Below are positions 1 to 55,380 of a stretch of DNA of 55,380 nt, one piece after another; within the stretch, counting starts at the first letter, position 1; the number at the start of each line of letters is the position of its first letter. A program made the translations under genes and the position numbers. The notes under the pieces are model-generated. The model ran no database searches, was not told the origin of the DNA, and was given only the letters and a program-made list of their open reading frames with translations. The stretch lies in assembly GCA_964394685.1 (NCBI GenBank), contig CAYMYO010000004.1, positions 9,063 to 64,442 of the forward strand. The letters run 5' to 3'. The stretch is from an uncultured Gammaproteobacteria bacterium (GTDB lineage Bacteria > Patescibacteriota > Microgenomatia > UBA10105 > UBA927).

Positions 1-359
1 TTTCCAGCAAATTTTCCATCTCCATTTGTCATCATGACGCTATCATCAACTATTCCTTGTATGATGATTATTGATTCTTTTGATGTTGATCCTGATATGA
101 GCACAGAATCAGTTGTTTCAATTGCATCAGGAAGCGGATTATCAATAGTAACTTTGTGCGGAGCCTCAGCAGTTTTCGTTGGCGTTGGTGTAGATTTTTT
201 TTGAGGCCATGCGAGTTGTGGCATGGAAATTTTGAATATTGAAGGCATCGTAATTTTTGGGAATGATTTCATGAGGTTGGGTCCGACAAGGATAATACCA
301 GTAAGGAGAAGTCCTATGCCAAGTCCGATAAGGGTTGCGAAAAATGCATCTTTATTCAT
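1..359 (-). CDS. Membrane-anchored exported protein with a Pro/Thr linker and probable Ig-like domain (partial; 3' end outside window)
   Basis: Manual translation from ATG at 359: MNKDAFFATLIGLGIGLLLTGIILVGP...STPTPTKT...VTIDNPLPDAIETTDSVLISGST; frame open to window edge; not in ORF track. Confidence 0.7.
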   Translation of the reverse strand, partial: MNKDAFFATLIGLGIGLLLTGIILVGPNLMKSFPKITMPSIFKISMPQLAWPQKKSTPTPTKTAEAPHKVTIDNPLPDAIETTDSVLISGSTSKESIIIIQGIVDDSVMMTNGDGKFAG

Positions 360-413
360 ACGATTTTTTGGTGTTGCTAAGCATAACGCAAACGTGGTAT
401 AAATTGCAAGCAT

Positions 414-1040
414 ATGGATATTACTTCATTTGGTCAGTCATCGTTTAAAATAAAAGGAAAAACTGCAACGCTTGTTACCGATCCATTTGATTCTCCGTTT
501 ACCGGATTAAAATTTCCTAAACATATTGAGGCAAATATTGTAACTGTTTCTCACAGTCACGAAGATCATAACGCGACAGCACAAATAGAAGGAAATCCAT
601 TTATTGTTGCAGGTCCTGGTGAGTATGAAATCAAAGGAGTAGGTATTGTGGGAATTTCCTCTCATCATGACAGTGAAAAAAAGGAACTCAACACAATTTA
701 TCGAATTGAAATGGATGATTTGAGTATTGTGCATCTTGGTGATTTGGGCAGGATGCTGACATCTGATGAAGTTGATGAACTTAATGGGGTGGACATTCTC
801 ATGATTCCGGTTGGTGGAACGTATACGATTGACGCGTCACAAGCAGCCAAACTTGTGTCGGAAATTGAGCCTTCTATTATTATCCCCATGCATTATCTTC
901 GTCCTGGACTTAAATTTGATCTAGCACCCGTTTCAGCGTTTTTGAAAGAAATGGCACAAGAAACAGTCACTGCCCAACCGAAACTCATTGTTTCAAAGGC
1001 AAAACTTCCGGAACAAAAGCAAATTATTGTTTTAGAGTAA
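414..1040 (+). CDS. MBL-fold metallo-hydrolase (Zn-dependent hydrolase)
   Basis: SHSHEDH metal motif, HLGDLG, IPVGG, PMHY. Confidence 0.9.
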   Translation: MDITSFGQSSFKIKGKTATLVTDPFDSPFTGLKFPKHIEANIVTVSHSHEDHNATAQIEGNPFIVAGPGEYEIKGVGIVGISSHHDSEKKELNTIYRIEMDDLSIVHLGDLGRMLTSDEVDELNGVDILMIPVGGTYTIDASQAAKLVSEIEPSIIIPMHYLRPGLKFDLAPVSAFLKEMAQETVTAQPKLIVSKAKLPEQKQIIVLE

Positions 1041-1044
1041 CAGT

Positions 1045-2388
1045 ATGCAAAATCCAAAAGTGCCTCCGCACGATGATAGTGCGGAAGAGTCAGTTCTTGG
1101 CGCCATCCTTATTGATCGGGATGCCATGATTGACGTGGTTGAATTTCTTCGGTCTGAACACTTCTACAAAGAAGCAAATGGTCATGTGTATATGGCCATG
1201 ATGAATTTGTATGAGCGTCATGACCCCATTGATGTTGTAACTGTTGTCAATGAGCTGAAAAAAATTGGATCCTTGACTGAAGCAGGAGGAGCATCGCGAA
1301 TCAATGAACTAGTCAATGTGGTTCCAACAGCAGCCAATGCCGAACAGTACGGACATATCATTAAAGAATACCATACAAAGCGGCTGCTTATTTCAGCAGC
1401 AGCTGAAATTAATACCCTTGCGTTTAAAGAATCGGGAGAGGTGCAGTCCATTCTTGATAGCGCTGAGCAGCGAATTTTTGCCATATCCCAGCATGCGATG
1501 AAACGGGATTTCATTCCCATCAAAGACGCACTCGCTGCGTCATTTGACCGCTTAGATGAGCTCCATAAACGAGCTGGGGGACTTCGGGGAGTTGCCACCG
1601 GTTTTCATGATTTGGATATGAAGCTTGCCGGCATGCAGGATTCAAACCTTATCATCCTCGCTGCCCGTCCGGGAACAGGGAAAACCGCAATGATTCTCAA
1701 TATTGCCCAGTATGTAGCTGTTCACGACAAAGTTCCTGTTGGGATATTTTCTCTTGAAATGAGCAAAGAAGAATTGGTGGATCGGCTTTTGGTTGCGCAA
1801 GCGGATATCGACGCGTGGAAACTGAAAACCGGAAAGCTTTCTGATGATGATTTTACGAAACTTTCTGATGCAATGGGTCAACTTGCCGAGGCGCCTCTTT
1901 TTATTGACGATACGCCGGGACTATCCATTCTAGAGATGCGGACAAAAGCACGAAGATTGCAAATGGAATACGGAGTAAAACTCATGGTCGTTGATTACTT
2001 GCAGCTTGCTGATTCTGGGAGACGGTATGATAATCGTGTTCAGGAAGTGTCTGTTATTTCGCAAAGTTTGAAAAATCTTGCGCGTGAACTTAATGTTCCG
2101 GTTCTTGCCTGTTCACAACTTTCCCGTGCTGTTGAAAGCAGGGGAACCAGAGTGCCGGAATTGTCAGATCTTCGGGAATCAGGGTCCATTGAACAAGATG
2201 CCGATGTCGTTATGTTTCTCTATCGCGAAGAAGCGGATATGACACAGTGGGGCGAACAAATTCCGACAAAACTGCGGATTGCAAAACATAGAAACGGCCC
2301 CTTAGGGGAAATAGACATGGTCTTCCGCGGCGACCGCATTCGTTTTTACGGGGTAGAACACAAGCGTGACGAAACTCCGGCAGGATGA
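1045..2388 (+). CDS. dnaB: Replicative DNA helicase DnaB
   Basis: PPHDDSAEESVLG N-terminus, Walker A AARPGTGKT, VVDYLQL, SQLSR, LRESGSIEQDAD, AKHRNGP. Confidence 0.98.
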   Translation: MQNPKVPPHDDSAEESVLGAILIDRDAMIDVVEFLRSEHFYKEANGHVYMAMMNLYERHDPIDVVTVVNELKKIGSLTEAGGASRINELVNVVPTAANAEQYGHIIKEYHTKRLLISAAAEINTLAFKESGEVQSILDSAEQRIFAISQHAMKRDFIPIKDALAASFDRLDELHKRAGGLRGVATGFHDLDMKLAGMQDSNLIILAARPGTGKTAMILNIAQYVAVHDKVPVGIFSLEMSKEELVDRLLVAQADIDAWKLKTGKLSDDDFTKLSDAMGQLAEAPLFIDDTPGLSILEMRTKARRLQMEYGVKLMVVDYLQLADSGRRYDNRVQEVSVISQSLKNLARELNVPVLACSQLSRAVESRGTRVPELSDLRESGSIEQDADVVMFLYREEADMTQWGEQIPTKLRIAKHRNGPLGEIDMVFRGDRIRFYGVEHKRDETPAG

Positions 2389-2394
2389 TAAAAT
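2386..2394 (+). promoter_or_regulatory. Extended -10 promoter candidate for the nested tRNA locus
   Basis: TGa-TAAAAT ending 9 nt before the outer tRNA 5' end. Confidence 0.5.
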
Positions 2395-2436
2395 CATATC
2401 ATTGCCAGGGTGGTGGAATTGGTATACACGTAGTTC

Positions 2437-2550
2437 CCTGCCCGAAATGCCAAAGTGTTGGAATTGGTAGACAAGCAAGTCTCAAAAACTTGTGGAGATA
2501 ACACTCCGTGAGGGTCCGAGTCCCTCCTTTGGCACATCTTTGCAGGCGGG
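2437..2550 (+). mobile_element. 114-bp insert bounded by CCTGCCCG and GCAGGCGGG, carrying a tRNA-Leu gene
   Basis: Ends identical to those of the 21-bp element at 54813-54833; removal restores the host tRNA with no target duplication; mobility is inferred. Confidence 0.7.
2449..2534 (+). tRNA. Inner (nested) tRNA-Leu(CAA), intact, 86 nt, CCA not encoded
   Basis: Acceptor GCCAAAG/CTTTGGC, D stem TTG/CAA, anticodon stem CAAGT/ACTTG, loop CTCAAAA, variable stem GGAG/CTCC, T stem GAGGG/CCCTC, discriminator A. Confidence 0.93.
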
Positions 2551-2629
2551 TCAAAAAGCTATGACTATAAAAAGTCATGCGGGTCCAAATCCCGCCCCTG
2601 GCACAAAAGACACGTTGTTTATCTTCTAG

Positions 2630-2638
2630 TGCTATAAT
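2630..2638 (+). promoter_or_regulatory. Extended -10 promoter upstream of pepA
   Basis: TGc-TATAAT ending 21 nt before the ATG at 2660. Confidence 0.55.
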
Positions 2639-2659
2639 ACGCTCTAAATTCGCGATAAT

Positions 2660-4093
2660 ATGAAATTTTATACGACGACGAAAGATATAACTTCACTTTC
2701 CGCTGATGCGGTGGTGGTTTTTGTGTATCAGGACGAAAAAGAACCGGAGTATATAAAACAATTTCACGTACAAGAAGAAGGGTTTACTGCTAAATTAGGA
2801 AATATTTTTGTTATTCAGACGCAGGGGAAATTAGCATATAAAAAAATATTTGTTGTGGGACTCGGAAAAGATAAAGAGCTTTCAGCGCATGATTGGCAAT
2901 ATGTTTATGCATCGATCGCAAGACAAGCAAAATTAAGTAAAGTTGCCACCCTCGTTGTTCCAACAAGCGATGTCTATAACGCTGTTGTAGGATTGGGGCT
3001 TGGTTCCTATAGTTTTTTAGTTCATAAAAACAAAAAAGTACAAAAAGAAGAACATGAAATAGAAAAAGTGACATTTGTTGGAGATGCAATAATTCAAAAG
3101 GATATCGTGAGTGGTGTTATTGCAGTTGATGCTACAAATTTTGCAAGGGATTTGGTTAATGAGCCGCCGTCTGTGACAACGCCAACGTATTTAAGTAGAG
3201 TAGCGGAAAAGTTGGCGGGGATATCTGTAAAAGTTTTTGAGAAAAAAGAAATGAAAAAACTCGGCATGAATGGACTTTTGGCTATTGCTCAAGGATCCCA
3301 TGAAGAACCGAAATTTATTAAGCTTACGTATAATGGTGGTGGGAAGAAAACGATAACCCTTGTGGGTAAAGGAATTACGTATGATTCCGGCGGGTTGTCA
3401 TTAAAGCCGCAATCGGGACTGGAAACCATGAAATGCGATATGGCAGGGGCAGCAGCAATTTTGGGAGTGTTTCATGCGCTTCAAAAAACAAAACCAAACA
3501 TAAACGTCATTGGTTTGATTGCCTCATGTGAGAATATGCCGGGAGGGGGAGCGATTAAACCAGGAGATGTCGTGCGTGCCATGAACGGGAAAACAATTGA
3601 AATTGTCAATATTGATGCAGAGGGACGTATTGTTCTTGCTGATGCCTTGTCGTATGCAGAAAAATTCGTGAAATCAGATTTCATTATTGATTTAGCAACG
3701 CTCACTGGCGCTTGTGTGGTTGCGCTTGGAGAAGACATAGCAGGACTGTTTACTGATGATGAGAAACTAGCTGGTAGTTTGATCGGATCAGCAACACATG
3801 TTGGCGAAAAAATGTGGAGAATGCCTATTGCAAAGGAATATGAAGAACAACTGAAAAGTGAAATAGCCGATGTACGGAATGTTTCAAAGACGAAATACGG
3901 CGGAGCAATCAACGGTGCGTTGTTTTTGAAAGAATTTGCTCCGAAAAACTCTCCTTGGGCGCATATCGATATTGCCGGCCCCGCGTTTGCTGAAAAAGAT
4001 ATGACACTCACGCCGTATGGTGGCACAGGATTTGGTGTTCGTACGCTACTTTCATTTATCTTAGAAGCAGCAGAAGGAAAAAGAGGACGGTGA
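2660..4093 (+). CDS. pepA: Leucyl aminopeptidase (M17)
   Basis: GKGITYDSGG, MKCDMAGAA, NIDAEGRIVLAD (NTDAEGR variant), ATLTGA, HIDIAG. Confidence 0.95.
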   Translation: MKFYTTTKDITSLSADAVVVFVYQDEKEPEYIKQFHVQEEGFTAKLGNIFVIQTQGKLAYKKIFVVGLGKDKELSAHDWQYVYASIARQAKLSKVATLVVPTSDVYNAVVGLGLGSYSFLVHKNKKVQKEEHEIEKVTFVGDAIIQKDIVSGVIAVDATNFARDLVNEPPSVTTPTYLSRVAEKLAGISVKVFEKKEMKKLGMNGLLAIAQGSHEEPKFIKLTYNGGGKKTITLVGKGITYDSGGLSLKPQSGLETMKCDMAGAAAILGVFHALQKTKPNINVIGLIASCENMPGGGAIKPGDVVRAMNGKTIEIVNIDAEGRIVLADALSYAEKFVKSDFIIDLATLTGACVVALGEDIAGLFTDDEKLAGSLIGSATHVGEKMWRMPIAKEYEEQLKSEIADVRNVSKTKYGGAINGALFLKEFAPKNSPWAHIDIAGPAFAEKDMTLTPYGGTGFGVRTLLSFILEAAEGKRGR

Positions 4094-4532
4094 TGAGTTG
4101 CGTGATGACTCCCCTTGGAAACGGCGCTTTTGAATGGGCAAAATTCGTGAGCTTATAAAAACTGTAACATATTTTTTCCAGAATTGTTGCATTTGGTTTT
4201 GGACCTATTCGTTTTGGATTGGCGAAAAATATATACCAGGGTGCTTCTATCCAATCCGGAATAAGGGAGAATAGTAGTGAGGGGATCAGTACCGAAGGGT
4301 GTGTTATTTTTCCAAACAGAAGATATGCGAGGGACAGTCCCAATACTGTATCAATACTAGCAAAGGCGCCAGTTACTGCCTTTGTTCGTTTTCTCCAATC
4401 AGCGCCAAAGTCCCAGTGGGGGATGCTATCCAAAAAAAAATGCGATGCAAGAGCAAGGGTTGGTGCGAGAATGGGGTCTCTTACGCTAAAGGCAATTGCG
4501 CCGGCTACGAGTGTATGAGCTGTTGCCATCAT
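4056..4532 (-). CDS. Membrane protein, putative metal-dependent membrane hydrolase
   Basis: Several hydrophobic helices; AH...SHFFLDSIPHWD His/Asp pattern. Confidence 0.6.
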   Translation of the reverse strand: MMATAHTLVAGAIAFSVRDPILAPTLALASHFFLDSIPHWDFGADWRKRTKAVTGAFASIDTVLGLSLAYLLFGKITHPSVLIPSLLFSLIPDWIEAPWYIFFANPKRIGPKPNATILEKICYSFYKLTNFAHSKAPFPRGVITQLITVLFFLLLLLR

Positions 4533-4562
4533 AGGTTTTATTATTGTACTATAGTTACATAT

Positions 4563-5339
4563 ATGCTACCAGTTTTATTTTCTATCGGGTCATTTCATCT
4601 GTATAGCTTTAGTATTTTCCTTATCCTTGCGTGGTGCGTATGGTCATTCTTTTTTTGGAGATATCTTCGAAATCTTGCAGTGAAGGAAGATACGATATTT
4701 GACATCATGTTTTACACGACGATAGTATCTTTCTTTGTCTCAAGAGCTTTTTATGTAGGTACTCATATACCGCTCTTTTCTGATGGGTGGTTGAAAGTGG
4801 TTGCGTTATGGGTGCAACCAGGACTATCTTTTACCGGAGCGCTTATTGGAGGAGTTATTGTTTCCATACTGTTAGGACTGCGATACAAGGTGCGCATTGC
4901 ATATATTTTAGATGGACTCACTCATGCACTCTCTTGGAGTTTTTTAATTGCCTCTATTGGATCTTTTCTTGATGGATCAGTCGTAGGGAAAATTACAACG
5001 CTGCCATGGGCAGTGAGATACATTGGGCATATTGGAACACGTCATCCTATACAACTGTATGAAATTTTGGGTATGGCAGTGATTATTTTTATCTGTTGGC
5101 ACTTTCGGACGATCAAAACTTCAATAGTATTCTTTCTGTTATTTGCAACTGCAATGTTTCTATTTGAATTTTTTGTCGAATCTGATGTATACTGGGGAAG
5201 TCTGAGCGTCAATCAATGGGTATATGTGGGAATCATAGGACAGGCAATTGGCGCTTTTTATGTTCGTGGAGGAGGCAAAGAAAAACTCAGCCGACTAGGA
5301 GGAATAATTTATGGTAAGTTTTCCAAGCGACATTCTTAG
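4563..5339 (+). CDS. Lgt-like (prolipoprotein diacylglyceryl transferase family) membrane protein with degenerate catalytic motifs
   Basis: Start moved to the in-frame ATG at 4563; RHPIQLYE signature, GLSFTGAL, multiple TM segments. Confidence 0.8.
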   Translation: MLPVLFSIGSFHLYSFSIFLILAWCVWSFFFWRYLRNLAVKEDTIFDIMFYTTIVSFFVSRAFYVGTHIPLFSDGWLKVVALWVQPGLSFTGALIGGVIVSILLGLRYKVRIAYILDGLTHALSWSFLIASIGSFLDGSVVGKITTLPWAVRYIGHIGTRHPIQLYEILGMAVIIFICWHFRTIKTSIVFFLLFATAMFLFEFFVESDVYWGSLSVNQWVYVGIIGQAIGAFYVRGGGKEKLSRLGGIIYGKFSKRHS

Positions 5340-5673
5340 TAATATTCGCGTTCATCTTGAGGAAGAAAAAAAGGCGCTTGTTGCCCGAATTGATGAACTT
5401 TCCAAACAGGATCCGTTTACGGATCCGGATCGAGGGATTGATAATGCTGCGTCTGATACCGAGGCAAGTGAAGAATCTTCTCATGACCGATTTGCAGCCA
5501 TGGTTGATGAAGTAAAGGCAAAAGTAGTTGCTATTGATGATGCGCTTGTCCGTATCGGAGATGGAACGTACGGATATTGCACTGCTTGTCAGGAAATGAT
5601 TGATACGGACCGTCTGAGTGTGCTACCTATGGCAACACTTTGTAAGTCCTGTGAAGACACCAAAAAGCGATGA
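5311..5673 (+). CDS. TraR/DksA family C4 zinc-finger protein
   Basis: Coiled-coil with DNAASD, then GTYGYCTAC...RLSVLPMATLCKSC. Confidence 0.88.
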   Translation: MVSFPSDILSNIRVHLEEEKKALVARIDELSKQDPFTDPDRGIDNAASDTEASEESSHDRFAAMVDEVKAKVVAIDDALVRIGDGTYGYCTACQEMIDTDRLSVLPMATLCKSCEDTKKR

Positions 5674-6440
5674 ATCCTCAAATTCTTTTTGAAGATGATG
5701 TAATGCTTGCAATTAACAAGCCCCCGGGAATTGTGGTCAATCGCGCAGAATCGGTAAAAGGCGAAACAGTACAGGAGTGGGCTGAGGAAAAAGTTCATAG
5801 TTCACAGTTTATAGTTCATAGTGAACAAGAACAAGAGTTTGTGAATCGGGCGGGGATAGTGCACAGAATTGATAAAGAAACCTCGGGCATACTTCTTATT
5901 GCTAAAACTTCCGAAAGTTTCGTTGAACTTCAGCGGCAGTTTAAGGAACGGATTGTTAAAAAAACATATCTTGCCATTGTGCATGGAGAACTAAAACCTG
6001 AAAAAGGAGAAATCCGTGCACCGGTCGGACGACTTCCATGGAATCGGGAGCGGTTCGGAATCGTACCTGGTGGAAAAGAGTCGGTTACACGATATACGGT
6101 TCGTAAATTGTTTACCAAAGACGGCACGCCGTTTTCTTTTGTTGAACTTTATCCAGAGACAGGACGAACGCATCAAATCAGAGTTCATATGAAATACCTA
6201 AATCATCCATTATTAGGTGATTATTTATATGCAGGACGTAAAACGAGTAGGAATGATCGCACGTGGGCAACGCGGGTTATGCTTCATGCGTGGAAATTGG
6301 TGTGTATGCATCCAACCACAGGTGTTGCTATTGAAATAATTGCCCCGATACCGGATGATATAAGTAGTATTTGTAACGCTTGTCATCCCGAACTTGTTTC
6401 GGGATCCACGGGAATATCGGAAGACTGGATGCTGAAATGA
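5670..6440 (+). CDS. rluD: RluA/RluD family pseudouridine synthase
   Basis: NKPPG, HRIDKETSG (catalytic Asp), TGRTHQIRVH, LHAW; last ~19 codons derive from the repeat at 6381. Confidence 0.92.
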   Translation: MNPQILFEDDVMLAINKPPGIVVNRAESVKGETVQEWAEEKVHSSQFIVHSEQEQEFVNRAGIVHRIDKETSGILLIAKTSESFVELQRQFKERIVKKTYLAIVHGELKPEKGEIRAPVGRLPWNRERFGIVPGGKESVTRYTVRKLFTKDGTPFSFVELYPETGRTHQIRVHMKYLNHPLLGDYLYAGRKTSRNDRTWATRVMLHAWKLVCMHPTTGVAIEIIAPIPDDISSICNACHPELVSGSTGISEDWMLK

Positions 6441-6453
6441 ATTCAGCATGACA
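6381..6453. repeat. 73-bp double-hairpin REP/RPE-like element, copy 1
   Basis: TGTCAT/ATGACA termini; hairpins ATCCCGAA/TTCGGGAT and ATGCTGAA/TTCAGCAT; 65/73 identical to 15271-15343. Confidence 0.9.
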
Positions 6454-6464
6454 AGGGAGATATT

Positions 6465-8180
6465 ATGACACTCTTTACCACTCTGCTTCTGGTATTTCTT
6501 TCAGCAATCATTGGTGGGCTCGTTGCTAAAAAATTACGCCAGCCGGCAATTATTGGATATATTGCTGTTGGGGTTTTTGTTGGAAATATATTTTCGAAAT
6601 CAATTGATAAGGGGCTTATTAATCAGATAGCGGAAGTGGGTGTGACGCTTCTTTTGTTTACCCTTGGAGTTGAATTTTCATTTGAGCGGTTGAAAAAAAT
6701 ACTAAAGACAGTATCCTGGGCAGCGACGTTACAGATCCTTATTTCATTTTTTGTATTTCTCCCTCTTTTTTCGTGGTTTGGGTATGCGTTTTTACCGGCT
6801 CTTTTTATTGCAGTCGCTAGCGCCCTGTCTTCAACAGCCGTTGTGGTGAGGATGCTTACCGAACGGGGAGAGAAAGAGACTATTCCTGGCGAAGTAATGA
6901 CAGGATGGTGCGTGGTGCAGGATTTGGCAGTGATTCCTATTATGATGCTTCTTCCGGCGCTTAGCTCTATCTATCTTTCTGGTGCTTCATCAATTGTTGC
7001 AACCGTAAGTATTACCTTAATTAATATTGTCAAAGCAAGTATAGCTATTGGGGGAGTTATATTTCTTGGGAAAATTGGCGTTCCGTGGATTGTTCAAGCA
7101 GTGGCTCGGTTTGGAAGTAGAGAACTGTTTCTTTTGACGGTCATTGCGCTTGTCTTTTTATCCGCTTCTATTGCTTATGGTGTTGGACTGTCAGCGGCTC
7201 TTGGTGCATTTATTGCCGGTCTTATTGTATCGGAAACTTCTCAAAATCATACAATTTTTTCTGAAATCAGACCACTTCGGGATTTGTTTGCTGTTGTTTT
7301 TTTTGTATCGCTTGGTATGGCACTTCCGATTTCACTCCTTACTCCCATTGTGCCAACGCTTCTTGTTGCTACCGTAGGGATACTCACGGTGAAGATGGTT
7401 ATTATCTATCTCATCTCCCGTTTTGTTGGGTACCATCGGAAAACAGCGTTTTTGGTAGCTGTCGGGCTTTCTCAAATGAGTGAATTTGGTTTTATTATTG
7501 CCAAGGAAGGATTTGCAATTGGAGCCATAAGCGAACAGCAATACGCGCTTCTGGTTGCATTAGTATTTACAACCATTATGGTGAGCGCCCCGATGTCTTC
7601 GCAGGGACATGGGTTATATTACTGGATGAGAGAGAAAACCAGACGGTGGTTCCCGAAGATATTTCCGGATAGAAAAGAAGAGGCATTGTATACTGCTAAT
7701 CCAACGCTTCGCGATCACGTGGTTATTTGCGGGTATGGACGTGTAGGGAAGTATATCGGTCGCGCGCTTCAAATGGCAACTATTCCGTTTCTTGTTGTTG
7801 ACTACAATGAAACAACAACCAGAGAGCTTCGAGAAAAAGGAATTCCTGTATTATATGGAGATCCAGCTGATATTGAAGTACTTGATCATGCGGAAGTAGA
7901 CTACGCAAAATTATTAGTCGTGGCAATTCCAGATCGGCATACCCAAGAGATGGTGATAGCCAATGCGCAAACGTTAAACAAACATATTACGATTCTTTGC
8001 AGGACGCATCATGAGGAAGATCAGATCAGGCTTAAAACGTTGCATGTTGCGCATATCATTCAGCCGGAGTTTGAAGCGGCAATTTCAATAACAACAAAAC
8101 TATTCCGTAAGTATGGAGTTCCTGAAGAGGATATCCCAGGGAAGTTACAACGTTTGAAAATTGAACATGGGATGGGATAA
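6465..8180 (+). CDS. CPA2 cation:proton antiporter (Kef-type) with C-terminal TrkA-N/RCK domain
   Basis: About 12 TM segments, SSTAVV, QDLAV, RDLFAVVFFVSLG, ICGYGRVG Rossmann motif. Confidence 0.92.
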   Translation: MTLFTTLLLVFLSAIIGGLVAKKLRQPAIIGYIAVGVFVGNIFSKSIDKGLINQIAEVGVTLLLFTLGVEFSFERLKKILKTVSWAATLQILISFFVFLPLFSWFGYAFLPALFIAVASALSSTAVVVRMLTERGEKETIPGEVMTGWCVVQDLAVIPIMMLLPALSSIYLSGASSIVATVSITLINIVKASIAIGGVIFLGKIGVPWIVQAVARFGSRELFLLTVIALVFLSASIAYGVGLSAALGAFIAGLIVSETSQNHTIFSEIRPLRDLFAVVFFVSLGMALPISLLTPIVPTLLVATVGILTVKMVIIYLISRFVGYHRKTAFLVAVGLSQMSEFGFIIAKEGFAIGAISEQQYALLVALVFTTIMVSAPMSSQGHGLYYWMREKTRRWFPKIFPDRKEEALYTANPTLRDHVVICGYGRVGKYIGRALQMATIPFLVVDYNETTTRELREKGIPVLYGDPADIEVLDHAEVDYAKLLVVAIPDRHTQEMVIANAQTLNKHITILCRTHHEEDQIRLKTLHVAHIIQPEFEAAISITTKLFRKYGVPEEDIPGKLQRLKIEHGMG

Positions 8181-8202
8181 AAACATGGTATACTAATAGT
8201 AT

Positions 8203-8469
8203 ATGTACAATTGGTCGCATATTGATGAAAAAGAAATGAAACGTTTTGATCCGGTAAAATACAAAAAGTGGCGGATTGTTCAGATGCTTAATTACGATAT
8301 GCAGGGTGAACGGTTGGATCGTGAAGAAGTCAAGCGCTACTGGCCGGAGATTAAGGAAGAGATTGATCCGGAAACTCAACGGGCAGTCTCATTTTTATTA
8401 TGGGGAACACCACCCTCACTTCCCATCAGTCAGCCGTCTTGGAACAAGTCAAGACGGATGATGAAATAA
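8203..8469 (+). CDS. Small protein paired with the AbiEii-type nucleotidyltransferase (possible antitoxin/partner)
   Basis: Overlaps the downstream NTase gene; TGg-TATACT 8 nt upstream of the ATG. Confidence 0.65.
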   Translation: MYNWSHIDEKEMKRFDPVKYKKWRIVQMLNYDMQGERLDREEVKRYWPEIKEEIDPETQRAVSFLLWGTPPSLPISQPSWNKSRRMMK

Positions 8470-9062
8470 CGCAATGGTATTATTTTACCGGAGGCACGGC
8501 TCTTACTGAGTTTTATCTTCATCACCGTTTATCCGATGATTTGGATTTTTTTACACGAAGCCAAGTGAATGATGTAAAAATCGATGCATTCATCAATCAC
8601 CTTCGTGTACCTCTTGAAATTACAAACGTAGATAAACATCATATTTCAGGACTTTTTATGTATTCGCTCACATTTGCTGATGGCGGCGAATTGAAAGTAG
8701 ATTTTAATGAATATGATTTTCCAGCGGTAGAACAAGGGATACTGTTTGGAAAACTTCGTATTGATAGCTTGTATGATATAGCAGTCAATAAATTGTATAC
8801 AATCATGGGGAGGGGGAAAATTAGAGACTTTATAGATTTGTATTTTTGTCTCGAGAAAGAAGGGTATTATTTAGAACAGCTGTTATCCCGTGTGACAGAT
8901 AAATTCGGGATCTCAATTTCTGATTTGGAGATTGTACGTCATTTTACAAAAGTTACTGACCTGACGGATTTTCCAACCATGCTTGTTCCCTTTGATAAGC
9001 AAAAGATGATTGATTTCTATCTAAACGAAGCCAAAAAACTCGAACCAAAAATCTTCAAGTGA
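8400..9062 (+). CDS. AbiEii/AbiGii family nucleotidyltransferase
   Basis: FTGGTAL...HRLSDDLDFF, KVDF, AVNKL, RDFIDLY motifs. Confidence 0.88.
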   Translation: MGNTTLTSHQSAVLEQVKTDDEITQWYYFTGGTALTEFYLHHRLSDDLDFFTRSQVNDVKIDAFINHLRVPLEITNVDKHHISGLFMYSLTFADGGELKVDFNEYDFPAVEQGILFGKLRIDSLYDIAVNKLYTIMGRGKIRDFIDLYFCLEKEGYYLEQLLSRVTDKFGISISDLEIVRHFTKVTDLTDFPTMLVPFDKQKMIDFYLNEAKKLEPKIFK

Positions 9063-9157
9063 AAGTAGTATATTTGCAATGCACGTGCATACGAAAAACA
9101 CCACATTTGCTATAAGATATCAGCGTTTGATGGGGAATCAGGCAGTGGTAAATTGTA

Positions 9158-9517
9158 TCATGCTTCAGTAACAATTCTTACAAGATCAGTAGCGCTTTTT
9201 GAATAATTATTGAAATCGGAACAGATAATTCCATTCTTTGAATTGCCAATAATGATGACTTTCGGATGGGTTTTCCGTATTTCTCTAGCGACCGATTCTC
9301 CGTCAACATTATGGTAGTCATTGGGATCTAAATTTCTATCAAGAACAGCAACGTTTATATCATATTCTTCAAACTTATCAATTGCCTCCATGGCTTCCTT
9401 TTTTGTATGGGCGATAAGAGGAACTGAATGACCTGCGTCTTCTAGAAATTCCTTTTTTGTGGCTATACTAGAACTATCATCATCGAGATAAAAAATTTTT
9501 GCTTCTGATGGACACAT
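9158..9517 (-). CDS. Stand-alone response-regulator receiver (CheY-like) domain
   Basis: YLDDD acidic pocket, AVLD phospho-acceptor, IIGNS; no output domain; no kinase in the window. Confidence 0.7.
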   Translation of the reverse strand: MCPSEAKIFYLDDDSSSIATKKEFLEDAGHSVPLIAHTKKEAMEAIDKFEEYDINVAVLDRNLDPNDYHNVDGESVAREIRKTHPKVIIIGNSKNGIICSDFNNYSKSATDLVRIVTEA

Positions 9518-9561
9518 ATTTGATTTGGAGTTTACCTCTCTCTCTCTGCCTTGTCAACTAA

Positions 9562-10923
<1,362 letters not shown>

Positions 10924-10930
<7 letters not shown>

Positions 10931-11841
10931 GAAGATTAATTGTGATATTTGCCATTGTTTTTGTTACAGTTTTCCTCACTACCTGGTGGCGAACGCCTAT
11001 TGCACCAATAAGAAATTCAATTGTTTATGTTGGAAGTCCAACGGTGATTGTGAGTTGGGAGCCAAACCGTTCACAGTATATTATTTTGACTATTCCGTCT
11101 GATATGCGGGTAGAAGCGCTTCATGGATATGGCTCATATAGCCTCGCATCCTTATGGAAATTAGATACGCTTGAAAAACGACATGGCAGTTTGTTTCTTC
11201 CAACTATTGTGGAGAATTTTGCAGTTCCAACCCAATGGTATAGTGTGCACGACCAGGTAGTTGGGATTACAAATGAAGAAGTAGTACAGTTTGTAACAAA
11301 CCAATTCTCTTTTCTTGCACTTGCAAAGTCAATTGTTTTTCGATCCTCATCTCTTACGCCAGTTGATATGGTTCGGATATGGATGGCAACTCGCGCTATT
11401 GATGCACGTTCGGCACGTGTGTTTGATTTTCGGTCACGTTCTATTGGATCAAATGTTTCGGTGCCTGATGGTTCGATAGCGATACAATTTGACCCAAAAA
11501 TGTATGATGGTATCTTGAGTAATATGCTTGAGTCTGTTGAACTTCGCAAGGAATCTATTCGACTTGCTATTTATAACACAACGTCGATGCTGGGAATTGG
11601 ATCTCGCGTGGCTCGGGTTCTTGAGCATATAGGCGGATATGTTGTCTTTGTTGGAAATGATGATGTTTTGTACGATGGACTTTGTGAGCTGAAAGGTTCT
11701 AAAGAACGTTTGCAATCAATAACAGTGAGCGTTATTCACTCGCTGTATGATTGTAGCCTTAGTGAAACAACGGAATCCATGCGTGGAGATGTGCTACTTC
11801 GACTGGGAAAACTTTTTGAAAAACGCTATCTTCCCTTTTAA
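10924..11841 (+). CDS. LCP-like cell-envelope protein with LytR C-terminal domain
   Basis: N-terminal TM anchor; C-terminal IYNTTSMLGIGSRVARVLEHIGGYVVFVGN resembles LytR_C. Confidence 0.65.
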
Positions 11842-12560
11842 TTTTCTTCATCACTTGCTGGTGGGAGATCTGTATCTTCATCTTCTGAAGCGAGTTTGAT
11901 TTTTTTCTCTTCACTTCCTCCTCGTTGGTATGGCATATAGTTGGTTGTTCCAATAAATGATGGTTGATTGATCAATTTTTTACCTCGTTTTGTCTCTCTG
12001 ATAAATATTGAGACGCAATTTTTTGACACCCCTTTCACGAACACTGCGTATTCATTCCCGGCGTTCATGAGTTTAAGAAGTCGAAATGCGAGATCATCAG
12101 GGATCGCGCCGATATATTTATTTTGCATGTCTCTCACTTCAATGCTGTATTTTTTGGTTACCAGTTGGATTTTTTGACCACAGGTGAGAATGGAAAGAGC
12201 GTTCATGGGTGCGGTATTGATGCAGTCAACCATTTTTGTTTTCCCCGGTTCTTCAAGAAATAAGAGGGGAGAGATATCTTCACACGAAGAGATAGTGATG
12301 CTGCCTTTTTTCAAAAGGCTAATCTTTTTAAGATTTTTTTGTGCAATTTGATTGTATGGGTCTAATTTCAACACTTTCGTAAATATCTCTTTGGATTTGA
12401 TGGGTTGTCCATTTTTCATGTACGCGTATCCGAGTCGATTGTACGCATCGATATTTGTTTTTTCTTCCTTAATGATTTGGAGATTGATTCGTATCGCTTC
12501 TTTCCAGTTCTGCCCTAGCGCAAGAAGGATGGCGTGGTCTTTTAAAGAGGGTTGACTCAT
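11838..12560 (-). CDS. TPR-repeat protein with acidic C-terminal tail
   Basis: AYNRLGYAYMKNGQ...VLKLDPYNQIA TPR pattern; start MSQPSL at 12560 preferred. Confidence 0.8.
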   Translation of the reverse strand: MSQPSLKDHAILLALGQNWKEAIRINLQIIKEEKTNIDAYNRLGYAYMKNGQPIKSKEIFTKVLKLDPYNQIAQKNLKKISLLKKGSITISSCEDISPLLFLEEPGKTKMVDCINTAPMNALSILTCGQKIQLVTKKYSIEVRDMQNKYIGAIPDDLAFRLLKLMNAGNEYAVFVKGVSKNCVSIFIRETKRGKKLINQPSFIGTTNYMPYQRGGSEEKKIKLASEDEDTDLPPASDEEN

Positions 12561-12621
12561 ATCAAGGTAGTCTATCCAATTCTTGAGAAATGTCAAGGTA
12601 GGAAGTACAATAAAAACATAT

Positions 12622-13470
12622 ATGAGATTGCCTTCTATTACTATTCCAGTGTGGATGAAGAAACGGTGGATTCGGTGGGAACGTCACATTGAACTATCGA
12701 AGCGTCAGCAATTTATTCTCATCACATTTTGTTTAACACTTATTCTCATGCTTACCCAACTCATATCAGTTGAGTATATTCGCTACCCACTTGTCGTTCT
12801 TCTTGCAGCGATTACCTATATCGGTTCAGCTTTTGGATTGCGGAAGGACCTAAAAGGAGTTGAATGGTTTACTTTGCTTATTCCTATTACGCTTTACAGC
12901 GCAGCAGTAGCCTTATTTTATTTTTTGCTTCCCGCTCGGTGGCTCACGCGGATTCCTGTTGCGTTTTTGTATGCTGTGGGGTTGTATGGATATCTTCTCA
13001 CGCAAAATATTTACAATGTCGCAGCAGATAGAACGATTGCGCTTCTTCGTGCGGCACGTTCTGTTGGGTTTCTCCTCACGATTTTGACGTACTACTTATT
13101 CGTATTAACGATATTATCATTTCGATCCTATCCACTATTTAATTCCCTTTTTATTGGCAGCATTAGCTGGTTACATATTTTCCCGGCATTATGGAGTGTG
13201 GAGCTCACGGAGAAGGCGAGTGGGAGAGTGGTAGCAATTAGTATTTCGCTCGCACTGGTGCTCGCTCAACTTGCATGGGCGTTTTCTCTGTGGCCAATGC
13301 CTACAACGATGATCGCTCTTCTTCTCTCGTCGGTACTGTATAGTACGGTTGGCATGGCTCAAGAGTATCTCTCACAAAAGCTCTATAAGAAAACTATTAT
13401 TGAATTTGTTTCTGTCTGTGTTATTGTCTTTTTAGCTGCACTATTAACAACACGTTGGCGAGGAATTTGA
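12622..13470 (+). CDS. Polytopic membrane protein of unknown function
   Basis: About 8-9 hydrophobic helices; in-frame ATG at 12622 downstream of TACAAT. Confidence 0.75.
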   Translation: MRLPSITIPVWMKKRWIRWERHIELSKRQQFILITFCLTLILMLTQLISVEYIRYPLVVLLAAITYIGSAFGLRKDLKGVEWFTLLIPITLYSAAVALFYFLLPARWLTRIPVAFLYAVGLYGYLLTQNIYNVAADRTIALLRAARSVGFLLTILTYYLFVLTILSFRSYPLFNSLFIGSISWLHIFPALWSVELTEKASGRVVAISISLALVLAQLAWAFSLWPMPTTMIALLLSSVLYSTVGMAQEYLSQKLYKKTIIEFVSVCVIVFLAALLTTRWRGI

Positions 13471-14194
13471 TTACCTGGAAGCAGGAGACAGGGAAGTGGG
13501 GCATGATATAGTTTGATCCACTAATGTGGATAATTAATTTCACGATACTATAAGCTACTTTTCACGCTCTAGCCATAAGCTCTAGTGTTCTTTGAGTGCT
13601 AGATAACGCTACCATATATAGGGAGTGAAAGTGGCCTCAAATAATGAAAGATAGCTTATTGTTACGCTCTATTCTCGTTTAAAACTGTATTATATAAATA
13701 AATAAATTTAGCCTTGAAATAATAAGTTTAGAGCATTAATACGCGCTAACTTGAAAACATAAAAGACCCGAACAAGTCTTCTCTGTGGTGTTATTGAGAG
13801 TTTCTTACTGTATGCCTAAACCGCATGCAGTGTCGCTACACAAGATGTGATGATAGCAGTGCACGGGAAGGATGGTGTTATAGAAGAAGAAACACTGTCA
13901 CTCCCTAGGCCGTGTTCCACTGGGTAGCTACTAGCTATATGTCGTACAATAATACTTTTACGACGTGTTATAGCCACGGGTTTGGGAGAAGTGGTATTTG
14001 GGGGTTCAATGTTGTTTCCCAATTTTCTTATATATTTATTTATTTTCGTTTCTCTTTTCCTCTTTACTTTTGATTAGATTTCGCTATCATTTCCCCAAGC
14101 CCTTGAAGTCTCTGAATATAATCCCGGTTTGGGGTGTCCCCGCGCTTTCTAGGTCAGTACAGAGGCTTAGATAGCAGCACGTCAAGAGGAGACG

Positions 14195-14255
14195 GTGTCA
14201 TTGCGATCCGCCAGCTGGCGGAGAAGCAATCCCATTACTATCATCGCAATGACAC
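14195..14255. repeat. Composite palindromic element: 12-bp terminal inverted repeats around a 16-bp palindrome
   Basis: GTGTCATTGCGA (14195-14206) / TCGCAATGACAC (14244-14255); internal TCCGCCAGCTGGCGGA at 14207-14222. Confidence 0.85.
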
Positions 14256-14327
14256 AAAACAAAACTGCTTCTTGACGAAATGGTTAACGTCGCACATTAT
14301 TGATGTAAGGATGTATATTCCTTTTTT

Positions 14328-15281
14328 ATGAATCTTGCGCAGCTTATTAATGAATTTTTGGAATATTTGGAAATTGAGCGCAATGTTTCACCGTTGACGA
14401 TTCGTAATTATGCCCACTATTTGAACCGGTTTTTGGATTTTTTGGTTACCACTCCCCTAGCGGGTTCTAAAGAACAACTTTCTGTTTCTGCGGTGACGTC
14501 TGATTCTATTCGTCAGTATCGTTTGTATCTATCCCGCTTTGTGGATGCACACGACATGAGTTTAAAGCGTGTAACACAAAACTATCATTTGATTGCCATC
14601 CGATCATTTTTGAAATACTGCACGAAACGGGATGTGGTGACGGTATCAGCAGATAAAATTGATTTGCCGAAGGCGGAAAGTAGGTCGATTAAGTTTTTGG
14701 AGCGGGAACAAATTGACAGGCTTCTCAATCAGCCCGAAATTTCAACCAATGAGGGCATGCGGGACAAGGCTATTTTAGAAACATTGTTTTCAACCGGTCT
14801 TCGTGTATCAGAGCTTGTGAAGTTAGACCGCGACCAGATCAATTTGGAACGGAAAGAATTTGGCGTGATTGGGAAAGGCAGGCGTGCTCGGTTAGTCTTT
14901 TTATCCGACGGGGCCGTTGAGTGGATTAGCAGGTATCTAAAAACTAGAGATGATGATTTGAGACCGTTGTTTATCCGATACTCAGGGAAAAAGCCGGACG
15001 AAGACGATAAAAACGGAGAGAGTTTACGGTTGTCCGCTCGGAGCATTGAACGGTTGGTTGAAAAATATGTACGGAAAGCCAGGCTTCCTATCAAAATTAG
15101 TCCACATGGGATCCGCCATTCCTACGCCACAGATTTATTGTCCAATGGCGCTGATCTTAGGTCAATACAAGAAATGCTGGGGCACAAAAATATTTCAACA
15201 ACACAAATTTATACGCATGTAACTAATCCGCAGCTTCGGGCTGTGCATGAAAAATTTCATCGTAGGAATTTGTCATCCTGA
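14328..15281 (+). CDS. xerC: XerC/XerD family tyrosine recombinase
   Basis: GLRVSEL, SPHGIRHSYAT, LGH, TQIY catalytic residues; C versus D not resolvable by eye. Confidence 0.9.
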   Translation: MNLAQLINEFLEYLEIERNVSPLTIRNYAHYLNRFLDFLVTTPLAGSKEQLSVSAVTSDSIRQYRLYLSRFVDAHDMSLKRVTQNYHLIAIRSFLKYCTKRDVVTVSADKIDLPKAESRSIKFLEREQIDRLLNQPEISTNEGMRDKAILETLFSTGLRVSELVKLDRDQINLERKEFGVIGKGRRARLVFLSDGAVEWISRYLKTRDDDLRPLFIRYSGKKPDEDDKNGESLRLSARSIERLVEKYVRKARLPIKISPHGIRHSYATDLLSNGADLRSIQEMLGHKNISTTQIYTHVTNPQLRAVHEKFHRRNLSS

Positions 15282-15343
15282 ACTTGTTTCAGGATCCACG
15301 GATAGATCAGAGAACTGGATGCTGAAATGAATTCAGCATGACA
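15271..15343. repeat. 73-bp double-hairpin REP/RPE-like element, copy 2
   Basis: Compensatory CCTG/CAGG pair versus CCCG/CGGG in copy 1; supplies the xer stop codon. Confidence 0.9.
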
Positions 15344-15353
15344 AAAAAAGAAT

Positions 15354-16349
15354 ATGAACATAGCAATTTTGTATACATTACCAACGCGTCGAGCCAAAGC
15401 AAGTGCTTTTATCGAAACAGATGAGGATACGATTGAATCAGCGCAGGAAGTAGCGCAGGCAATTCATGATAAAGGATCAACGCCTATTCTTATTGGGCTT
15501 TCTGAAGATGCTATTGAGAAAACAATCCGTGAAATTGATGCAGATTGCATCGTGAACCTTATTGACTGGACCGGATTGGATTTACCGTTAAGTTTACAAG
15601 CGATGGATGTGTTGGAATCAATCGGTATTCCATTTACCGGGGCTTCCCGAAAGGCTTTTGAGTTAGGGGTGGATAAAATTGTAATGAAAAAACAGTTCGA
15701 TGCTTTCGGTCTACCCACTCCCCGCTGGCAATTATTTATTTCCGGGCGGGAAGAAGTTCAAAAAGATTTTGTGTATCCGGTGATTGTGAAGCTTGCGAAA
15801 GAACATTGCAGTATCGGTCTCGGAAAAACGTCTATAGTACATAGCCGTGAAGAACTTATAATACTGGTTGGTAAACAGCTTATAACGTACCACGAGCCAG
15901 TGATAGCTGAAGAGTTTGTGTCCGGACGTGAATTTCAAATTACGCTTCTGGAAAAAGAAACAGGACTGACGATGCTTCCTCCAGCGGAAGTGACGTACAA
16001 AGTTAAAGGGACAAACGCCATGCTTTCCTATGAAAGTCGGTGGGTCGATAGATCTCCGGATTTCCATACGTCAGGAATGGCACTGGCGAAGTTGACTGAC
16101 GAGCAAATGCAAACATTTGAACCCATTTGTAAACAGGTATTTCATGCGTTTGGTTTTACTGATTTTACTCGCATTGATGTGCGGTTAAATGACAAAGGTG
16201 AGTTTATGATTTTAGAAGCAAACGCCAACCCCGGACTCTCTGATGACCCCTTGTATGGCATGACCGTTTCCTACAAAGCAGTTGGTATGACGTTTTCTGA
16301 TTTTGTGTGGGAGATTATTGAGTCTTCCCTTAGACGGTGGAAGGGGTAA
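15354..16349 (+). CDS. D-Ala-D-Ala ligase-like ATP-grasp enzyme (divergent)
   Basis: IPFTG, DKIVMK, PVIVKLAKEHCSIG, EEFVSGREF, RIDVR, LEANANPG; lacks the canonical HGxxGEDG. Confidence 0.85.
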   Translation: MNIAILYTLPTRRAKASAFIETDEDTIESAQEVAQAIHDKGSTPILIGLSEDAIEKTIREIDADCIVNLIDWTGLDLPLSLQAMDVLESIGIPFTGASRKAFELGVDKIVMKKQFDAFGLPTPRWQLFISGREEVQKDFVYPVIVKLAKEHCSIGLGKTSIVHSREELIILVGKQLITYHEPVIAEEFVSGREFQITLLEKETGLTMLPPAEVTYKVKGTNAMLSYESRWVDRSPDFHTSGMALAKLTDEQMQTFEPICKQVFHAFGFTDFTRIDVRLNDKGEFMILEANANPGLSDDPLYGMTVSYKAVGMTFSDFVWEIIESSLRRWKG

Positions 16350-16932
16350 AGACTTTTGAAGTAGCGATATCAAACTTCGGGAGACTTTCCGGATTTTTGG
16401 AAATAACCAGCATGAGCTGTGGTTGCCAGTGGCGGACAAGTTTAAAATGCGTTCCCCGTTTGGATGTTTTTTTCCGTTTTAAATCAAAGTCAAACCATCG
16501 GTCTCGAAAGTCCTGCCATGCATAGGACTTTCGCTTAGCAGAAGACGTATCTAAAAGCACGATTCTATTTTTGCTGGCAGCAAATGATGAGACGACTGCC
16601 CAATGACCGGAGTCCGGATGGGGTTCCTCTTTTTCATTGAGATCGTATAAATACGAAACCATCACGGCCCGTATATCATTTGGTGGATATTTTAATGCAC
16701 TTTGCAAATGTTTGAGCGTTGCATATTCAACGGCAAGAACGGAAAATCCTAAGCTATTAATGGCATGAATGAGTTTTTTTGTTGTTGTTCCGTTACGATT
16801 AGTTTTGCATAGTTCAATAAGGCCTATAAGGGACTTTTTGACGCTTAAGATTGAGAGTGCGACTTTGAGTGCAGCAGGACCACAGGTATGACTATCTGGT
16901 TGTTGAATAGCTTTAGCCTTACTTCTTCCCAT
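16330..16932 (-). CDS. C39-like cysteine peptidase
   Basis: QQPDSHTCGPAAL (Q...C), DSGHWAV (H), LLD (D); start MGRSK at 16932 preferred. Confidence 0.75.
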   Translation of the reverse strand: MGRSKAKAIQQPDSHTCGPAALKVALSILSVKKSLIGLIELCKTNRNGTTTKKLIHAINSLGFSVLAVEYATLKHLQSALKYPPNDIRAVMVSYLYDLNEKEEPHPDSGHWAVVSSFAASKNRIVLLDTSSAKRKSYAWQDFRDRWFDFDLKRKKTSKRGTHFKLVRHWQPQLMLVISKNPESLPKFDIATSKVFTPSTV

Positions 16933-17023
16933 AGGAATTCCTTCGTATAGACTCGGTGTATGGACTATTCTACAGCGATAAACTATAGCCTTCAAGAGGC
17001 AAAAATTAGCTTCAAATTATAGG

Positions 17024-17755
17024 TTACTTTACCTCGTAACTGAGGGTTACATTAAGCGTAATATCTGTTGAGCCCGTTTCCAGTTGTGTTGGTGCTGTGG
17101 CGCCTCCAAGACCTGTTTCTGCCTTTGCATACATGGGTATGATGCGATTTCCTCCGGTTGATTCTTGGTAGTTAATGATTTTTCCTAAGGTAAATCCTGC
17201 TGTTTTTGCTGCAAGCTGAGCTTTTGATTTTGCGTCCCCTACAGCGAGTTTTCGTGCTTCGTCTTCTGCTTTGGTTTTGTCATCAACATCAAAACTGATG
17301 CCTCCCACAGTATTTGCTCCTGCACCGGTTGCGCCGTCCACAACACTATTTGCTTTTTCTATATCACGGACTTTTATCGTAAGGTTACTTGATGCTTGGT
17401 AACCAGTGATTCGTTGACGATTTGACGTATAGTCATAGGTTGGATACATATTGTAGTTACTGGTTTTAATATCTTTTTCATCAACACCAAGTTGTTTAAC
17501 CGCCGCTGATACTGCGTTGATATTTTTATTGAGATTATCTTGCACCTCTTTGACGGTTGTTCCTGTTGCTTGTACTCCGACATTGACCGTTGCGATATCA
17601 GGTTTCACAGAAACTTTTCCCTCACCCGTTACGGTGAACGTCTCTGATTTGTTGCTGGTGACGTTGGTGATACTAAATGGTATCGGCCCAGCGAATTTTG
17701 TATAGAGAAACAGGGAAACAAAAAATACGATAAGGGAAAGGATAGTAGTTTTCAT
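17024..17755 (-). CDS. SIMPL (DUF541) domain exported protein
   Basis: TVTGEGKVSVKPDIATVNVGV...A...A...A pattern; N-terminal TM. Confidence 0.9.
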   Translation of the reverse strand: MKTTILSLIVFFVSLFLYTKFAGPIPFSITNVTSNKSETFTVTGEGKVSVKPDIATVNVGVQATGTTVKEVQDNLNKNINAVSAAVKQLGVDEKDIKTSNYNMYPTYDYTSNRQRITGYQASSNLTIKVRDIEKANSVVDGATGAGANTVGGISFDVDDKTKAEDEARKLAVGDAKSKAQLAAKTAGFTLGKIINYQESTGGNRIIPMYAKAETGLGGATAPTQLETGSTDITLNVTLSYEVK

Positions 17756-17856
17756 ATACTCGTAGTATAGCAAATTCTTAAACCGATTTATTATTTTATT
17801 AATCTACCCCAACATTTTTCAGCGTACGTGGAGATTTGTTGTAGTAATAATTTACG

Positions 17857-20364
17857 TTATTTCGTTAAACACGTTGCGGCGGCGACGGTGTCGGATTTGT
17901 CGGTAAAGCGCATCAGGATGACGCCACTTGTTGCGCGGCCGAGACGTGGGATTGATCCAATAGGGAGTTTGACCACTTGTCCTTTGGTCGAGGTGATGAT
18001 GAGTCCTTCTGTTTCCGTTGGAATAATTTGCGATACAATAACTTTTCCTGTTTTGTCTTTCACATCTGCTACTTTTACTCCCTGACCCCCTCTTCGTTGT
18101 TTTGGAAATCCAACTATCGCTGTTTTTTTACCAATTCCTTTTTCCATAATTGTGAGGAAATCATGGGATTTATTTTCTTTGGTGATCACATCCATGCTGA
18201 CGAGATAGTCACTGCCTTTGAGAAGTATTCCTCGTACGCCCATAGTGTCACGTCCAGTTCCCCGGACTTCTTCTCCACTAAAGCGGATGGATTTTCCTTC
18301 ATGGGATACCATGAGTATTTCATCAGATCCGCCGGTGAGTTTTACCCATTCCAGCTCATCGCCTGCATCGAGTTTAATGGCGACCAGTCCATTACGTCTA
18401 ATGTTTTCATATTCTGTGAGTTTGCTTTTTTTGATGACGCCTTTTTTGGTCGCCATGACAATGAACTTCACACCAATTTCTTTTTGTTGTTTGGAGTCAA
18501 GAGTGTACGCAAGCATGGAAGTAACTTTTTCTTGGGATTCAATGTTGATGACATTGACGACTGCCTGACCTTTTGCCTGACGGCTGGCCTCCGGTAAATC
18601 CCATGCGCGGACTTGATAGACTTTGCCTTTTTCCGTAAAAAACAATAGATTGTCATGAGTTTTGGCAGACACCACCATATCAATCGTGTCCTCTTCTTTC
18701 GTTGTCATGCCAATGACGCCTTTTCCGCCTCGTTCCTGCGTTTTAAAAGACGTGGGCGGAACGCGTTTGATATATCCGGACTGGCTCATAGTGATAATGG
18801 TATCTTCATTAGGAATGAGCTGTTCTTCGCTAAATTCTCCGACTTTGTTTTTGTAGACTTTTGTCCTTCTATTGTCACCGTATTTTTCTTTGAGTTTGAT
18901 CAGCTCATCTTTAATCACCTTAAATATTTTTTCCGGGTGTTCCAATAGATCGTTAAGATAGGTAATTGTTTCCTTAATCATGGCAAGTTCGTCTTCAATC
19001 TTTTCCCGCTCAAGAGCCGCAAGTTTTCGAAGTTGCATGTCCAAAATTGCTATTGTTTGAATCTCGGTGAGTTTAAACCGAGCCATCAATTTTATTTTTG
19101 CTTCATCTGCGTCTTTGCTTTTTTTGATGATTGAGATGACTTCATCAATATGATCAACCGCAATTTTTAATCCTTCCAGGATGTGTTCGCGTTTTTTTGC
19201 TTCCGCCAGTTCAAATTCGCTCCGTCTCCTAATAACAAATTGGCGGTGCTTCAAATATTCTTCAAGAACTAATTTGAGAGTACACGTTTGTGGTGTATTA
19301 TCTACCAATGCAACCATGTTTACCGGAAATGTTGTTTGAAGATCAGTGTATTTGTATAAGTTATTGAGTACCTGTTTTGGATGTGCGTCACGCTTCAGTT
19401 CCACAACAACCCGGATACCATGTCGGTCTGATTCATCACGAAGATCTGAAATCCCATCGATTTTTTTGTCTTTTACAAGATCCGCGATTTTGATAACAAG
19501 ATTTGCTTTGTTTACTTGGTATGGAAGCTCTGTTATGGAAATTGCTGATTTTCCCTGCCCGATTTCTTCAATCTCAGCTTTTCCTCGCATGATGATTTTA
19601 CCTTTTCCTGTTCCGTATGCGAGTTTGATTTCGTTTATGTCATAAATGGCTCCTGCGGTTGGGAAATCCGGTCCCTGAACATACCCCATGAGTTCATCAA
19701 GCGTTGTATTAAAGGAATACTCAGGCGTTGCATGACTATTTTTTTCTCCTTTTACAATGGTAATTTTTCCAATCATGTGAACAAGTGCATCAACGATTTC
19801 CGTCAAATTATGAGGAGGAATTTTTGTTGCCATGCCGACAGCAATACCTTCTGATCCCATGAGGAGCAAATTCGGGAGTTTTGCCGGTAAATAGACTGGT
19901 TCTTTTGTTGATGCGTCAAAGTTTGGTATGAAATCAACTGTGTCTTTTTCTATATCAAACAGCATTTCAGATGAAATAGCTGATAATCTGCACTCGGTGT
20001 ACCGCATGGCAGCTGGCGGATCTCCGTCAATAGAGCCGAAGTTTCCTTGGCCGTCAACGAGCGGGTATCGCATAGAAAAGGTCTGAGCAAGCCGGACAAG
20101 TGCTTCGTAGACGGAAGAATCTCCATGTGGATGATATTTTCCCAAGACTTCTCCGACAACAGATGCGCTTTTTTTATATTTTGAACTATGTGCCAGTCCC
20201 GTTGTGTGCATTGCGTACAAAATCCTGCGGTGTACTGGTTTCATGCCGTCACGGACATCTGGGAGCGCTCGGGATACGATGACAGACATAGCATAGTCAA
20301 GATATGACTTCTGCATTTCTGTCACGATTTCAGATTGGATGATTTTTCCTATATTCATATTCAT
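17857..20364 (-). CDS. gyrA: DNA gyrase subunit A
   Basis: [32 protein letters not shown], GyrA box QERGGKG; real start at 20364 or 20358. Confidence 0.97.
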
Positions 20365-20380
20365 TCCGCCAGCTGGCGGA
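20365..20380. repeat. 16-bp perfect palindrome TCCGCCAGCTGGCGGA
   Basis: Fills the entire gap between the hppA stop and the gyrA ATG; same sequence at 14207-14222; variant at 46283-46298. Confidence 0.85.
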
Positions 20381-22405
20381 TTATTTTCCAACAAATTGAA
20401 TGACAAGTGGAGCAATGAGTAGTGCCACGACTTGTACAATTTTCATCATTGGATTGAGTGCGGGTCCTGCAGTATCTTTGAGCGGATCCCCCACTGTGTC
20501 TCCGACAACTGCTGCTTTATGTGTGTCACTTCCCTTTCCTCCAAAATTTCCATCTTCAACGTATTTTTTTGCATTGTCCCACGCTCCACCGGTATTACAC
20601 ATAAAAAATGCAAGCATAAGTCCGACTATAACAACACCCCCTAAAAATCCACCGAGCGCTTCCGCTCCTAATGCTCCTGCTAAAATAGGTGATATAACGA
20701 CAATTGCAGCAGGAATAACGAGTTCTTTTTGTGCTGCTTCCGTTACGATTGCTACAACTTTCGAATAATCAGGAAGCGCTTTCCCTTCCATAATGCCCTT
20801 GATTTCTCTAAATTGTCTCCGCACTTCTTCTACTACCTGAAATGCAGCGCGTCCGACTGAATTAATAAGGCGAGAGCTAAACAAAAATGGTAATGCTCCT
20901 CCGAGAAGGACTCCAACAAATACTTTTGGATTTGCTATATTAATGGTCGATAAGCCTGTTGCTTCAAAATACGTTGCAAAGAGAGAGCTTGCTGCAACTG
21001 CTGCTGATCCAACCGCAAACCCTTTTGTTAACGCCTTTGTCGTATTTCCTACTGCATCAAGGCCGCTGGTTACTGCCGGTGCTTTCCCTTTGAGTCCTGC
21101 CATTTCTACCATTCCCTGAGCGTTATCGGCAATCGGACCAAAGGTATCAAGAGCCATGATGATACCGGTTGTAGCGAGCATTCCCATACCGACCAGTGAA
21201 ATTCCATAAAATCCAAAAATCAGGTATCCGGTATAAATGGCTGCGGCTACAACAATCACGGATATGGTTGTTGATTCCATGCCAAGTCCAAGTCCTGCAA
21301 TGATATTCGTTCCGGCGCCGGTTCTGGAGGCTGTTGCAATACTCACAACTGGTTTTTCACCGGGACCCGTGTAGTATTTTGTGATAAGAAGCAAAGCTCC
21401 CATCGCAATAAGTCCTGCCACTGCTGCGTATCCCGCGCGAGGTTCATTTAATAAGTATATTGAAAGCCCCATGAAAACAACTGCCGCGGATATTGCTGAA
21501 ACCATAAAGCCGCGGATAAGCGGTTTAATAGGATCTTCCTTATCATTTTTTGCTTTTACAAAAAATGTTCCGAGAATGGACGTTAAAATTGCACCTGACC
21601 GGGCAAGAAGAGGAAATACTACTCCTTTGAGGCCAAATATACTTCCACCCAAAATCATAGCTGCAACGATTGTTAATGCATAGGATTCAAATACATCTGC
21701 TGCCATTCCGGCACAGTCTCCGACATTGTCTCCAACGTTATCGGCAATGGTTGCCGGATTTCGTGGATCATCTTCAGGAATCCCCTTTTCAACTTTTCCA
21801 ACAAGATCTGCTCCGACGTCAGCTGCTTTGGTAAATATTCCTCCCCCAACCCGCATAAATAAGGCAAGAAGCGCTGCTCCAAAACCATAGCCTACAAGAA
21901 CAGTCGTTGCGCTTTTAGCGACAGCGTCTGCTCCTTGGGAAATAAAAGAAAAATAAGACCACATGTAGATAAGAGAAACGCCCAATAATCCCAATCCCAC
22001 AACAAGCATTCCATTGACAGTTCCGGCTCCAAATGCGGTTCGAAGTGCTGGATTAAGTCCTTTTAGCGCATTATTTGCAGTTCGGACGTTTGCTTTCACC
22101 GCTATCCACATACCAAAATACCCGATGATAGCAGAGAATGTTGCTCCTAATAGGAAGGTAACAGCTATTCCAACTCCCAGTCCCCACGCAAGAAGAACAG
22201 CCAGAACGAGCATAATGGGAAGAACTACTTTGAATTGTTTGGCTAGGTATGCCATCGCTCCGTCAGAAATGGCTTTGGCTATGGCTTTCAGCTTATCTGA
22301 ACCTTCATCTTCAGCGAGTGTTCGCTTAGATAGATATACTCCGTAGGCAAGAGCAATGAGCGCTGTTATTGGGGCAGTAAATAGTGCAATGACTTGAATG
22401 TCCAT
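20381..22405 (-). CDS. hppA: Membrane-bound pyrophosphatase, predicted K+-independent H+-PPase
   Basis: [26 protein letters not shown] (Lys at the K+-dependence position), [15 protein letters not shown]. Confidence 0.95.
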
Positions 22406-22448
22406 AAATAATTCCTTTCTTTTAACCTTCCTATTATATATAACTCCT

Positions 22449-24401
<1,953 letters not shown>

Positions 24402-24424
24402 TTACATAAGAAGCTTAACTATCA

Positions 24425-25087
24425 TTAATTGTATAAGAAAGAGACAATTTTGTCGATAGCAAGTTTATACGAAACGTTAGCGGCAAGATGTTGCGACGCT
24501 TGTAATAATCGTTGCATAAAATTCCGATAAATTGTTGAAGATATGGTGTCACGGTTGGCGTGGAGTATGTGTATGGCTTGTTCAATCCAAGCTCTTGCTT
24601 CTTCTTTATTTGATATTTCACTGTCAAGAAGTGCAATTTTTTTTCCGATAGAAAGTTGGGTATCACAGAGTTGCAATATTGTTGAAAGGGATGGTTGCGA
24701 AGCCGCGTTTGACGCAGGCTTCGTAGTTAATTGTATTATTTGACAGCGCGAAAGAATAGTGGGAAGAAGAGATGAACTTGATTGTGATTCTATATAAATT
24801 TTTGTATGTTTAGGCGGCTCCTCGAGTGTTTTCAGGAGTGCATTTTGCGCTTCCGTTGTTAAAAGTTCGGCGTTAGGGATGATGCCAATAGTAAAAGGTG
24901 ACGATAAAGGGGTTAGGAATAAGTTTTTTTGCCACGGTCGTATATCAGCTATGCCAATAGACAGTGCTTCTTCTTTTGGAATAAGATGATGCACATCATA
25001 CGCGCTTACGTGAAGTTCGGTACAAATATTCGCAATATACTCTAAACGATTTTTTGCAGTTCCTCCTGTAATATAAAATGTATGCAT
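24425..25087 (-). CDS. holB: DNA polymerase III delta' (HolB)-like protein, shortened
   Basis: AELLTTEAQNALLKTLEEPP and LLPTILSRC motifs; no Walker A or Zn module; start MHTF at 25087 preferred. Confidence 0.8.
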   Translation of the reverse strand: MHTFYITGGTAKNRLEYIANICTELHVSAYDVHHLIPKEEALSIGIADIRPWQKNLFLTPLSSPFTIGIIPNAELLTTEAQNALLKTLEEPPKHTKIYIESQSSSSLLPTILSRCQIIQLTTKPASNAASQPSLSTILQLCDTQLSIGKKIALLDSEISNKEEARAWIEQAIHILHANRDTISSTIYRNFMQRLLQASQHLAANVSYKLAIDKIVSFLYN

Positions 25088-25132
25088 ACGCTCTTGCAAT
25101 ATATCATAAAAGAATGAATAATAAGTAGTGAT

Positions 25133-26854
25133 ATGCCTGCCTCTACACAAGAACTATTAGACGTATTAATAAAAGAAAACCGTATCACGAAAGAACAATC
25201 GGATGCGGTGTATCTGGAAGCAATTAATACCGGTGACCAAATTGAGACACTGCTTCTTAAACAGCATTTGGTAAATGAAGAGGATCTTCTGAAAGCCCGT
25301 GCAACTCTTAATAATATCCCCTATGTTGCGCTTTCAAGCGTTGCTTTTTCGCCTGAGTTTATCAACTATATTCCAGAGGCGGTTGCTCGAAAATACACAC
25401 TCCTTCCATTTGAGTATGATGAACCAACTAATACACTTTCTGTTGCCATGGCAGATCCGTTGGACGCACAAGTTATTGATTTTTTGGAGAAAAAAACCGA
25501 CAAATCCATCAAATCGTTCATGGCGGTGAAAGAGGATATTATTTCATCGATAGAGAATCTCTATACACAGCATTTAGGTGAGGATGTTTCGAAAGCTCTC
25601 AAAGAATCAACGCCATCCGAGATAAAAACTTATGAAGCAGGACACTTAAATGAAGTGATCCGTGAAGCTCCAATTGCGCAGATTGTATCAGCAGTGCTTG
25701 AACAAGCAATCAGAATTAAAGCATCAGATGTTCATATTGAGCCACAAGAAACAGAAACGCGTGTTCGGTATCGCGTTGACGGAATTTTACAAGAGCGGTT
25801 GCTCTTGCCGCGTCGTCTTCACGAAGCGGTCATTTCCCGTATCAAAATTCTCGGAGATATGAAAATTGATGAGAAACGAATTCCTCAGGATGGACGGTTT
25901 AATTTCAAAATGGGTTTGGAGGAGATTGATCTTCGTGTATCATCACTTCCAACGGTTCACGGTGAAAAAATCGTGATGAGACTTCTTAAAAAATCAGGCG
26001 GAGTCCCAACCTTGCAAGAGCTTGGACTTCGAGGGTTAGCAATTAAGCATTTAGAAACGTCTATTGCTCGTCCACACGGCATTATTCTTGTTACCGGTCC
26101 AACTGGATCAGGAAAAACAACAACTCTCTATTCAGTCTTAAATAAACTTAACAACGCACGGGTTAATATTGTGACATTGGAAGATCCGGTTGAATATCAA
26201 ATAGCAGGAGTGAATCAAGTGCAAATTAATCCCGCAGCGGGATTAACATTTGCCTCCGGACTTCGATCTTTTCTTAGGCAGGATCCAAACATTATACTTG
26301 TTGGAGAAATTCGTGATAAAGAAACAACAGATCTCGCTGTTCAGGCAGCTCTTACTGGTCACTTGGTATTTTCAACGTTACACACGAATAACGCCTCAGG
26401 AGCCATCCCTCGGCTTATTGATCTTGGAGCAGAGCCATTTTTAATTGCTTCAGCACTTAACTGTGTCGCTGGTCAAAGGATTTCTCGCAAGGTTTGTCCA
26501 ACGTGTAAAGAAGAATACGTTCCTGAACTACAAGTGCTTGAGGATATGAAAGCAGTGTTGGGACCTTTATTTCCAAATACATCCGAAATAAAGCTTTATC
26601 GAGGAAAAGGGACAAATGGCAATACGCAATGTACAACATGTGTGGGAAGTGGCTACAGCGGAAGAATTGGGGTATTTGAACTGTTCCCCATTTCAGATGC
26701 TATTAGCAAACTTACCTTGTCACGAGCAACCATGCAGGAGATTGAAACACAAGCAGTGAGTGAAGGAATGATTACGATGAAACAAGATGGGTATTTAAAG
26801 GTACTTGAAGGAATGACATCAATAGAAGAAGTTTTGCGCGTTGCGCAGGATTAA
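25133..26854 (+). CDS. pilB: Type IV pilus assembly ATPase PilB/GspE
   Basis: ASDVHIEP, GPTGSGKTT, TLEDPVE, LRQDPNII, TGHLVFSTLH, CxxC pairs. Confidence 0.95.
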   Translation: MPASTQELLDVLIKENRITKEQSDAVYLEAINTGDQIETLLLKQHLVNEEDLLKARATLNNIPYVALSSVAFSPEFINYIPEAVARKYTLLPFEYDEPTNTLSVAMADPLDAQVIDFLEKKTDKSIKSFMAVKEDIISSIENLYTQHLGEDVSKALKESTPSEIKTYEAGHLNEVIREAPIAQIVSAVLEQAIRIKASDVHIEPQETETRVRYRVDGILQERLLLPRRLHEAVISRIKILGDMKIDEKRIPQDGRFNFKMGLEEIDLRVSSLPTVHGEKIVMRLLKKSGGVPTLQELGLRGLAIKHLETSIARPHGIILVTGPTGSGKTTTLYSVLNKLNNARVNIVTLEDPVEYQIAGVNQVQINPAAGLTFASGLRSFLRQDPNIILVGEIRDKETTDLAVQAALTGHLVFSTLHTNNASGAIPRLIDLGAEPFLIASALNCVAGQRISRKVCPTCKEEYVPELQVLEDMKAVLGPLFPNTSEIKLYRGKGTNGNTQCTTCVGSGYSGRIGVFELFPISDAISKLTLSRATMQEIETQAVSEGMITMKQDGYLKVLEGMTSIEEVLRVAQD

Positions 26855-26865
26855 AGGAGTTTTTT

Positions 26866-27921
26866 ATGACCATGAACGAATTGTGTGCAGAAGCAGCAAG
26901 GTTGGAAGCATCGGATATTCATATCATATCCGGATATCCTCCGATGATGAGACTTGCCGGGAAATTGCAGCCTGTGAGTAAAGAAGCAATTCTCACACCT
27001 GTTATGGCGAAAGATCTCTTATTGTCTACATGTTCGAGTGAACAAAAAGAATTATTTTTGACCAATAAGGAACTCGATTTTTCTTACGTTGTTCCTCAAG
27101 GACGTTTTCGGGTAAATATTTATCTTCAACGCGATACGGTTGCAGGTGCATTTCGATACATCCCGACAAAAATTCGTAGTCTTGAAGAATTAGGACTCCC
27201 GTTAATACTCACAGAATTTATTAAGCTTCGTCAGGGTCTTGTTCTTGTGACCGGTCCGACAGGTCAAGGAAAATCAACAACACTTGCAGCTATGATTGAA
27301 CGCATTAACCAAACAAAGGCAGAGCATATTATTACCATAGAGGATCCCATTGAATATATGTATTCCCCGGCTATGTCCATTATTTCCCAGCGCGAGATGC
27401 ATGGAGACACCCATTCATGGTCAGTTGCGCTGCGAAGCGTCCTCCGGGAAGATCCGGATGTGGTTCTTATCGGGGAAATGCGTGATTTTGAAACAATAGC
27501 TGCGGCTATCACCATTGCGGAAACCGGACATTTGGTATTTGCAACCTTACATACCAATTCAGCAAGTCAAACAGTTGATCGTATTGTTGATGTATTTCCT
27601 GAACACCAGCAGGAACAAGTGAGATTGCAATTATCCAATGCGCTTGAAGCTGTCGTATCCCAGCGTCTCGTACCGACATTAAATGGCGGGAGAATGACCG
27701 TTGCTGAAATTATGACAGGATCGTCTGCGGTGAAGTCAATCATTCGTGAAGGAAAAACCCATCAACTGGATAATGTTATTCAAACGTCAGCTGAATTTGG
27801 AATGGCAACACTTGAGGCATCATTGGCTCAAGCAGTAAAAGACGGCAAAATTAGCATTGACGTAGCGACAACATACGCACTTAGACCAGAAGATATTGGC
27901 CGATTATTAAAAAGGGTGTAA
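26866..27921 (+). CDS. pilT: Type IV pilus retraction ATPase PilT
   Basis: GPTGQGKSTT, TIEDPIE, LREDPD, AETGHLVFATLH, AIRN-like SIIRE. Confidence 0.93.
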   Translation: MTMNELCAEAARLEASDIHIISGYPPMMRLAGKLQPVSKEAILTPVMAKDLLLSTCSSEQKELFLTNKELDFSYVVPQGRFRVNIYLQRDTVAGAFRYIPTKIRSLEELGLPLILTEFIKLRQGLVLVTGPTGQGKSTTLAAMIERINQTKAEHIITIEDPIEYMYSPAMSIISQREMHGDTHSWSVALRSVLREDPDVVLIGEMRDFETIAAAITIAETGHLVFATLHTNSASQTVDRIVDVFPEHQQEQVRLQLSNALEAVVSQRLVPTLNGGRMTVAEIMTGSSAVKSIIREGKTHQLDNVIQTSAEFGMATLEASLAQAVKDGKISIDVATTYALRPEDIGRLLKRV

Positions 27922-27926
27922 TCAGC

Positions 27927-29135
27927 ATGGGATTTTTTAAATACAAAGCAATTTCTCCAAATGGAAAGCCAACGATTGGTCTTGTTGAGGCGACTAGTGA
28001 AGATCAAGCATCAAAGTTACTGAAAGAAAAACAACTCTTCGTTATTTCATTGAAAGAGACGAGTGAAAAATCTATTACATCAAGGTTTGATAAGCTCCAA
28101 AAAGTCGGTTTTAATGATATTGTTAATTTTACCAGACAACTTTCAACAATGGTGACAGCTGGTCTTTCTATTCCTGATTCATTGAACATTCTTCATGCGC
28201 AGACAACAAATGCTCTCTTTGCACAGGTGTTATCAGATATCGAACGAGTAATTGTTGGAGGAGGAAATTTTGGCGATGCTTTAGCAAAATATCCGCAATA
28301 TTTTACGCCTATTTATATTTCTCTTATTCGAGCAGGTGAAGCTTCGGGAATGCTCGATAAGGTATTGGAACAACTCGCTGATACGCTTGAAGTTCAACGC
28401 GAGTTTCGGGGAAAAGTTGTTGGAGCGCTTATTTATCCAGCCATTATCGTTATTGGCATGGTAGTGGTTGTTATCATTATGATGGTTGTTGTTATGCCAA
28501 AACTGACGGATTTATACAAGGATTTTGGCGTAAAACTTCCTGTTACGACTCAGATGCTTATATCGTTGTCTAATTTTATTATCCATGATTGGTGGCTTGT
28601 TATTCTTATAGCAGCTGGAATATCGTATGGCTTTTCTCGATGGAAAAAAACAGACATCGGTGTGTATACGATTGACACCATCGCTTTAAAAATTCCTTTA
28701 TTTGGAGAACTTCAAAAAAAGACGATACTTGTTGAGTTTACCCGAACACTCGCTATGCTTTTATCAGCAGGTATTCATATCTTAGATGCATTGAAAATAT
28801 TAAAAAGCTCTTTAAACAATGTGCTGTATCGTAACGCAATAGAAGATATTTCTAAACGGGTTGAAAAAGGTTTTCAGCTGGCTGACACATTTGCCTCACA
28901 TAAAGAATTTCCTCCGATTGTATCTCAAATGCTTAAAGTTGGGGAGGAAACAGGAAAGATCGATGACACGCTCCTTAAATTATCCAATTATTTCCAGTCA
29001 GAAACAGAACAAATGGTGAAGGGCTTAACGACGGCAATTGAGCCGATCATCATGGTGGTATTGGGAGTTGGTATTGGATTTATTGTGCTGTCGGTTATTA
29101 CACCAATATATAATTTGACAGCACAATTTAAATAG
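27927..29135 (+). CDS. pilC: Type IV pilus platform protein PilC/GspF
   Basis: FTRQLSTMVTAG, GEASGMLD, GEETGKID, IEPI; three TM segments. Confidence 0.95.
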   Translation: MGFFKYKAISPNGKPTIGLVEATSEDQASKLLKEKQLFVISLKETSEKSITSRFDKLQKVGFNDIVNFTRQLSTMVTAGLSIPDSLNILHAQTTNALFAQVLSDIERVIVGGGNFGDALAKYPQYFTPIYISLIRAGEASGMLDKVLEQLADTLEVQREFRGKVVGALIYPAIIVIGMVVVVIIMMVVVMPKLTDLYKDFGVKLPVTTQMLISLSNFIIHDWWLVILIAAGISYGFSRWKKTDIGVYTIDTIALKIPLFGELQKKTILVEFTRTLAMLLSAGIHILDALKILKSSLNNVLYRNAIEDISKRVEKGFQLADTFASHKEFPPIVSQMLKVGEETGKIDDTLLKLSNYFQSETEQMVKGLTTAIEPIIMVVLGVGIGFIVLSVITPIYNLTAQFK

Positions 29136-29143
29136 AATTACAG

Positions 29144-29205
29144 TTGACATCGGGGAAATAAGTCCGTACAGTTATAGTAGAAGATATTTTTAGGATAGGA
29201 GGTGA
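29144..29205 (+). promoter_or_regulatory. Sigma70 promoter and strong SD for the probable major pilin
   Basis: TTGACA (29144) - 17 bp - TACAGT (29167); AGGAGGTGA at 29197-29205. Confidence 0.75.
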
Positions 29206-29209
29206 TAAC

Positions 29210-29779
29210 ATGAGAAAAATAACTTTTCGCAAAGCCTGCCTGCCGGCGAGGCAGGGATTTACATTAGTAGAGCTTCTTATCGTTATCGCCTTGTTGGGAG
29301 CTTTGGCCATTGGTCTTATTGGAGCACTTGACCCATTTGAACAGCTCAAAAAAGGAACGGATACGGGAACACGGGATTTGGTAAACCAAGTCCAGACAGC
29401 AGTGCTACGGTATTATGCAACAACCAACAAAATGCCGTGGACAGATCAATCGACAGCGTTTAGTGCGACACTTCTTGACGCCGCAAATATGAATACAGCG
29501 ATCTCTTCTATGGCAGCAGCAGGAGAGATGAAATCGAATTTTAGTGTAATTTATAAAAATCAATTAGATAAAGTCTGGGTGACGTATGTACCTTCATCTC
29601 CAACAACATCTGTTGAAGTACGGGTATGTTATCAACCGGCCTCAAAATCATTTCAAGTTGATCCTGCAACGAAATATTTAAATGACCATACTGGAATTGA
29701 AAATACAACTAAAACAGGGGCAACAGCATGTAAGAGTAGTGATACAACAGGTGTTAATTGTGATTGGTGTGTTCAATAA
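29210..29779 (+). CDS. Type IV pilin, probable major pilin
   Basis: G|FTLVELL class III signal; dedicated promoter and SD; Ser/Thr-rich with C-terminal Cys residues. Confidence 0.9.
   Translation: MRKITFRKACLPARQGFTLVELLIVIALLGALAIGLIGALDPFEQLKKGTDTGTRDLVNQVQTAVLRYYATTNKMPWTDQSTAFSATLLDAANMNTAISSMAAAGEMKSNFSVIYKNQLDKVWVTYVPSSPTTSVEVRVCYQPASKSFQVDPATKYLNDHTGIENTTKTGATACKSSDTTGVNCDWCVQ
29235..29255. repeat. 21-bp mini-palindrome CCTGCCTGCCGGCGAGGCAGG in a prepilin leader
   Basis: Removal gives MRKITFRKG|FTL; identical to 36832-36852. Confidence 0.9.
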
Positions 29780-29784
29780 AAGAC

Positions 29785-31830
29785 GTGAAACGAACTATAA
29801 CACATAAACCGCGATGGATAACTATCGCGGTTTATGGTATTCCAGCAATTCTTTCTATCCTTTTTGCCTTTCTGTATGTGAGGATGCAAATGATTGGTTT
29901 GTATGGAGGAGATGCAGGAGATCTTGTAACCCATGCATATCTATTTGGGATTCCCCATCCACCAGGATATCCTCTCTATACATTGTTATCTGGATTGATT
30001 TCTCATAATATTCCTTGGAATTCTATTGAATGGAGAGTCGGACTCATGTCCTCTCTTCCAACTGCTCTGTCAATGTTTTTTCTTTGGCGGGTTATTTTCC
30101 GTATATCAAAATCCATTCTTGCTACTACCCTTGCAGTTATTTCTTATGGACTATTCGGTCCGGTATGGCTCAGTGCAATCACTCAGGAAGTCTTTGGAGT
30201 ATTTAGTTTATTGGCTGTCGTTTGGGTAGAACGGTATAGTACTTGGATAGAGGAGAAACAAACAAAACAACTTCTATTTCTTTCTTTTTGGACAGGATTG
30301 TCACTCACCCATCATCAATTAATTATTCTTTGTATCATTCCAGCTGTTTTTCTTGTTATTAGTCGATATAGAGACTTAGTAAAGCAAGCACTTTCCAATT
30401 GGTGGAAAATTTTTTTGTGTGTATTGATTGGACTGCTTCCCTATCTCTATATACCATTTTCCGCGCGATTTAGCACACTATTTACTCAGGAGAATGCATC
30501 GACAATCGAAGGATTTTTTCGTTTAGTGACACGGGCATCGTATGGATCTTTTCGTGCGACAGCCAATATGACCCCGACGATAATCGATCGTCTGCTCAAT
30601 GTATTTACTTTTTTTCAATTTTCCCTTCGTGATCTCGGTATTGTTGGCTCTTTTGTTCTTTTTATTGGTGTTGTTGTGCTACGAAATAAGCAGCGTGGTG
30701 TGTATGATTATTTGCTTGGATGCCTTTTTTTATGGATATTTTATTTTTTCTATGCGGGATTTCCTCAACTATTAAATTATCAAATCGGAACAATAGAGAG
30801 GTTTTTTGTCATTCCTTATCAATATTTTGTCATCTTTCTTTCTGTTGGAATTTCTTGGTTCATTGATACAATCAGAGAAAGATTTCTCAAAAGGCCAATA
30901 ATAGCAAAATTAGGCATCAGCGTATTTTGTGTTTTTATTGTGTATGCATCATGGCCGCGTATTCAAACAAATATTCGTGCGTTTACTTATCTTAAGAACG
31001 ATCATTCAATGGAGAAACTCGCTGATGATCTCCTTGCGAGCGCACCAAAAAACAGCATTCTTTTTCTTTCCGAAGATACTACGATCTATACTATGTATGA
31101 CGCGCTATATGTACATGGGCTTCGACCTGATGTTCATTTTATTCGTCCTCAATTTTTATCTCTCCCCCATTATCGAGCATATATTCGTAAAGCATATCCC
31201 GACCTTTACGTTCCGCCGGAGAAACAAGGGACATCGACTAGTGAAGTAATTTCTGATTTTATGACAAGAAATATGCAACAGTATCCTATCATGAGTGATC
31301 AACCGCTATCGTGGATTGATGGGTTATGGCTTCCGCATGGACTTTTGTATTTGTATTTTCCTGATAAAAACGGAACTCTTGATTATGCACCCCTTTATGA
31401 GATTAATCAGAATCTTTGGAAGCAATTTTCTCTACCAGAATCATTATTTTTGTATCAAAAAGAATTACCGATGCTTTCTGATGTCCTTCGGGTCTATAGT
31501 CAACACCGGGTGAATCTTGCAAATATAGCTGTTCTTGCGCATATGCCTCTGACAAACATTCTGCCTGAGCTTCAAGAGGCGCTTCGATTAGCGGTGAATA
31601 TCGTACCGGAATATTATCTTTCGCCAGTTATCTTGTTATTAAAAGATAATCGGTGTTTTGACGCAAAAGAAGTATTGGCGGTTGTTTACAGAACCTGGGG
31701 AGCTGACAAGGCGGTGTTGCGTCAGTATGTATCATGGCAAGATGCGTGTGGATCAGACGATGAAGTTGATGGTATTGTCACTTTATTCCGAAAACAGTTT
31801 CCGAAGGAAACGGATGCGCTTTCGAAATAA
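29785..31830 (+). CDS. DUF2723/TMEM260-like GT-C membrane glycosyltransferase
   Basis: GGDAGDL...GIPHPPGYPLY signature, multiple TMs; GTG start at 29785 preferred. Confidence 0.85.
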   Translation: MKRTITHKPRWITIAVYGIPAILSILFAFLYVRMQMIGLYGGDAGDLVTHAYLFGIPHPPGYPLYTLLSGLISHNIPWNSIEWRVGLMSSLPTALSMFFLWRVIFRISKSILATTLAVISYGLFGPVWLSAITQEVFGVFSLLAVVWVERYSTWIEEKQTKQLLFLSFWTGLSLTHHQLIILCIIPAVFLVISRYRDLVKQALSNWWKIFLCVLIGLLPYLYIPFSARFSTLFTQENASTIEGFFRLVTRASYGSFRATANMTPTIIDRLLNVFTFFQFSLRDLGIVGSFVLFIGVVVLRNKQRGVYDYLLGCLFLWIFYFFYAGFPQLLNYQIGTIERFFVIPYQYFVIFLSVGISWFIDTIRERFLKRPIIAKLGISVFCVFIVYASWPRIQTNIRAFTYLKNDHSMEKLADDLLASAPKNSILFLSEDTTIYTMYDALYVHGLRPDVHFIRPQFLSLPHYRAYIRKAYPDLYVPPEKQGTSTSEVISDFMTRNMQQYPIMSDQPLSWIDGLWLPHGLLYLYFPDKNGTLDYAPLYEINQNLWKQFSLPESLFLYQKELPMLSDVLRVYSQHRVNLANIAVLAHMPLTNILPELQEALRLAVNIVPEYYLSPVILLLKDNRCFDAKEVLAVVYRTWGADKAVLRQYVSWQDACGSDDEVDGIVTLFRKQFPKETDALSK

Positions 31831-33936
31831 TAGAGCAGAAAGTACTACCAATAGTGTGCATCCGGATATGAGTATTCCAATGATAAATGATTTTGGTGTA
31901 TATTGAAGTTTAATGACATGTTTTCCTGCTGGTACGATAAGAGCAGTTGACGAGATATTTGCTGGATAGAGTGTGGTTTTTTTCCCATCGATAGTTCCCT
32001 CCCATCCTGGATAAAACGTGGTATTCAATATAGCTGGCGTTTCGTTTAGTGTTGAGGTTTTTACAACAATTTTCTGATCAGACCATAATACGACGGAAAG
32101 CGCATCGGATTGAGATAGCTGTATTTGTTTTTTTGTACTTATTCCTTCAAGTAGTGCTGTTGTTTTTGGATCGAAATTCGAATCACTTAGTGCTCTTATT
32201 GCGTTAGTTATGGTTGACACCGGTATGATAGTTGAAACAAAATGTACGCGAGGAATATGAGATGGTAGTTGGTAAAGATAGAGGGTACTGACTCCATCCG
32301 AAATTTTCTCAACAAGCGGAAAAATATCGTGCGTGTCAAGAATTTCCCCGGAGATAATACTAGAATTACCAAGTAGTGTCAGCAAATTAGTCGCCAGAGC
32401 GCTCATGGTTGCGATATGATCAGTTGAAGTTTCTATATGTTCCTTGATGATTTGATCAGCTGTTTGTTTTCTTGAAAGGGTACGGCTTGGATATGCATCA
32501 AATGTGGTAACTTTCCAGAAGATATTGGTATTTGGCCGTAATGCATTTTGGAAGATCGTATATTGACCCGGATTTATCCATCCGTATTGCATATACACAT
32601 ATCTGTGTTGCCAGGTGGGATTATATCTATACACGATAGTATCATTTGGAACAATTTTTGCGAATGTCGGTATTTCTATGATTTCTTTTGGCAGTTTCCA
32701 CTCATGGTAGGAGTACCAGTACGGAAGAAGGCTGATGAGATTAACGACTAAGCAGAGTGAGATAAGAATGGTTATCCATCGTTTTTTCATATAATACGAG
32801 AATATTGAACTGATGGTAATGAGCATAAAACTGACGAGAATAACAAACCGTGCTGGTACGCGAAAGAGTGTAAACGGGAAGAAATCATAAATAAAATAAA
32901 AGGGTGAAAATTTACCCAACATAAGAAGAATGCTGATGCAGAGAAGTATAATAAAGGGTTTTATTTTCTCCCATGATTTTTTTACAAAAAGTATGATCGT
33001 CAGCAATACGATAGGTAGTATTCCAACAAATCCGTTTGTTTCCCAAAAAAGAAGGCCTTCATCGTTGGAGTTGACATAATAGGTCGCATATTTCGGATTG
33101 CCGATGGCAAACGGATTGAGAAAAGAAAGAAAACTTTTTAAGGCAAATGAATATTTAGAAGAAAAGCCAATGTTCCCTGATTGATCCACAATATTTCGGG
33201 AAAACTCAATTGACGGAATAAGCTGCGGGGCTGCAAGAAGAATTCCTATTATGTATGAAGATATAAGAAAAAGTACTCCGCGTATATTTTTCCCCGATTG
33301 TTTCCATAAGAAAAATGCATATACGGCTGATCCGATTGCTGTAATGAACACTGCCTGGATAAATCCAGCGAATATTTGTTGAGAAAAAAGTATTGAAAAA
33401 AAAGCGACGTCTTGTAATCGTTGCTTTTTAATAACCTGATGTGTCGCAACGAAAATTAAGGGTAATACGCTAAAGCTTTGTAGGAGCGTTATATGTTGAA
33501 GATGAAATACAAAAAACCCGCTGCCTGCAAATGTCAAAGCACTGATAATTGCGACGGTCCAAGGTATCTGTAGGAGTGAGAGCCACCAAAAAGTTCCAAG
33601 CGCTGCTGTTATGGTAACAAGTACAAGTGAAAGATTATACGCAAATGGAGCTGATGGAGATAAGCCGTAAAGAAGAAGATTTGGCAGAAAAAAAATACCG
33701 GTCTGCCCTTCACCAAGAACAGGAAACCCTGCCCCCATGTGCGTTGACCAAAAGGGTAACTCACGCGCATGTAATTTTTCCCAATACCAATATTTAGATG
33801 CGTAACTTAATTGTACTGCATCATTTAGTTCAAATTCGGGAGTTGCAACAATACGAAGTTCAGGAACAAATAATTTCCAGTTGAAAAGAAACGAGACGAG
33901 AATGATAATTGTAATCGCTAACAGATGTCGTTTCAT
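31783..33936 (-). CDS. YfhO-family GT-C membrane glycosyltransferase
   Basis: PFWSTHMGAGFP, many TMs, C-terminal FYPGWEGTIDG...PAGKHVIKLQY. Confidence 0.85.
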   Translation of the reverse strand: MKRHLLAITIIILVSFLFNWKLFVPELRIVATPEFELNDAVQLSYASKYWYWEKLHARELPFWSTHMGAGFPVLGEGQTGIFFLPNLLLYGLSPSAPFAYNLSLVLVTITAALGTFWWLSLLQIPWTVAIISALTFAGSGFFVFHLQHITLLQSFSVLPLIFVATHQVIKKQRLQDVAFFSILFSQQIFAGFIQAVFITAIGSAVYAFFLWKQSGKNIRGVLFLISSYIIGILLAAPQLIPSIEFSRNIVDQSGNIGFSSKYSFALKSFLSFLNPFAIGNPKYATYYVNSNDEGLLFWETNGFVGILPIVLLTIILFVKKSWEKIKPFIILLCISILLMLGKFSPFYFIYDFFPFTLFRVPARFVILVSFMLITISSIFSYYMKKRWITILISLCLVVNLISLLPYWYSYHEWKLPKEIIEIPTFAKIVPNDTIVYRYNPTWQHRYVYMQYGWINPGQYTIFQNALRPNTNIFWKVTTFDAYPSRTLSRKQTADQIIKEHIETSTDHIATMSALATNLLTLLGNSSIISGEILDTHDIFPLVEKISDGVSTLYLYQLPSHIPRVHFVSTIIPVSTITNAIRALSDSNFDPKTTALLEGISTKKQIQLSQSDALSVVLWSDQKIVVKTSTLNETPAILNTTFYPGWEGTIDGKKTTLYPANISSTALIVPAGKHVIKLQYTPKSFIIGILISGCTLLVVLSALLFRKRIRFLRKLFSE

Positions 33937-35198
33937 ATATGGGATGTATACGTTGATGCTATATCCAGAACTAAAAATAGTGAGACAAAATAGTACACAT
34001 TAAAAAATGCATGGTAGGAAAAGAAATGAAAGCTAAACACGACAAGTGCGATGGAATAATATAAACCGGGCTTTCTCCATAGGATGAGGACATAGACGAT
34101 AAGTAGGATGATAAGTGGGAGTATGAGTCCGTATAATGGTCCGAGAGATATTCCAGCACGTAAGAATAATGTTTGAACGGTAAGGCTACTTCCGATAGGA
34201 CTTGTGATTGATGTTTTAGATAGACCTGTGAATACATCTTGAATAAAAGCCGCAGGATTTAGAAAAAAGTAATAAAGTGGAAAAACCAATGGAATAGTAA
34301 ACGCGAGAACATATTTACTGTGTTTTGTCATTTGAATAATAAAGGGAGATAGAAACAGCGGAAACGTCGTCCATGGTGTTTGTTTAAATAAGAAAAAAAA
34401 GGACAAAAAAACATAAGACAATGTCTTACGATTCATTGCTGTGAAATATATAAATACAGCAAAGACAGATACGATAATTGGATCAAGATACATATGCTCC
34501 AATATAAAAAACGACCGAGGAAGAAAAAGTATTATTAACACAAGCCAAGAAGCAGTGTTTCGTCTTTTTGATTTTTTTGCTATACGACATATGACTAGTG
34601 AAATGATAAGCATTGCGAGTATGGTGCTATATCGTGGATCATTGAAAAAATAGACAAATGGAATTAAAAAAAGAAAACTGGCTGGTAGGTAGTTGTAATA
34701 TGTTGGATCAATAGTTGGATAAACAGCTGAAAACCGTTCAGCATATGGATTTAACCCGCGCAGGACCATCATCGGTGCTTCTTTTAAAACTACTATCGTA
34801 TCGACAATAGGATGTTGCGAACCAATCAATGTTAGTAGAGATAGAAAAAGATAAATAATAATTGACCAGATAATAGAAGGTGGCTCTCGTTTAAAATACC
34901 ATCGTACGGTTGCGACAAGCGAAAATACTACCATGATAGCCATTCCGATCGTTTGTGTGAACAGATTTTGATACAGTCCTCCATAATAGAATGAACTGTA
35001 AAAAAGAAGCACGATACTAATCAATGGAAGAAATTTTTGTGATGTAGTTATTTGTAGTGTTCTTTTTGGAACAAATAATATTACGACAAATAGAACACAT
35101 ACACTTATCAGTATGAGAAATGATGGAAAAGAAAAAAAACCAAGGTTTGGTGTGATACCGAATAGGAGCAGAAGTAACAAAAGAAATTTTAATTCCAT
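33933..35198 (-). CDS. GT-C-like polytopic membrane protein (GT87-like), putative glycosyltransferase
   Basis: DTIV...GLNPY...YNYLP loop, FKQTPW, about 11 TMs. Confidence 0.65.
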   Translation of the reverse strand: MELKFLLLLLLLFGITPNLGFFSFPSFLILISVCVLFVVILFVPKRTLQITTSQKFLPLISIVLLFYSSFYYGGLYQNLFTQTIGMAIMVVFSLVATVRWYFKREPPSIIWSIIIYLFLSLLTLIGSQHPIVDTIVVLKEAPMMVLRGLNPYAERFSAVYPTIDPTYYNYLPASFLFLIPFVYFFNDPRYSTILAMLIISLVICRIAKKSKRRNTASWLVLIILFLPRSFFILEHMYLDPIIVSVFAVFIYFTAMNRKTLSYVFLSFFFLFKQTPWTTFPLFLSPFIIQMTKHSKYVLAFTIPLVFPLYYFFLNPAAFIQDVFTGLSKTSITSPIGSSLTVQTLFLRAGISLGPLYGLILPLIILLIVYVLILWRKPGLYYSIALVVFSFHFFSYHAFFNVYYFVSLFLVLDIASTYTSHI

Positions 35199-35233
35199 AA
35201 GGTTTATTATCTCGTTTGCATTATAATAGATTT

Positions 35234-35956
35234 ATGGAAGTTGTGGTATTTTTTATAGGAATTTGTATTGGGTCTTTTTTGAATGTGCTCATTGATCGTC
35301 TGCCTATTGGACAGGACATTACAAAAGGCCGCTCACACTGTGACCATTGTAAGCGCACCCTTTCTTGGTATGAACTGGTTCCTGTTGTCTCATGGATCAT
35401 TCAGTTAGGGAAAAGCCGGTGTTGCAAAAAGCGTCTTTCATTTCAATATCCTTTGGTTGAACTGATAACCGGGTTTGTGTTTGTCCAGCTGTATGTGTTG
35501 TTTTTTTCAACGCCATTGCTGTTTATAGCATATTGTTGTATATCCATGGCTATCATTGTTCTTTTCGGAACGGATTTGAAATTTGAACTGCTCCCGACTC
35601 CCCTTCTTGTTCTGTGGGGAATTGGCATAGTGCTACGATTTATTGCGATTCATCCATCAGCTACAGAATTGTTGTATGTTTATGGTATCCCCTCTTTTAT
35701 CGCCGGGCTATTTTTCTTTTTCCTGTGGTTTTTTTCAAAAGGACGGGCTATGGGTGATGGTGATATATGGCTTGCGATTCTTATCGGACTGGTTACTGGA
35801 TATCCTGGAATAATTATTGCGTTATATATAGCTTTCTTGACGGGTGCAGCTGTGGGTGTCATACTCATTTTAGGAAGGTTGAAGACGTTAAAAAGTCATA
35901 TTCCTTTCGGGCCATTTTTATTATTTGGCATGATAGTTGAACAATTATGGTTATGA
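35234..35956 (+). CDS. pilD: Prepilin peptidase PilD
   Basis: GSFLNVLIDR, RSHCDHC...CC, Asp in GTDLK and MGDGD, PFGPFL; ATG 6 nt after TATAAT. Confidence 0.93.
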   Translation: MEVVVFFIGICIGSFLNVLIDRLPIGQDITKGRSHCDHCKRTLSWYELVPVVSWIIQLGKSRCCKKRLSFQYPLVELITGFVFVQLYVLFFSTPLLFIAYCCISMAIIVLFGTDLKFELLPTPLLVLWGIGIVLRFIAIHPSATELLYVYGIPSFIAGLFFFFLWFFSKGRAMGDGDIWLAILIGLVTGYPGIIIALYIAFLTGAAVGVILILGRLKTLKSHIPFGPFLLFGMIVEQLWL

Positions 35957-36375
35957 AAAAAACATGCCTGCCTGCCGGCAGGCAGGCTTTCTCTCTTATC
36001 GAATTACTTGTTGTGATTGCGCTTATTGGTATTTTGGTTGCTATCGCAACGGTTTCCTACACTACTATCCAAAAAAGGTCTCGTGATAGCAGGCGGGTCA
36101 CTGAACTGAAAGCGGTTCAGCAAGCGATGGAACAATATTATTCAAATACGCAATCATCATATCCAGGGAGTTGTTCCGGATTGGGTATCACCTATTTACC
36201 TAATGGTATGCCATCAGATCCTCAGACAGGCGTTCGTTATGATGATGCATCTCTATCGAGTTGTTCCTCAACGTCCTATTGTTTTTGTGTTTCTATGGAG
36301 GTCGGAAGCGGCAATGCGACCACTAATTGTTCAGGAACAGCCGGAGCGTTCTATTGTATTAGAAATGTTCAATGA
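35953..36375 (+). CDS. Type IV pilin / GspG-like
   Basis: A|FSLIELL, RDSRR, YP...PSDP. Confidence 0.88.
   Translation: MKKTCLPAGRQAFSLIELLVVIALIGILVAIATVSYTTIQKRSRDSRRVTELKAVQQAMEQYYSNTQSSYPGSCSGLGITYLPNGMPSDPQTGVRYDDASLSSCSSTSYCFCVSMEVGSGNATTNCSGTAGAFYCIRNVQ
35967..35986. repeat. 20-bp perfect palindrome CCTGCCTGCCGGCAGGCAGG in a prepilin leader
   Basis: Encodes part of CLPAGRQ; identical to 44694-44713. Confidence 0.9.
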
Positions 36376-36388
36376 AGAAAGGAAAAAT

Positions 36389-36829
36389 ATGAAAAAAGCC
36401 ATGCCTGCCGGCAGGCAGGGTTTTACACTTATTGAAATTCTTATCTCAATAGCTATTATTGCGGTATTAACTGCTCTTGGTATTGTTTCCTATGTGAGTA
36501 TTAACAAAAATGCACGTGATGCAAAACGTCGGGGAGATATCGAACAAATTCGATCAGCACTTGAATTGTACAGGTCAGATAATGGGTTTTATCCGGCAGT
36601 GGGTTCACTTGGTTGGGTTGATGTAAGTGAATTATCCATAGCTTTGGTTGATACCTATTTTCCTAGTATCCCATCAGATCCACAAAATACGTCATATCGG
36701 TATAAAGGAACGAACGACTATTACGGATATTGTTTGGAAGCGAAAGTCGAAAATGCAGATATAGCTGCTGATACATGCGGATCAATTGAAACAGGTGAGG
36801 GTTATAATTATGGAACGAAGAACCCGTAA
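36389..36829 (+). CDS. GspG-like type IV pilin
   Basis: Start moved to ATG 36389 after GAAAGGA; G|FTLIEIL, RDAKRRGDI...ALELYRSDNG.YP, PSDP. Confidence 0.88.
   Translation: MKKAMPAGRQGFTLIEILISIAIIAVLTALGIVSYVSINKNARDAKRRGDIEQIRSALELYRSDNGFYPAVGSLGWVDVSELSIALVDTYFPSIPSDPQNTSYRYKGTNDYYGYCLEAKVENADIAADTCGSIETGEGYNYGTKNP
36399..36419. repeat. 21-bp mini-palindrome CCATGCCTGCCGGCAGGCAGG in a prepilin leader
   Basis: Removal gives MKKG|FTL; identical to 37758-37778. Confidence 0.9.
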
Positions 36830-37313
36830 AGCCTGCCTGCCGGCGAGGCAGGCCTTCACGTTTATTGAACTGATTATTGTTATTGCGATTATTTTGGTTA
36901 TATCGCTTGGAGTTATTGTTAATTACAACTCGTATACAGATCGCGAACGTGTTCGTCAATCAGGACTCACCATTAAATCAGATATGAGACTTGTTGCTTC
37001 AAAAGTTAATTCTGGAGTGAAATCTACCACATGTGCAACGCTTGTTAGCTACGATGTTACGTTTACTACAATTTGTTCTGACGGAATTAGATCGTGTTAC
37101 ACTATTACTCCTCGTTGTTCAAATGGGCTCGGTGAGGAAGTAACAGTGTATATTCCAAAAGAAGTCCATTTTCAATCTGCTGATCAAACAATTCGATTTT
37201 TACCCTTATCTCTTGGAACGAATTTAACAACAGATGCTGTCATTACTCTTGGTGGCTATTCGGCAGTATATACCATTAAAATTAGTCCATCTGGAATTAT
37301 TAGTGATTATTAA
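36810..37313 (+). CDS. Minor pilin (FimT/GspH-like)
   Basis: A|FTFIELI; start ATG at 36810. Confidence 0.82.
   Translation: MERRTRKACLPARQAFTFIELIIVIAIILVISLGVIVNYNSYTDRERVRQSGLTIKSDMRLVASKVNSGVKSTTCATLVSYDVTFTTICSDGIRSCYTITPRCSNGLGEEVTVYIPKEVHFQSADQTIRFLPLSLGTNLTTDAVITLGGYSAVYTIKISPSGIISDY
36832..36852. repeat. 21-bp mini-palindrome in a prepilin leader
   Basis: Removal gives MERRTRKA|FTF. Confidence 0.9.
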
Positions 37314-37314
37314 T

Positions 37315-37746
37315 ATGCGTGGAGTATCACTTATTGAAGCAGTTGTTACCCTTGGGGTGGTGATACTTCTTATTACCGGACTTGTCGTCGGCATGACGTC
37401 GTCACTTCAAAACGCGCAGACAAGTAAGACGCGTGCAATTGCTATCCAATACGCGCAAACAGCACTCGAAATAGTGCGGCAAGAACGGGATCTTGATTGG
37501 ACAACATTCGCTTCACGAGACACAACAGGTATTAAAACTGATTATTGTTTGGGTAGTTCTGAACAGCTAAGCGTGTTAGTTGATTCTACCTGCACTCCTT
37601 TTAGCGGCTCTTTTTCTCGATTGGTTTCGTTTACAAAAAATCTTACTGATCCGGGACAGATGGATGTCGTCGTTACGGTATCCTGGATAGAAGGAAGTAC
37701 ATCAAAAGACATTACCTTGAAAACAAAATACACACAGTGGAAATAA
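37315..37746 (+). CDS. Minor pilin (PilV-like)
   Basis: MRG|VSLIEA; start ATG at 37315; no palindrome in leader. Confidence 0.82.
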   Translation: MRGVSLIEAVVTLGVVILLITGLVVGMTSSLQNAQTSKTRAIAIQYAQTALEIVRQERDLDWTTFASRDTTGIKTDYCLGSSEQLSVLVDSTCTPFSGSFSRLVSFTKNLTDPGQMDVVVTVSWIEGSTSKDITLKTKYTQWK

Positions 37747-37747
37747 T

Positions 37748-38347
37748 ATGAAAAGAGCCATGCCTGCCGGCAGGCAGGGTTTTACACTACTTGAGTTACT
37801 TGTCGCTTCAGGTGTTATTGCGTTTGTTTCCGTTATTATTACGCAAGTTCTTTTTTCAAGTATCCACTTAAACACAAAAACTGAGGTTATAAAGGAATTA
37901 AAACAAACGGGAGAAATGACGTTGGGGGCAATGAGTCGAATGATTCAAAACGCTGCTTCTGTAATGGTTTCTCAATGTAATCTAAGCACTGATGATCCCA
38001 AGCAAATAGTGCCAACTGTTGAAATTACAGCGTTAAACGGCGGAATTACCACTATTGAATGCATCGATGATGCTATAGCTGGTGTTACCAGAATTGCTTC
38101 GATGAGTGCCTCACGAATTGATCCGTTATATATAACCAATAGTAATGTTACGTTGATAGATAATACTGGTGCTAGCGGTTGTTCGAATCAACCATTGCAA
38201 TTTACGTGCGTTGGTGTTGGAGGAATACCAACCTCCCTTAGTGTACGATTTCGTCTTCGTCAAAAAAATCTTGCAGCAACATCGTATGAAAGCGCGTTTG
38301 AAACATTTCAAACAACAATTAGTGTTCGAAATTCCACAAATGAATAA
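37748..38347 (+). CDS. Minor pilin (PilW-like)
   Basis: G|FTLLELL; C-terminal FETFQTTISVRN. Confidence 0.82.
   Translation: MKRAMPAGRQGFTLLELLVASGVIAFVSVIITQVLFSSIHLNTKTEVIKELKQTGEMTLGAMSRMIQNAASVMVSQCNLSTDDPKQIVPTVEITALNGGITTIECIDDAIAGVTRIASMSASRIDPLYITNSNVTLIDNTGASGCSNQPLQFTCVGVGGIPTSLSVRFRLRQKNLAATSYESAFETFQTTISVRNSTNE
37758..37778. repeat. 21-bp mini-palindrome in a prepilin leader
   Basis: Removal gives MKRG|FTL. Confidence 0.9.
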
Positions 38348-38383
38348 CTTGCAGAGAGTTATGAATGACTTTATACTAAATCT

Positions 38384-39223
38384 ATGAGCGCATCACTTTA
38401 TAAAGGACAAGTGCTTCTTATTACAGTTCTTGTTTTAAGTATCACTGTGACTATAGCATTGTCACTTATTGGACGAAGTGTAACAGACGTCAGTATGAGT
38501 CGAAATATGGAGGAATCTGCACGAGCTTTTAGTGCGGCTGAGGCAGGTATTGAAGAAGCACTTCGAACAAATATCATGCAAACGAATAGTTCATATACTC
38601 CCGGTGCAGGATATACGTCAGACATCGCTGTTATTGGGGATAGTACTGGAGTGTATACGCTCCCCACTATTACAGTTGGACAAGCCGATACGATTTGGTT
38701 AGTCGGTCATAACGCATCAAATGGTATTGATGAATCTTTATATTATCAAAACTCAACAATCGATATTTGTTGGGGCCATTCAACTCCAACCCCTGCTTTA
38801 GAAGTTGCCATATATTACAAATCAGGCGGAACGTATTTGGTTACTCGCGGTGCGTATGATCCTGATGCCGCTACAAGACCAGCAAATAATTTTTCAACAG
38901 TTACTGATTACGATAATATAAGCGGCGGATGCGGTGCAATGACCAATGTGTATCGACAAACTGTAACGATACCTGCAGGAATTCCGTTATTTATGCGCAT
39001 ACGGCCATATTATGGTAATGCAACGATCAGCGTTGCTCCGCTTGGCGGCAATAAACTTCCAAAACAAGGTGTTGAGGTAACATCTATTGGCTGTACACAA
39101 ATAACAGCGAGTGGGTGCACAGAAGGCGGAGTGACTCGTAAGATTGTTGTACGGCGGGAATATGCAGGACCAGCAACAATTTTTGATTATAGTATATACA
39201 GCCAAGGATCTCTTGTGCATTAA
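38384..39223 (+). CDS. Minor pilin (PilX-like)
   Basis: KG|QVLLITVL, SARAFSAAEAGIEEAL. Confidence 0.85.
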   Translation: MSASLYKGQVLLITVLVLSITVTIALSLIGRSVTDVSMSRNMEESARAFSAAEAGIEEALRTNIMQTNSSYTPGAGYTSDIAVIGDSTGVYTLPTITVGQADTIWLVGHNASNGIDESLYYQNSTIDICWGHSTPTPALEVAIYYKSGGTYLVTRGAYDPDAATRPANNFSTVTDYDNISGGCGAMTNVYRQTVTIPAGIPLFMRIRPYYGNATISVAPLGGNKLPKQGVEVTSIGCTQITASGCTEGGVTRKIVVRREYAGPATIFDYSIYSQGSLVH

Positions 39224-39238
39224 TTAGTATTCCTGCCT

Positions 39239-40258
39239 ATGCAAAGTTTACTAGGAATTGATATCGGGAGTCGCAGCATTAAACTCATTGAAATAAGTGA
39301 GGAAAAAGGCGTACGAACGCTCATGGCGGCAGGTAGCATGCCCACTCCACCCAAAAGTACAACGTCCGTTAATTCAGACATTGATGCAACCTCCTATATT
39401 ATTAAGCAGTTAGTGAGGGATACCGGAGCGAAATCAGATCAAGTGAATGTTGCGCTACCTGAGGCGCAAGTTTTTACCCGTGTTATCGAGGTTCCTCAGT
39501 TATCAAGTAAAGAGTTAAACTCTGCTATTCAATGGGAAGCTGAACAATATATTCCACTTCCACTTGATCAGGTTAATTTAGATTTTACGATTCTTCAAGA
39601 TGCAAAAACAACTGGTACTGGAAAAATGCAGGTACTTCTCGTCGCTGCTCCAAAAGCACTCATTGAAAGGTATATGACGATTATTGAATTGTCAGACCTC
39701 GTTCCTGTTGCCGCGGAAACAGAAATTATTGCGTCTGCACGAGCAATTGAGGTATCTGTTGCAAATTTAAAAAATTATATGATTGTATCTATGGGTGCAC
39801 AGACAACAGATATATCAATTTTGCATACGGGGATATTGATATTTACCCGTTCAATAAGCGCGGGTGGAGAAGCATTAACACGGGCATTAACACAAAGTTT
39901 AGATTTTAATCCCGCTCAAGCGGAAGAATACAAAAAAACGTACGGATTAAATAAAGAGGTGCTTGAAGGGAAATTGGTCATTTCACTGGAGCCGATTATG
40001 ATGTCGGTAATTAATGAAATAAAACGCTCCATCGCGTTTTTTGGTGAACGGTATCCGAATGAGCGACTCGATGCGATTGTTGTCAGTGGAGGTAGTTCAA
40101 AGCTTCCTGGAATTGTTTCGTATATCGCCGGGTCAGTGAATATTGAAACACAGATAGCAAATCCTTGGATTGGTATTCAAAAGGAAGCACGATTTGCTGT
40201 TCTTGATACCGAGGGACCAATCTTTACTGTTGCAGTTGGACTTTCCATGAGGAGATAG
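39239..40258 (+). CDS. pilM: Type IV pilus assembly protein PilM
   Basis: LGIDIGSRSIK actin-like motif, WEAEQYIP, SGGSSKLPG, VAVGLSMR. Confidence 0.92.
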   Translation: MQSLLGIDIGSRSIKLIEISEEKGVRTLMAAGSMPTPPKSTTSVNSDIDATSYIIKQLVRDTGAKSDQVNVALPEAQVFTRVIEVPQLSSKELNSAIQWEAEQYIPLPLDQVNLDFTILQDAKTTGTGKMQVLLVAAPKALIERYMTIIELSDLVPVAAETEIIASARAIEVSVANLKNYMIVSMGAQTTDISILHTGILIFTRSISAGGEALTRALTQSLDFNPAQAEEYKKTYGLNKEVLEGKLVISLEPIMMSVINEIKRSIAFFGERYPNERLDAIVVSGGSSKLPGIVSYIAGSVNIETQIANPWIGIQKEARFAVLDTEGPIFTVAVGLSMRR

Positions 40259-40260
40259 GT

Positions 40261-40818
40261 ATGGGGCAAAGGAAATCAATTAATCTTTTTGATACGAAAG
40301 CAAGCCTTTCCCCAAGTTGGCAGTTGGTCGAAAAATACCTTGTTATTATACGGCAATATTTGTTGGGGTTTGTCTGTATTGTTGGCATGCTGTTGGTCGT
40401 AGTGTATGGCGTTATTCGAATGCGCACCCAGCAATTAGATGTTGAGCAAAAGCAATTGTCTCAGACAATCCAAAATCAGAATATGAAAGAGGGACTGCTT
40501 CTTGCTCTTCGGGCGAGAATCACGTCACTGAAGCGAATTCTCGATGTGCAATTTTCTGTTGCTCCGTATATTGATACAACACTTTTGCTTGCTCGTCCTC
40601 CCCTCCTTACGTCTTTTTCTATTGGTGAAAAAAACACAGTCCAAATATCAGTTGAGCTTCCGACTATTCAGGAAGCAGTATCGCTCATGGAGGCTGTTGT
40701 GAAACTGGTTGAGGAACATAGGATACGAACTCCCAACCTAACCTCCTTAACGGTAAACAAAAACGGATCTATTATGATGGGTATTACCTATTCAGTGTTA
40801 TTGAAACCAGCATTATGA
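40261..40818 (+). CDS. PilN-like pilus alignment protein
   Basis: INL motif near the N-terminus, single TM, coiled-coil; follows pilM. Confidence 0.65.
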   Translation: MGQRKSINLFDTKASLSPSWQLVEKYLVIIRQYLLGFVCIVGMLLVVVYGVIRMRTQQLDVEQKQLSQTIQNQNMKEGLLLALRARITSLKRILDVQFSVAPYIDTTLLLARPPLLTSFSIGEKNTVQISVELPTIQEAVSLMEAVVKLVEEHRIRTPNLTSLTVNKNGSIMMGITYSVLLKPAL

Positions 40819-41564
40819 GATTAATTCGGCGCATTATTCGTCTCTATCAAAGTTTTATTATTTCTGGGGTCATCATCCTTTTTTGTTTGCTTGCATTTTT
40901 TATCGGTATGCTTCCCGGATACAAAAAGATACTGGGCATGATCAAATCATTGTATGAACAAACAAAAACCGTTCAATTATTACAAGAAAAGATTAATATA
41001 TTAAACGCGCTTGATGAAGCACAACTTGAATCCTATGCAACTGCCGCAATCTCAGCAGTACCAGCAGACAAGTCCTTGGGAACAATATTTTCAACAATTG
41101 ATGGGTTAACATCGCAAGAAGGAGTTGCAGTGAGCGGAATCTCTCTCTCCTCAATTGGATCCATCGCAACAGAAGCAGCAAACAAACTATCCGCAGAAGA
41201 ACAAAAAATCGGAGTTAACATCGTCCCTTTTTCGATTGTTGTTGCTGGACCTATTGAACAAGTAAGAAATGTTGTGGAAAAAGCAGTTAAAATTAGAAGA
41301 TTATTTAGAATTCGTAATTTTGATCTGTCATTTGATAACAAGTCGGGTACGACAAAATCAACAATTCAAATGGATGCCTACTACATTCCGGTTGCTAAAA
41401 GTATGGGGAAAATTAGTGATGTCCTCAAACCGTTATCTGATGATGAAATTCAAGTGATAAGTAAAATCAGTGCATTACCGCTGGTTACCAAAAGTATCCC
41501 AATGAGTACTGAGAGTGCGCAGATACAAACAGAGCCACGATCTCTGGATCCATTTAGTCCGTAA
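40815..41564 (+). CDS. PilO-like pilus alignment protein
   Basis: Single TM, coiled-coil, AVP, ferredoxin-like C-terminal region; follows the pilN-like gene. Confidence 0.7.
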   Translation: MRLIRRIIRLYQSFIISGVIILFCLLAFFIGMLPGYKKILGMIKSLYEQTKTVQLLQEKINILNALDEAQLESYATAAISAVPADKSLGTIFSTIDGLTSQEGVAVSGISLSSIGSIATEAANKLSAEEQKIGVNIVPFSIVVAGPIEQVRNVVEKAVKIRRLFRIRNFDLSFDNKSGTTKSTIQMDAYYIPVAKSMGKISDVLKPLSDDEIQVISKISALPLVTKSIPMSTESAQIQTEPRSLDPFSP

Positions 41565-42240
41565 GTAAGTCACTCCGCCGGAGCTTTGTTCGTTTGAACG
41601 CTTCTTTTTGTTTCCATTTTTCAATTTGTGCATGGTGGCCGGAAAGAAGAATTTCAGGTACGTTTTTTCCTTTATAGGTTTGCGGTGTTGTGTATTGAGG
41701 ATATTCGAGAAGGGGTGTTGCACCCGAGAACGATTCATTTGTTGTAACCCCCTCTTTTTTAAGTGTGCCGGGAAGGAGGCGAACAATACTATCAATAACT
41801 ACCATCGCCGGTATTTCTCCGCACGTAAGAATGTAGTCGCCAATTGATATTTCTTCATCAATAAGAGTTCGTATTCTTTCATCAATTCCTTCATAATGAC
41901 CACAAAGAAGAATGAGATGATCGTATGTAGCTAATTGTTGCGCCTTTTTTTGTACATATGGTGTTCCTTGCGGATCAAGAAGAATCGTGTGAGTAGGTAT
42001 GTTGGGATGGAGCGATTTGGCATATTGAATAGCGGCCTCTACGATATCCACGCGCAGAATCATACCAGCACCACCACCGTATGGATGATCATCAACACTT
42101 TTATGCTTGTCTTTTGCAAAATCACGGATATTTATACAGGCGATAGAAACAATGTTTTGATTCTGCGCGCGCTTGAGTATCGATTCAGTAAGAGGTCCGT
42201 GGAACATCTCTGGAAATAACGTGAGGATAGTGATTTGCAT
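41554..42240 (-). CDS. trmD: tRNA (guanine37-N1)-methyltransferase
   Basis: VDDHPYGGGAGM, CGHYEGIDER, SIGDYILTCGE, LLEYPQYT, LLSGHH. Confidence 0.97.
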   Translation of the reverse strand: MQITILTLFPEMFHGPLTESILKRAQNQNIVSIACINIRDFAKDKHKSVDDHPYGGGAGMILRVDIVEAAIQYAKSLHPNIPTHTILLDPQGTPYVQKKAQQLATYDHLILLCGHYEGIDERIRTLIDEEISIGDYILTCGEIPAMVVIDSIVRLLPGTLKKEGVTTNESFSGATPLLEYPQYTTPQTYKGKNVPEILLSGHHAQIEKWKQKEAFKRTKLRRSDLLTD

Positions 42241-42243
42241 GAA

Positions 42244-42486
42244 TTATACGACTTCGTTTTCTTTAAGAACAATATCTACATACATATGCTCTTTAGCCGC
42301 CATGAGTTTGACGAGATCGCGAAGCGCCCTGATAATTCTTCCTTGCTTTCCGATTACCTTGCCCATATCTTCCTGATGTACAGTAAGAAGATAGATGATT
42401 CTCTCTTGATCCGTTTGTTCTTCTATGACAATTGCCTCTGGGTGGTCAACTATGTGGGTAAGAATATAAAGAAGTGTATCTTTCAT
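42244..42486 (-). CDS. khpA: KH-domain RNA-binding protein KhpA
   Basis: DMGKVIGKQGRIIRALR; located between rpsP and trmD. Confidence 0.9.
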   Translation of the reverse strand: MKDTLLYILTHIVDHPEAIVIEEQTDQERIIYLLTVHQEDMGKVIGKQGRIIRALRDLVKLMAAKEHMYVDIVLKENEVV

Positions 42487-42492
42487 GAGTAG

Positions 42493-42717
42493 TTATACGA
42501 GAATTTTAGTAACTCCGTCTGTTTTTTGTGCGCCAACAGAAATCCAGTACTTGAGTCGTTCTTTATCAATGACTAATTGTGGAGGTGTAACGAGTGGGTT
42601 ATAAAAACCTAATAGTTCGATCGTTTTACCATCTCTGCGTTTTCCTTCTTCCATGACCACAATTCGGTACGTTTTTCTATTTCGTTTGCCTGTTTGCGAT
42701 AGTTTAATTTTTACCAT
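42493..42717 (-). CDS. rpsP: 30S ribosomal protein S16
   Basis: MVKIKL...YRIVV...RRDGK.IE.LGFYNP...WISVGAQ. Confidence 0.96.
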   Translation of the reverse strand: MVKIKLSQTGKRNRKTYRIVVMEEGKRRDGKTIELLGFYNPLVTPPQLVIDKERLKYWISVGAQKTDGVTKILV

Positions 42718-42731
42718 AGTTGTTCATGCTA

Positions 42732-43418
42732 TCATATTTTACCCATCTTCTCAAGCGCGTTTGCGGCTGCCGCTTGCTCCCCTTCTTGTTTTGATTTCCC
42801 TTTTCCCTCGCCTAGCTTTTTCTCTCCGATATAGGCTTCGATATAAAAGAGTCTGTTGTGGTCTGGCCCTTCCGATTTGGCTACCTGGTACGTTGGAGAT
42901 AGTTTGGTATCTTCCTGAACAATTTCTTGGAGAAGACTTTTGAAATCAAGATAAGATTTTGACTGGACAATGTCACTTGTTTTTGGAAACAAATATGACG
43001 TAAGAAACTGTTTTACTGCATCAATTCCTTGATCTATTGAAAGAGCGCCAAGAAACGCTTCAAAGGAATCAGCAAGAAGCGACATATTATTTCGTCCTCC
43101 GGATTCTTCTTCCCCATGACTTAAAAAAAGCAAATCTCCAAATCCAAGAGCCTTTGCGGATTCTCCTAAGCTTTTCGTTTTGACGAGACTTGAACGAATG
43201 TTTGTGAGCACTCCTTCTGGATAGGTAGGATAGGTGGTATAGAGAAATTGTGACGTGAGGAACGATAATATTGCATCACCTAAAAACTCTAAACGCTCAT
43301 TCGATTCTTTGATGTGTTTTGCCTCATTAAGATACGAACGATGATAAAACGCATGCTGTAACAACTCTTTGTCTCGAAAGGTTGCGCCGATGGTTGATTG
43401 CAGTTCGTCAAATGTCAT
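42732..43418 (-). CDS. rnc: Ribonuclease III
   Basis: NERLEFLGDAIL, ADSFEAFLGA, C-terminal dsRBD. Confidence 0.97.
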   Translation of the reverse strand: MTFDELQSTIGATFRDKELLQHAFYHRSYLNEAKHIKESNERLEFLGDAILSFLTSQFLYTTYPTYPEGVLTNIRSSLVKTKSLGESAKALGFGDLLFLSHGEEESGGRNNMSLLADSFEAFLGALSIDQGIDAVKQFLTSYLFPKTSDIVQSKSYLDFKSLLQEIVQEDTKLSPTYQVAKSEGPDHNRLFYIEAYIGEKKLGEGKGKSKQEGEQAAAANALEKMGKI

Positions 43419-43762
43419 ACTTTTTGAATAATGGTTCCAAGTACGCCATTAATAAATTTTGGGCTATTGGAATTGCCAAATGATTTAGCCAGTTCAATTG
43501 CTTCATCAATAACAACTTTCACCGGTGCCTCTTTGGCAACGGATATTTCATAAATAGCAAGCCTGAGTATTGCTAAATCAATTTTTGCGATTTTATCAAT
43601 TGGCCATTCCGGAGCACACTCAATAATACGTACATCAATTGTGGGTAAGTGAGGAATAATTGCTGTTATGGCTTTTCCCTCTTCAGGACGGAAGCCGTAG
43701 CTAAATAATTGCTGCATCATATTGATGCGATGTTGATGACGTGGATCTTGGGCGGTCTTCAT
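43415..43762 (-). CDS. nusB: Transcription antitermination factor NusB (short)
   Basis: IDLAILRLAIYE, VVIDEAIELAK, KFINGVLG. Confidence 0.93.
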   Translation of the reverse strand: MKTAQDPRHQHRINMMQQLFSYGFRPEEGKAITAIIPHLPTIDVRIIECAPEWPIDKIAKIDLAILRLAIYEISVAKEAPVKVVIDEAIELAKSFGNSNSPKFINGVLGTIIQKV

Positions 43763-43769
43763 GAGGGCG

Positions 43770-43970
43770 TTACTTTTTCTTTTCTTTTTTAATTTTTTGT
43801 TTTATGACTTCCTTTCCGTTATAGTGTCCACAGTTAGGACAAACAGTATGCGGCCTGCGGGGTTTGCCGCAGTTTTTACAAAACAGAGTAGCGACAGATG
43901 CCAGCTTGATAGCTGCTTTTCGCTTGCCTCCTCGTCTGGTTGAATGTCTGCGTTTTGGTAGTGGTGTCAT
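43770..43970 (-). CDS. rpmF: 50S ribosomal protein L32
   Basis: MTPLPKRRHS...CKNCG...HTVCPNCGHY; start at 43970 preferred. Confidence 0.95.
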   Translation of the reverse strand: MTPLPKRRHSTRRGGKRKAAIKLASVATLFCKNCGKPRRPHTVCPNCGHYNGKEVIKQKIKKEKKK

Positions 43971-43991
43971 ATGATCGATCTGGACAAAGGT

Positions 43992-44031
43992 CAATAAACA
44001 GTAAACAACATTTTTTGTTTATTGCTTATTG
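43992..44031. terminator. 17-bp imperfect inverted repeat between recG and rpmF
   Basis: CAATAAACAGTAAACAA / TTGTTTATTGCTTATTG (15/17) with a 6-nt loop; AT-rich, function uncertain. Confidence 0.4.
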
Positions 44032-44049
44032 CTTTCTGTCTTTCTTTTA

Positions 44050-46113
44050 TTAATCCTGTGAAACATTTTCTATTTTACTCTCATTTAAGCGCTCTCTCAA
44101 GAGGGGAAAAGCATTAAACGTAGGATCAATGCATGTTAACTTCGAAACTGCGTCTTTTGTTTGAGAAACAAGAGTGGCATCTGATAACGATCCAAGAACA
44201 AGTGTCGGGATTCCGTGTTGGCGGCTGCCAAAGACATCTCCCTGACCTCGAAGTTTGAGATCATATTCAGCAAGTTCTGTACCGTTATGCATTGTTTCCA
44301 GAGCTTTTAAACGCGTCATTGTATCCGGATTGGTATTATCTGAAAAGAGAAGACAATAGGATTGTTTGTCACTGCGTCCTACCCGTCCGCGGAGCTGATG
44401 AAGTTGCGCAAGGCCAAACCGATCAGAGCCTTCAACGAGCATAATGGTAGCATTGGGAATATCAATTCCTACTTCAACAACAGGAGTCGCCACTAATATA
44501 TCAATGTCTTTATTTCGAAATGCATCAAGAATACTCGATTTTTCTTTTGTTTTTAGTTTGCCATGCAGAAGTCCGAGTTTGAGATTTGGAAAGACAGAGG
44601 TAGATAATCTCGTAAATTCAGTCGTGGCGGCTTTGATGGTTTTCATGGATTCCGATTCCTCGATAAACGGACAAATAATAAAACACTGTGAACCCTGCCT
44701 GCCGGCAGGCAGGTGTGACTCTTTTATTTCTTTTTTTATCCATGCGTAGGCATCATCACGTTTTTCTGGGGGAACCACCCAGGTTTTAATGTTTTGTCTT
44801 CCTTTAGGCATTTCAGTGAGTTGAGACAGGTCGAGATTGCCGTAGAGCGTAAGAGCAAGGGTTCTGGGGATCGGAGTAGCGGTCATGGTAAGGAGATGTG
44901 GTGTGGTTGTCCCCTTCACTTTTGTGCGAATCAGGTTTCGTTGAAATACGCCAAATCGTTGTTGTTCATCAATAACGACAAGTCCGACGTTTTGAAATTC
45001 AATTTTGTTTTCTAATAACGCATGCGTGCCGACGAGTATTTTGTATTTTGTATCTTGTCTTTTGTATTTACCTCCAGTGATCAGGCCGACACTAATGCCA
45101 AACGGTTCGAGGAGTTGTTTAATGGTATTGAAATGTTGTTCAGCAAGGATTTGGGTCGGTGCCATGAGGATGGACTGGAGATGATTTTTTGCAGTAATAT
45201 ACATGGCTATTGCCGCAACCACGGTTTTTCCGCTCCCGACATCTCCCTCAAGAAGCCGATTCATAGGAGTTGTTGATGCAATATCCGTTTGAATATCTTT
45301 AAACGCTTGCAATTGACTACTCGTGAGAGTAAATGGAAGTTTTGTGATAAATGAATTTATTTCTTGAGAAGAAGTAGTGAGTGAGGTCGCATGCTTTGTT
45401 TCTTTCCACAATCGTTTTTGCTCAAAGGACATACATTGCATAAGAAGCAGTTCGTCAAACGCGAGCCTTCGCCTGGCTTCAACTCCAATTGCAATTGTTT
45501 TTGGAAAATGCACATCATGAAGTGCTTCCTGAATGTGCGGGAGCGTATATGTTATCCGTATGTTCTCGGGTATGTATTCTTCAATGAGCGTTGGTACTTC
45601 GGTTAACAGATAATAGATTCGTGATCGTAACCATTTTGACGTAATACCGGTTGTTTCTGAATAGACTGGAACCACTCGACCAGTGTGAAGGAATGGTTTG
45701 CCAGGAGTTGCAAGTTCATAATCCGGAGATTCTAACACGAGTTTGTTTCCGAAAAAACCAACGGTTCCTGAAGCAGCGAGTATATCGCCTGCCTGGATGA
45801 TTTTCGGTAAATACAATTGGTTAAACCATATAATTGTCGCAATTCCTGTAGAATCCTCGACACGACATTCCTGAATTTTCTTTCCTGTTTTGGTAAAGAT
45901 GTTTTTGATACTTAATACCGTCCCATGGATACTGATGACCGTCCCTGGATGCAGTGATCGAATGGAAGTAACGAGCGAAAAATCGTTGTAGCGGAAAGGG
46001 GCGTAAAAAAGAAGATCCCGTACCGTATGAATTCCGAGTCGTTCCAACTTACCAGCGATCGATGGACCCACACGGGGGACGTATTGAATAGAAGAGCTCA
46101 GTCGTAAGGTCAT
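44050..46113 (-). CDS. recG: ATP-dependent DNA helicase RecG
   Basis: RRRLAFDE, EGDVGSGKT, DEQQRFG, MTATPIPRT, QLHQLRGRVGR, DLKLRGQG. Confidence 0.96.
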   Translation of the reverse strand: MTLRLSSSIQYVPRVGPSIAGKLERLGIHTVRDLLFYAPFRYNDFSLVTSIRSLHPGTVISIHGTVLSIKNIFTKTGKKIQECRVEDSTGIATIIWFNQLYLPKIIQAGDILAASGTVGFFGNKLVLESPDYELATPGKPFLHTGRVVPVYSETTGITSKWLRSRIYYLLTEVPTLIEEYIPENIRITYTLPHIQEALHDVHFPKTIAIGVEARRRLAFDELLLMQCMSFEQKRLWKETKHATSLTTSSQEINSFITKLPFTLTSSQLQAFKDIQTDIASTTPMNRLLEGDVGSGKTVVAAIAMYITAKNHLQSILMAPTQILAEQHFNTIKQLLEPFGISVGLITGGKYKRQDTKYKILVGTHALLENKIEFQNVGLVVIDEQQRFGVFQRNLIRTKVKGTTTPHLLTMTATPIPRTLALTLYGNLDLSQLTEMPKGRQNIKTWVVPPEKRDDAYAWIKKEIKESHLPAGRQGSQCFIICPFIEESESMKTIKAATTEFTRLSTSVFPNLKLGLLHGKLKTKEKSSILDAFRNKDIDILVATPVVEVGIDIPNATIMLVEGSDRFGLAQLHQLRGRVGRSDKQSYCLLFSDNTNPDTMTRLKALETMHNGTELAEYDLKLRGQGDVFGSRQHGIPTLVLGSLSDATLVSQTKDAVSKLTCIDPTFNAFPLLRERLNESKIENVSQD
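44694..44713. repeat. 20-bp palindrome CCTGCCTGCCGGCAGGCAGG inside recG
   Basis: Encodes part of HLPAGRQG, just before the SQCFIICP strand. Confidence 0.9.
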
Positions 46114-46119
46114 GCGATA

Positions 46120-46224
46120 TTATCGGATAGACAGTAGTGGTATAAATGATGTTGCAATAAGAGCAAGAGATGCAATCACCACCACTACTTTCCAGAATGT
46201 TTCATGTTTTCTAAAAAAGTTCAT
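46120..46224 (-). CDS. 34-aa single-TM small protein (not in ORF track)
   Basis: MNFFRKHETFWKVVVVIASLALIATSFIPLLSIR; ATGA overlap with the tyrS stop; ends 6 nt before recG. Confidence 0.7.
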   Translation of the reverse strand: MNFFRKHETFWKVVVVIASLALIATSFIPLLSIR

Positions 46225-47405
46225 ATAATATGTATTTTAACAAATTTCTTTTTACCGATTTTGATTATATCATCTTCTTTTATCCGCCAGCTGACGGATT
46301 GGCATTTAGCATTGTTGATTTCCACTGCTTTTTGTTCAAAAAGTCTTCTCGCTTCAGATTTGCTGGTTACTTGATTTGTCGCAACCAATAAATCGACGAT
46401 ATTCCAGTCTGTTTGCTTAGTTTCAAAAACAGGTGCTGACACGAGTAGACTCTCCCTTTTTTGGTGAACCGCTTCAAATTCTTCCTGCGCTTTTTGAGCT
46501 GAACCTTCATCATTGAGCATCTTTGTTAACTCAAAAGCCAGTTGTTTCTTGAATAACATGGGATTTTCACCATTTTTTATTTTTGCTTCAATTTCTTCTG
46601 TGGAACGATCCGTCAAAAGAGTAAAGCATGGAATGATTGCATCATCACCAAGTGACATGATTTTTGCGTAAAATTCCGCTGGTGCATCTGTAAGTCCAAT
46701 GACGTTCCCTTCAGTTTTTCCAATTTTTACTCCCTTACTGTCAGCAAGGAGTGGCACGGTCATGACAAACTTTTCTCTTCCCTGCATTGCTTTGACGAGT
46801 GTGCGGCCCGCAAGCATATTAAACGTCTGATCTGTTCCACCGAGTTCTAGATCTACGTTCATTGCGACGGAATCATAGCCCTGAAGAAGCGGGTACAGAA
46901 ATTCACGCAAATTAATGGGATCCCCTGCTTTGATGCGTACCTGATACATGTCCCGTTCGATCATTTGTTGAACGGTAAAATTTTGGGCAATATTGAGAAT
47001 ATCTTCTAGAGTAAGTTTCGTGAGCCAATCACCGTTATAGCGAATTTCAATAGGATTATCGCCATCAAACCGTACGATTTTAGCTGCCTGTTTCAGGTAT
47101 GACACCGCGTTATTTCTTAGTTCCTGACGATCCATGAAACGACCACGTGCCTTCATTTTTCCCGATGGATCCCCTGCGAGTCCCGTTCCATCACCGATAA
47201 GAAAAATGACATGATGTCCTAAATCTTGCCATTGACGAAGTTTTCTAAATCCTACTGCATGGCCAATATGAAGTTGTGTGCCAGTCGGATCAAATCCCTG
47301 GTAAAGGGTTAATTTTTTTCCACTGCGAAGCACTTTTTCCAATGATTCTTTTGTTGGGTAAATTGTATCTACCCCTCGAGTGAGTAATGTATCAATTGCA
47401 TCCAT
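46221..47405 (-). CDS. tyrS: Tyrosyl-tRNA synthetase
   Basis: GFDPTG..LHIGH, YPLLQGYD, GGTDQTFN, KIGKT, C-terminal S4 domain; SD AGGAGG supports start at 47405. Confidence 0.97.
   Translation of the reverse strand: MDAIDTLLTRGVDTIYPTKESLEKVLRSGKKLTLYQGFDPTGTQLHIGHAVGFRKLRQWQDLGHHVIFLIGDGTGLAGDPSGKMKARGRFMDRQELRNNAVSYLKQAAKIVRFDGDNPIEIRYNGDWLTKLTLEDILNIAQNFTVQQMIERDMYQVRIKAGDPINLREFLYPLLQGYDSVAMNVDLELGGTDQTFNMLAGRTLVKAMQGREKFVMTVPLLADSKGVKIGKTEGNVIGLTDAPAEFYAKIMSLGDDAIIPCFTLLTDRSTEEIEAKIKNGENPMLFKKQLAFELTKMLNDEGSAQKAQEEFEAVHQKRESLLVSAPVFETKQTDWNIVDLLVATNQVTSKSEARRLFEQKAVEINNAKCQSVSWRIKEDDIIKIGKKKFVKIHII
46283..46298. repeat. Variant palindrome TCCGCCAGCTGACGGA inside the tyrS S4 domain
   Basis: One mismatch to the 16-bp palindrome at 14207 and 20365. 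Confidence 0.7.
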
Positions 47406-47455
47406 AATTCCTCCTTTTACTATATCATAATCATAATTAATAAAACTCACCTATA

Positions 47456-48571
47456 TTAAATTCTATCGCCCCATACACGTCTTGCGATCGATGAAACCAA
47501 TTTCAGTTTTCGTTCTTGGTCATTAAACGTGAGATTATTTCCTTTTGCAACTGATGCAAATCCACATTGCGTGCTGATTGCTAATCGTTCAGTTGGTACA
47601 AATTGTGATGCGTCATCAATCCGTCTGATTAGTTCCGCTTCATTTTCTAGAATTGGTGATTTTGTTGAAATAAGACCAAGAACAACCGTTTTATCTTTCG
47701 GTACTTGTCGTAAGGGTAGAAAATTTCCTGACCTGTCGCTATCAAATTCTAAAAGTAGACGGTTAACATGTGCTTGTTGAAAAACTGTTTTGGCAATTTC
47801 ATCATATCCGCCTTTCGCCATAAATCGATTTTTGTCGTTTCCTCTGCAGATGTGCATTCCTGTCATTCCATGAAATCCACTTAGGACTTCATTAATCATT
47901 TCAACGCCTTCCTGAACCAGCGTCGTTGGATTGAAGCCTTTTCTGGCAAACCAATCTTTTTGGATTGGATCTAAAAGCATACCAAATTCTGGTGCGTCTA
48001 TTTGTATGTAGGAAACACCAACTTTTTCAAGTTCTTGTACCGCGTGTTTCAGTATTGCCGTTACTTCACGCAGAAACACTATCGGTTTTTTGTATATTCT
48101 ATTTGTTATTCCTGACGCAAAAAAATAACTCATCATGGTTGGACTGGGAATTGTCATTTTTGTTGGTTTACTGGTTATACCTCTCAAAAATGAAAATTCA
48201 TCAATTGAGATATCATGGATTTGTTTAATTTTATGAACAACTCCGACTGTGACTGGATCAACCACTTTTTTTCCGTCCATGGTAAACCAGATAACTGAAT
48301 TTCCAGGAATGTTCCATTCAAATCCACTTACCGCTTTAACAAAATTGTGACAAAATACCGGTCGTCGCATTTCACCATCCGTAACTACATCAATACCGCA
48401 TCGCGTTTGTATAGCGACGGCATCTTTCACTGCTTTGTCTTCTTCCTTAGTCAGATCACATTGAGTGGCTATGCCTTCTCTGACAGCTTGTTGCATATCA
48501 AGAAGAGGTTTAGGTCGCAACATGCTTCCAACGACGTCTGCACGAATTTCAAATTGCTTAAATTTTTTCAT
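47456..48571 (-). CDS. Cobalamin-independent methionine synthase catalytic-domain protein (YxjG/YxjH-like, single barrel)
   Basis: RADVVGSMLRP, TDGEMRR, HICRGN, LLLEFD, QCGFAS Zn ligands; SD AAGGAG supports start at 48571. Confidence 0.9.
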   Translation of the reverse strand: MKKFKQFEIRADVVGSMLRPKPLLDMQQAVREGIATQCDLTKEEDKAVKDAVAIQTRCGIDVVTDGEMRRPVFCHNFVKAVSGFEWNIPGNSVIWFTMDGKKVVDPVTVGVVHKIKQIHDISIDEFSFLRGITSKPTKMTIPSPTMMSYFFASGITNRIYKKPIVFLREVTAILKHAVQELEKVGVSYIQIDAPEFGMLLDPIQKDWFARKGFNPTTLVQEGVEMINEVLSGFHGMTGMHICRGNDKNRFMAKGGYDEIAKTVFQQAHVNRLLLEFDSDRSGNFLPLRQVPKDKTVVLGLISTKSPILENEAELIRRIDDASQFVPTERLAISTQCGFASVAKGNNLTFNDQERKLKLVSSIARRVWGDRI

Positions 48572-49425
48572 ATTCTCTCCTTTTGAATAATGACCCTGCA
48601 TGAAATTGGACTAAAGTCCAACACATGTCCTTTTACTGGATCTTGATTAATACGGTTCTGCATTTCTGGTGTTACGACGGGAAGTGACGCATCAAATGTT
48701 AACCATTGCGTAACTTTTTTTGTTTGTGCCACAGCGTCATCAAATTCGTTTTTTGTAAATGCAGCTTGAAACGTCGGAATAAGGAGTGGTACGATCTCGG
48801 ATTTTGTCCACATTAGACGGGTTTCCATAGCTAATATAAATTCCGGCGTACTGTTTCTTTGGTAATCGGCAATCATGACAAATCCGCCCGGTTTGGTTAC
48901 TCGTACAAACTCCGATATCACTTTTTGTAGTTTCTCTTCACTATCTAACTGATGTGTTGAATTATGAACAACAACCAGATCAAATATATTATCTGGTGTA
49001 GCTATTTGATCAACCGGCGACAGAATAGTCGAAAAGCGATCTTCAGAAAATAATTCACTTGCCATATTTCGTGCATGATCGAGCATAACGGTATGTCCGT
49101 CTTGAAACGTTACGTGACCTGCACCAAGTTGTAATAATTCTCTACCGAGTCTTCCTGGACCAGTCATAGAATCAAGGATATTCATGTTTTGTATATTTTG
49201 TATATCTGATTTACTAAACCACCGCTCATTTATTTCCAAGGCAACAAGTAAATCGTCTGCCGATTCGGGAAAGTCACATCCGTGAATGTACAATCTTGCT
49301 TCCTCATCAGTAAACATTTCCGATTTTTCAGGAACCCGCGTTCGCAGGTCGAGTTTCCGTAACCCAAACGGATCGCTCTCAGCTGTCGCTGTGTGTTTCA
49401 GTGTATCTCTCATAGTATCTCTCAT
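48568..49425 (-). CDS. Class I SAM-dependent methyltransferase
   Basis: ILDSMTGPG motif I, FDLVVVHNSTH, RVTKPGG; SD AGGAGG. Confidence 0.85.
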   Translation of the reverse strand: MRDTMRDTLKHTATAESDPFGLRKLDLRTRVPEKSEMFTDEEARLYIHGCDFPESADDLLVALEINERWFSKSDIQNIQNMNILDSMTGPGRLGRELLQLGAGHVTFQDGHTVMLDHARNMASELFSEDRFSTILSPVDQIATPDNIFDLVVVHNSTHQLDSEEKLQKVISEFVRVTKPGGFVMIADYQRNSTPEFILAMETRLMWTKSEIVPLLIPTFQAAFTKNEFDDAVAQTKKVTQWLTFDASLPVVTPEMQNRINQDPVKGHVLDFSPISCRVIIQKERI

Positions 49426-49461
49426 ATTTCCTCCTCCTAAATGTTTTTATATATGCGTCTG

Positions 49462-49546
49462 TGCTGAGGGAAGGATTTGAACCTTCGTAGGTCTTTAGAC
49501 CACCTGTTTTACAGACAGGTACATTTGACCGCTCTGTCACCTCAGC
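49462..49546 (-). tRNA. tRNA-Tyr(GTA), CCA not encoded
   Basis: Acceptor GCTGAGG/CCTCAGC, anticodon stem CCTGT/ACAGG, loop CTGTAAA, long variable arm, T loop TTCAAAT, A73. Confidence 0.95.
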
Positions 49547-49618
49547 GTTTCTAAATACCCTTCGGGTATCGTGGCTCGTACGCCTTTTCTCTATGAATCG
49601 AAAAAGCTACGAATCCAC

Positions 49619-49666
49619 AAAAAAAACTCGCCTCCATCCCGCTTTGCGGGACAAGGGCGAGTTTTT
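49619..49666 (-). terminator. T-box intrinsic terminator
   Basis: AAAAACTCGCC...GGCGAGTTTTTTTT; mutually exclusive with the antiterminator AAGG/CCTT plus GCG/CGC. Confidence 0.85.
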
Positions 49667-49940
49667 AATTCGCGGTACCACCTTGGTTCGTAACAATGCC
49701 ATTAAAAAATCCCGACACTGCGGGATTCAAAGCGAGGTATTGTTACCTTCTACTTCGAGTACGTGCTTTGCAGTGATACTCTAGCTTTTGGTTACGGAAG
49801 CTTCCGTCCCGCCTTACTTTTTGTTCTGGCGGGAAGCTCAGGAGGGTATTTCGAAAGAGAAAATTCGGCAAGTCTTGCATCAACCGCTTGCTTTCTTATT
49901 GTCACTTTTATCTTTCTACTTCATCTCCGTCAACGCTTTT
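49619..49940 (-). promoter_or_regulatory. T-box riboswitch with Tyr (UAC) specifier
   Basis: Stem I with GA motif, AGTA, AGAAAG bulge, GGTTGATGCAA apical loop, GAAA-TAC specifier (49848-49846); T-box AAGGTGGTACCGCG (49684-49671); terminator. Confidence 0.88.
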
Positions 49941-49960
49941 CCTATTAACTTGTACATGGT

Positions 49961-49969
49961 ATTGTAGCA
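49961..49969 (-). promoter_or_regulatory. Extended -10 promoter for the T-box leader
   Basis: TGc-TACAAT on the minus strand, about 20 nt before stem I; divergent from the PBP promoter. Confidence 0.55.
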
Positions 49970-50004
49970 TAGATTGCATTGATGTCAAGATGTGGCATAC
50001 AATA

Positions 50005-52596
50005 ATGGATATGCAGCGGATATTTTTGGAACGACAGTTGAAGAAGCATTTTGGATCTCCAAGAAACAGACTTCGAACAATGAGTACTCTTGCGACTGTC
50101 GCTTTTTTTTGCGTACTAGGAGCCGTTGTTTTTGTTGGACTTCTTTTCGCGTGGTACGCTAAGGATTTGCCGCGGCCGGATAAGGTCAATCGTGTAGAAG
50201 GATTGTCCACAGTGATATTAGATCGAACCGGTGAGACGGTCTATGACATTTATGAAAATCAAAATAGAATTCCGGTCAAATTTGAAGATATTCCCAAGGC
50301 ATTAAAAGACGCAACCATTGCTGTTGAAGACAAAGATTTTTACAAACACAAAGGATTATCTACGACCGGCCTTGTCCGGGCAATTGTTAATATTTTTGTA
50401 TTTCGAAACCTTCAAGGCGGATCAACACTGACGCAACAGCTGGTGAAAAACGCTCTTCTGTCACAAGAGCAAACCTTACCGCGAAAAATGAAAGAGGCAG
50501 TGCTTGCGATTCAAATTGAACGGAAATACAGTAAAGATGAAATACTCCAGATGTATTTAAATGAAATTCCATACGGGGGAACCGCCGCGGGAGTCGAAGC
50601 AGCCGCATCGTACTATTTTGATAAGCATGTCAAAGAATTAACAGTGCCTGAAAGTGTTATTCTGGCTGGACTACCTCAAGCACCCTCTTTATATTCTCCG
50701 TTTGGGAAAGATCCTAAGGCATATATAGCGCGCACCCTTCATGTCCTTCGTAGAATGCGCGAGGATGGATATATAACTCCTCAGCAGGAATTGGATTTGA
50801 AAAAACAGATTGAGCAAGTGAAGTTTGTATCTGGAGATATCAATCTCAACGCTCCGCATTTTGTGTCGTACGTAAAAGAGTTGCTTGTTGAAAAATTTGG
50901 CCAAAAAACAGTGGATGCGGGCGGACTCCGCGTGACGACAACCTTGGATTTAAAACTGCAGGAACAAGCACAAAAAATTGTCAAGGAAGAAATTGATAAA
51001 GTGAAGAATTTAAAAGTGAGTAACGGCGCAGCAGTTGTTATTGATCCAAAGACCGGAGAGATCCTTGCGATGGTTGGATCGAAAGACTATATGGCAACAG
51101 AGTCAGGCGGATTTAAGTTTAACGTGGTAACGCAAGGTCTTCGCCAGCCAGGATCCACCATGAAGCCGTTTTCATATGCGGCAGCCTTGAAAAAGGGCTA
51201 CACAGCCTCTACGACCCTCCTGGATGTGGATACCAAGTACCCATCAGGCGATGTAACGAAGCCGGAATACAATCCAAAAAACTATGATGGGAAATATCGG
51301 GGGCCAGTACAGCTTCGGTTTGCCTTGGGTAATTCCATTAACGTTATTGCTGTTAAAGTACTTGCTTTGGTTGGGGTAAAAGACGTGCTGCGGCTGGCTA
51401 CAGATATGGGTATATCTACTCTTGCTCCGACTGATGACAATATTAAACGGTTTGGATTATCTCTTACCTTAGGAGGTGGTGAGGTAACGCTTTTGGATAT
51501 AACCAGCGCATTTGGCGCATTTGGAACTGGTGGTCTTCGACAAGAACCAATTGCGCTTCTTAAAGTTGAAGATACAAAAGGTAAAGTATTGTTTGAACAC
51601 AAGGCGGTTCAATCAAAACGTGTGTTGTCAGCGGATGTTGCGTTTATTGTTTCAAATATTTTATCAGATAATAACGCACGGAAAGAGGTGTTTGGAGAAA
51701 AATCATATTTAGTTATTCCGGGTAAAACTGTCGCAGTTAAAACAGGAACAACTGATGATAAACGGGATAATTGGACGATAGGATACTCACCATCGATTGT
51801 TGTTGGAGTGTGGGTCGGAAATAATGACAATTCTCCGATGAATCCTGCTCTTGCTTCAGGTGTCACGGGGGCTGCTCCAATATGGAATAGGATTATTCGT
51901 GAAACACTGATTGAGAAAAAAGACGAGCCGTTTACAAAACCGGACAACGTTATTGAAATGGAAATTGATTCCTATGCAGGAGGCACTGTTGTTGGTGATG
52001 CGAGACGGAAGGAATTTTTTATCAAAGGAACTGAACCGAATGGATCTGCGACCTGCTACCAAAACATAAAAATATCCAAGCATGATGGAAATAAGCTCGC
52101 AAACATTGTTGAAATACTGAAAGGTGAATATGAAACAAAGCAGTATGTTGTGTGGAAAGAACAAGATCCCGTGTCAGGGGATGGGAAAAATCGTTGGCAA
52201 GATGGGATCAATGCATGGATAGCTGGACAAGGTGACTGGAAATTTCATCCACCGACTGAAACATATAGCGGCGGAGACGCGCTTGCGTTATCAATTAAAG
52301 AACCAAGTAATGGCCAGACGATAAATGATACGAATGTTAAAATTACTGTAAAAGCGACGTCGACAAACGGAATAAGTAAAATTGAGATTTTTGCGGGAGG
52401 TACTACACGAACAGTAAATAGTGATACATTTTCTGACACGATAAGTATGAGTGAAGGTTCATATCAGTCGATTCGGGCAAAAGCAACTGATTCGAAAGGG
52501 AATACGACAGAAAGCGAGATTCATATTGGGGTAAATCAAGCGTTTGCAACACCAACGCCGATTCCTACTGTCACTCCTGTTCCGACCCCAATCTAA
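50005..52596 (+). CDS. Class A penicillin-binding protein (PBP1A family) with C-terminal Ig-like domain and Pro/Thr tail
   Basis: EDKDFY, GGSTLTQQLVKN, RKMKE, YLN; SxxK STMK, SIN, KTGT; start at 50005 or 50011. Confidence 0.95.
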   Translation: MDMQRIFLERQLKKHFGSPRNRLRTMSTLATVAFFCVLGAVVFVGLLFAWYAKDLPRPDKVNRVEGLSTVILDRTGETVYDIYENQNRIPVKFEDIPKALKDATIAVEDKDFYKHKGLSTTGLVRAIVNIFVFRNLQGGSTLTQQLVKNALLSQEQTLPRKMKEAVLAIQIERKYSKDEILQMYLNEIPYGGTAAGVEAAASYYFDKHVKELTVPESVILAGLPQAPSLYSPFGKDPKAYIARTLHVLRRMREDGYITPQQELDLKKQIEQVKFVSGDINLNAPHFVSYVKELLVEKFGQKTVDAGGLRVTTTLDLKLQEQAQKIVKEEIDKVKNLKVSNGAAVVIDPKTGEILAMVGSKDYMATESGGFKFNVVTQGLRQPGSTMKPFSYAAALKKGYTASTTLLDVDTKYPSGDVTKPEYNPKNYDGKYRGPVQLRFALGNSINVIAVKVLALVGVKDVLRLATDMGISTLAPTDDNIKRFGLSLTLGGGEVTLLDITSAFGAFGTGGLRQEPIALLKVEDTKGKVLFEHKAVQSKRVLSADVAFIVSNILSDNNARKEVFGEKSYLVIPGKTVAVKTGTTDDKRDNWTIGYSPSIVVGVWVGNNDNSPMNPALASGVTGAAPIWNRIIRETLIEKKDEPFTKPDNVIEMEIDSYAGGTVVGDARRKEFFIKGTEPNGSATCYQNIKISKHDGNKLANIVEILKGEYETKQYVVWKEQDPVSGDGKNRWQDGINAWIAGQGDWKFHPPTETYSGGDALALSIKEPSNGQTINDTNVKITVKATSTNGISKIEIFAGGTTRTVNSDTFSDTISMSEGSYQSIRAKATDSKGNTTESEIHIGVNQAFATPTPIPTVTPVPTPI

Positions 52597-54596
52597 ACAG
52601 ACTTGAGCGTTGCGTTAAACTCTTTTTTCATGTGTTTGATTATTTTTTCTCGAATTTTTGAAATATCCTCTGATGTTAAATTTTTTGTATTGCTTTGATA
52701 CGTTACATGAAACGTTCTAATTGCGTTGTAACTGTCAAATAAGGTTACGTCTTCAATTAAAGGATCAATGGTTTTAAGTTTTGCAATTATTGGTGCCACA
52801 TAGGTTTTAACAGGAACGACAAAAGCCAAATCTTCGTATCCGCTAGGATTTTTTGGGATTGGCGTATATTGTTTTGTCGGATGCGCGTGTTTGACGAGCT
52901 GGTCAATGGATAGTTCAAGAACGGTAATAGGTTTATTGATTCCGAGTTTCGATAGAAGTGTTGGATCAATTTCTCCCAGTTGCCCGAAATTGCCTAGTCG
53001 AAGAGATCGACTGGATTCATAATATAGAGTAGCTGGATCGACTGTTTTAGAAAAAGAAATACCAAATTCAGAGAATATCGCTTCAGCAATACCTTTGAGT
53101 TTTCCGTACCTGCTTCCGGATACAGCAACAATGAGTGTTGATTGTTCTAAGGGAATATTATTTTTTCGGTACGCATAGGTCATTGATAACTCAAAAAGTC
53201 GAAGGTCACCTTCATATGGCATGTTTTGTTTTATGCAAAGAAGCATGCTTGGCAAGAGTGTCGGACGCATATATACCCAATCTGTTGAGATGGGATTGGT
53301 AATTTCATATACTTCTTGACTGTTTATTTCAAATGTGTTGAGTAGTTCTTTGGATAGCATCGAATAGGTATATGTTTCGGAATATCCCCAATCCCTTAGT
53401 TTTGTTTTTAGTTTTTGTTCCCATCCAAGAATTGGTTCTTCAAATATCATGGGCGGCTCCCCTTCGGGCAGAACTCCTTTGATGGTGTGATAGCCATAGA
53501 TGCGTGCGATTTCTTCAATAATATCAACATCAATGGAGATATCACGTCTATAGCTTGGTGGTTGAACGACTACACTTGTATTGTCTACGTCAGTCGTGCA
53601 ACCAAGCATAGTAAGAATGTTTTGTATTTCCTTTGTTTCGAGATGAGTTCCAATGTAACTGTCAATTTTTTCGCGAGAAACGTTAATCCTTGGCGCAACA
53701 TATGGATCAGGATATAGGTCTGTAATATTACTTGCTATTTTTCCATCAGTGAGTTCTTGCATGAGTTTTACGCCCTGCATAAATACCGGCATGACAAGTT
53801 CCGTGTCAAGTCCTTTTTCAAATAAACCGGATGCTTCTGTGTGGTGAGCTAATGCCATGGAAGTTTTTCTTATTTGTGCTGGGTTATATGTTTGTAAAAA
53901 AAGTATGACACGTGTTGTTTTTACCGTAATAGACGAATTTTCTCCACCCATGATGCCGCACAGATCAATGAGTTTTCCGGATCCATCTTCAATAACAATG
54001 TCTCCACCGGGAAGTGCATGCGTTTTCCCATCAAGCGTTGTCAGTGTTTCTCCTTTTTTGGCAGAACGGAGTTTTATGATTCCACCAGTTATGTTGTCGT
54101 AATCAAATACATGTGCCGGTTGGCCATAGGCGTGCATGAGATAGTTGGTGATATCAATGACATTGTTAAGTGATCTCACTCCGACCAGTTCTAATCGTTT
54201 CGCAAGCCAACTTGGGGAGGGTTTAATTTTTATATTGTCAAAAATTACACTGGTCCATCGTGGATTAAGTTTCGTATCAGTTGTTATATTTAACTGTAAT
54301 GTATTTTGTATCTTGTATTTTGTATCTTGTATTATTTTTTTATACGGATCATTAATGAGCGCTGCATCAATACCGAAGCGAGGCAAAATAACACTTGCTT
54401 CTCGTGCTATTCCCATAACCGACATTGCATCGGGACGGTTACTTGTTATTTCAATGTCATAGACGGTCTCTCCTTTGGTCGTGTGCACGCGTTCCACTGA
54501 CGGACCGCAAAGAGATACATACTCCTTTATTTGTTTTGGTGTGGCATCGGTTTTGAGATATTCCCGAAGCCATGAATCTGGTACAAGTATGTTCAT
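52593..54596 (-). CDS. pheT: Phenylalanyl-tRNA synthetase beta subunit (compact; apparently lacks the B2 OB-fold)
   Basis: ITSNRPD, VIDITNY..HAYGQPAHVFD, DIIEEIARIYGY, MRPTLLPS, C-terminal anticodon-binding domain. Confidence 0.95.
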   Translation of the reverse strand: MNILVPDSWLREYLKTDATPKQIKEYVSLCGPSVERVHTTKGETVYDIEITSNRPDAMSVMGIAREASVILPRFGIDAALINDPYKKIIQDTKYKIQNTLQLNITTDTKLNPRWTSVIFDNIKIKPSPSWLAKRLELVGVRSLNNVIDITNYLMHAYGQPAHVFDYDNITGGIIKLRSAKKGETLTTLDGKTHALPGGDIVIEDGSGKLIDLCGIMGGENSSITVKTTRVILFLQTYNPAQIRKTSMALAHHTEASGLFEKGLDTELVMPVFMQGVKLMQELTDGKIASNITDLYPDPYVAPRINVSREKIDSYIGTHLETKEIQNILTMLGCTTDVDNTSVVVQPPSYRRDISIDVDIIEEIARIYGYHTIKGVLPEGEPPMIFEEPILGWEQKLKTKLRDWGYSETYTYSMLSKELLNTFEINSQEVYEITNPISTDWVYMRPTLLPSMLLCIKQNMPYEGDLRLFELSMTYAYRKNNIPLEQSTLIVAVSGSRYGKLKGIAEAIFSEFGISFSKTVDPATLYYESSRSLRLGNFGQLGEIDPTLLSKLGINKPITVLELSIDQLVKHAHPTKQYTPIPKNPSGYEDLAFVVPVKTYVAPIIAKLKTIDPLIEDVTLFDSYNAIRTFHVTYQSNTKNLTSEDISKIREKIIKHMKKEFNATLKSV

Positions 54597-54597
54597 A

Positions 54598-55380
54598 TTA
54601 GAATTGTTTTAAAAATCGTACATCATTACTATAAAGCAACCGAATATCATCAATATTTGTATTGGATTTCATCATGGATGTCCGTTCCACTCCCCAACCA
54701 ATAGCAAATCCGCTGTATTTACTTGGATCAACGCCGCCATTTTGAAGTACGACCGGATGGATCATGCCGGAACCGGCAAGTTCGAGCCATCCTTCTTTAC
54801 ACAAACGGCAACCCTGCCCGTCCGGCAGGCGGGCCTTACCACCGCACACGCCACAGGAGATATCTACCTCAAATGATGGTTCAGTAAATTGAAAATGAAA
54901 TGGTCGTAGACGGAATTTTCTTTCGGATCCAAAGTATTGTTTGACAAAATAATCAATAAACCCTTTAAGGTGGCCGATTGAGACATTACGGTCGATATAC
55001 ATTCCTTCAAATTGATGAAACATTGGTGTATGCGATATATCGATTTGTCTTCGGTAGCATTTAGCAATGTTTATCATGCGTATTGGCAGCATTCCTTTTT
55101 CCATTTCCCGTACTTGTCCGTTACTTGTATGTGGGGTTAATACGATTTTTTGTTTTTTATAATCGCTTTCTGGTTGTCCAGGATATTTGATGTAGAATGT
55201 CTCCCATTCGTCGCTTGCTGGATGACTGTGCGGCATATTGAGTGATTCAAACGGATACCAATCCCAATCAACTTCCGGATGTCGAACACGGGTAAAACCT
55301 ATTTTATTGAATATGGTTGTTATTTCTTCAATTGCTTGGGTGACAATATGAAGATGTCCTTGCGGAGGAAGATCTCCGGG
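54598..55380 (-). CDS. pheS: Phenylalanyl-tRNA synthetase alpha subunit (5' part outside window)
   Basis: Frame open to the window edge (GHLHIVT...LNMPHSHPA); HTPMFHQFEG, FQFTEPS, ELAGSG, FAIGWGVER. Confidence 0.96.
   Translation of the reverse strand, partial: PGDLPPQGHLHIVTQAIEEITTIFNKIGFTRVRHPEVDWDWYPFESLNMPHSHPASDEWETFYIKYPGQPESDYKKQKIVLTPHTSNGQVREMEKGMLPIRMINIAKCYRRQIDISHTPMFHQFEGMYIDRNVSIGHLKGFIDYFVKQYFGSERKFRLRPFHFQFTEPSFEVDISCGVCGGKARLPDGQGCRLCKEGWLELAGSGMIHPVVLQNGGVDPSKYSGFAIGWGVERTSMMKSNTNIDDIRLLYSNDVRFLKQF
54813..54833. repeat. 21-bp mini-palindrome CCTGCCCGTCCGGCAGGCGGG inserted in frame in pheS
   Basis: Removal converts CGGKARLPDGQGCRLC into the usual CGGKGCRLC. Confidence 0.9.

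Follow-up and report, generated by a model that had tools for sequence, protein, structure and literature searches.

The window, meaning the whole analyzed stretch of 55,380 nucleotides, belongs to a genome of about 1.0 Mb that is estimated to be 100% complete. To judge by the relatives of its DnaB, the organism is a Candidatus Gottesmanbacteria (Microgenomates), one of the ultra-small CPR bacteria. On the 3' side of a dnaB-like replicative helicase gene, it holds one tRNA gene inside another (Table 1). The inner gene is an intact tRNA-Leu(CAA) that runs from 2449 to 2534 or 2535, and ARAGORN and Rfam agree on it (51.3 bits against a threshold of 29), as the original prediction stated. Exact removal of the 114 nt from 2437 to 2550 joins 2404-2436 to 2551-2603, and ARAGORN reads the joined sequence as a second tRNA-Leu(CAA) of 86 nt, which bears out the further claim that the deletion yields a tRNA with no broken stem. 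The outer gene rebuilt in this way has no mismatched pair in any stem and retains G18G19, U33, A73 and a long variable arm. The junction of the insert is unambiguous and cannot be shifted, and lies between loop nucleotides 32 and 33 (C/UCAAAA). The insert contains no ORF, and 86 of its nucleotides are tRNA.

Table 1. Features of the nested tRNA-Leu locus and its surroundings, in window coordinates.
Feature	Position	Strand	Basis
dnaB-like replicative helicase gene	1045..2388	+	ORF list; relatives 62-96% identical, labelled Candidatus Gottesmanbacteria / Microgenomates
Promoter-like site: GTGACG, 17-nt spacer, TG-extended TAAAAT	2366..2394	+	Promoter scan; 9 nt upstream of outer tRNA
Outer tRNA-Leu(CAA), 5' part: acceptor 5' strand, D arm, anticodon stem 5' strand, loop nt 32	2404..2436	+	In-silico deletion, ARAGORN
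Cassette 5' arm, CCTGCCCGAAAT	2437..2448	+	Terminus shared with minis of this genome, e.g. C11:23413 CCTGCCCGAAATGC...
Inner (cargo) tRNA-Leu(CAA), intact	2449..2534	+	ARAGORN, Rfam 51.3 bits
Cassette trailer and 3' arm, CATCTTTGCAGGCGGG	2535..2550	+	Pairs with 5' arm at 9/12 terminal positions including one G-U (sequence, fold); terminus shared with minis
Outer tRNA-Leu(CAA), 3' part: loop nt 33-38, anticodon stem 3' strand, variable arm, T arm, acceptor 3' strand, A73	2551..2603	+	In-silico deletion, ARAGORN; 3' flank aligns with flank of uninterrupted tRNA in relatives
Cargo-less 21-nt family member (CCTGCCCGTCCGGCAGGCGGG), in frame in pheS-like ORF	54813..54833	not assigned (.)	Pattern search, translation

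The two genes are identical at 62 of 87 positions (71%), with arms of equal length. They differ in the acceptor, D, anticodon, variable and T stems, every change being compensated, which upholds the earlier view that the inner gene did not arise by local duplication. To judge by its sequence, the inner tRNA-Leu should be functional, given its cloverleaf, long variable arm, G18G19, U33, CAA anticodon, A73 and fully paired stems. Standard tools detect no other tRNA-Leu(CAA) gene in the genome, which answers the question, raised with the prediction, of whether a second copy exists. Among 395 comparable deletions made in silico across the genome, only that of 2437-2550 gave a new full tRNA together with an independent intact tRNA inside it, and therefore the layout is not a product of chance. 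Assemblies produced independently in other studies show the nested layout as well.

The insert is built as CCTGCCCGAAAT - tRNA - CATCTTTGCAGGCGGG, with GC-rich quasi-palindromic arms and the termini CCTGCCCG...GCAGGCGGG. Its ends make up a 9-nt imperfect inverted repeat (CCTGCCCGC versus GCAGGCGGG) that includes one G-U and one C-A position. The same termini bound cargo-less elements of 21-49 nt, here called minis, which are present in at least one copy in 34 of 61 related genomes, compared with none for a reversed-pattern control. Nine strict minis occur in this genome, including one nested within another. In the common 36-mer, two overlapping hairpins (7-14/18-25 and 13-19/23-29) both carry compensatory changes between copies, so that each DNA strand can take the same shape of end, hairpin and tail. 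The tRNA of a cassette occupies the place of the hairpin tip of a mini. All nine of the minis that are internal to ORFs in this genome are 21, 36 or 72 nt long and are read through (for example, PARNASQSDAGG); its minis of 38 and 40 nt are intergenic.

Inverted termini and multiple dispersed copies, the features expected of a MITE or mobile insertion cassette (MIC), are thus both found in this family, and most minis sit at neutral sites outside tRNA genes. No target-site duplication accompanies the insertions, in that exact deletion restores the tRNA without a duplicated base both here and in 34 other cases; the exception on repeats is one 12-nt palindrome in an outer tRNA-Thr gene, which has a TAGA repeat. 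No autonomous IS sharing the ends of the element was noticed beside any copy. A conserved target of 4-5 nt on the 5' side of the left end, as expected for palindrome-associated elements derived from IS200/IS605, is likewise absent, with GTTC, TAGC, TTTG, TAGA, ACTT, TGAA, CAAC and others seen at that position. A rule that the elements insert only into hairpin loops was considered and rejected; it is true of tRNA genes and of the one mini within a mini, but fails for the copies in ORFs.

A second nested case lies on contig C11 of the same genome, where an intact tRNA-Thr(UGU) is carried in a 106-nt cassette between nucleotides 35 and 36 of another tRNA-Thr(UGU). The outer gene also holds three cargo-less inserts, two in the D loop and one in the variable loop, and it folds perfectly once all four inserts are removed. 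Freed of its inserts, it is 95-96% identical to the uninterrupted tRNA-Thr(UGU) of five of six same-genus genomes, the gene of the sixth being cut by a contig end, and of several other genera. Therefore, the outer tRNA-Thr is the vertically inherited resident and the inner one is foreign. Each of the three interrupted tRNAs of this genome (Leu-CAA, Thr-UGU and His) has an intact copy. In a complete genome of the same genus (G006, with 48 tRNAs), minis lie only outside tRNAs or in dead 5' fragments beside a live copy. Scans of this genome with single deletions and for orphan T arms revealed no further hidden interrupted tRNAs, and these scans turned up nothing beyond a truncated Gly-like remnant and a tRNA-like 3' domain; a whole-genome Rfam scan for tRNA added nothing.

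The class was surveyed with a search of 401 Microgenomates genomes for cassette ends spaced 80-110 nt apart, in which all matching places were retrieved. Matches were found at 67 places in 48 of the 401 genomes (about one in eight) and in 44 of 294 genera, and a control gave none. An intact tRNA gene is present in 60 of these places, with 24 anticodons represented, in cassettes of 102-119 nt that leave 12-27 nt on either side of the tRNA. For 49 of the 60, the joined flanks rebuild an anticodon stem-loop, scored as at least four of five pairs and the cargo's own anticodon, on the strand of the cargo; an antisense control gave one. ARAGORN adds one cognate case (L185), so that at least 50 of the 60 cassettes split a co-oriented tRNA gene whose anticodon matches that of the cargo. 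The outer gene is still recognized by ARAGORN in 34 of the 60, with an identical anticodon in 32, and the two exceptions have Val-type bodies and damaged loops. When all 45x45 combinations of flank deletions were passed to ARAGORN by brute force, most of the output was noise, since the program accepts unusual variable regions; exact-arm deletion and the anticodon stem-loop test were used in its place.

Neither non-cognate tRNA genes nor sites outside tRNA genes hold any of the 60 cassettes. The insertion sites are in the anticodon loop (from 32/33 to 37/38, fixed for each tRNA type), at the 3' end of the D loop (directly after GGTAGA) and, once, in the T loop. The asymmetric arms take either orientation with respect to the cargo, in a ratio of 30:30, and cargo and outer gene always point in the same direction. 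Identity between inner and outer genes is 60-82% in all 14 pairs that can be measured, and this consistent divergence indicates that the cargo is foreign rather than a local copy. The inner genes are intact in 60 of 60 cases, and the outer copies are often truncated, mutated or loaded with further minis; some of those that ARAGORN recognizes have lesions at universally conserved positions of the D or T loop. Nesting in the cognate tRNA is a general rule in the Microgenomates class.

The conserved left neighbor of the nested locus, the dnaB-like gene, was used to locate the orthologous tRNA-Leu locus in relatives. A co-oriented tRNA-Leu(CAA) is present 3' of dnaB at 35 related loci, most of which are plain, while ten are invaded and have a decaying outer gene. 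The 5' half of the outer gene is deleted in L039, L052 and L055, 12 nt are lost in L029, the 3' side is lost in L060, and the outer gene of L046 has stem mutations and an extra hairpin. Two pairs of empty and filled alleles are available: L028 and L029 have identical 5' flanks and match at 49 of 53 positions of the 3' half, and L043 and L055 match at 53 of 53 positions of the 3' half. The original prediction had called for an empty allele to be found. Uninterrupted alleles exist in close relatives, but a near-identical uninterrupted version of the window's own outer allele was not found, the best match being 83% among 81 family genomes and 64/86 among metagenome contigs, the latter with a shorter pattern. 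In the closest relative (L021, with a DnaB that is 96% identical), the flanks match the window and the plain tRNA is unlike both the inner and the outer gene.

The cargo alleles form types of their own (GTGCTGAAATTGGTATACAGG and GTGTTGGAATTGGTAGACAAG), apart from the resident type (GTGGCGGAATTGGTAGACGCG), and cluster by type across hosts. At the 32/33 site, the anticodon stems of the outer genes vary by genome, and each agrees with its local allele as far as the junction (AGTT/AGCT, AGGT/ACCT and AGCT/AGCT), which argues against simple transfer of the whole locus. One cargo allele is found both at 32/33 (L055 and L039) and at the D-loop site (L060). The outer gene of L159 is a chimera with halves from two alleles, so recombination happens at nested loci too. 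On the best reading of these sequences, the Leu insertion in this genome is a recent event, and the outer halves would be a pseudogene that has not yet decayed.

The insert is probably a DNA cassette that broke the resident tRNA-Leu(CAA) and supplied its replacement, which would be expressed from the promoter of the resident gene. The idea that an insertion may make up for the gene it disrupts by bringing the same isoacceptor with it was part of the original prediction, and it gains support from the comparative evidence of the element family, the cognate rule, the decayed outer genes and the empty alleles. In outline, a 114-nt cassette without protein-coding capacity, with a complete tRNA-Leu(CAA) at the tip of a GC-rich quasi-palindromic hairpin, would have moved at the level of DNA. 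It would have inserted precisely, with no target duplication, between nucleotides 32 and 33 of the resident tRNA-Leu(CAA) 3' of dnaB, and the resident gene would have been inactivated. That the insertion is recent would explain why the outer gene is still perfect. Counting against this reading are the flawless state of the window's outer gene, the failure to find a near-identical uninterrupted allele, the helix in which the arms bring both exon ends together, and the very high rate of insertion into tRNA-gene loops that is required by dead outer genes with several extra minis and intact exons.

Expression can be pictured from the layout. The promoter-like site at 2366-2394 is the only one that a promoter scan found in the region, with none inside the cassette, and a gatgataaaatca box also precedes the uninterrupted tRNA in L021 and L003. 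A single transcript starting just 5' of the outer 5' half would drive a 200-nt unit that includes the inner tRNA, with the outer halves and arms acting as a long leader and trailer. In the predicted minimum-free-energy fold, the acceptor strands of the outer gene are paired with each other and the acceptor helix of the inner gene is kept. RNase P, 3' trimming and CCA addition would then free the inner tRNA, which would replace the function that had been destroyed.

A cargo without a promoter would be viable only in a transcribed gene and in the sense direction, and breakage of a tRNA would be survivable only if the cargo replaces it; together these account for the co-orientation and for part of the cognate rule. 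Selection alone explains the pattern poorly, in that no cassettes are found at neutral non-tRNA sites. Given that most minis sit at such sites, this points either to a target specificity linked to the cargo or to spread mainly by recombination between nested and plain alleles, and one or the other is likely.

The original prediction had allowed for another outcome, in which the locus is a precursor whose outer halves are re-ligated so that two tRNAs result. In its most explicit form, this would be a novel protein-dependent bacterial tRNA intron, with RNase P and 3' processing to free the inner tRNA, trimming of the arms and ligation of the outer halves. Much of the anatomy would suit such an intron, since exact removal restores a perfect tRNA here, the window's outer gene has no defect at all, 34 of the 60 outer genes are recognizable and even those with up to four inserts can keep intact exons; the sites in tRNA genes are always loops, and in the fold the arm helix brings both exon ends together, as introns do. 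The machinery, however, appears to be lacking. In a bulge-helix-bulge (BHB), two 3-nt bulges containing the splice sites are separated by a 4-bp helix; EndA cuts and an RtcB-type ligase joins. Searches of this genome, estimated to be 100% complete, gave no match to EndA (PF01974) or RtcB (PF01139), and positive controls matched. A direct check of the sequence showed that neither register of a 4-bp central helix pairs at the junctions: the intron 5' tetramers CCTG, CTGC, TGCC and GCCC do not pair with TCAA, CAAA and AAAA of exon 2, nor do the exon 1 tetramers GTTC, AGTT, TAGT and GTAG with CGGG, GCGG, GGCG and AGGC at the 3' end of the intron. An Rfam scan of 2000-3000 at E<=1 returned only tRNA, with no ribozyme core or intron, so the earlier statement that neither a BHB nor a group I or II intron can be recognized stands. 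The comparative data also run against an intron, as minis of the same family in ORFs keep the frame and are translated, 26 of the 60 outer genes are unrecognizable, many of them truncated, against 60 of 60 intact inner genes, the orientation of the arms is random with respect to the transcript (30:30), and every interrupted tRNA has an intact backup in both this genome and the complete genome G006. With outer genes decaying in relatives as well, re-ligation into two tRNAs is not supported; splicing of this locus, and with it the intron, would be quite unlikely on present sequence evidence.

The remaining alternatives concern how the inner gene came to lie where it does. The whole nested unit may have arrived by homologous replacement from an unsampled relative, such that the outer gene was never the working gene of this lineage and the units spread by recombination rather than by transposition. 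That would fit an outer allele that is unlike the tRNA of the closest relatives even though the flanks match, the mixed outer halves in L159 and the fixed site for each tRNA type; it is nevertheless unlikely, given that outer stems at 32/33 differ by genome and fit the local allele up to the junction, that the same cargo allele occurs at 32/33 in L055 and L039 and at the D-loop site in L060, and that the outer tRNA-Thr of this genome is clearly a vertical resident. Such a replacement touches only on the route of arrival and agrees with a dead outer gene and a working inner one. It is very unlikely that a tRNA gene was duplicated locally into a hairpin already present in its own anticodon loop and then diverged. 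Dead 5' fragments are indeed found immediately 5' of an intact gene with the same allele in G006 and L152, and the outer fragment and inner gene of L057 share the acceptor GCCGCAG, but the 14 of 14 measurable pairs that are only 60-82% identical (71% here), the compensated differences in every stem, where outer genes elsewhere decay instead of co-evolving, and the clustering of cargo alleles by type across hosts all speak against it. As inner and outer genes are always divergent, an origin by duplication in situ was rejected. In a metagenome-assembled genome, one might suspect that two tRNA-Leu alleles of a mixed population had been joined into a chimera during assembly, yet this is hardly credible when the same architecture and arm termini appear in dozens of independent assemblies from different projects, with 24 anticodons, and a chimera would create neither conserved palindromic arms nor an exact loop junction.

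A replacement cassette of the kind preferred here has partial counterparts among known mobile elements. REP/BIME repeats are mobilized by RAYT (Y1 HUH) transposases, and the present elements resemble them as short dispersed hairpin repeats in genomes where Y1_Tnp homologues are common (50 of 61). A RAYT/Y1 transposase was nonetheless rejected as the mobilizer, with neither linkage nor correlation in its favor. The RAYT-like ORF at C12:5000-5344 in this genome has another hairpin (CTTCAAGGCCGGGCCTTGAAG) at its flanks, the copy number of Y1_Tnp is uncorrelated with the number of minis (Spearman rho 0.11, p 0.42), and five genomes have minis without Y1_Tnp; G006 has seven minis and no Y1_Tnp. In integrons, the attC site of a gene cassette is recombined by IntI at an attI platform, whereas the tRNA cassettes lie in tRNA loops and not in an array beside an integrase.

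MITEs and MICs are non-autonomous elements with inverted ends, some of which carry passenger genes. The cassette is like them in being tiny, in having no transposase of its own and imperfect inverted termini, and in occurring as many dispersed copies, with and without a passenger and sometimes nested. It is unlike them in that there is no target-site duplication, no parental IS sharing its ends was found, the passenger tRNA sits exactly at the hairpin tip, and the tRNA cassettes occur only inside the cognate tRNA gene. Small palindromic elements of reduced genomes also include those of Rickettsia. GC-rich palindromic mobile elements are further represented by the GC clusters of yeast mitochondria (PMC4478555) and by double-hairpin and repetitive hairpin elements (PMC2800124). 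The present family shares with all of these its GC-rich hairpins in AT-rich genomes, its insertion both between genes and in frame, and its overlapping alternative hairpins. We know of none among them that carries a gene or lies systematically inside tRNA genes with a replacement copy.

Introns have been found at comparable positions in tRNA genes. Group I introns occur in the anticodon loops of bacterial tRNAs and have a ribozyme core and a length of roughly 200 nt or more. As with these, exact removal of the present anticodon-loop insert restores a bacterial tRNA; unlike these, the insert has no ribozyme core, is only 114 nt long and is itself a tRNA gene. Archaeal BHB introns of tRNAs reportedly include transposed introns at non-canonical sites. 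The cassettes are like them in being short, in using many positions and in having conserved sequences that recur in different tRNAs, and differ in having no BHB, no EndA or RtcB and a bacterial host.

A further parallel in outcome is with integrative elements that target tRNA genes (pNOB8/SSV-type elements and genomic islands), which likewise insert into a tRNA gene, keep its function by means of carried tRNA sequence and leave displaced fragments behind. In the tRNA-Thr case from Caldiarchaeum, such an element rebuilds its target with its own partial tRNA copy (PMC3293823). These elements are kilobases in size, encode an integrase and duplicate only the target-identical part beyond the crossover, whereas the 114-nt cassette brings a complete and divergent tRNA (71% identity) and leaves the old gene as two halves. 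Within the 114 nt, there is neither an integrase gene nor att repeats identical to part of the tRNA.

It is conceivable, if doubtful, that the cassettes are a form of self-propagating tRNA-gene replacement, in which homology of the cargo guides the loop-directed insertion of a stem-closed, single-stranded DNA module. Cassettes of this kind could home to cognate genes in new hosts and so drive a continual horizontal turnover of tRNA alleles across the Microgenomates. To our knowledge, DNA insertion guided by a passenger has no described precedent.

The literature searched contained no published account of bacterial tRNA genes lying inside other tRNA genes, and the paper on rRNA insertions in CPR makes no mention of tRNA. 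The Leu locus exemplifies a class of tRNA-replacement cassettes that is widespread and, it appears, has not been described. Membership in a palindromic element family and cognate-tRNA nesting as a rule for the whole class both go beyond the original prediction. Few genes are considered as stable and as vertical in their inheritance as those for tRNAs, and across a whole bacterial class they are seen here to be broken and replaced in situ by cassettes that bring in a foreign version of the same tRNA. If this is borne out, standard annotation would be shown to miss or mislabel the outer genes, and the many natural pairs of filled and empty alleles would offer a means to find the responsible enzyme. 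The cassettes would represent a new type of selfish or replacement element, possibly with a new chemistry of DNA insertion on hairpins or tRNA loops, and a natural example of an element that neutralizes the damage of its own insertion. They would also explain the sharp differences in tRNA alleles between close relatives within the CPR.

A broken tRNA gene beside a live one is found in the complete genome from the same genus (G006), where the dead 5' fragments of tRNA-Tyr and of tRNA-Leu(UAG) are each followed, 30-50 nt downstream, by the same allele in intact form. This makes a second recurring arrangement in which a broken copy accompanies a live one, the copy in this case being a local one. 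The half-duplicate of tRNA-Thr(UGU) in another relative is separated from the full gene by an AT-rich spacer without GC arms.

Further interrupted or weak tRNA genes were located in the genome that holds the window (G000; Table). The interrupted tRNA-Thr(UGU) on contig C11 carries inserts of 36 nt, of 12 nt plus a TAGA repeat, of 106 nt (a cassette with an intact tRNA-Thr(UGU)) and of 20 nt, and despite these four inserts its exons still share 95-96% identity with orthologues. The weak member of the tandem tRNA-Leu(CAG) pair may be another replaced copy. The solitary tRNA-like 3' domain may be the end of a tmRNA; no tmRNA was found in the G000 genome by ARAGORN.

Table. Coordinates of features in G000 and in related genomes
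Feature	Location	Strand	Remarks
Mini-element CCTGCCCGTCCGGCAGGCGGG (21 nt)	window 54813-54833	minus (host ORF)	in frame in pheS-like ORF, 7 codons
Perfect palindrome CCTGCC(TGCC)GGCAGG(CAGG)	window 35967-35986, 36404-36419, 37763-37778, 44694-44713		recurrent, 4 copies
tRNA-Gly-like remnant, truncated	G000:C9:10330-10410	minus	directly after tRNA-Gly(CCC)
tRNA-like 3' domain, solitary	G000:C13:10448-10515	minus	16 bits
tRNA-Leu(CAG), two in tandem	G000:C7:31302-31513		52.3 bits vs 29.5 bits (weak copy)
RAYT-like Y1 transposase, 204 aa	G000:C12:5000-5344	minus	
Outer tRNA-Thr(UGU), four inserts	G000:C11:36930-37190	minus	outside window
tRNA-His, 19-nt GC palindrome in T arm	G000:C4:7369-7440	minus	1.6 kb upstream of window; only 36 bits
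tRNA-His, second copy	G000:C7:42683-42754		intact
tRNA-Tyr and tRNA-Leu(UAG), dead 5' fragments	G006:C1:147040-147260, 364937-365110		loci L202, L213; mini in each D arm
tRNA-Thr(UGU) 5' half (nt 1-35), duplicate	L152 (G041:C15), around locus positions 1347-1580		116 nt upstream of full gene
Leu(CAA) cassette at 32|33 of outer gene	L159 (G349:C118)		

Short repeats also lie within protein-coding genes. The mini-element of the pheS-like ORF is positioned between the Cys pairs of a zinc-ribbon-like motif. Three type-IV-pilin-like ORFs contain the perfect palindrome, which is read as PAGRQ(G/A)F in the leader, immediately N-terminal to the G|F cleavage motif; the remaining one of the four copies lies outside these ORFs. 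The RAYT-like gene has a hairpin repeat of its own, CTTCAAGGCCGGGCCTTGAAG, on its flanks and also in frame within the gene, and this hairpin family differs from the arms of the tRNA cassettes.

Among the relatives, tRNA genes also harbour hairpins of a second family, TCC(C)GCC-N-GGCGGA (loci L035, L002/L046, L013 and L039), and at L035 such a hairpin appears to act as variable arm in the sole tRNA-Leu(CAA). At L159, where a Leu(CAA) cassette occupies the anticodon loop, the halves of the outer gene are mismatched in both the acceptor and anticodon stems. This marks the outer gene as a chimera and implies that nested loci recombine.

Follow-up and report, generated by a model that had tools for sequence, protein, structure and literature searches.

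The 114-bp insert at positions 2437–2550 of the window probably belongs, as a member with cargo, to a family of GC-rich, non-autonomous foldback micro-elements of the REP/MITE kind, in which the cargo, a complete tRNA gene, replaces the cognate gene that the element has disrupted. Comparison of the sequences shows a precise entry, as DNA, into the anticodon loop of what was formerly an intact chromosomal tRNA-Leu(CAA) gene. The window is the whole 55,380-nt stretch of DNA analysed here, and corresponds to C4:9063–64442 in the 25-contig genome G000 (1.0 Mb, 40% GC).

A tRNA gene within a tRNA gene

The insert reads CCTGCCCG-AAAT-tRNA-Leu(CAA)-CATCTTT-GCAGGCGGG, and all of its parts lie on the plus strand, as do the two halves of the outer tRNA gene on either side. 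The left end, CCTGCCCG (2437–2444), is the same 8-mer that is found at the edge of all family members. It is followed by the spacer AAAT (2445–2448), which forms the leader of the cargo tRNA; left spacers of the AAAT/CAAT type recur in 36-bp members that carry no cargo and in the Leu(CAA) elements of two other genomes (G303 and G008). The cargo itself (2449–2534) is identified by ARAGORN as a complete tRNA-Leu(CAA), matches Rfam RF00005 with 51.3 bits, and is the only intact gene for that anticodon in G000. The right spacer CATCTTT (2535–2541), which forms the trailer of the cargo tRNA, leads to the right end, GCAGGCGGG (2542–2550).

The outer gene (2404–2603) has dnaB (1045–2388) on one side and a gene for an M17 aminopeptidase (2660–4093) on the other. 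ARAGORN applied to the joined halves assigns nucleotides 1–33, up to anticodon-loop position 32, to 2404–2436, and the remainder, from U33 to the discriminator, to 2551–2603, placing the insertion point in the anticodon loop between positions 32 and 33. When 2437–2550 is deleted in silico, ARAGORN returns a clean tRNA-Leu(caa) with a perfect cloverleaf and zero target duplication, which bears out the original prediction that the insert can be removed cleanly. The outer tRNA-Leu(CAA) is recognisable by its variable arm, AUGACUAUAAAAAGUCAU.

The Leu locus has a single promoter-like site, identified by consensus scan only, at 2366–2394 on the plus strand (−35 GTGACG, 17 nt, TG-extended −10 TAAAAT), approximately 10 nt upstream of the outer tRNA; the same scan found zero such sites within the insert. 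Because the only promoter-like site is upstream, the inner tRNA must presumably be transcribed through the 5′ half of the outer gene. We propose that a chimeric transcript begins at the promoter of the host gene, that RNase P and RNase Z would then free the inner tRNA, which would take over decoding, and that the split outer gene would be dead and would decay. Insertion into an essential single-copy tRNA gene would be tolerated because the cargo complements the gene that is destroyed, and from then on the element could not be lost. It may be considered a selfish tRNA-replacement cassette, the cargo of which could be struck in turn by later invaders.

Cargo-less relatives in the window and the genome

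The same two ends enclose a 21-bp member without cargo, CCTGCCCG-TCCG-GCAGGCGGG, at 54813–54833 within pheS (the element on the plus strand, pheS on the minus strand). The copy is in frame and adds exactly seven residues (ARLPDGQ) in a zinc-knuckle loop, as seen by alignment with the solved PheS structures 4p71 and 2rhq. A C directly precedes both this 21-mer and the tRNA insert, and the identity of their 8-bp and 9-bp ends is as originally claimed. The six relatives said to occur in the window were also located, with no strand assigned. They comprise the 21-bp palindrome CCTGCCTGCCGGCGAGGCAGG at two sites (29235–29255 and 36832–36852), the 20-bp perfect palindrome CCTGCCTGCCGGCAGGCAGG (35967–35986), the 21-bp palindrome CCATGCCTGCCGGCAGGCAGG, again at two sites (36399–36419 and 37758–37778), and a 20-bp perfect palindrome within a 689-aa ORF (44694–44713). 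Their common core, TGCCTGCCGGC, has 10 matches against 0.02 expected. For paired ends at short spacing, shuffling gives a chance expectation of 0.00 in the window; in the genome as a whole, where composition predicts 7.7 copies of CCTGCCCG and 1.5 of GCAGGCGGG, 23 and 21 respectively are observed, and the end match is far above chance frequency.

Members with the same ends in G000 include three copies of 21 bp and five of 36–40 bp (for example CCTGCCCGCAATGCTTCGCAAAGCGATGCAGGCGGG). An element-in-element nest lies at C11:23398–23448, and the perfect palindrome CCTGCCTGCCGGCAGGCAGG, which is closely related to the family, has 15 copies. Most of the short copies in this genome are found within long ORFs, and their lengths keep the reading frame. 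Of the eight short copies with exact ends, two fall in tRNA genes or their remnants; tRNA genes make up approximately 0.35% of G000.

The ends of the family, CCTGCCCG(CC)...(GG)CAGGCGGG, form an imperfect terminal inverted repeat of 10–11 bp, which folds into a hairpin with a 4-nt tail: CCTGCCCGCC and the reverse complement of GGCAGGCGGG are identical at 8 of 10 positions, the two mismatches being swapped. The 36–40-bp members fold with four unpaired nucleotides as a 5′ tail (CCTG) followed by a CCCGC...GCGGG hairpin (z −2.2 to −3.5). The sizes form a graded series, from 21 bp (bare ends) through 36–42 bp (with a small hairpin added) to 100–120 bp (with leader, trailer and tRNA gene). Together with the census described below, this series upholds the proposed family of non-autonomous hairpin micro-elements, with a centre able to hold about 90–100 bp of cargo. 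End pairs up to 400 bp apart in G000 enclose no ORF, so that this genome has no autonomous master copy at such spacings.

Occurrence of cargo elements across the class

A sample of 401 genomes of the same class was searched with exact ends required, which biases the census towards young insertions. Ends lying 80–110 nt apart were found in 48 of these genomes and short exact-end forms (0–30 nt between the ends) in 153, with none for the reversed control pattern in either search. The interiors of the short forms are highly diverse, yet they always fold into a hairpin. Short copies are present in 38 of the 44 genomes with tRNA cargo (86%) as against 115 of the 357 others (32%; OR 13, p 4e-12, kinship ignored).

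We examined 65 long elements, two of them from Saccharibacteria MAGs. A complete tRNA is carried by 62 of these, with 24 different anticodons, and the family thereby gains one further cargo-bearing copy in G000 and about 60 in relatives. Where ARAGORN could call the host across the junction, its anticodon and orientation were those of the cargo in 33 of 35 cases, and this cognate, co-oriented placement of a tRNA cargo, which the original prediction does not mention, is the most marked regularity of the family. One exception is a cognate host with a 1-nt deletion in its loop (L200); in the other (L183), the cargo is Val(CAC) and has entered a D loop, and its host now has a CGT anticodon but an acceptor stem that is not Thr-like. 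The junction is at the anticodon for 48 of the 62 cargos; for most of the others it follows GGTAGA in the D loop, and for one it is in the T loop. The asymmetric ends are oriented 31:31 with respect to the direction of the tRNA.

Short GC-rich palindromes can arise convergently, and the shared ends might accordingly be a coincidence between terminator-like or structural hairpins that have no kinship. The search pattern does also arise by chance in high-GC genomes: among the 120 matches listed in a scan of named genomes, nearly all were chance matches of this kind, and just two, both in Saccharibacteria, were real. However, such chance matches in high-GC genomes contain a tRNA in 0 of 76 cases, the short and cargo forms strongly co-occur, and the expectation of 0.00 in the window and the reversed control (0/401 genomes, against 153 with short and 48 with long forms) leave coincidence with practically no probability. 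It is refuted by these controls. The viral contigs searched had a tRNA in 0 of 80 among the matches listed, and thus gave no sign of phages carrying the element.

Full cargo tRNAs are only 60–82% identical to their own hosts. Cargos of the same type are 0.73–0.88 identical to each other and their spacers have likewise diverged, about as far as the hosts, while the 8-nt and 9-nt ends are exact. Because the ends have not changed over this divergence, they must themselves be under selection; and since the copies in ORFs keep the same ends, mobility is a more plausible object of that selection than tRNA processing. Two simpler origins of the cargos were considered and rejected: a fresh duplicate of the host is ruled out by the identity of 0.60–0.82, and recently spreading clones of each cargo type by a cargo–cargo identity that is similar to that between hosts.

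Filled and empty sites

The second cargo element of G000 (106 bp, C11:36999–37104) carries tRNA-Thr(TGT) and occupies the anticodon loop of an outer, native tRNA-Thr(TGT). Three further family members, of 36, 12 and 20 bp, interrupt that outer gene as well, and deletion of all four insertions restores a perfect cloverleaf. Both cargo tRNAs of G000 are the sole genes for their anticodons. A brute-force test of all 45 tRNAs of this genome found no nesting with other ends; apart from artefacts where tRNAs are neighbours, it gave just the two cases described here.

Empty sites, a comparison that the original prediction had called for, were found for both cargo loci, for Thr in five genomes of the same genus and for Leu in the metagenome contig L326. 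The five genomes have a plain tRNA-Thr(TGT), from which all four insertions are absent, and which is 91–92% identical to the outer gene of G000 but only 67–68% to the inner one; the outer gene is therefore taken to be native and the inner gene foreign. In genomes of the genus, the position of the Leu locus, between the same flanks, is taken by a plain tRNA-Leu(CAA) that is 78–83% identical to the inner tRNA of G000 and 67–75% to the outer. Since the inner gene resembles the tRNA of the genus more than the outer gene does, at least two types of tRNA-Leu(CAA) allele must exist in the genus. L326 contains an uninterrupted tRNA-Leu(CAA) that matches the outer gene of G000 at 33/33 and 57/58 nt, adjoining a dnaB region that is 84% identical to that of G000, and its empty junction reads GTAGCTC.TCAAAAAG. 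A metagenome scan for the exact joined Leu junction gave no match, owing to one substitution in the stem. On this sequence evidence, the outer tRNA-Leu(CAA) is a genuine native allele of the sub-lineage to which G000 belongs, there is an empty site, and the element went in precisely. Two very different Leu alleles at one locus are what serial replacement would be expected to produce.

Comparison of filled with empty sites gives an exact insertion at the Leu locus, at three of the four sites in the Thr host, and in pheS, with no target-site duplication. The sole case with a target repeat is the 12-bp copy CCTGCCGGCAGG, which has a 4-bp repeat of TAGA.

The near identity of the outer gene to the allele of a related organism, L326, is also what would be seen if nothing had transposed at the Leu locus and the filled allele had been gained from a close relative by homologous recombination within the dnaB, pepA and tRNA flanks; CPR bacteria are thought to take up DNA. 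We consider this history possible but rather unlikely. It merely moves the insertion event to a relative, and no filled allele with the flanks of the Leu locus was found in the other organisms searched (genomes of the same genus and metagenome contigs). Furthermore, the anticodon stems of the hosts differ under the same element type, so that the primary events are precise insertions without co-conversion of the flanks.

Fate of the host genes

Many hosts have further, unrelated hairpin insertions, a missing half, or damaged loops (one loop has 6 nt), while 35 of the 62 can still be called as a tRNA. The outer tRNA-Thr of G000 has three substitutions and a 4-nt repeat, in a gene that is otherwise 96–100% identical within the genus. 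Genome G338 contains a three-level nest, in which a decayed Thr host encloses an element with a Thr(CGT) cargo, which itself encloses a second element with Thr(CGT). The inner element splits the first cargo at G35|T36, has the opposite end orientation, and carries a Thr(CGT) that is 70% identical to the first. The damage to the hosts, and this nest, suggest that the hosts are dead genes and that a later invader strikes whichever copy is functional at the time.

A quite different fate would be expected if the insert were an intron bearing a tRNA. The inner tRNA would then be freed by RNase P and RNase Z, the rest trimmed and the halves ligated, to give a pair of functional tRNA-Leu(CAA) molecules from one locus, with the conserved ends serving as signals for splicing. 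The strict conservation of the ends would fit, as would the location of the insert in the anticodon loop, where tRNA introns lie, and the perfect cloverleaf that the outer gene and likewise 35/62 hosts can still form. We nevertheless regard an intron as very unlikely. The tRNA splicing endonuclease (PF01974) was found in 0 of the 44 cargo-bearing genomes, although all 4 archaeal controls were detected; an Rfam scan of 2300–2700 at E ≤ 1 finds the inner tRNA only and no intron family; and after cleavage by RNase P and RNase Z the halves would still bear 12 and 16 nucleotides too many. The orientation of the ends is random with respect to transcription, many hosts are clearly dead, and the insert is absent from close relatives. 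Where the elements lie in ORFs, their lengths preserve the frame and translation continues through them, and hence they are not removed from the RNA. BHB-type pairing at the junctions was also considered, and was dropped on inspection as the exon side is not conserved. The lack of a splicing endonuclease in the 44 cargo genomes and the decay of the hosts make an RNA-level mechanism, which the original prediction had offered as one of two possibilities, the disfavoured one.

The nested structures could alternatively have arisen in place and in two steps, with a bare hairpin landing in the anticodon loop and capturing a tRNA gene later, for example when a break in the palindrome was repaired; on this view the cargo form would not be a mobile unit. 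The nest at C11:23398–23448 indicates that family members can receive insertions, and the orientation of the cargo with respect to the asymmetric ends is random overall, both of which would be compatible with later capture. We find this origin improbable, because the landing of a bare element in an essential tRNA gene that exists in one copy would kill the cell before any rescue, and because there is no reason for a captured gene to be always cognate and co-oriented. In addition, spacers and end orientation are common within a cargo type across families (Ala 6/6, Pro 4/4, Gly-TCC 4/4, and Leu-CAA 3/3 with leaders of AAAT or CAAT), which points to inheritance as units, and the nest in G338 represents the entry of a complete cargo element into a functional cargo tRNA.

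Choice of insertion site

Within any one tRNA type the cargo elements enter at the same point, in different families and even where the ends face opposite ways. Insertions in Thr NGT genes lie at G35|T36 or after GGTAGA; those in Ala CGC at A37|T38 (5/6), in Pro after G36 (4/4), and in Leu CAA after C32 (3/3), while every insertion in a Leu type other than CAA is in the D loop. A comparison of 61 sites gave no target motif in either orientation, the maximum in the flanks being 0.56 bit per position. Host anticodon stems differ among genomes that have the same element type, with compensatory pairs right up to the loop. Classical homing by homologous recombination through the host arms was considered, and is ruled out as the primary event by these differing stems.

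Selection certainly contributes to the pattern, in that an insertion can make good the loss and use the promoter of the host only if it is cognate and co-oriented. If insertion were random and followed by selection, however, neutral intergenic copies of the cargo form would be expected; there are none among the 62, and some form of targeting is therefore favoured. This targeting possibly acts through homology between cargo and host at the three most conserved loop regions. A tentative extension, which we put forward as speculative and hold to be somewhat doubtful, is that the tRNA cargo functions as an address label: single-stranded DNA of the element would pair with the cognate gene, and a RAYT-like HUH enzyme, which would itself read only the hairpin ends, would insert it at a fixed position in the exposed loop.

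A candidate mobilising enzyme

The claim that the window encodes no transposase holds for the families screened: profile searches with Y1/HUH (PF01797) and rve gave no match in the window, and rve gave none in G000 either. The only PF01797 protein of G000 is encoded at C12:4763–5377 and has the HUH motif NHVHFLI and the Y motif RYIHQNP. Its best NCBIfam match is to the REP-associated tyrosine transposase NF047646, at 59 bits, which is below the cut-off of 80 bits; against IS200 TnpA it scores 20 bits only. The palindrome found on either side of the gene, and also within it, is a different one, TCAAGGCC(C)GGCCTTGA, and not a member of the cargo-element family.

Across the class, Y1 genes are present in 41 of the 44 cargo genomes (93%) compared with 198 of the 357 others (55%; OR 11, p 3e-7), and in 118 of the 153 short-form genomes compared with 121 of the remaining 248, kinship being ignored in both comparisons. 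The DDE family rve, used as a control, shows no enrichment (13/44, 30%, against 85/357, 24%; p 0.46). The search for a Y1 gene gave no match in three cargo-bearing genomes (G137, G252 and G312). On the basis of architecture and co-occurrence, a RAYT-like HUH (Y1) transposase acting in trans on single-stranded DNA hairpins would be the likeliest mobiliser. The original prediction had pointed to an enzyme of this type encoded elsewhere; its association with the elements stands, as a correlation with a negative rve control, and the part played by the enzyme in moving them is one that we propose.

Comparison with known elements

The element works like a non-autonomous foldback of the REP/MITE type, but it fails defining features of every family with which it was compared. 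REP and REPIN elements, which reportedly have RAYT (HUH Y1) partners, are similar in being short imperfect palindromes with a conserved 4-nt tail at the foot of the hairpin, non-autonomous and present in many copies; the RAYT-like gene in G000 and the enrichment of Y1 genes in element-bearing genomes add to this likeness. However, REPs are extragenic, carry no cargo, have a GTAG tail (in enterobacteria) and cluster around the RAYT gene, whereas the cargo-element family lies within ORFs and tRNA genes, can hold a tRNA, has a CCTG tail, and does not flank the RAYT-like gene of G000.

Mobile insertion cassettes (MICs) are non-autonomous elements bounded by inverted repeats and carrying passenger genes. 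The family resembles MITEs and MICs in having terminal inverted repeats around a passenger, no transposase of its own, and a size series that runs from bare ends to cargo. It differs from them in the lack of target-site duplication, the size of only about 105–120 bp, the tRNA passenger and the cognate tRNA gene as target; nor was an autonomous master with the same ends found (in G000, at spacings up to 400 bp). Phages, ICEs and islands that integrate into tRNA genes likewise use a conserved tRNA gene as landing site and repair the damage with a copy that they carry. Each of these elements has its own integrase gene and measures kilobases, and the duplication that forms its att site covers only a part of the tRNA. 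The cargo elements have no ORF or integrase, nest a full tRNA in the loop of the host and leave the host dead, and their cargo, unlike an att duplication, is only 60–82% identical to the host.

The palindromic elements of Rickettsia and the GC clusters and double-hairpin elements of mitochondria are also said to be selfish DNA of this general kind. They share with the family a palindromic structure, in-frame occurrence in protein genes as well as in RNA genes, and AT-rich small genomes, but have no sequence relationship to it, and we know of none with a tRNA gene as cargo or with targeting of a cognate gene. Introns of tRNA genes, both archaeal BHB introns (some of which, in Thermoproteales, reportedly transpose) and bacterial group I introns, are similar as intervening sequences in tRNA loops that in some hosts occur several per gene and that have a patchy distribution suggestive of mobility. 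Unlike the archaeal introns, the cargo elements are found where EndA is absent (0/44), with decaying hosts, with previous cargos split in nests, and with random end orientation. Unlike group I introns, the insert has no ribozyme match and, at 114 nt of which 86 are tRNA, it is too small. The IS200/IS605 elements, which use an HUH Y1 enzyme in a single-strand “peel and paste” pathway, are comparable in their lack of target duplication, precise junctions and hairpin-dependent ends. They have two different subterminal hairpins, however, and insert 3′ of a fixed tetra- or pentanucleotide, whereas the cargo elements have one foldback and no shared motif.

In the full-text literature searched, with subscription journals outside its coverage, we found no description of a hairpin micro-element that carries a tRNA. 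What is new here is that identical ends and co-occurrence tie the tRNA-in-tRNA cassettes to the mini-palindromes, that the cognate rule is quantified, that empty sites are identified for both loci, and that the HUH association is accompanied by a control.

Biological significance

The palindromic mini-insertions of 20–42 bp in CPR genes and the tRNA-in-tRNA genes appear to be one family, without and with cargo respectively. Dozens of related ultra-small bacteria show the tRNA-in-tRNA arrangement, with 24 different tRNAs in all, and the reading proposed here would explain the unannotated tRNA halves and mis-called tRNAs of CPR genomes. It would represent a parasitic strategy that is undescribed for bacterial mobile DNA, in which the element breaks an essential single-copy gene and delivers the replacement, and so is first tolerated and then indispensable. 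If the RAYT link holds, the REP-type elements gain a cargo-carrying relative, and also a tractable substrate of 36 to 114 nt for work in vitro. If the cargo does function as an address label, these cassettes of 105–120 bp would be the smallest known cargo-carrying, self-addressing gene-replacement elements, and targeting guided by cargo would be a new principle of target choice. The family offers a mechanism for the turnover of xenologous tRNA genes: on the address-label reading, the cassettes would continually replace tRNA genes by horizontal transfer throughout the CPR bacteria, and the Russian-doll nests would be the fossil record of this process.

Split, nested and fragmentary tRNA genes

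Some 1.7 kb before the window begins, on contig C4 of the studied genome, the related 20-bp palindrome (C4:7362-7381) interrupts a tRNA-His(GTG) gene within its T arm. ARAGORN mis-calls this gene, taking bases of the palindrome as the acceptor, and a proper tRNA-His is regained once the 20 bp are deleted. A second tRNA-His(GTG), on contig C7 (42683-42755), is intact and very different from the split copy; it is a non-nested replacement.

The outer tRNA-Thr(TGT) on contig C11, which is split by four elements, has a 12-bp member, CCTGCCGGCAGG (37121-37132), in its D loop. By reference to the empty site in five relatives, no insertion but this one is flanked by a direct repeat, TAGA occurring on each side. 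The apparent 3′ fragment of a further tRNA, adjoining tRNA-Thr(GGT) on the same contig (35700-35800), has a 40-bp member in its T loop (TTC|AATT); this fragment may be a relic of a gene that was replaced earlier. A three-level “Russian doll” of tRNA-Thr occurs in another genome of the class (L324; G338:C36:6693-6904, minus strand): a decayed tRNA-Thr host surrounds an element whose cargo is a Thr(CGT), within which lies a second element with its own Thr(CGT) cargo, the two cargos being 70% identical.

Among the cargo copies, L183 (G263:C37) alone may be non-cognate: a Val(CAC) cargo occupies the D loop of a host whose anticodon reads CGT. The acceptor stem of this host, GGACTCG, does not resemble that of a tRNA-Thr. 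The case reflects either a mutated anticodon in a dead host or a true mis-insertion at the non-specific GGTAGA site.

Members within protein-coding genes

Members also occur within protein genes on the part of contig C4 that precedes the window. The C-terminal tail of a probable SSB, whose sequence ends in DDIPF, includes a 36-bp member in frame (C4:150-185), and ribosomal protein S18 has the 20-bp palindrome (C4:364-383) in its N-terminal part, where it is read through as LPAGRQA.

Diversity of tRNA-Leu(CAA) and T-loop position 55

At the syntenic dnaB locus, tRNA-Leu(CAA) is unusually diverse, at 66–100% identity within one family (relatives L032-L042 and L326). At least two allele types are present in the genus, and the first 27 nucleotides are common to the plain gene of one genome (G009) and the cargo of another (G008). 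Such diversity would fit a history in which alleles were replaced repeatedly.

U at T-loop position 55 is near-universal in tRNAs. In the studied genome, 10 of the 45 tRNAs carry C there (TCC, not TTC), including both Leu(CAA) copies (window 2449-2603), as do the native Thr(TGT) genes of the genus. This suggests that pseudouridine-55 formation is relaxed or absent.

Other hairpin families

A different palindrome, TCAAGGCC(C)GGCCTTGA, is found at the RAYT-like gene (C12:4735-4990), with copies after the gene and in frame within it; it may represent the RAYT's own REP family. In metagenome contig L326 the plain tRNA-Leu has a similar palindrome, TCGAGGCCGGGCCTTGGA, on its downstream side. Disrupted host tRNAs in other genomes (L010, L020, L027 and L030) hold further, unrelated hairpin insertions of 25–35 bp with different ends, and the tRNA genes of this class therefore seem to be targeted by several micro-element families.

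Follow-up and report, generated by a model that had tools for sequence, protein, structure and literature searches.

Palindromic 20- to 21-nucleotide inserts in the prepilin leaders of a Gottesmanbacteria genome, probably a very small mobile element

Rickettsia palindromic elements (RPEs), reportedly described by Ogata et al. in 2000, are said to be palindromic, noncoding repeats that lie in frame in genes and are translated, with the host proteins remaining functional. Small dispersed repeats (SDRs), reportedly described by Elhai et al. in 2008 from Nostoc and other cyanobacteria, are said to be ~21 to 27 nt long and often nested in repeats or hairpins; we know of no reported association of SDRs with prepilin leaders. 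MITEs have terminal inverted repeats and target-site duplications and are 50 to 500 bp long. Natural transformation uses type IV pili, and the prepilin peptidase PilD cuts the leader off the prepilin. REP and REPIN sequences are short, GC-rich, dispersed hairpins, presumably mobilized in trans as single-stranded hairpins by RAYT (Y1 HUH) transposases; REPs are extragenic, imperfect palindromes, often occur as inverted doublets, and flank their own RAYT gene (PMC3116915). The term SDR appears in the same article (PMC3116915). Ssn proteins are small GIY-YIG single-strand nucleases that recognize dispersed NTS/SRM hairpins and are linked to natural transformation (Chenal et al. 2025, PMC11893778); the SRMs are ~30 nt long, have oriented nonpalindromic flanks, number in the hundreds of copies, and flank ssnA (PMC11893778).

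The window analyzed here, the whole stretch of 55,380 nt, belongs to the 1-Mb genome (G000) of an ultra-small Gottesmanbacteria bacterium (CPR/Microgenomates), which was compared with six genomes of the same genus, including its closest relative, G002. Features of the window are listed in Table 1. Besides the prepilins, the locus encodes the cognate A24 peptidase and the assembly proteins PilC and PilM, and the prepilins carry class III signals, in which a short basic leader ends in Gly or Ala (−1) and is followed by Phe (+1), Glu (+5), and a run of ~20 hydrophobic residues; N_methyl Pfam matches were obtained for genes A and F, and PF07963 and PF08334 matches in homologues. The initial annotation had counted palindromes in five of seven prepilin genes, which was borne out: each adjoins the Gly/Ala(−1) codon, and the genes at 37315 and 38384 lack an insert. 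It had also pointed to leader removal by PilD, and an A24-family prepilin peptidase gene is indeed present in the operon. The insert-bearing leaders encoded are MRKITFRKACLPARQG/F (A), MVMKKTCLPAGRQA/F (B), MKKAMPAGRQG/F (C), MERRTRKACLPARQA/F (D), and MKRAMPAGRQG/F (F).

Table 1. Pilus genes and palindrome copies in the window. Inserted residues are in square brackets; a slash marks the cleavage site in peptides and the insertion point in DNA.
Feature	Coordinates	Strand	Details
pilC-type platform protein (T2SSF)	27927..29135	+	Pfam PF00482, E=6.6e-62
Prepilin A (major-pilin type)	29210..29779	+	MRKITFRK[ACLPARQ]G/FTLVELL; N_methyl motif
21-nt variant, extra central G, CCTGCCTGCCGGCGAGGCAGG	29235..29255		In prepilin A; insertion point cgcaaaG/Gattt
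Prepilin peptidase PilD (peptidase A24)	35216..35956	+	PF06750, E=1e-31; PF01478, E=2.2e-7
Prepilin B	35947..36375	+	Leader MVMKKT[CLPAGRQ]A/FSLIELL
Perfect 20-nt palindrome	35967..35986		In prepilin B; palindromy reaches 22 nt at 35966-35987
Prepilin C (GspG-like)	36389..36829	+	Leader MKK[AMPAGRQ]G/FTLIEIL
21-nt variant CCATGCCTGCCGGCAGGCAGG	36399..36419		In prepilin C
Prepilin D	36810..37313	+	Leader MERRTRK[ACLPARQ]A/FTFIELI
21-nt variant, extra central G, CCTGCCTGCCGGCGAGGCAGG	36832..36852		In prepilin D; same as copy 29235
Prepilin E, no insert	37315..37746	+	MRG/VSLIEAVV
Prepilin F	37748..38347	+	Leader MKR[AMPAGRQ]G/FTLLELL; N_methyl Pfam match
21-nt variant CCATGCCTGCCGGCAGGCAGG	37758..37778		In prepilin F; same as copy 36399
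PilX-like minor pilin (PilX_N-like), no insert	38384..39223	+	MSASLYKG/QVLLITV
pilM	39239..40258	+	PF11104, E=5.6e-62
Perfect 20-mer	44694..44713		Inside recG (44050-46113, minus strand); read as LPAGRQ

The inserts are copies of a GC-rich mini-element, which is either a 20-nt perfect palindrome, CCTGCCTGCCGGCAGGCAGG, built of CCTG/CAGG tetranucleotide units, or a 21-nt subfamily form with one extra base. Stop codons are absent from all frames of the element, whose translation reads ...(C)LPA(G)RQ, and no palindrome match was found in shuffled versions of the window. Three identical pairs noted earlier (29235 and 36832, 36399 and 37758, 35967 and 44694) were confirmed, and they require no special explanation because the 21-nt forms are subfamilies of their own with a wide distribution: the CCATGCCTGCCGGCAGGCAGG form is present in more than 120 metagenome stretches, and genomes G028 and G029 carry 17 and 13 copies, respectively, of the extra-G form. 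The earlier description of these forms as the 20-mer plus one base that keeps the frame was correct, and the 21-nt forms are not local repairs of the frame. The possibility that the AMPAGRQ 21-mer forms a lineage specific to pilins was considered and rejected, with 75 of 79 metagenome contexts being nonpilin.

Across the genome, the element is a patchily distributed mini-insertion, with ~30 copies in the source genome, none in 5 of the 6 same-genus genomes, and up to 27 per genome in other families and orders; the identical 20-mer also occurs in other orders and in ~30 viral contigs. It is translated in frame within recG, S18, Lon, the pilins, and a giant surface protein, and tRNA genes and unrelated genes carry it as well; other copies lie at protein termini, in loops, and in spacers. 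Relative to G002, coding copies add 21 or 18 nt (the recG orthologue is 21 nt shorter at the element site), and the intergenic copy at C13:9460 adds exactly 20 nt with no target duplication.

Orthologues without the palindrome were found for all five genes. Empty sites in the same genus read MRKITLRK/GF, MKRQK/GF, MKRG/GF, MNKHG/GF, and MAKRPA/F. The site of prepilin A is filled in the source genome only and is empty in G002, G003, G004, and G006; the empty site corresponding to copy 29235 is CGCAAA/GGATTT in G003 and G006. G002 also has no insert in prepilins B, C, and F. Prepilin B orthologues begin MAKRPA/F in G002 and MVKRG/F in G003, G004, and G006; those of prepilin C begin MKRG/F in G002 and VKKG/F in G005, and G004 carries an independent insert in this gene, MKMKK[ACLPARQ]G/F. 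Prepilin D has a diverged copy in G002 (NARLLARQA), relics in G003 and G006, and empty sites in G001, G004, and G005. At the prepilin F site, an intact copy is absent from all six congeners, and the leaders of G004 and G006 may hold decayed relics there. Judged from these alignments, the leader palindromes are insertions and not ancestral leader sequence.

Prepilin leaders are strongly overrepresented among the sites occupied in the source genome. Six of its eight prepilin genes carry a copy, against a uniform genome-wide insertion rate (Poisson p=2e-14). Enrichment relative to target-site frequency was also found: the motif AARGGNTTY is occupied in 3 of 4 cases in prepilins versus 1 of 226 elsewhere (Fisher p=8e-6), and ~226 other basic N-terminal regions (~5.3 kb) of the same genome hold a single copy. 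Tolerance of inserts in a cleaved leader does not by itself explain this bias; copies hardly ever occur in other basic N-terminal regions or at AARGGNTTY sites elsewhere. Elsewhere, the leader share of copies is about 2 to 5%, with 4 of ~200 copies in 40 relatives and 4 of 79 contexts in an unbiased metagenome sample of the 21-mer; the high-copy genomes G026 (27 copies), G015 (18), and G039 (14) have none in prepilin leaders. The six leader copies of the source genome are an outlier, and they may not be independent events. Among 118 pilin homologues, collected by mature-region words only, ~12 have such leaders, and in all of them the insert adjoins G(−1). A scan of species-representative genomes gave 31 matching stretches, 27 of which are true ...PAGRQG/FTLIELL prepilin N termini.

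Two targeting signals seen in the source genome were not replicated. The initial annotation had proposed that each copy sits at an AAAG or AGAG target, which fits four copies and fails for copy 35967, preceded by ...AAAACATG. Its wider proposal, a preferred Lys-Gly codon target, agrees with an A-rich flank in the source genome (A at −3 in 58% of nonpilin flanks, p=3e-4) and is weakly supported overall: A at −3 is not enriched in other genomes (36% of 37 deduplicated sites) or at 42 viral sites, and it was rejected as a sequence target. Avoidance of T at −1 is the sole flank signal that persists outside the source genome. Insertion into small inverted-repeat loops was likewise rejected; loops with stems of ≥4 bp hold 37.5% of source-genome sites versus 15% of random positions (p=0.008), with p=0.94 in relatives and p=0.39 in viral contigs.

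No trans-acting enzyme for the element was identified among the Y1 gene and the inspected small GIY-YIG genes of the source genome. Its sole Y1_Tnp gene (C12:4762-5377) is flanked by TCAAGGCCnGGCCTTGA palindromes of another REP-like family. A RAYT was rejected as the mobilizer since Y1 genes, which most relatives possess, show no clean correlation with copy number, and G020 has copies without a Y1 gene. Twelve small GIY-YIG genes are present. At seven inspected loci, none is flanked by the CCTGCC palindrome: C2:99509 and C2:169883 have flanking hairpins of the ATCCTGAA...TTCAGGAT / ATGCTGAA...TTCAGCAT kind, and the rest have unrelated palindromes or none. An Ssn-type GIY-YIG mobilizer was rejected on the grounds that every relative has abundant small GIY-YIG genes and that the inspected loci are flanked by other hairpins.

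We consider it probable that the palindromes represent a very small mobile insertion element that is tolerated in peptidase-removed prepilin leaders and underwent a burst in the source genome. A noncoding element would spread patchily within and between lineages without target duplication, presumably mobilized by an enzyme acting in trans on the DNA hairpin, and at least four new prepilin copies would have arisen after the split from G002. The 3′ end of each of these copies falls on the first G of the Gly/Ala(−1) codon, at Lys/Gly-Phe codons, and only whole-codon outcomes, a net gain of 21 or 18 nt, would have survived. The added residues fall within the leader of the class III signal, the part that the A24 peptidase encoded in the operon would remove. 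The lengthened leaders are predicted to be still cleaved by PilD, and because the extra residues fall in the removed part, the mature pilin would be unchanged and the insert near neutral; this position may be the reason that the inserts were retained. The leader bias would then have two causes, namely tolerance of the insert and a bias of insertion or retention toward the start-proximal AAR/GGN-TTY site. The Lys/Gly-Phe codons could even be an active landing pad for cosmopolitan 20- to 21-nt “nano-elements” with a “leader-peptide stowaway” strategy, in which the host prepilin peptidase erases the protein footprint, a possibility that we regard as speculative.

Some of these features could also follow from a single insertion that was copied from leader to leader by short-patch gene conversion or template switching among the paralogous genes of the source genome. 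The identity of the copies in A and D and in C and F would fit this, as would the CATGCCTGCC common to the copies in B, C, and F and to the N-terminal copy of the giant protein, and the presence of six leader copies versus none or one in relatives with 14 to 27 copies. The flanks of A and D, however, diverge directly outside AAAG plus the 21 nt, and both 21-nt variants are widespread beyond pilins (the G028 and G029 copies above; the CCATG form in the nonpilin metagenome contexts), which makes this account unlikely. A pure selective filter, by which insertion is random and leaders are among the few harmless places for seven residues in a compact genome, would suit the copies at protein termini, in loops, and in spacers, and the failure of the flank and loop preferences to replicate. 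Yet spacers amount to ~400 times the leader sequence (130 to 200 nt) and hold about 8 to 10 copies versus 6, where a generous count of stop-to-stop open reading frames put spacer DNA at ≤~6% of the genome and spacer copies were counted by hand from their contexts. The lone copy in the other basic N-terminal regions and the restriction of all leader copies, including the ~12 unbiased homologues, to the G(−1) junction and no other leader junction also argue against a filter alone, and we doubt that it suffices.

The initial annotation had also suggested that the hairpins tune pilin translation. A selected function of this kind, in which the hairpins exert control over the pilin operon, for instance through reduced translation initiation or REP-like intercistronic stabilization, appears quite improbable. 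It would accommodate stable hairpins of −13 to −18.5 kcal/mol that start 10 to 26 nt after each ATG, the perfect state of the source-genome copies, and the gene D copy of G002, in which three substitutions gave a new perfect 6-bp stem; it is opposed by the lack of a hairpin in most orthologues and ~90% of homologues, by the decay of the relics in G003 and G006, and by the occurrence of the same element in unrelated genes and tRNA genes. Under the landing-pad reading, a hairpin at this distance from the start codon might additionally modulate pilin expression. It is highly improbable that the palindromes are an ancestral leader segment lost in relatives or crossover points that shuffle pilin bodies. 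That the repeats are common to paralogues would agree with either, and nothing further does: parsimony opposes ancestry, with gene A filled in the source genome only and four congeners, the closest among them, lacking the insert, and the shared crossover points suggested in the initial annotation gained no support, the operon being collinear with that of G002 over 3.1 kb at 77% identity.

If the element is mobile as we propose, the locus would provide a clean natural experiment in which selfish mini-repeats persist in genes of an essential surface organelle by way of a discarded peptide. For annotation, leaders of 11 to 20 residues with ...PAGRQG/F are footprints of the element and do not represent a novel kind of signal. 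Orthologous sites in both states, filled and empty, together with the several subfamilies and the known peptidase, make the system tractable for the study of movement of transposase-free 20-nt palindromes between phyla. Were targeting real, it would tie hairpin DNA elements to the type IV pilus/DNA-uptake apparatus on which CPR bacteria depend, and were the landing pad real, elements of this size would rank with the smallest known mobile DNAs.

Searches of the literature for the peptide and DNA strings or for palindromic in-frame insertion in prepilin leaders found no publication, and the element is best placed by comparison with the systems outlined above. Its length and its +20-nt insertion without duplication at C13:9460 separate it from MITEs. 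Like REP and REPIN sequences, it is a short, GC-rich, hairpin-forming dispersed repeat, but it is a perfect palindrome that occurs mostly as intragenic singletons, and the single Y1 gene of the genome is flanked by another palindrome. With the Ssn/SRM system it shares dispersed hairpin repeats in a genome with 12 small GIY-YIG genes, whereas the inspected genes are flanked by ATCCTGAAnnnnnTTCAGGAT-type hairpins and not by the element. It resembles SDRs as a very small mobile repeat with no recognizable transposase and no target duplication, in another lineage and with another sequence. It differs from RPEs, which reportedly are ~100 to 150 bp long, restricted to Rickettsia, and grouped in families RPE-1 to RPE-8, in being 20 to 21 nt long, in having a range that takes in CPR bacteria of different classes, other phyla, and viral contigs, and in being concentrated in a cleaved-leader region; like them, it lies in frame in coding genes, namely those listed above, and is translated.

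Recurrent in-frame insertion of a 20- to 21-nt palindromic element at prepilin cleavage-site codons is real and well supported. Five of the seven prepilin-like genes in the window carry this GC-rich palindrome, the 3′ end of which adjoins the Gly/Ala(-1) codon. No palindrome match was found in dinucleotide-preserving shuffles of the window. When the copies were re-located, the positions in the initial annotation proved right, as did its identical pairs (A and D, C and F, B and recG) and its description of the 21-nt copies as the 20-mer plus one base. The recG copy is in frame and translated LPAGRQ, and the orthologue in G002, the closest same-genus genome, is 21 nt shorter there.

Type IV pilus locus, palindrome copies, and hairpin-flanked genes (window positions unless a contig is named; inserted residues in brackets; slashes mark the cleavage site or the empty site; G000 is the genome holding the window)
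Feature	Position	Palindrome or hairpin	G000 leader	Same-genus leaders
pilC	27927-29135			
Prepilin A, major-type	start 29210; copy 29235	CCTGCCTGCCGGCGAGGCAGG, 21 nt	MRKITFRK[ACLPARQ]G/F	G003, G004, G006 MRKITLRK/GF; G002 MKRQK/GF
PilD, A24 prepilin peptidase	35216-35956			
Prepilin/minor pilin B (first of five consecutive)	35947; copy 35967	CCTGCCTGCCGGCAGGCAGG, perfect 20-mer	MVMKKT[CLPAGRQ]A/F	G002 MAKRPA/F; G003, G004, G006 MVKRG/F
Prepilin/minor pilin C	36389; copy 36399	CCATGCCTGCCGGCAGGCAGG, 21 nt	MKK[AMPAGRQ]G/F	G002 MKRG/F; G005 VKKG/F; G004 own insert, other variant, MKMKK[ACLPARQ]G/F
Prepilin/minor pilin D	36810; copy 36832	CCTGCCTGCCGGCGAGGCAGG, 21 nt	MERRTRK[ACLPARQ]A/F	empty in G001, G004, G005; diverged in G002 (NARLLARQA); relics in G006 (TPAGRRG), G003 (KPANRQG)
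Prepilin/minor pilin E	37315			
Prepilin/minor pilin F	37748; copy 37758	CCATGCCTGCCGGCAGGCAGG, 21 nt	MKR[AMPAGRQ]G/F	intact copy in 0/6
PilX-like gene	start 38384			
pilM	start 39239			
recG copy	44694-44713	CCTGCCTGCCGGCAGGCAGG, perfect 20-mer		
Small GIY-YIG genes, hairpin-flanked	C2:99509-99733 and C2:169883-170107	ATCCTGAAnnnnnTTCAGGAT / ATGCTGAAnnnnnTTCAGCAT, 21 nt		

Directly after the major pilin gene are genes for a TMEM260-like protein O-mannosyltransferase and a YfhO-like membrane protein (29764-33936), and these neighbors suggest glycosylation of the pilin. On the minus strand at 54814-54828, a second type of palindrome, CCTGCCGGACGGGCAGG, translated RLPDGQ, separates the two CxxC knuckles of a PheS-like ORF. 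In PheS of metagenome contig L182, the AMPAGRQ 21-mer lies only a few residues from that site, suggesting that the loop is another harbor used repeatedly.

The orthologous operon was retrieved from all six same-genus genomes (G001 to G006). Empty sites in these orthologues indicate that the leader inserts are derived rather than ancestral, which upholds the insertion proposed in the initial annotation. The empty site of gene A in G003 and G006 reads CGCAAA/GGATTT, where G000 has 21 extra nucleotides. At least four inserts (A, B, C, and F) are younger than the split from G002 (~77% DNA identity), and the prepilin leaders of the genus record at least six separate insertion events. The gene F leaders of G004 (..KKNRQG) and G006 (..YTCRSG) may, with some uncertainty, be decayed relics. 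In the G002 gene D leader (L023, on contig C3 of that genome), three substitutions relative to G000 (CT to TC and C to T) jointly make a perfect 6-bp stem, CTCGCC-TGCT-GGCGAG, in a new register; this may be chance decay, a change that preserves structure, or a switch to another hairpin family.

The G000 genome is 1.0 Mb long, with a GC content of 40%, and contains ~30 copies. Pilin homologues and related contigs carry source names that assign it to Candidatus Gottesmanbacteria, a CPR/Microgenomates lineage. Distribution is patchy: five of the six congeners have no copy, the identical 20-mer reaches 27 copies in other families and orders, and it is present on ~30 viral contigs of IMG/VR, at most six times on one contig. 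The spacer copy C13:9460 is an exact 20-nt gain relative to G002, without target duplication. Copies inside genes add a net 21 or 18 nt, both relative to G002 (recG, ribosomal protein S18, two other ORFs on C1 and C5, and a 6303-residue protein with an N-terminal copy at AATAAA/GGATTT) and relative to other congeners (Lon and an LCP-like ORF). Free of stop codons in all frames, the element is mostly translated LPAGRQ in long ORFs. The 20-mer also lies inside tRNA genes or fragments (C4:7363, C9:11451, and C11:36971), where relatives are 19 to 20 nt shorter; the positions are the 3′ strand of the T-arm, after the D-arm of a truncated tRNA-Asp, and the variable loop.

The 21-nt forms were considered as local frameshift repairs, which is ruled out by the abundance of the same variants elsewhere: 17 copies in G028 and 13 in G029 with an extra central G/C, 9 in G015 with an extra central A, and more than 120 metagenome stretches with the CCATG form, translated AMPAGRQ in many unrelated proteins. 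Because these forms are widespread, each identical pair in the window consists of members of the same subfamily. The A and D copies have flanks that differ immediately beyond AAAG plus 21 nt, evidence against long-tract gene conversion.

Six of the eight G000 prepilin genes have the element (Poisson p=2e-14 against uniform insertion over the genome). The sixth copy, in the eighth prepilin gene (contig C6, ~2589; leader KKSLPAGPLRRIEASRQG/F), is a nested insertion, the palindrome being split at its center by a second hairpin, GCTTCGCC..GGCGAGC. Enrichment over target-site frequency, which the initial annotation had anticipated, was borne out, with AARGGNTTY sites occupied at 3/4 in pilin genes versus 1/226 elsewhere (Fisher p=8e-6). 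A crude scan found ~226 other G000 ORFs with a basic N-terminal region before a hydrophobic stretch (~5.3 kb), only one of which, that of the giant 6303-residue protein, has the element. Across 40 relatives, ~2% of ~200 copies lie in prepilin leaders (G004, G020, G023, and G029), as does the 21-mer in 4 of 79 unbiased contexts from metagenomes. Two more of the 79 place the AMPAGRQ 21-mer at an N-terminal Lys/Arg-Gly-Phe of non-pilin proteins (L253 and L249), namely, thymidylate kinase Tmk (MKR^GFFIVFEG) and a signal-like protein (MNQK^GFSQLILV). Among 118 pilin homologues fetched with mature-region words only, ~12 have PAGRQ-type leaders, all adjoining G(-1). Species-representative genomes were scanned for a half-palindrome followed by [GA]-F-x-x-x-E; 27 of the 31 matching stretches are true ...PAGRQG/FTLIELL prepilin N termini, from many Patescibacteria classes, Margulisiibacteriota, and MAGs labeled Gammaproteobacteria.

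The operon-encoded PilD would remove the leader, so that an insert could be tolerated; we infer this tolerance from established work on PilD substrates, for which Gly(-1) is the one strict requirement. The analysis supports the safe-harbor reading of the initial annotation. Tolerance by itself is insufficient to account for the bias, since few copies lie in spacers, which exceed leaders ~400-fold in total sequence, or in other basic N-terminal regions, which exceed them ~40-fold, and leader copies all occupy the last leader junction and no other leader position. The preferred Lys-Gly target also proposed there is weakly supported. Non-pilin flanks in G000 have A at -3 in 58% of cases (p=3e-4), and small inverted repeats surround non-pilin insertion points more often than random positions (p=0.008); AAA-GGN-TTT is itself such a repeat, and two copies are nested in loops of ATCCTGAA...TTCAGGAT hairpins. 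De-duplicated sites of other genomes and viral contigs reproduced neither signal; the sole flank signal that persisted beyond G000 was that T is avoided beside the element, and no targeting rule held up across the three sets. Part of the pattern may be a burst with non-independent, leader-to-leader hits, because G000 is an outlier, with six leader copies versus none or one in relatives with 14 to 27 copies. The B, C, F, and giant-protein copies have CATGCCTGCC in common. Leader hairpins (-13 to -18.5 kcal/mol) start at +10 to +26, and a constraint on translation could favor the junction farthest from the ATG.

Two candidate mobilizers were rejected. The only Y1/HUH transposase gene of G000 (C12:4762-5377; 205 aa, IS200/RAYT-like) lies between copies of a different palindrome, TCAAGGCCnGGCCTTGA (C12:4726-5421), which is a separate REP-like family. 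Small GIY-YIG genes number 12 in G000 versus 2 to 8 in congeners; none of seven inspected in G000 is flanked by the CCTGCC palindrome, and two are flanked by 21-nt ATCCTGAA/ATGCTGAA hairpins. C1:181626 and C12:1395 belong with these hairpin loci, and the two nested CCTGCC palindromes lie in loops of such hairpins. Gene presence did not cleanly track copy number over the relatives.

Literature text searches returned no paper with the DNA or peptide strings of the element and none joining prepilin leaders with palindromic in-frame insertions. REP/RAYT and Ssn/SRM (PMC11893778) are the closest mechanistic models, but the element lacks their tested defining features, as it does those of MITEs; the Ssn/SRM-like arrangement in G000 involves the GIY-YIG-flanking hairpins, not the CCTGCC palindrome. 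The closest functional analogues are the Rickettsia palindromic elements, which are likewise translated in-frame palindromes but differ in size and lineage, and the cyanobacterial small dispersed repeats, which are very small, nest, and insert without duplication.

Follow-up and report, generated by a model that had tools for sequence, protein, structure and literature searches.

A tyrosine-specific T-box riboswitch precedes the gene for its own ligand, tRNA-Tyr, in a putative CPR bacterium

Analysis of a window of 55,380 nucleotides (the whole stretch of DNA studied here, to which all positions refer) revealed a tyrosine-specific T-box leader on the minus strand whose first downstream gene is tRNA-Tyr(GUA), the ligand that the leader is predicted to sense. 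The Rfam T-box model RF00230 matched positions 49942-49650 over its full length (model positions 1-219) with 106.2 bits against a gathering score of 93 (E = 1.7e-22). We consider it probable, at roughly 75%, that a canonical transcription-attenuating Tyr T-box heads an operon whose first gene encodes the tRNA being sensed. The first-pass annotation had proposed that a Tyr T-box has its own ligand as its first downstream gene, and had named a T-box covariance search as a check; the gene order, the RF00230 match, and the specifier bore this out. The elements on which that annotation had relied were likewise recovered, namely Stem I motifs with a UAC specifier at 49848-49846, a UGGU bulge able to pair with the ACCA end of a tRNA with A73, an antiterminator and a terminator, and a tRNA-Tyr(GTA) with A73, placed by it about 70 nt after the terminator and found 72 nt on with the Rfam tRNA model and ARAGORN. 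The methyltransferase gene, MetE-like gene, and tyrS that it had placed downstream on the minus strand were confirmed with Pfam, NCBIfam, and TIGR00234. The features are listed in Table 1 in the order in which they would be transcribed.

Table 1. Predicted features of the T-box/tRNA-Tyr/tyrS locus (window positions)
Feature	Positions	Strand	Basis
Predicted promoter P1: -35 TTGACA (49988-49983), 16-nt spacer, extended -10 TGC-TACAAT (49969-49961)	49961..49988	-	11/12 consensus positions + TG
T-box leader (Stem I, Stem II, Stem IIA/B, Stem III, antiterminator)	49650..49942	-	Rfam RF00230
Stem I (GA/K-turn motif, specifier loop, AG bulge, distal loop)	49836..49936	-	Rfam alignment
Specifier codon UAC (Tyr)	49846..49848	-	Read from sequence + Rfam alignment
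Hairpin AUCCCG-CAGUGU-CGGGAU + U6 in Stem III loop	49704..49725	-	About -10 kcal/mol, terminator-like
Antiterminator: helix A1 CAAGG/CCUUG, 7-nt bulge UGGUACC, helix A2 GCGA/UCGC	49652..49685	-	Sequence + alternative folding
Intrinsic terminator CUCGCC...GGCGAG + U8 (U8 at 49626-49619)	49619..49661	-	-31 kcal/mol in terminator form
Spacer: inserted double-hairpin repeat element between terminator and tRNA	49554..49618	-	-29 kcal/mol, z = -5.7
tRNA-Tyr(GUA): anticodon 49512-49510, long variable arm, G1-C72, A73, no encoded CCA	49462..49546	-	Rfam tRNA 61.5 bits + ARAGORN
Class I SAM-dependent methyltransferase, 285 aa	48568..49425	-	Pfam Methyltransf_25, _11, _31
Single-barrel MetE-like protein, longest ORF 381 aa	47456..48601	-	Pfam Meth_synt_2
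Predicted promoter P2: extended -10 TGA-TATAGT, 13 nt upstream of tyrS ATG	47419..47427	-	Conserved motif
tyrS (tyrosyl-tRNA synthetase)	46221..47405	-	TIGR00234, 343 bits

The source assembly comprises 1.0 Mb in 25 contigs with 40% G+C and a marker-gene completeness of 100%. The nearest tyrS loci were those of Candidatus Gottesmanbacteria, Levybacteria, and Microgenomates MAGs. The CPR assignment is thereby supported, and the host is, as far as sequence relationships indicate, a Microgenomates/Gottesmanbacteria-type CPR bacterium. Many of the records that hold these nearest loci carry the wrong label "uncultured Gammaproteobacteria". Most tRNA genes of the source genome, including that of tRNA-Tyr, do not encode CCA. 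The Tyr T-box was the only RF00230 match at E<=0.001 in this genome, and the further T-boxes of same-genus relatives were missing from it.

In the alignment with the Rfam model, the Stem I motifs, including the GA/K-turn, the S-turn (AGUA...GAA), the AG bulge, and the distal loop, were placed with high posterior probability, and an alignment of 10 orthologues contained compensatory changes in 16 of the 23 predicted Stem I pairs. On its 3' side, the specifier loop has the sequence GAAAUACC. The specifier UAC matches the anticodon GUA of the genome's tRNA-Tyr, and a tyrS gene lies downstream. Among orthologues, the specifier region follows the pattern GAA[A/U/C]UAC[C/U]CUCC, in which UAC is invariant and the flanks vary. 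The purine usually found 3' of the specifier in T-boxes is absent here, the base at 49845 being C; this position is occupied by C or U in orthologues with a full Stem I and by A in relatives with a short Stem I, and such a purine is usual in the T-box family without strictly defining it. The T-box sequence, AAGGUGGUACCGCG, carries the UGGU bulge at 49680-49677, which is complementary to A73-CCA. Both the UAC/GUA match and the UGGU/A73-CCA match were found in the source genome and in all orthologues.

The 3' strand of the antiterminator overlaps the 5' strand of the terminator, and the common strand, CCCUUG, makes the two folds mutually exclusive. All 13 orthologous 3' domains could form a terminator of -28 to -45 kcal/mol followed by U6-8, as well as an overlapping alternative antiterminator that leaves UGGU free. 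The sequences of the terminator and helix A2 were completely different between genera, the length of helix A2 also varied, and in helix A1 a C-G pair was replaced by U-A in L046. By these comparative criteria, that is, Stem I and the covariation of antiterminator and terminator, the T-box is predicted to be functional, and the leader reads as a genuine full-length Tyr-specific transcriptional T-box. The terminator-like hairpin nested in the Stem III loop was kept in all Tyr T-box orthologues, with covarying stems and a run of U6-9; the T-boxes that precede aspS, ileS, glyS, and argH in relatives have no such hairpin. This hairpin probably acts as a pause site or an early checkpoint that would terminate a fraction of the transcripts.

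Transcription from the predicted promoter P1 would begin near 49954. P1 fits the lineage's own extended -10 consensus, and its TTGACA...TGnTAnnAT layout is kept in orthologues. A generic sigma-70/terminator scan detected P1 and missed the T-box terminator; we therefore used an RNAfold terminator scan together with a lineage-specific promoter motif. The latter, the extended -10 consensus TGnTAnA[AG]T, was derived from the sequence of this genome. It occurs 428 times in the genome, and 11% of the occurrences are followed by an ORF start after 5-9 nt, compared with 0.48% of random positions. This enrichment of approximately 23-fold, which involves 47 motifs, suggested that leaderless mRNAs are common in the source genome. 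On the minus strand between 50100 and 44000, strict matches were confined to 49969 (P1), 47427 (before tyrS), 46272 and 46242 (before recG), and 45737. An independent promoter between 49546 and 49619, which the first-pass annotation had raised as an alternative source of the tRNA and tyrS, was not found: the spacer from 49619 to 49547 contained no match by either the sigma-70 scan or the lineage consensus. Over the whole minus-strand interval from P1 to tyrS, the sigma-70 scan likewise gave no match. No promoter or terminator was predicted between the tRNA and the methyltransferase gene, and the RNAfold scan found no hairpin-plus-U terminator between the tRNA and recG, which follows tyrS on the same strand.

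The 72 nt that separate the terminator from the tRNA in the source genome are largely an inserted repeat, of which two further copies (approximately 90% identical) occur elsewhere in this genome, both immediately behind the U-tract of another terminator. The element is common to G003 and G006 and is missing from G001, G004, and other genera, where the spacers are 5-16 nt long. The distance from the U-tract to the tRNA is 5 nt in L102, 8 nt in L009/L061 and L046, 13 nt in L007, and 16 nt in L008, so that several relatives have no room at this place for a promoter of the tRNA's own. An Rfam search of 49380-50020 at a permissive E-value returned nothing credible for the spacer, with sucA, sX4, mir-244, and P9 far below their cut-offs. 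A second riboswitch and a promoter were both rejected as explanations of the spacer, the element being a dispersed repeat that is also found behind other terminators. The short gaps of the orthologues argue strongly for a tRNA that would be co-transcribed by read-through of the T-box, and on the sequence predictions as a whole this is the best-supported reading.

Downstream of the tRNA, the methyltransferase gene starts after 36 nt and has the Shine-Dalgarno sequence AGGAGGAGG. The MetE-like protein matched NCBIfam PRK06520 and PRK06233 at 244 and 226 bits, below the cut-offs; its true start is probably slightly downstream of that of the longest ORF, with an overlap with the end of the methyltransferase gene. 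The start of tyrS is likely to be the ATG at 47405, with the Shine-Dalgarno sequence AAGGAGG, rather than the GTG at 47450 of the longest ORF; the TIGR00234 match begins at residue 16 of this long ORF. Ahead of tyrS lies the predicted promoter P2 (TGATATAGT), the sole strict extended -10 match between P1 and tyrS. Motifs of the same type (TATGGTATAGT, TGTGATATAGT, and variants) stand at the same distance in approximately 15 of 18 related tyrS loci, several of which lack a Shine-Dalgarno sequence. A conserved promoter of its own implies that TyrRS would be boosted rather than switched by the T-box, and TyrRS is probably made constitutively from P2 and raised by read-through from P1. The earlier proposal that uncharged tRNA-Tyr switches on both its own gene and TyrRS thus holds in part: read-through into the tRNA is supported by the sequence, whereas tyrS is probably only boosted.

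To count the linkage of T-box and tRNA, we cross-tabulated T-box positions with tRNA-Tyr positions obtained with a covariance model, for which tRNA-Tyr scored at least 76 bits and other class II tRNAs at most 70 bits. Of the family's 81 species genomes, 24, belonging to 10 of its 35 genera, had a T-box followed on the same strand by tRNA-Tyr, as did at least two genomes beyond the family (G061 and G062). None of the 39 other T-box loci of the relatives (aspS, glyS, ileS/valS-like, argH, and others) had a tRNA gene within 1.5-2.5 kb downstream, and the linkage to a tRNA is therefore specific. Wherever a tRNA was gated in the relatives, it was tRNA-Tyr, in agreement with the specifier; no other tRNA took its place. 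T-box matches were present in 46 of 61 relatives, mostly before aminoacyl-tRNA synthetase genes, which contradicts the view in the first-pass annotation of a lineage with little regulation; among 301 evenly sampled Patescibacteria, 29 had a strong match (E<=1e-12). When 20 strong T-boxes from other Patescibacteria families were inspected, one His T-box (specifier GAA-CAC-G, UGGG bulge) preceded tRNA-His(GTG, C73) and another Tyr T-box preceded tRNA-Tyr, indicating that the design recurs in the phylum. Stem I was cut down to a small specifier-bearing hairpin in some relatives (G002/L021, L037, and L102). The protein of approximately 290 aa encoded after the tRNA in relatives belonged to no Pfam family and had a faint match to tRNA-synt_1b (E = 0.024); no sequence relative was found for it in the PDB and no homologue in the source genome.

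The copy number of tRNA-Tyr sets the source genome apart from most of its relatives. A second tRNA-Tyr was not found in the 1.0-Mb assembly by ARAGORN, the tRNA-Tyr covariance model, blastn-short with the free copy of relatives, or a scan for the anticodon arm. A free, unlinked tRNA-Tyr was present in all 24 linked genomes of the family except the source genome and G016 (87% complete), so that the gated copy is normally an accessory paralogue; outside the family, G061 has a gated tRNA-Tyr only. Within a genome, gated and free copies were 60-84% identical and clustered largely by type, which suggests that the gated copies are an old, maintained group of paralogues. The discriminator was A73 in all 27 gated and free tRNA-Tyr copies examined. 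Six same-genus genomes carry a free tRNA-Tyr directly upstream of tRNA-Thr(TGT); at the syntenic site in the source genome, on contig C11, tRNA-Thr(TGT) and 296 nt upstream of it are assembled and contain no tRNA-Tyr. We think it reasonably probable, at a level below our confidence in the main reading, that the gated copy is the only tRNA-Tyr of the source genome.

From these features, the following mechanism can be proposed. Transcription would begin at P1, and the emerging leader would contact tRNA-Tyr by pairing of the specifier UAC with the anticodon GUA and by stacking of the Stem I platform on the tRNA elbow. At the hairpin nested in Stem III with its U6 run, polymerase may pause or partially terminate ahead of the decision point. 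If the tRNA is uncharged, its A73-CCA end would pair with the UGGU bulge and stabilise the antiterminator; without this contact, the terminator would form and the transcript would end. Read-through would give a precursor that contains tRNA-Tyr and the mRNAs of the methyltransferase and the MetE-like protein and continues into tyrS; RNase P and a 3' endonuclease would excise the tRNA from it, and CCA would be added. Uncharged tRNA-Tyr would in this way yield more tRNA-Tyr, a positive feedback on the ligand, and more TyrRS, a negative feedback through charging. Most relatives would have the gated tRNA as an inducible extra beside a constitutive paralogue. With the constitutive copy missing here, all tRNA-Tyr would have to come from leakage through the terminator and from tRNA-induced read-through. 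A sole tRNA gene behind an efficient terminator poses a bootstrapping problem, which is solved only by an assumed leak. The fuller proposal, that the T-box gates the sole tRNA-Tyr gene in a self-referential ligand loop that is braked by TyrRS and can restart only from terminator leak, and that CPR bacteria repeatedly pair a T-box with its cognate tRNA gene, for Tyr in several families and for His in another, a design undescribed by T-box surveys, seems to us evenly balanced between being right and wrong.

The reading in which the tRNA depends on read-through has to be weighed against the possibility that tRNA-Tyr is made constitutively from an unrecognised promoter of its own, in or overlapping the terminator and spacer, with the T-box gating only the protein genes or adding to the tRNA. 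It would be a risk to keep the only gene for an essential tRNA behind a strong terminator, the 72-nt spacer is long enough to hold a promoter, the sequence immediately before the tRNA is A/T-rich (GGGUAUUUAGAAAC), and a non-consensus promoter is conceivable in bacteria whose promoters have had no experimental characterisation. However, besides the lack of a match to either promoter consensus, the single near-TATAAT hexamer in 49380-49625 falls behind the tRNA, and G000, G003, and G006 share no conserved sequence in the 10-25 nt that immediately precede the tRNA; the repeat that fills the spacer also stands behind two other terminators, and orthologues manage with a gap of just 5-16 nt. Such a promoter thus appears improbable. 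A larger, though still minor, share of doubt attaches to the copy number, where a free tRNA-Tyr may be hidden in an assembly gap, leaving the gated copy accessory as in the relatives. The assembly is broken into 25 contigs and has 44-45 tRNAs compared with 48 and 46 in two same-genus genomes, the former of them closed, so a second tRNA-Tyr could sit in a gap; in addition, only a single tRNA with a CAT anticodon and no Ala-TGC tRNA were found, and several tRNAs lie at contig ends. These signs of incompleteness are countered by the assembled Tyr-Thr site on C11, the absence of any fragment of the free copy from the assembly, the marker completeness of 100%, and the precedent of G061 with its gated copy alone. 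We therefore regard a hidden free copy as unlikely.

Co-transcription by read-through would also be compatible with a different role for the tRNA, namely that of a punctuation element whose excision detaches the leader and sets the 5' end of the mRNA, with feedback on tRNA supply being incidental. Seven related loci have the ATG of the next ORF 3 nt past the 3' end of the tRNA (..GCAC(C)U-AUG) and no Shine-Dalgarno sequence, so that 3' processing would yield a leaderless mRNA; the apparently heavy use of leaderless mRNAs, judged from the 47 extended -10 motifs close to start codons, agrees with this role, as does the free tRNA-Tyr of most relatives, which would cover the basic supply. In the source genome, on the other hand, the next gene lies 36 nt away behind a strong Shine-Dalgarno sequence and does not need a leaderless end, and the tRNA, here the only tRNA-Tyr found, retains all standard features. 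The constant agreement of the gated tRNA with the specifier and the long maintenance of the gated paralogues also speak against a tRNA that serves mainly for processing, and we hold this to be doubtful as its principal function. That the T-box is a decaying relic which has lost its response to tRNA can scarcely be credited. The pyrimidine after the specifier and the loss of the other T-boxes of same-genus relatives could be read as decay, but the score exceeds the Rfam cut-off with every motif intact, covariation across genera is seen in Stem I and in the antiterminator/terminator, and the promoter has been kept.

If the fuller proposal, with the T-box gating the sole tRNA-Tyr gene, is true, a riboswitch determines how much of its own ligand, an essential component of translation, is made, and CPR bacteria possess a regulatory layer of inducible tRNA. 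A tRNA gene, the switch's own ligand, would be a new class of T-box output, and the coupling of positive ligand feedback to negative feedback via the synthetase would be a new circuit topology. The relatives offer an apparent natural experiment, most of them keeping constitutive and inducible tRNA-Tyr and the source genome apparently the inducible copy only. Tiny-genome CPR bacteria would also use elaborate RNA-based control of the translation apparatus.

The known targets of T-box riboswitches are aminoacyl-tRNA synthetases, amino-acid biosynthesis genes, and transporters, and the Bacillus subtilis tyrS leader is the founding Tyr-specific T-box (RF00230). The leader described here resembles it in its predicted transcriptional attenuation, the UAC in the Stem I specifier loop, the presence of Stem II, Stem IIA/B, and Stem III, the pairing of a UGGN bulge with NCCA, the competing antiterminator and terminator, and the position upstream of tyrS. 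It differs in that tRNA-Tyr comes first after the terminator and two unrelated genes precede tyrS, that tyrS has an additional predicted promoter, that Stem III contains a nested hairpin with a U-run, that C follows the specifier, and that the host is a CPR bacterium and not a Firmicute. A co-transcript of tRNA and mRNA is known from the thrU-tyrU-glyT-thrT-tufB operon of Escherichia coli, from which the tRNAs are freed by RNase P and 3' processing. The locus studied here is similar in that the tRNA would share a common precursor with a downstream gene of the translation apparatus; unlike it, the E. coli operon is not known to contain a riboswitch, nor are its tRNAs known to control their own transcription. 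The short-Stem-I T-boxes of Actinobacteria (ileS type) are translational switches. Stem I is similarly reduced in the CPR relatives G002/L021, L037, and L102, but these variants keep a terminator, and the T-box of the source genome is unreduced. In the full-text literature outside subscription journals, we found no earlier account of a T-box that precedes a tRNA gene and none of T-boxes in CPR bacteria, and tRNA genes are not mentioned as T-box targets in TBDB or by Wels et al. (2008). The cognate tRNA gene as target, the two promoters, the hairpin nested in Stem III, and the CPR host are the differences that distinguish this leader from the T-boxes described so far.

In all orthologues of the Tyr T-box, including those at the relatives' loci L005–L015, L037, L046, and L102, the loop of Stem III contained a terminator-like hairpin followed by a run of U6–9, and the nested stems showed covariation. 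The T-boxes that these genomes carry at aspS, ileS, glyS, and argH lacked this hairpin and U-run. The nested element of the Tyr T-boxes may be a site of programmed pausing, or it may act as an early checkpoint for termination.

Features located in the window and elsewhere in its genome
Feature	Location	Strand	Remark
Terminator-like hairpin and U-run	window 49704-49725	-	inside Stem III loop of Tyr T-box
Double-hairpin repeat, copy in spacer	window 49554-49618	-	after T-box terminator U-tract
Double-hairpin repeat, two further copies	own genome, contigs C14:18230-18292 and C11:6343-6401		
Split ancestral tRNA-Thr(TGT)	own genome, contig C11, about 36940-37195		beyond the window
Two strict matches to the extended -10 motif, TGATATAAT and TGTTAAAAT	window 46234-46272	-	within tyrS 3' end, upstream of recG

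Stem I of the Tyr T-boxes at L021/L031 (genome G002), L037, and L102 was shrunk to a small hairpin (GAGAAUUUUUACACUC) with the UAC-A specifier in its loop; the distal platform was absent, and the antiterminator and terminator were retained. The T-box loci L150 (G270) and L161 (G245), from other Patescibacteria families, provided a His T-box with a CAC specifier and a UGGG bulge, with tRNA-His (GTG, C73, encoded CCA) 60 nt downstream, and a Tyr T-box whose downstream tRNA-Tyr was 74 nt long and had a short variable arm. In the relative G077, a T-box (contig C38, 6309-6605) preceded two tRNA-Tyr genes on the same strand (6058-6144 and 4684-4772), and a third, free tRNA-Tyr copy was present elsewhere in the genome. 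The spacer between the terminator and tRNA-Tyr of L037 held a tRNA-like remnant (GCUGGGG...GGUUCGAGUCCUCCCCCUAGCA), not called by ARAGORN and possibly a second copy of tRNA-Tyr that has decayed.

The corresponding spacer of the window carried one of three genomic copies of a double-hairpin repeat of approximately 60 nt (GGAUUCGUAGC...GUACGAGCC, then ACACCCGAAGGGUGU). The U-tract of an intrinsic terminator immediately preceded the insertion in all three, and the repeat may be a small mobile element targeting terminators. On contig C11, an ancestral tRNA-Thr(TGT), unbroken in six genomes of the same genus, was interrupted by four insertions of a GC-rich mini-palindrome family (CCTGCCGGCAGG; CCTGCCCGC...GCAGGCGGG), and the insertion in the anticodon loop contained another, complete, and different tRNA-Thr(TGT) gene.

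At the relatives' loci L005, L031, L033, L035, L046, L061, and L102, the tRNA-Tyr downstream of the T-box was directly followed by an ORF of 274–309 amino acids. The ATG of these ORFs lay 3 nt past the tRNA 3' end (..GCAC(C)T-ATG) and no Shine-Dalgarno sequence preceded it, so that tRNA 3' processing would yield a leaderless mRNA. In the majority of the seven loci, the encoded proteins shared the motifs FFGVGLCT..IPFDILSFF..IADxHAxTN..GHDERFFD..SPYI; L046, whose protein was unrelated, was not among them. The protein matched no Pfam family, its sole faint match being to class I Trp/Tyr synthetases, and had neither a relative in the PDB nor a homologue in the window's own genome.

In that genome, 47 of the 428 occurrences of the lineage's extended -10 motif, TGnTAnA[AG]T, were located 5–9 nt upstream of an ORF start codon, approximately 23-fold over random positions. 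Leaderless transcription is therefore probable for many genes of this CPR bacterium. Judging from the two strict motifs inside the 3' end of tyrS, recG probably has its own promoter.
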